From a virus (lineage: Duplodnaviria; Heunggongvirae; Uroviricota; Caudoviricetes), in IMG/VR virus record IMGVR_UViG_2609459844_000007, positions 1 through 15,367 of that record: 15,367 bases of DNA; one strand, given 5' to 3'. This document shows, in pieces, positions 1 through 15,367 of the stretch; position 1 is the stretch's first letter; each line of letters starts with the position of its first letter. The notes under the pieces are model-generated. The model was not told where the DNA came from. It was given only the letters and a program-made list of their open reading frames with translations, and did no database searches. The position numbers and the translations under genes are program-made.

Positions 1-84
1 ATGGCGGGTTATTTGTCCTGGTTATTCCCCCGTTGTAAAATCTCTCCTAAACTTAACGGTACGGCACCACACTTCGGGGATGAA

Positions 85-276
85 ATGTTCGCGCTGGTAC
101 TTTTTGTTTGCTACCTGGATGGCGGTTGTGAAGATATTGTTGTGGATGTCTACAACACGGAACAGCAGTGTCTTTATTCTATGAGCGATCAACGGATCCG
201 CCATGGCGGTTGTTTTCCGATTGAGGATTTTATAGATGGTTTCTGGCGACCAGCACAGGAGTATGGTGATTTTTAA
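85..276 (+). CDS. yebW: Small conserved protein, 63 aa (MFALVLFVCYLDGG...), matching my recollection of E. coli YebW; the frame is open from position 1 but ATG at 85 gives the 63-aa product
   Basis: ORF track frame 1..276; internal ATG at 85; convergent with and abutting pphA stop; identity from recalled sequence, not searched. Confidence 0.6.
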   Translation: MFALVLFVCYLDGGCEDIVVDVYNTEQQCLYSMSDQRIRHGGCFPIEDFIDGFWRPAQEYGDF

Positions 277-933
277 TTATTGCAATTGCACAAGAGTCAG
301 TTCGCCCCCAAAGACAGCACCGGTATCAATATAATGCAGGTTGCCAATATCCACGCGATGTCGCAACGGTGTATGACCAAACCAGAAATGATCAGCACCT
401 GTAATTCCCTGCCCTTTTTGGCGTTCACCTAATCGCGAGCGGCTCCACAAGACCTGATGCAAATCAACGTCCTTTTGCCATTCATAAACATCATCTGGAT
501 AATCGGCATGAGCAATAACATGTTTGCCGGTACGACTGTGTACTTCAAGAATAAAGGGCAAATGCTGACATTTTTCCAGCGCCGTTTTCGCTTGTTTCTG
601 TTGATTATCTGCCAGCGCAATAAACCAGTCGCCGCCATTCATCAACCACAAAGACATCTGCTGGGATGCCAGCGCATCCATCGCCATCTGTTCATGATTG
701 CCTCTTACCGCACAAACCCAATGTTGTTCCAGTAACTGCAGACAACGTAAACTTTGCGGCCCACGATCGATAACGTCTCCTACTGAGATAAGTAAATCTC
801 GCCACGGATCAAAACGACAATGCCATAATTTGCGGCGCAACTGCTCAAGACAACCGTGTATATCGCCAGAAAGCCAGATATGTCGCCATTGATGACCCGC
901 AATTCTCTGATAAACGGGCGCAGGCTGTTTCAT
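277..933 (-). CDS. pphA: Serine/threonine protein phosphatase 1 (PrpA), calcineurin-like metallophosphatase, 218 aa
   Basis: Translation contains metallophosphatase motifs GDIHG, GDVIDRG, GNHE; sequence matches recalled E. coli PrpA; track ORF 277..936 begins MMKQ, second Met taken as start. Confidence 0.9.
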   Translation of the reverse strand: MKQPAPVYQRIAGHQWRHIWLSGDIHGCLEQLRRKLWHCRFDPWRDLLISVGDVIDRGPQSLRCLQLLEQHWVCAVRGNHEQMAMDALASQQMSLWLMNGGDWFIALADNQQKQAKTALEKCQHLPFILEVHSRTGKHVIAHADYPDDVYEWQKDVDLHQVLWSRSRLGERQKGQGITGADHFWFGHTPLRHRVDIGNLHYIDTGAVFGGELTLVQLQ

Positions 934-1065
934 CAATATTTTCCTCCCGCGCTAAAGATCACATAATCTTAACAAGAATGTTAAAAAACGCTGGACTCAG
1001 ACAGTAGAGTGTGTGTTATGGTTGACTATAAAGTCAGCGAAGGAAATGCTTCTGGCTTTTAACAG

Positions 1066-1098
1066 ATAAAAAGAGACCGAACACGATTCCTGTTTTCG
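1066..1098. repeat. Left prophage-chromosome junction: imperfect direct repeat of the sdsR 3'-end sequence (ataaaaagagaccgaacacgattcctgttttcgtc), about 29/33 identical to the copy at 14764..14795
   Basis: Direct sequence comparison of the two copies; 8-bp identical block agaccgaa (1073..1080) bounded by mismatches is the likely crossover region. Confidence 0.65.
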
Positions 1099-1397
1099 TC
1101 AACAAACAACAAAATCTTTTAGAATTAATGTGTTAAATAAATTTATGCTCATCTTTTAATCCCTAACACATACCATTACATATTAATACATTCAATTAGT
1201 TACCATTTTTTTCGAGTTTTTTAGAGAAATTTTCGGGAATATTTCAGATCAATCCATGCATACACAAGCAATTCCTGTATTGAATAATTCCGTAGCAATT
1301 ATGTAAAATCACCTCCGGCTGATTTTCATTCAAACTCGCGCTATCGAACGTCCATCAGCCAGCCGTGACACGTTCTTGCATACGACGTGCTACGGTT

Positions 1398-1535
1398 TCA
1401 TTTATCTCCGACCGGAAACTTCTTATACAAAGTCGATACGCCAACATCATAGATGATCGCCACCTTCTGGCGAGAAACTCCTGATGCAATTAGTCGTCCA
1501 GCCTGCGCCCATTGCTCCGGCGTGAGAGTAAGACA
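1398..1535 (-). pseudogene. 3' remnant of a Pin/Gin/Hin-family serine DNA invertase gene (C-terminal HTH only, about 45 codons, no start codon, catalytic domain absent)
   Basis: Minus-strand translation ...LTLTPEQWAQAGRLIASGVSRQKVAIIYDVGVSTLYKKFPVGDK* resembles the recalled C-terminal DNA-binding end of PinE-type invertases; in-frame stop immediately upstream. Confidence 0.7.
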
Positions 1536-1610
1536 TTAAACTGTAGAAAAATCTCATTAAACTTAATATAATAATAAGTTACAGAATTATCTTTACTGAA
1601 TAATAGATAT

Positions 1611-2156
1611 ATGAACATTAGTGAACTTAAAAACTGTATACACTATGAAGTAATAGGTTATAAACGCCCTTTCTCCTGGCGAAAAGCAATTGTTCGCGCA
1701 ATAAAACACAGAAGATTACGTTATTTATTTTGGTGGCGCATAGCAAAATATCTTTTTGATAAAGGCGGATACCGGCGAAAGGTTGCAGGAAAAATAGAAC
1801 GCTTCATTCTTGATAAATACAATGTAACCGTTCCCTTAACTGTAAATATTGGTAAAGGGTTCGACATATCTTATCTCAATGGCGTTGTTATCGGTCACAA
1901 AGTTACAATAGGTGAAAATTGTTCAATTAAGCCTGGAGTAACTATTGGACTTCGCGGTGAATTTAATGATATGGATATTGTCATAGGAAATAATGTAACC
2001 ATCGGCTGTAACGCCACCATCCTTGGTGGCAAAGTGCATATAGGGAATAATGTAAAAATAGGAGCTCATGCATTGGTACTGCATGACATTCCTGATGACT
2101 CCACATTCATTACTAAATTTCACTCTGAAATTATTTATAACTCATCTCACACATAA
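1611..2156 (+). CDS. Hexapeptide-repeat (left-handed beta-helix) acyl/acetyltransferase, 181 aa, CysE/LacA/WbbJ/NeuO-like superfamily
   Basis: Visible [LIV]-G-x4 hexapeptide repeats (VIGHKVTIGENCSIKPGVTIG, IVIGNNVTIGCNATILGGKVHIGNNVKIGAHALV); markedly AT-rich relative to neighbours; convergent with tfa. Confidence 0.8.
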   Translation: MNISELKNCIHYEVIGYKRPFSWRKAIVRAIKHRRLRYLFWWRIAKYLFDKGGYRRKVAGKIERFILDKYNVTVPLTVNIGKGFDISYLNGVVIGHKVTIGENCSIKPGVTIGLRGEFNDMDIVIGNNVTIGCNATILGGKVHIGNNVKIGAHALVLHDIPDDSTFITKFHSEIIYNSSHT

Positions 2157-2166
2157 TTCCGTTTAA

Positions 2167-2739
2167 TCACAGCTCTGGCCATACGATATCCGGGGCTGTA
2201 TTTATATCAATCCGACTCACTAATACCCGGTATTTTTTCCAGGAAGATAGCATCGAGACTTCCTCATCAGTTGCCATTTCAAAATTAACAGCATCCTGCA
2301 GAATTGTTATGTTATCAGTCGCTTCCTGGATTAATCTTGCCTTTTTCTCTTCCGCCTCCCGGATCCGGAACAGTTTTTCTGCTTCTGCATCTTTCACCCA
2401 AGCTGTGCCGTTCCACTTCTGAAACTCCCCATCCGGCGACAACCAGGTGACATTTTTCGGTAATGGGCCAAGTTCAGAAATAAATAACGCGTCGCCGGAA
2501 GCCACGTCATAGACGGTTTTACCCCGATGGTCTTCAATGAGATGCCACGATACCTCATCACTGTTGAAAACAGCCACAAAGCCAGCCGGAATATCTGGCG
2601 GTGCAATATCGGTACTGTTTGCTGGCAGACCTGTATGAGGCGGAATATATGCGTCACCGTCACCAATAAATTCATTAGTTCCGGTCAGCAGATTATAAAT
2701 TTTGATGGTTCGTGATTGTTCACTCATTCTGAATGCCAT
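2167..2739 (-). CDS. Tail fibre assembly protein (Tfa family, P2 gpG-like), 190 aa
   Basis: C-terminal region ([18 protein letters not shown]...[25 protein letters not shown]) matches the recalled conserved Tfa C-terminus; start overlaps tail fibre stop. Confidence 0.85.
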
Positions 2740-3854
2740 TATGCAAGCCTCACAATATAGTTAAATGCGATGTTTTTGACGGTGTTTTCCGCGTTACCAG
2801 CAGCGTTAACGGTGATGGTGTGTCCATGTGAGCCAATTGCAACGGAGTGCGTATGTGCACCAATACCGACAGTATGTGTATGCGCCCCAGCACTTGCTGC
2901 AGTACCTGATACTGAGTGGGTATGCGCGCCAGCAGAATTCGTTGCACCTAAGTGAGTTTGAGCAGAGTTCGACGAAGCTACTCTACCGGAGCTAACGTTA
3001 GCATTATCCCCCTGAGATATCGGATGCGTATGTGCACCTGCTGAAGCTGCTGTTCCGCTAACGCTATGGGTATGCGCACCAGTGTTATTCGTAGATTTAG
3101 TTCCATAATCAAACGATGATGTGTTTTTTGTCCCTAAATCTGTATTTGAAGCACTGGCGCTGTGGGTGTGCGATTTAATGCCGTCCTGTTCCTGGCTAAG
3201 AACATCACGTCCACTTGCAGGCTTACCTTTGATTGTCCAGCCACGCATATCAGGGATCACGCCTGACGGATAAGCGGCTGCAAGTTTCGGGTATGCAGAC
3301 TTGTCAAAAGTCTGTCCCTGCATCAGAGCATAACCAGATGGAACTGTATCTGATGGCCACGGGATCGGGGCACCTACAGGAAAGGTCGAATTATTTTCCA
3401 AACCAAGATATTTAAGGACATCAGCAACAGAGCTTTTTGCCAAAATATCTCGCCCAACCTGTGTCAGGTCAGCCAAATTAGCGGTATCTTGATTGGTAAA
3501 ATACGGTAATTTGTTTTCGGATGCTGAAAGATTAGCAAGTGCGGTAAGTATGGCATTAATTCTCTGATAGTTCTTATCTAATGCAGACGACATTTTTGCG
3601 ATAAAGCCTGCCTGATCGCCATCGTCCTGTACATCCAGTCCACTTTCATTTGCTGTATATTGTGCCATTGCAGATGCAATAAAGCTGGCCTGCCGAATAA
3701 CCTTATTGACTTGCGCACTGGATGCTTTCCCTGCTGTAAATCCGGATAAAAGCGCAGGCAACGCTTCCCATTCCTCCTGCGGCATAACATTGGCATTTTT
3801 ACCCGTTGCAAACGCTTTAAAGTCATTTTTCGCCATCAGAGTAATACTCCCCAT
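2739..3854 (-). CDS. Phage tail fibre protein (P2 gpH-like N-terminal region, collar-type C-terminal domain with GAHTHS repeats), 371 aa
   Basis: Segment [37 protein letters not shown] resembles recalled P2 gpH; repeated [19 protein letters not shown] motifs; position upstream of tfa. Confidence 0.8.
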
Positions 3855-4516
3855 GCTCCTATATCAAAACCACTGATGAATTCGTTATCCATATCAAAAC
3901 CAAAAAATTTTGAGCTTTCCGATGGGGTTTCCACCGAAGGTGTTTCAATGCCACCCGCCCATACCCCGGCGGCTTTTACTGTGAGATACCCCTGTTTAAT
4001 TGCCGCAATTAACTCACGCGATACATCTGAAATATCAGTATCAGGAAAGACCCAGACCGATATCGTCATGTCCTGGTTATCGACTATCTGCATTCGCAGC
4101 CCGGCTCCTGCTGTTACAGCGTCAAGAATTGCCGGAAGCGAATCATTCCGTCCGTCCCAGTTATTAATCGCAATCTTCGCTTTAAGAATGACACGATAGG
4201 TTTCATCGCTGAGGTACATGTATCCGGAATCAGGATCGTATGGTCCCTGCCATACCCCCTGATCATATCCAAGCCCGTCGGTATCCCAGCTGAAATAGAC
4301 ACCTGAGATAGGCTGGCTGACAATACGGCTACGTCCGATCCACAATCCCAGAATGTCAAGTTGCACACCAACCGCAGAGTCAATATCAAATGCAGTAATC
4401 AGCCCTCTGGTGGCAGCCGCAACATCAATAAGCGGCCGGGTCATCAGATCAACATGTGCAAGAAATTTAGGTTTGGTGGCGTGATAGTTTGTGATTAGTT
4501 CGGTGTATTTGCCCAT
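3836..4516 (-). CDS. Putative phage baseplate/tail protein (P2 gpI / e14 YmfQ position), 226 aa
   Basis: Long ORF between baseplate-J fragment and tail fibre in J-I-H-G order; overlapping start/stop coupling with both neighbours; family assignment by position only. Confidence 0.5.
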
Positions 4517-5094
4517 GACTCCACCGTTATAACGATATTTTCCGGGGTACAGGACGCAGATTCGTTATATCTGATATCAATGTTTGATGACGACAAAGCC
4601 CCCGGGGATTTCCCAATCGTCAGTTCCTGAATATCGTAATAGCGTGCATTCCCGCCACTCGCCACGCCAAGATTCGCCGGTGAGTAAATGCGACTTAAAA
4701 GGACTGAATCACCAATCGTCAGACTATTGATATAGTCGGAAATAGCCTGCTGGATCTGCTGCCCTATCTGTGAGGTATAACCCGTAAAAACTTTTAATTT
4801 AATCCGGGCATAAACAGGCACATCACTGGAACGCGAGAATTTGATTACATGGGGATTGCCGTATTTATCCGGAACCGTAACGGATGTTGTACCGTGAGTG
4901 GCTGTCCCCTGGCCTTTATTCCCTCTGATAGCCTGAGCAATATCCGTCACATCACCGCCATCCACAATTACAGCAACAGAGTGTGGCGGTAACCCGTTAC
5001 CGTCCTCCGAACCAGTATCGTTTTCATAGAGTTTGTGGCGGGTTACACCGGTAACATTAGAAACAGCACCATCCAGTGCTTCAAATGGGGTTAA
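4495..5094 (-). pseudogene. Baseplate J-like protein, C-terminal fragment (5' end deleted)
   Basis: ORF has no plausible native start (track begins at a TTG inside the junction); reading frame runs directly out of the truncated dnaC-like gene; position upstream of gpI-like gene. Confidence 0.6.
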
Positions 5095-5497
5095 CCACAA
5101 TCACTGTCTGACCGTCTTTCAGCAGGCGATTCCCGATAGCTGCCGCTAAGTGATTCTTCCCGGTACCAGGTTTTCCGCTGAACGCAAAATTTGTACACCC
5201 GGTCATCAGTTCATCGGCGATGGATTTCGCCTGGCTTAACGCGTGTCGCTGGCCGTCGTTCTGCACCTGGTAATTCGCAAACGAGCATTTACGGTGCAAC
5301 GGCTGGATGCCTGAGCGATTCAGAATTTTTTCCACCCGCAACTGGCGATTCAGGCGGTTGATCTCCTCGCTACGTTTCTGGCCTTCAGCAAGTTGCCACT
5401 CGCGCCACTCCGCTACCGTTCTGAATGGTGCGGTTACATGTGGCGGAGTCAGTCGGCGGATGCGTTCCAGAACGCCGCCTGTCGCAATATTTTTCAT
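5081..5497 (-). pseudogene. DnaC-like phage replication protein (helicase loader, YdaV-like), N-terminal 135 aa only; reading frame leaves DnaC homology after ...GQTVIVV and stops
   Basis: Strong resemblance to recalled E. coli DnaC N-terminal half including Walker A GKPGTGKNHLAAAI; DnaC homology ends at about 5093 then NPI-stop. Confidence 0.8.
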
Positions 5498-5503
5498 GGT
5501 CCG

Positions 5504-6298
5504 TTACCCCCTGAAGCCTGGCGGGATCGCACTGTCCGGCAACGAGACGGTGTTAACCTGTCGGAGCAACGTCTCAGGCCGAACACCTTTCGGCGCGAAC
5601 AGGCCCTGGTATTCATTGGCGATACTGTGTCGAATCACCTGCTCGGGTGTAAAACCCTGCTGGCGGAATTTTTCCAGCTCCCGTATCGCCCCGTTAGCGC
5701 CCTGCTCCGTTCGAATCGGTTTTCGCAATGCCTGCCTGAACCGGACCCACTCATGCCAGAGTGTTTCCGGCAACCAGTCAGGCAGCTCAATAGCCTCCGG
5801 CTCAAATTTTTTAGACGCTCGTTTTTGGCGAGGGGGATTTAGGGGGAGATCAGTATTTATATCTTCCTCTTCCTCTTCCTCTTCCTCTGGTAACGCTTTT
5901 TGATCCATTTGTGTAACGCTGCCAGCGTTACCTTTTCGTTTCAGTTCGCGTATTTTTGTAACTCGCTCGTTTGTAACCGCCCGTTTTTTAGAGCTTTTTC
6001 CGTTATGACGTTCAAAGTTAGGTAGAGAAAGCCCAACGTCATTTTCGACCAGCCATCCAACCTGAATTAACGCATCAGCAAAACCAGCCATAAAAGTGAT
6101 GCGATCTATTGCACTTTTTGTAACGCCGCGAGCGTTACAATCTGCATTACCGTCTATCATTTGTTGATCCGCCCATGCCCAGAAGCGAATAACCTTCCCT
6201 AATGCGGCATCTGGATCAATATTCAGAATCTCAGCAAGCCTGAATATTTCCGGCTTATCCGGCGTAATAACCTCGAGCTTTATCCAGTTTGAAGCCAT
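5504..6298 (-). CDS. Phage replication initiation protein (YdaU-like), 264 aa, with internal poly-Glu tract
   Basis: Position between CII-like gene and dnaC-like gene as in Rac (ydaT-ydaU-ydaV); family assignment by position and recollection. Confidence 0.65.
   Translation of the reverse strand: MASNWIKLEVITPDKPEIFRLAEILNIDPDAALGKVIRFWAWADQQMIDGNADCNARGVTKSAIDRITFMAGFADALIQVGWLVENDVGLSLPNFERHNGKSSKKRAVTNERVTKIRELKRKGNAGSVTQMDQKALPEEEEEEEEDINTDLPLNPPRQKRASKKFEPEAIELPDWLPETLWHEWVRFRQALRKPIRTEQGANGAIRELEKFRQQGFTPEQVIRHSIANEYQGLFAPKGVRPETLLRQVNTVSLPDSAIPPGFRG
5863..5888. repeat. Simple sequence repeat (cttcct)x4, encoding the EEEEEEEE tract of the replication protein on the minus strand
   Basis: Direct reading of sequence. 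Confidence 0.9.
5913..5931. promoter_or_regulatory. 19-bp palindrome gtaacgc-tgcca-gcgttac (copy 1 of 3), candidate protein-binding site/iteron
   Basis: Perfect 7-bp inverted arms with 5-bp spacer; same arms recur at 6120 and 6312. Confidence 0.45.
6120..6138. promoter_or_regulatory. 19-bp palindrome gtaacgc-cgcga-gcgttac (copy 2 of 3)
   Basis: Direct reading; 207 bp from copy 1. Confidence 0.45.
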
Positions 6299-6311
6299 TT
6301 GTTTTCACCTT

Positions 6312-6330
6312 GTAACGCTCGCAGCGTTAC
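6312..6330. promoter_or_regulatory. 19-bp palindrome gtaacgc-tcgca-gcgttac (copy 3 of 3), just upstream of the replication gene start
   Basis: Direct reading; 192 bp from copy 2. Confidence 0.45.
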
Positions 6331-6375
6331 ATTTAACTGATACCGAACAAAACAATCCGGCACGATTAATTTCAA

Positions 6376-6798
6376 TCAATGCACTACGACAGAATCGCCG
6401 GGCGACCCACCACCGCTGAAATGTGCTTTCCGGTAAACGGCCTGGACTGCATCATCATGCGCATCAATTGCCGTACTCAACGCTTCCTGCGCCGCCAGTA
6501 ATGCACGGCGTTCCAGGGTATCGAAGATGCAGAGTCGGTGACGCAGCTCGCGCGGAAGAATTGCCAGAACCGCAGGGATCAGTTTCTGAATTTTTTCCCT
6601 TTGCGCTTTCGTTTCACCTTTCAACCAACGGTGATAGATATTCTGCTGATTGTTCCAGTCCTTGCCTGGTACAAGGGGCAATTCGCCGCCCCCCTGGCGC
6701 AGATATTCTTCAGTAATTGCGTTAGCGACCCACGCCTGCCCTTTTTCGGCTGCCAGGGCTAACAACACTGATTCGATGTGCTCATGCCTGATTTTCAT
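6376..6798 (-). CDS. ydaT: YdaT-like (CII-like) prophage regulatory protein, 140 aa
   Basis: Sequence resembles recalled Rac YdaT; overlaps upstream Cro-like gene by 4 nt; position downstream of cro. Confidence 0.7.
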   Translation of the reverse strand: MKIRHEHIESVLLALAAEKGQAWVANAITEEYLRQGGGELPLVPGKDWNNQQNIYHRWLKGETKAQREKIQKLIPAVLAILPRELRHRLCIFDTLERRALLAAQEALSTAIDAHDDAVQAVYRKAHFSGGGSPGDSVVVH

Positions 6799-7037
6799 GA
6801 ATCAACCGCTCCTATGCTGTTTTCGCTATGCTTACCGTCTGGGGGGAATACATCGTCAAGTCCACAATGAGCGCCAAGCCGATTAAGGGTAGAAACAATT
6901 TTTCTGCACTCCTCTAGTCCAGGGGTACGAAAATTTGCTTCGTAATTTGCCAGTCGGCTTTGTATCCACCCTAACTGAACAGCAAGTTGTCTTTGAGACA
7001 GCCCAAGCTGTTTTCGATATGTTGAAATTTTGTTCAT
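6795..7037 (-). CDS. Cro-like HTH DNA-binding protein (YdaS-like), 80 aa
   Basis: HTH LGLSQRQLAVQLGWIQSRLANYEA; divergent from repressor gene; GGAGG Shine-Dalgarno 6 nt upstream of ATG. Confidence 0.75.
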   Translation of the reverse strand: MNKISTYRKQLGLSQRQLAVQLGWIQSRLANYEANFRTPGLEECRKIVSTLNRLGAHCGLDDVFPPDGKHSENSIGAVDS

Positions 7038-7061
7038 TGAAAACCTCCGATGACAATTTTA

Positions 7062-7122
7062 AACACACCTTGTGTTATATGGTCAAGCTGTTTTGTGTTT
7101 TATGTAAATCACGATTCGTGAT
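7062..7122. promoter_or_regulatory. Right operator region: inverted repeats aacac-N5-gtgtt (7062..7076), degenerate copy (7085..7099), atcac-N5-gtgat (7108..7122) at 23-bp spacing, between divergent cro-like and repressor genes
   Basis: Direct reading; candidate -35 TTGACC on minus strand (complement of 7081..7086) for the cro-like gene. Confidence 0.6.
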
Positions 7123-7133
7123 ACAAGGATGCA

Positions 7134-7553
7134 ATGGAAAAAGAAAACGAAAAAATTGCCGCCAGTAGGCTCAATGACAAAATTGCAATGCGTCTTAAAG
7201 AGCGCAGGCAGAAGCTTGGTTTATCTCAAGGAAAACTTGCTGAAATCTGCGGATGGACGCAATCGCGTATAGGTAACTATGAGGCGGGCAGCAGAAATGT
7301 TGGAGTGCATGACGCTGTCGTATTGGGAAAGGCACTTGGCATATCTCCTCCTGAGCTCCTCTTTGGAGAACAGGAATCTTCTGAATTGTGGTTAAATGAA
7401 TCCCAACGAAAACTTCTTGAGTTGTTTAACCAGCTACCGGGCTCAGAACAACAACGAATGATTGAGCTATTTGAAGTCCGGCTAAAAGAAATCGATGAGT
7501 ATGTAGAAAAATATTTGAGAGGCAGGCTTAAAGATAATCCCCCACCGGAGTAA
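7134..7553 (+). CDS. CI-like prophage repressor, XRE-family HTH, 139 aa, no LexA/S24-like peptidase domain
   Basis: HTH LGLSQGKLAEICGWTQSRIGNYEA nearly identical in the recognition region to the Cro-like protein; divergent arrangement across operators. Confidence 0.8.
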   Translation: MEKENEKIAASRLNDKIAMRLKERRQKLGLSQGKLAEICGWTQSRIGNYEAGSRNVGVHDAVVLGKALGISPPELLFGEQESSELWLNESQRKLLELFNQLPGSEQQRMIELFEVRLKEIDEYVEKYLRGRLKDNPPPE

Positions 7554-7583
7554 TGATCTTGCTATCACAGTAATATGCCAATC

Positions 7584-7608
7584 AGCCCGCTATCAGCGGG
7601 CTTTTTTG
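7584..7608 (+). terminator. Rho-independent terminator after repressor gene (agcccgct-atc-agcgggct + TTTTTTG)
   Basis: Perfect 8-bp stem, 3-nt loop, U-tract. Confidence 0.75.
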
Positions 7609-7637
7609 TACCATCATCATATGACACTCACCGAAAA

Positions 7638-7679
7638 AACACATTTCGTGTTGACATAAGAAAACGCATTGTGTTTAAT
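7638..7679 (+). promoter_or_regulatory. PL-like promoter (TTGACA 7651..7656, 17-bp spacer, TTTAAT 7674..7679) with overlapping operator aacac-N5-gtgtt (7638..7652) and a second degenerate operator (7661..7675)
   Basis: Direct reading; same operator motif and 23-bp phasing as in the right operator region. Confidence 0.6.
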
Positions 7680-7853
7680 AAGCATATCCAAACAACGCCC
7701 CATCAGAGAACGGCAGGACAATACCTCGAGTTATCCAGTCACTGAACAGGGCTAAGTAGCCAGCCTGAGGCATACGAACATGACGGCAGTTGTTGATTGA
7801 TACAAAGCGCAGTAGATAAAACGTTCCGCCACCCGGCGTTAAGGGGAAAAAAG

Positions 7854-8072
7854 ATGGTTGGTGAAGATCTGGTTGTTATTAACGGTCAATTGTGCAGCAA
7901 AGATGTGGCAGCCATGCTTATTAGCAAGGTTCTTCCAACTGTGCTGGAGGTCATTGCAGAAAAAGTAAAGGCTGGTCGTCCAGACAAGGAAGTTGAAGAG
8001 GCGGCAAAAACAGTTGTTCATGCCGCTACAGAAGCAATTATTTTGAAGAGCCTAGTTTCGCCCAAGCCTTAA
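7854..8072 (+). CDS. Hypothetical small protein, 72 aa (MVGEDLVVINGQ...), first ORF downstream of PL-like promoter
   Basis: Strong SD AAGGGG 7 nt upstream of ATG at 7854; T7 tract 8085..8091 downstream; no recognisable family. Confidence 0.5.
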   Translation: MVGEDLVVINGQLCSKDVAAMLISKVLPTVLEVIAEKVKAGRPDKEVEEAAKTVVHAATEAIILKSLVSPKP

Positions 8073-8232
8073 GTGAATCGGCGCTTTTTTTAGCATCACG
8101 TTCATTGAGTAGTGACAAAAACTCATTCTCAGCATTCTCGATTTCCGAGAAAAATTCTTGATGAGTTGTTTCTCGCTGCGATCTGATGCTGAAAACTAAA
8201 GCAAGTAGCCAGGCTTTGTCTTTATTATCCAT
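8038..8232 (-). CDS. Hypothetical small protein, 64 aa (MDNKDKAWLLALVFSIRSQRE...), convergent with and overlapping the 3' end of the 72-aa ORF
   Basis: SD AAGG 7 nt upstream of ATG; candidate sigma70 promoter on minus strand (-10 TATACT = complement of 8267..8272, -35 TTTACC); no family recognised. Confidence 0.35.
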   Translation of the reverse strand: MDNKDKAWLLALVFSIRSQRETTHQEFFSEIENAENEFLSLLNERDAKKSADSLKAWAKLGSSK

Positions 8233-8418
8233 AGGAATACCTTATTACTGGTTGTGTGAGAACTCCAGTATACCACCGAGCCTGAAGTGGTAAAAAGACA
8301 GGCGCACAACACGAAGGCGCATTTCCGGTATTCATAAAGAGTCGGACTTGTCTGTTAAATTTAAATGGTGGGAGTGCGCCTCCGGTTGTAAATAACGACA
8401 TTGCTATGTGTAGTCTTT

Positions 8419-8462
8419 GGCGGCATCAGTTCTACTCCGTGGCTGCCCTGCCGCCCCTTTTT
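8419..8462 (+). terminator. Terminator-like GC stem (ggcggca ... tgccgcc) followed by TTTTT, inside noncoding region upstream of kilR
   Basis: Direct reading; large loop, so strength uncertain. Confidence 0.35.
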
Positions 8463-8627
8463 AAAGTGAATTTTGTGATGCGGTGAATGCGGCTAAGCGC
8501 ACGCGGCACAGTTAAAAGCATCAGTGTTATGGGTGGATTATCCGGCGTTAATTGTTAACTGGTTAACGTCACCTGGAGGCACCAGGCACCGCATCGACAA
8601 AATTCATTTGTAAAAATGGTGATAATT

Positions 8628-8849
8628 ATGATTGCTCATCACTTCGGAACTGATGAAATACCACGTCAGTGTGTGACCCCTGGCGATTATGTTCTTCATG
8701 AAGGTCGGACATATATCGCCTCGGCAAACAATATTAAAAAGCGAAAACTTTATATTCGAAGCCTGACAACAAAAACATGCATTTCTGACTGCATGATTAA
8801 AGTCTTCCTCGGTCGTGATGGTTTACCTGTAAAGGCGGAGTCATGGTAA
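8628..8849 (+). CDS. kilR: KilR-like cell-division inhibitor (Rac kil), 73 aa
   Basis: Sequence [35 protein letters not shown]... matches recalled Rac KilR; gene order kilR-ydaE-racC-recE; track ORF starts 12 nt upstream at 8616 without an SD. Confidence 0.8.
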
Positions 8850-9019
8850 TGACTAAGAAAATAAAATGTGCTTATCACCTTTGCAATAAAGAAATTGAAG
8901 AAAGCAAAATCATTACAAGACCACTTCATTTCATGCGTGAAGTTATACCAACGACGGAAATGAAAAAATATTGTAGTGAAATCTGTGCCGAAAAAGACCA
9001 GATGGCACACGAACTTTAA
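8849..9019 (+). CDS. ydaE: YdaE-like small Cys-rich metal-binding protein, 56 aa (not in ORF track because under 60 aa)
   Basis: Manual translation [56 protein letters not shown]; start overlaps kilR stop (TAATG); position as in Rac. Confidence 0.7.
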   Translation: MTKKIKCAYHLCNKEIEESKIITRPLHFMREVIPTTEMKKYCSEICAEKDQMAHEL

Positions 9020-9093
9020 TTAACTGACTATCCGAAACTGAATTTATGCCAGCAATGGCAGGGATTCGCTCAACCTTAATTAAGGAGAAAAAC

Positions 9094-9369
9094 ATGATTA
9101 CCAGTTATGAAGCCACTGTTGTTACTACTGATGACATTGTTCACGAAGTCAGCCTGGAAGGAAAGCGTATTGGCTACGTGATTAAAACAGAAAATAAAGA
9201 AACCCCTTTCACTGTGGTTGATATCGACGGTCCATCAGGCAACGTTAAAACGCTTAACGAAGGCGTCAAAAAAATGTGCCTGGTGCATATCGGAAAGAAT
9301 CTGCCCGCAGAAAAAAAAGCCGAATTTCTGGCAACTCTGATTGCAATGAAATTAAAAGGTGAAATCTGA
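9094..9369 (+). CDS. racC: RacC-like protein, 91 aa
   Basis: AAGGAG SD 6 nt upstream of ATG at 9094; sequence matches recalled Rac RacC; track ORF starts further upstream at 9046. Confidence 0.8.
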   Translation: MITSYEATVVTTDDIVHEVSLEGKRIGYVIKTENKETPFTVVDIDGPSGNVKTLNEGVKKMCLVHIGKNLPAEKKAEFLATLIAMKLKGEI

Positions 9370-9374
9370 AAGAA

Positions 9375-9399
9375 ATAGCCTGCGTATGGCGCAGGCTAT
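9375..9399 (+). other. Perfect 10-bp inverted repeat hairpin (atagcctgcg-tatgg-cgcaggctat) without U-tract, between racC and recE
   Basis: Direct reading. Confidence 0.6.
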
Positions 9400-9469
9400 G
9401 AACAGTGTGTATCCGGCAAGATTATTCACTGAACAAACGAATTTTAATCTGAGTTGAGGTTAAAAAACA

Positions 9470-12400
9470 ATGAGCACCGATAAACAAGTTTACCCACTGT
9501 ATTACGAAGCAAAAAATGACAAAGTAAGAAAACGTCTCGGTATTAAAGGCGGTTTTTACTGGGCTGAAGCGAAAAAATTATCCATTGCCATCTCCCGTGG
9601 TGCTGTTGCGATTGACGATGCTGGCTACGATGAAGATGACTTCAAAAAACCTGTTCGCGTCAATTTGCCCGTTGTTGATGACCTCCCGCCAGAAGGCGTA
9701 TTTGATACGGAATTCTGCAACCGTTACGAAAAAGGCGGGGAAGATGGCATCACAATGGTATTTATCGCGCCCTCACCCTCTGCGCAGGGCAAACCAGCCG
9801 GCACTGACAACACCAATGTTAATGGCGAAGACATGACGGAGATTGAGGAGAATATGCTACTCCCGATTTCTGGCCAGGAGCTGCCCATTCGCTGGCTTGC
9901 TCAACACGGCAGCGAAAAACCGGTAACGCACGTTTCACGCGACGAACTCCAGGCATTACACATTGCACGGGCTGAGGAACTACCAGCTGTTACTGCCCTA
10001 GCTGTTTCCCACAAAACCAGCCTGCTCGATCCGCTGGAAATTCGCGATCTCCACAAACTGGTGCGTGATACTGACAGAGTTTTCCCTAATCCAGGCAATT
10101 CAAGCCTGGGACTGATGACTGCTTTTTTCGAAGCATACATGAACGCAGACTACACCGATCGCGGTCTGCTGACAAAAGAGTGGATGAAAGGAAATCGTGT
10201 TTCACGCATCACGCGCACGGCTTCCGGCGCTAATGCTGGCGGCGGGAACCTCACCGATCGCGGCGAAGGTTTCGTTCACGATCTGACGTCACTGGCGCGC
10301 GACGTAGCCACTGGCGTACTGGCTCGTTCAATGGACGTGGACATTTATAACCTTCATCCGGCACACGCTAAACGTGTCGAGGAAATTATCGCTGAAAATA
10401 AACCGCCCTTTTCTGTTTTCCGCGACAAATTCATCACCATGCCTGGCGGGCTGGATTATTCCCGCGCCATCGTGGTTGCCTCCGTAAAAGAAGCACCAAT
10501 TGGGATCGAGGTTATCCCCGCACACGTCACTGAATATCTGAACAAAGTACTGACTGAAACTGATCATGCCAACCCTGATCCGGAAATCGTGGATATTGCC
10601 TGCGGTCGCTCCTCTGCCCCGATGCCGCAGCGTGTAACAGAAGAAGAAAAACAGGATGATGAAGAAAAACCGCAACCATCTTGCGCAATGGCAGATGAAC
10701 AGGCAACGGCTGAAACAGTGGAACCGGATGCAACTGAACATCATCAGGACACGCAGCCGCTGGATGCTCAGTCACAGGTAAATTCTGTTGATGCGAAATA
10801 TCAGAAACTGCGGGCAGAACTCCATGAAGCCCGGAAAAACATTCCGCCCAAAAATCCTGTCGATGCAGACAAATTACTGGCTGCCTCTCGCGGAGAATTT
10901 GTTGAAGGGATTAGCGACCCGAATGATCCGAAATGGGTTAAGGGGATCCAGACCCGCGATTCTGTGTACCAGAATCAGCCAGAAACGGAACAGAACGACC
11001 AGAAAGCGGAACAGAACAGCCCAAATACGCAACAAAACGAGCCAGAAACGAAACAGCCTGAGCCAGTAGTGCAACAACTGGAAACGGAGAAAGTTTGCAC
11101 CGCCTGCGGTCAGGCTGGCGGCGGCAACTGTCCTGACTGCGGCGCGGTGATGGGCGACGCAACGTATCAGAAAACCTTTAATGAAGAAAATCAGAATGAA
11201 TATCAGGAAAAAGGTCTGGAGGAAATGGAAGGTGCTGAACATCCGCACAAGGAGAACGCTGGCAGCAATCCGCATTGCGATTGCAGTGATGAAGCTGGTG
11301 AAGCGACAGCACCTGTAGTAACTGAAATCATGTGGCCGTCATATTTCGAGCCTGGCCGCTATGAAAACCTCCCGAACGAGGTTTATCACTCCGCCAACGG
11401 AATAAGCAGCACAATGCTGAAGGATGCCCGCATCAGCCTGATGTATTACCACGGACGGCACATTGCCGGAACTATTCCGGGCGAGGAAAGTGATGCATTG
11501 CTGCGTGGGCGAATTATTCACAGCTATGTTCTGGAAACGGATAAATTCGCTGATGAGTATGCCATTCCGGTACCGGTTCCTGAATATGTGGTTACTACTT
11601 CTAACGAACTGATCGCCATCATTAAAAAACACAATGCCAGTCTGCCAGCACCGATGACACCAGAGCAGATGAAAGAGTGGATCGAAAGCTACAACAGCAC
11701 TCTTATACAGCCACTGTCGGTAAGTGCCGGGGCCGAAGAAACAGGCATCCTTTACGGTTCGCTTCCGGAGGAATTCCGGCGTATTCCTGAGGGGGAAAAA
11801 CACACAGCATCAGCAATGAAAGCCTGTATTAAAGAATACAACGCAAACCTCCCTCCTCTGTTGAAAACCAGTGGATCACGGGAGCAACTTCTGGAGCAAA
11901 TTGAAACTGTAGATCCAGAACTGGCAAAAAAAGAACGTGCTAAATCTTTGCCTTACAACATCAGTGGCACAAAAGAGCAATTAACCGAAATCGCACGGAA
12001 AATTCGCCCGGAACTGGTGACACTGGAAGACTGGCAAAAACGCCAGCAAGAAGAAAACGCCGGGAAAACGTTTATCAGTCCGGATATGTATGAACAGGCA
12101 AAAAATATTCACGCTGCACTGCAAAACAATACCGATGCAGCAAGGCTACTCAACCACCCGGATCGCAAATCTGAAATCAGCTATTTCGGGTTTGATGAAG
12201 AAACCGGGCTGGAAATCAGGGTCCGTCCTGATATCGAAATCCGGCTGCCATACGAAAGCATTTGCGCCGACGTGAAGTCAGTCAGCCTCGGTTATGTGCG
12301 ACAGGAACGACTGAAAGATCGCCTGCACCGTGAAATTATTGAGCGTGATTATCACCTCAGCGCAGCAATGTATTGCGATGTGGCAAACCTGGACAAATTT

Positions 12401-12766
12401 TTCTGGATCTTCGTCAACAAAGATGCTGGCTATCACTGGGTGGCCGTCGTGGAAGCCTCGCAGGAACTCCTGGAACTTGGTCGACAGGAATATCGCCGGA
12501 CGCTACGACAGATAAATGAAGCTCTGGAGACAAACAACTGGCCAGCACCGATTACCGAAAGTTATACCGACGAATTAAACGACTTTGATCTTCGTCGTCT
12601 TGAGAAGATGATAAATAACCTGCCTTCATCAGGTGATCCAGAAGCAGAACAAAAATTTATTGCTCTGGAAAATACGCTGAATGCTGCACGACCACATCTG
12701 GGAGAATTATATGAGGCGTATAAAACGACACTGACAGATATGAAACCAGAATATATCGGCTCCTGA
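9470..12766 (+). CDS. recE: RecE-family exonuclease VIII homologue, 1098 aa, with divergent C-terminal PD-(D/E)XK nuclease domain carrying a ~150-aa insertion and a C-terminal extension
   Basis: N-terminal/central ~600 aa closely resemble recalled K-12 RecE (e.g. [43 protein letters not shown]); Cys4 cluster [16 protein letters not shown]; PD...DVK motif at 12227..12276. Confidence 0.85.
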
Positions 12767-12774
12767 TATTTACT

Positions 12775-12798
12775 ATGGCGGTGTAGCCTCACCGCCAT
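12775..12798 (+). other. Perfect 9-bp inverted repeat hairpin (atggcggtg-tagcct-caccgccat) between recE and ralR
   Basis: Direct reading. Confidence 0.6.
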
Positions 12799-12829
12799 AA
12801 CAAAACTTTATTTTATGAGAGAAAAGACA

Positions 12830-13024
12830 ATGCGGTATGAAAAAGTCAAACCATGTCCGTTTTGTGGTTGTCCATCAGTAACGGTGAAAGCCATTTCAGG
12901 ATATTACCGCGCAAAGTGTAACGGATGCGAATCCCGAACTGGCTATAGTGGAAGTGAAAAAGAAGCACTCGAAAGATGGAATAAACGAACTACTGGAAAT
13001 AATAATGGAGGTGTTCATGTATAA
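12830..13024 (+). CDS. ralR: RalR/Lar-like restriction alleviation protein, 64 aa
   Basis: MRYEKVKPCPFCGCPSVTVKAISGYYRAKCNGCESRTGY... matches recalled Rac RalR (Lar); Cys4 motif; track ORF begins at upstream ATG 12815. Confidence 0.8.
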   Translation: MRYEKVKPCPFCGCPSVTVKAISGYYRAKCNGCESRTGYSGSEKEALERWNKRTTGNNNGGVHV

Positions 13025-13205
13025 AATTACTGCCACTATTGAAAAGGAAGGTGGCACTCCTACTAACTGGACAAGGTACTCAAAAACAAAATTAACCAAA
13101 TCAGAATGCGAAAAAATGCTCTCAGGTAAAAAAGAAGCAGGCGTTTCCAGAGAGCAGAAAGTAAAGCTGATAAATTTTAATTGCGAGAAGCTTCTGTCCT
13201 CGTGA
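13017..13205 (+). CDS. ydaC: YdaC-like small protein, 62 aa
   Basis: GGAGG SD 5 nt upstream of ATG 13017; overlaps ralR stop; resembles recalled Rac YdaC; track ORF starts at 12948 inside ralR. Confidence 0.65.
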   Translation: MYKITATIEKEGGTPTNWTRYSKTKLTKSECEKMLSGKKEAGVSREQKVKLINFNCEKLLSS

Positions 13206-13260
13206 GTTGCATTATATACAAATTAGAACTTCATAGCTGATTATTAAAAATCAACCACCC

Positions 13261-13289
13261 CCGCCAGTATTCTGTATATTTACTGGCGG
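13261..13289 (+). other. 9-bp inverted repeat hairpin (ccgccagta ... tactggcgg, 11-nt loop) between ydaC and xis
   Basis: Direct reading. Confidence 0.55.
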
Positions 13290-13305
13290 TCATATCGTAA
13301 GAGGT

Positions 13306-13592
13306 ATGGCAATGAATCTTGTGACACTAAAAACGTGGGGAAACTCAGATATCCAGATAACCCACCATCAATATCAACGCTGAGACGATGGGCAAGGAAT
13401 GGAAACATTTATCCTGCACCTGAACTACACGGGAGGAGTTACAGGGTGGTTCCGGAGGCTTTCTATATCAACCCAAATAAGGTTGATACCGATATAACAC
13501 ACCATCAGCCTAATGGGCGACAAGGGAGAGACAGTCCGTTACTGGAGAAGTTAAAACATGCAGCGGAAAAAATACGATCCCAATTTGCCTAA
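13306..13592 (+). pseudogene. Excisionase (lambda Xis-like winged helix) with apparent -1 frameshift in a G4 run (13337..13340); downstream frame opens with GTG at 13335
   Basis: Frame 1 from ATG 13306 encodes MAMNLVTLKTWG then stops; frame 3 continues KLRYPDNPPSISTLRRWARNGNIYP...; together they align with the recalled lambda Xis N-terminus (LTLQEWNARQRRPRSLETVRRWVRE). Confidence 0.55.
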
Positions 13593-14634
13593 AAACTTAA
13601 CATATCGAAGGAGGGACAAAGCATATTACTGGCGCAACCCTATGACGAAAGAAGAATTTACACTAGGTAAAATTTCAAGAAGAGATGCAGTAGCGCAGGC
13701 AATTGAAGCAAATCATTATATATACAAAAACTACTCTCCTGCTGCCTTAATTGAAAAGCTTAAAGGGTTCGACTCATTTACTATGGCAGACTGGATTGAA
13801 CGTTACAAAACGATTCTTATAAGGAGAAAAGTGTCCAGAAATACTTATAAAATTCGGGTAAATCAACTGGAGACAATAAAAGAAAAATTGGGAGGGATTT
13901 TACTGACAGAAATAACCACTCGCCATATTGCCGAGTTTCTTGATTTGTGGATTGAAGGAGGGAAAAACACGATGGCAGGATCAATGCGTTCTGTGTTATC
14001 TGATATGTTCCGCGAGGCCATTGTTGAAGGACGTATATCTCAAAATCCAGTAACGCCAACAAGAGCACCGAAAATAGTAGTTACAAGAGAACGGCTGAAA
14101 CTAAAGACATACAACTGCATCAGGGAGGCAGCAGATCAACTTCCGACATGGTTCCCATTAGCTATGGACTTAGCCCTTGTAACAGGACAACGTCGCGAAG
14201 ACATAACGAATATGCGGTTCAGTGAGATTTATGATGATCGTCTCCACATCAGGCAAATTAAGACAGGAATGATGATTGCTATCCCCCTGTCACTCAGCCT
14301 TCCTGTCGCTGGTTTACGACTTGGTGCAGTAGTTGAACAGTGCCGCATGGTAAGTAGGGGGGATTATCTAATCAGTGCCGGGATTAGAAAAAACAGCCCT
14401 GACGGTAGCATTCACCCGGACGGCCTGACAAAGAAATTTGTCGCAGCCAGAAAATTAACAGGTATCCAGTTCAGTGAAAACCCACCAACTTTTCACGAGA
14501 TCAGAAGCCTGGCTGGACGATTGTACAAAGAAACATGTGGAGAAGAATTTGCTCAGCGTCTACTTGGCCACACATCGGAGAAGACAACAAAAATGTATCT
14601 TGATGAGAGAGAAAAAACGTACTTACTGCTCTGA
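13558..14634 (+). CDS. int: Tyrosine integrase, lambda Int family, 358 aa
   Basis: N-terminus aligns with recalled lambda Int (PPNLYIRNNGYYCYRDPRTGKEFGLG versus [27 protein letters not shown]); catalytic-region motifs [21 protein letters not shown]-terminal Tyr in TTKMYLDE. Confidence 0.9.
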
Positions 14635-14710
14635 TTTTAACGTAAATGGATTGTTAAATGTATTTTGGTTGTGATATAACCAAAAAGACCGGAATACAGA
14701 AATTCGAGTA

Positions 14711-14730
14711 AATTTCGGGGAATTTCGGGG
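14711..14730. repeat. Tandem direct repeat aatttcgggg x2 in the int-proximal att arm; candidate arm-type integrase binding sites
   Basis: Direct reading; related motif aaattttcgggaat at 1227..1240 in the opposite arm. Confidence 0.4.
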
Positions 14731-14763
14731 AGACGTTTGCAACTAATTGATTTTAAATACAAT

Positions 14764-14795
14764 TAAAAAAAGACCGAATACGATTCCTGTATTCG
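14764..14795. repeat. Right prophage-chromosome junction: att-core copy that is also the terminator hairpin of sdsR
   Basis: Imperfect direct repeat of 1066..1098; perfect hairpin gaccgaatac-gattcct-gtattcggtc. Confidence 0.65.
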
Positions 14796-14868
14796 GTCCA
14801 GGGAAATGGCTCTTGGGAGAGAGCCGTGCGCTAAAAGTTGGCATTAATGCAGGCTTAGTTGCCTTGCC
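14764..14868 (-). ncRNA. sdsR: SdsR (RyeB) RpoS-dependent small RNA, about 105 nt
   Basis: Minus-strand sequence GGCAAGGCAACUAAGCCUGCAUUAAUGCC...GGACCGAAUACAGGAAUCGUAUUCGGUC(U)n matches recalled SdsR; sigmaS-type -10 CTATTCT (complement of 14874..14880) upstream; terminator hairpin plus U-tract. Confidence 0.85.
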
Positions 14869-14955
14869 CTTTAAGAATAGATGACGACGCCAGGTTTTCC
14901 AGTTTGCGTGCAAAATGGTCAATAAAAAGCGTGGTGGTCATCAGCTGAAATGTTA

Positions 14956-14996
14956 AAAACCGCCCGTTCTGGTGAAAGAACTGAGGCGGTTTTTTT
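14956..14996. terminator. Bidirectional rho-independent terminator (accgcccgttct ... agaactgaggcggt flanked by A5 and T7) serving ryeA (+) and yebY (-)
   Basis: Direct reading of stem and flanking U-tracts on both strands. Confidence 0.65.
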
Positions 14997-15025
14997 ATTG
15001 GAAATCAAAAGGCTATTTTAGGTAA

Positions 15026-15367
15026 TTAACAGAGTTTTTCAGCTCGTTCTATAAACGGTGCCAGACTCATTTTTTCGCCGGGATTGTTAGGATCATCAAT
15101 CTGAATCACCGAAATGGGTTGGGCTTTAGTCTTCCCACTGGCAACTTCCTTTTGTGCGATATCGTTTAAAGGATACTGCACGAGGGTACTTGGGTTAATG
15201 ACATACAAAGCATTACCCGGTCTGCAAGTCAGCATCACCTCTTCGCGATTAAACGCCCATTTGTCTTTACCCACTTCAAAACGACTGACGGTAATCACCT
15301 GCGGTGCAGCCAGCGCCGCTGCAGAACTGGTGAGTAACAGAAACGTCAGAATACTTTTTTTCATCAT
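15026..15367 (-). CDS. yebY: YebY, DUF2511-family secreted protein with signal peptide, 113 aa
   Basis: [23 protein letters not shown] signal peptide; matches recalled E. coli YebY; start codon is the last triplet of the window. Confidence 0.85.

Follow-up and report, generated by a model that had tools for sequence, protein, structure and literature searches.

A probable attR of a Rac-like prophage remnant within the sdsR/ryeA pair of Escherichia coli

A 13.7-kb lambdoid prophage remnant is inserted in the sdsR terminator within the window (the whole 15,367-nucleotide stretch of DNA that was analysed), and the interval 14682-14884 is its attR. It is probable that the remnant is Rac-like and of the RecET type, that its lambda-Int-type integrase targeted the sdsR terminator, that ryeA was split by the insertion, and that the resemblance of the adjoining phage DNA to a promoter is incidental. 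SdsR is a conserved, sigma-S-dependent small RNA that regulates porins, tolC and mutS and is toxic if overproduced; it is restrained both by RyeA and by ryeA transcription.

The prophage remnant and its attachment site

The K-12 annotation places pphA, ryeA/sdsR and yebY side by side without anything intervening. In the window, the remnant carries tail-fibre, replication and immunity genes, a RecE-like ORF, ralR, xis and an integrase, recognized from ORFs and annotated relatives, together with Rfam matches to RalA (13023-13201) and to a DicF homologue (8405-8456). The DNA of the integrase and attP region is 97.6% identical to PP818812.1, the record of a free 47.5-kb phage in which an intact attP lies between the integrase and tail-fibre genes. 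The coordinates of the features are collected in Table 1. PphA shares 48-50% identity with lambdoid NinI phosphatases, and pphA lies on the strand where a nin gene would be if its prophage pointed the same way as this one.

Table 1. Features of the window around the two prophage junctions, in order of position
Feature	Position	Strand	Details	Basis
pphA (phosphoprotein phosphatase 1)	277-936	minus		ORF and K-12 annotation
Putative fossil integrase 3' end holding the ryeA promoter	958-1023	plus		nhmmer profiles from intact integrase 3' ends
Validated ryeA promoter	-35, 992-997; -10, 1017-1022	plus	-35 TGGACT, 19-bp spacer, TGt, -10 TATGGT	
First 53 nt of K-12-type RyeA	1030-1082	plus	+1 = 1030 (AAAGTCAGCG...); stranded at attL	K-12 ryeA annotation, junction alignment, RACE primer and 5' end (PMC6610125)
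attL crossover segment ACGATTCCTGT	1083-1093		C1082 bacterial allele, T1094 phage allele	four-way att alignment
P' arm	1094-1245	plus		collinear with PP818812.1 attP
Putative P'-arm arm-type sites	1208-1216; 1229-1237		TTTTTCGAG; ATTTTCGGG	
Excisionase-like ORF (xis)	13335-13592	plus		homologue annotated as excisionase in NZ_CP027766.1
Tyrosine integrase, lambda-Int type	13558-14634	plus	toward attR	Pfam Phage_integrase, Phage_int_M, Arm-DNA-bind_1 (weak)
P-B block, TTGTTA-N18-TGaTATAAC	14651-14680	plus	weak promoter or protein-binding site; predicted start about 14687	
Core-like direct repeat AAAAAGACCGGAATACAG	14682-14699	plus	85 bp upstream of the core copy	kept in related arms
Three putative tandem arm-type integrase sites	14699-14731	plus	AAATTCGAGT, AAATTTCGGGG, AATTTCGGGG	sequence motif
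Promoter-like element P-A, TTTGCA-16-TACAAT or TTGCAA-15-TACAAT	14736-14763	plus	predicted start about 14770	
IHF consensus CAACTAATTGATT (YAANNNNTTGATW)	14740-14752	plus	inside the spacer of P-A	
Phage-derived SdsR 3' end	14765-14779	minus	U7 tail 14765-14771; most of the 3' stem arm 14772-14779	att alignment, fold prediction, terminator scan
sdsR (ryeB), full length regenerated	14765-14868	minus		Rfam and transferred K-12 coordinates
attR crossover segment ACGATTCCTGT	14780-14790		spans the terminator loop and adjoining stem bases	four-way att alignment
Bacterial part of ryeA	14780-14998	plus	K-12 RyeA nt 54-272 (219 nt)	Rfam and K-12 offset
sdsR sigma-S -10 TATTCT	14879-14874	minus		PMC6610125 primers
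ryeA terminator	about 14960-14996	plus		
yebY	15026-15367			ORF and annotated relatives

The site of strand exchange was located by aligning attL and attR of the window with the intact attP of PP818812.1 and with K-12 as attB, and all four share the crossover segment ACGATTCCTGT. The attP reads ...AATTAAAAAAAGACCGAAT / ACGATTCCTGT / TTTCGTCAAC... and the K-12 attB ...AGATAAAAAGAGACCGAAC / ACGATTCCTGT / ATTCGGTCCA..., with slashes marking the borders of the segment. In attR (14761-14800) the left half of attP is joined to the right half of attB, and in attL (1064-1103) the left half of attB is joined to the right half of attP. The two ends of the prophage share this core, and the four sites align as a single crossover would predict, with the site partly repeated at the left junction. 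The phage contributes the alleles T14779 and A14770, where all six E. coli empty sites examined have C and G. About 33 bp of the sdsR 3' end appear to be present in attP as a near-copy, and strand exchange within ACGATTCCTGT would restore a complete sdsR in which the U7 tail and the 3' stem arm are phage-derived. Regeneration of this kind is common among phages that integrate at RNA-gene 3' ends.

The phage arms on either side of the core are rich in candidate recombination sites. The window has six copies of the arm motif WWTTTCGRG where 1.6 would be expected, and four of them lie in the two arms. For comparison across species, at least 116 sdsR loci were taken from a genome scan, about one per species and without Salmonella enterica subsp. 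enterica. Among the 116 loci listed, 17 have an integrase homologue or remnant 92-289 nt from the crossover, and this distance is 92-147 nt in all of the 17 except the nearly identical locus L096. A common P-arm layout is seen, in which a conserved block comes first, then a core-like repeat, three tandem arm-type sites (AWTTTCGRR) and an A/T-rich segment before the core; both this layout and the distance from the triple repeat to the core are kept in about 17 of the species listed, with integrases 47-95% identical. The strict IHF motif was detected in 12 of the 117 loci listed, each time between -35 and -41 relative to the crossover, compared with 8 of 2340 control segments. A 15-nt inverted repeat that pairs 14651-14665 with 14755-14769 was set aside, as relatives are without it. 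Binding of IHF, integrase and Xis to these sites is predicted from sequence motifs, and the simplest reading of 14635-14779 is that it would be recombination machinery, with promoter likeness a by-product of A/T-rich binding sites. These recombination sites may have escaped selection, since the prophage is now a remnant.

Regeneration of sdsR with a phage-derived 3' end

On the minus strand, sdsR is recognized by RF00111 at 14765-14864 with 118.1 bits against a gathering score of 38, and the match runs over model positions 1-100 of 100. As the crossover lies inside ACGATTCCTGT, the 3' stem arm and the tail of SdsR are phage DNA. An earlier note on this DNA had taken the terminator hairpin to be bacterial and the tail to come from the phage arm. 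The first of these claims is half right, the 3' stem arm being phage (crossover at 14780-14790, T14779 a phage allele), and the second is borne out by A14770, a phage allele in the att alignment. The tail is UCUUUUUUUAAUU in the window and UCUCUUUUUAUCUG in K-12, and the K-12 tail that the note had given, UCUCUUUUU, agrees with the K-12 sequence.

The phage stem allele gives an A-U pair in the terminator stem where K-12 has a G.U pair. A stronger SdsR terminator resulting from this allele was not found, the predicted hairpin being -15.3 kcal/mol in both, and the equal energies confine the difference from the K-12 terminator to the tail. Neither change is unusual among the 116 species-level loci listed, of which 48 have a U7 tail, 65 a UCUC tail and 89 the T stem allele. 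Because the U7 tail and the T allele are both widespread, the rebuilt SdsR is a common enterobacterial form; the change in the tail is real, yet inside natural variation.

Separation of ryeA from its promoter

Restoration of sdsR leaves ryeA in two pieces. The plus-strand match to RF00101 (SraC_RyeA) spans 14761-14905 with 179.1 bits against a gathering score of 37, and this model represents the conserved part alone, from the tail region onward. In K-12, ryeA is annotated at 1923066-1923337 and sdsR at 1923104-1923207 (RefSeq), which puts the RyeA start 38 nt past the annotated SdsR 3' end and not 15-25 nt beyond it, as had been supposed. The RyeA 5' end has been mapped by primer extension and RACE to AAAGTCAGCG (PMC6610125). 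Its promoter is killed by changing the -10 to CTCGAG, and the primers used give the -10 as TATGGT, preceded by TGt (PMC6610125). In the window, this promoter and the first 53 nt of the transcript (992-1030) are not contiguous with the ryeA body, which begins at 14780; the promoter is now 13.7 kb away, at attL. The displacement of the native promoter to the left junction, which the earlier note had predicted, is thus confirmed at the positions of its -35, -10 and +1 (Table 1). With the promoter and the first 53 nt left at attL, a K-12-type RyeA is impossible to make, and any RNA antisense to SdsR has to begin in phage DNA.

Candidate sources of antisense transcription

The phage-borne element that the earlier note had proposed as a replacement promoter, called here P-A, is present as described: 15 bp separate TTGCAA (14737-14742) from TACAAT (14758-14763). 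As a sigma-70 promoter, it would start RNA at about 14770 and yield a RyeA of about 229 nt that would still span SdsR and act as a sponge. Its -10 matches the consensus at five of six positions and keeps the critical A2 and T6, and the sequence also occurs in the free phage attP. A consensus scan detects P-A as well, with 9 of 12 positions at a 16-bp spacing, but the two such sites found are within the chance expectation of 1.5 +/- 1.1. Scored with a rough sigma-70 matrix, the hexamer frequencies of which are textbook values, P-A reaches 9.6 bits in the 16-bp reading and 9.45 bits in the other, compared with 8.5 for the validated ryeA promoter and 7.3 for that of sdsR; as it outscores both, promoter activity of P-A is not to be dismissed. 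The same matrix ranks it at about 31 of 214,690 configurations in the 15-kb window, with about 30 equal or better, and elements as good occur at about one per kilobase when both strands are counted and in 2.6% of random 37-nt zones.

Conservation and context also speak against P-A. It was absent from the related P arms, which score 2-9 bits at best in the corresponding zone, and the zone reaches at least 9.4 bits in 6% of the 115 species loci listed, compared with 2.6% of controls. From these comparisons, P-A appears to be specific to the present phage lineage. Its spacer is short, at 15 or 16 bp, and is occupied by an IHF consensus that has a fixed position in related arms. In the free phage, P-A faces convergent tail genes and would have nothing to express. 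The RNA would be about 43 nt shorter than K-12 RyeA, whereas SraC of Shigella and Salmonella is about 35 nt longer, although the arm there is perhaps unrelated. P-A as a working promoter that supplies a sponge RNA is hence considered unlikely. It is plausible as a reasonable candidate among several; as the replacement promoter for ryeA it is not borne out, given the chance-level count, the lack of conservation and the IHF consensus in its spacer. The resemblance is most likely incidental.

A second zone of interest lies further upstream, about 100-120 nt left of the crossover, where two promoter-like elements are found: P-B, at 14651-14680 (TTGTTA-18-TGaTATAAC, 8.0 bits), and TTAACG-18-TATTTT, with its -10 at 14661-14666 (8.7 bits). 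With either one as the replacement promoter, RNA would start near 14687 (P-B, about 312 nt) or near 14673, and RyeA would exceed its K-12 length by about 40-55 nt. Across the species listed, this zone is strongly enriched in promoter-like elements: about 100 nt left of the crossover, a score of 8 bits is reached in 56% of the species loci listed, compared with 6% of controls. It is also where the validated ryeA promoter and its homologues within integrase genes lie. The SraC of Shigella and Salmonella exceeds that of E. coli by about 35 nt (Frohlich 2012, PMC3333887), and a putative -10 has been placed about 35 bp further upstream there (PMC3333887). The predicted gain of about 40 nt fits this length and -10 shift, though the flanks in those genomes perhaps differ. 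The supplements of a paper on Shigella M90T transcription start sites gave no entry for the locus when searched by gene names or by sequence strings.

P-B is constant in geometry, and in 28 of the 116 species loci listed its motif occupies one position, -108 to -131 relative to the crossover. In 1.85 Mb of other loci listed, 29 of its 31 occurrences are at or near that one spot. The TGn extension is present in 29 of 29 copies, the window included; against a promoter, however, the sixth position of the '-10' is not T in any of the 29, which is atypical for sigma-70, and the spacer is partly conserved too. Both features suggest that P-B is perhaps a protein-binding site, and its half-sites TGTTAAA and TGTGATA, 21 bp apart, could be repeats bound by a protein such as Xis. 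P-B is also without detectable homology to the promoter at integrase 3' ends, and its candidacy as a homologue of the fossil integrase promoter described below was rejected when the profile failed to detect it. A replacement promoter in this upstream zone is accordingly rated as improbable.

It is also conceivable, if rather doubtful, that no dedicated promoter exists and that anti-SdsR RNA is a 3' extension of xis-int transcripts running through attR to the ryeA terminator. The integrase gene points in the same direction as ryeA, with its stop codon 145 nt before the crossover. On the plus strand, no terminator-like site was found between that stop and ryeA in a crude scan, which missed the ryeA terminator itself, and the sdsR hairpin read on this strand is followed by no U tract. 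The shared orientation and the absence of a terminator-like site before ryeA make read-through possible, but integrase transcription is usually low in established or defective lysogens, and the scan that argues for an open path is a crude one. The preferred reading remains that of an attR whose promoter likeness is incidental.

Expected consequences for SdsR, RyeA and pphA

In K-12, pphA is partly expressed through read-through from the sdsR promoter (PMC6610125). Mutation of the ryeA promoter increases SdsR and the sdsR-pphA read-through, with loss of transcriptional interference (PMC6610125). The prophage now separates pphA from sdsR and severs this read-through unit, and pphA would lose the expression that it draws from the sdsR promoter. 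Anti-SdsR transcription would rely on phage DNA, through integrase read-through or the three weak promoter-like elements of the P arm, and would probably lie below the level of an empty-site strain, leading to less interference on sdsR and to raised SdsR. In Salmonella, lysogeny by PhiW104 lowers ryeA transcription and raises that of ryeB (review, PMC7380047). By analogy, the same direction, ryeA down and ryeB up, would be expected here. The earlier suggestion that the balance of the pair could differ from that of an uninserted strain is in line with both the promoter displacement and the PhiW104 precedent (PMC7380047), and an altered balance is likely.

Occupancy of the site in E. coli

Occupancy was surveyed in 5426 complete E. 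coli genomes, counting a site as empty when at least 80% of a 261-nt query spanning the K-12 site was covered. A shorter query of 84 nt was unsuitable for telling empty from occupied sites, as 90% of it is also found at attL. By the 261-nt query, 5191 of the 5426 genomes have an empty site, which leaves 235 (about 4%) occupied, and 228 of these have the present integrase and arm adjoining yebY. The window as a whole was found in no complete E. coli genome, the best match covering at most 67% of it, and the exact RecE-like protein was found only in the draft assembly GCA_000703525.1. Occupied strains have lost the link of RyeA to its mapped promoter and that of pphA to sdsR, so that results obtained on the pair in K-12 may not transfer to them.

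Relation to known systems

A 2008 paper in J Bacteriol by Balbontin, Figueroa-Bossi, Casadesus and Bossi reportedly described PhiW104 and related ryeA/ryeB insertions in Salmonella enterica, and it is said to have found that expression of ryeA/ryeB changed upon PhiW104 lysogeny. Insertions of the PhiW104 type share with the present one the end of the ryeB (sdsR) terminator as target, at a point internal to ryeA. They likewise replace the 5' part of ryeA with phage DNA and mark a recurrent hot spot, and they change the expression of the pair, as is predicted here. Here, by contrast, the host is E. coli and the element is a Rac-like RecET remnant, with arms that are perhaps not homologous. The principle of ryeA/SdsR rewiring has thus already been shown in Salmonella, and the present case is an E. 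coli instance of it with no new mechanism.

The arrangement of the sites recalls attP and attR of lambda, with an arm-binding tyrosine integrase, repeated arm-type sites in both arms, an adjoining xis-int pair, and an IHF consensus that separates the arm sites from the core. The attB of lambda is intergenic, whereas the target here is the terminator of a small RNA. Site order and number also differ, since three tandem P-arm sites and a core-like repeat are predicted in the window. As in integration at the 3' ends of tRNA and tmRNA genes, attP duplicates the 3' end of the RNA gene that it targets, half of a hairpin included, and the gene is regenerated. Unlike those targets, sdsR/ryeA is bidirectional, and for this reason restoring sdsR necessarily breaks the overlapping antisense gene ryeA. 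Compared with the K-12 pair (Choi et al. 2018; Sci Rep 2019, PMC6610125), the SdsR body, its sigma-S promoter, and the RyeA body and terminator are the same, but the RyeA promoter and first 53 nt lie 13.7 kb off and the SdsR tail is U7 instead of UCU5.

A possible integrase fossil in the native ryeA promoter

A more novel lead than the prophage rewiring concerns the ryeA promoter itself. It is somewhat more probable than not that the native E. coli promoter is phage-derived, lying in a fossil of about 65 nt from the 3' end of an integrase gene of an older element at the same attachment site. Judged from the alignments, the 'empty' site of E. coli has the look of an old attR and the ryeA promoter that of an integrase end since domesticated, and pphA may be a relic of the same older prophage. 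If true, integrative elements gave rise to RyeA/SraC as a transcript leading out of them, and its promoter has been swapped by one insertion after another, that of the present prophage among them; a fossil origin would also account for the poor conservation of ryeA compared with the conserved sdsR. No earlier statement of such an origin was found in the sdsR/ryeA literature consulted, which did not extend to Balbontin 2008.

The candidate fossil (958-1023) can be aligned to the final 65 nt of integrase genes that are still intact in a second clade of sdsR-targeting elements. These elements are found in Enterobacter, Lelliottia, Kluyvera, Citrobacter and Leclercia, and their integrases end in ...TKKYLDARGAEYVMV followed by the stop codon. 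When the 3' ends of six intact integrase genes were made into a profile, its sole match, in K-12 as in the window, was at the place of the ryeA promoter, and 49 of its 54 matches in the 116 loci listed are at the expected place and on the expected strand. When the profile was iterated without Escherichia, K-12 was detected at 1195-1260 with E = 6.5e-5 in round one and 1.9e-7 in round two, with 9.3 Mb searched. The loci can be arranged in a decay series that runs from an intact integrase through truncated forms with arm sites and 65-nt fossils to the E. coli form. In the alignment, TGGACG and TGt-TATGGT of the integrase codons stand opposite the validated -35 and -10, separated by an equal spacer of 19 bp, and the intact integrases of the second clade keep TGGACN-19-TGnTATGGT in their last codons.

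Origin of the ryeA promoter

The validated E. coli ryeA promoter is located inside the 3' end of a fossil integrase gene, and its hexamers (TGGACN-19-TGnTATGGT) are also found in the last codons of intact integrases belonging to the second clade of sdsR-targeting elements. Because of this position and this match, the "empty" E. coli sdsR site looks like an old attR, as judged from sequence comparison. In K-12, part of pphA expression comes from read-through from the sdsR promoter (PMC6610125). In the window, pphA (277-936) and sdsR (14765-14868) are 13.7 kb apart, with the prophage between them. NinI phosphatases of lambdoid phages share 48-50% identity with PphA, which is consistent with PphA being a relic phage gene.

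Conserved elements of the P arm and its relatives

Within the P arm, the phage DNA between the integrase gene and the core, a conserved block is found at a single fixed position in 28 of the 116 species-level loci, persisting at integrase-less loci too (Klebsiella, Raoultella), and is a candidate promoter or protein-binding site. A second copy of the core's left half precedes the real core by 85 bp, and this core-like direct repeat is kept in related P arms.

Features in the window
Feature	Position	Strand	Remarks
Fossil integrase 3' end	958-1023		about 65 nt; holds validated ryeA promoter; K-12 NC_000913.3 1922994-1923060
Candidate promoter	1544-1572		TAGAAA-17-TATAAT, 10/12 match; just upstream of acetyltransferase ORF
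Hexapeptide-repeat acetyltransferase ORF	1611-2156	plus	adjoins tail-fibre genes
DicF homologue	8405-8456		61 bits; inside prophage remnant
RecE-like ORF	9470-12766		1098 aa; ralR directly after
ralR	12815-13024		inside prophage remnant
RalA antitoxin RNA	13023-13201		212 bits; inside prophage remnant
Conserved block	14651-14680		[A/T]TGT[T/G]A-N18-TGnTATAA[C/G/A]; -108 to -131 from crossover in loci L003-L121
Direct repeat, left half of core	14682-14699 and 14767-14782		AAAAAGACCG(G)AATAC

The same phage arm as in the window was found in E. coli ECMA0423 (CP178302.1, near position 6008), where attR reads AAAGAACCGAAC, with one additional A and the bacterial C allele; the crossover could have been resolved differently there, or the variant could be a homopolymer assembly error. 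A further relative is the free phage record PP818812.1, titled "Actinobacillus phage vB_Apl-pPE4", in which integrase and attP are 97.6% identical to those of the window's E. coli prophage. Since this record also carries RecET genes and its attP matches the E. coli sdsR terminator, its Actinobacillus host label looks doubtful on these sequence grounds.

Gene content of the prophage remnant

An exact match to the RecE-like protein of the window was found only in GCA_000703525.1. Relatives encode a RecE of 1049 aa and a separate RecT, whereas here the longer ORF is followed by ralR, so recT seems to have been deleted or fused in this prophage. Near attL, the stranded ryeA promoter lies upstream of the acetyltransferase ORF, on the same strand.
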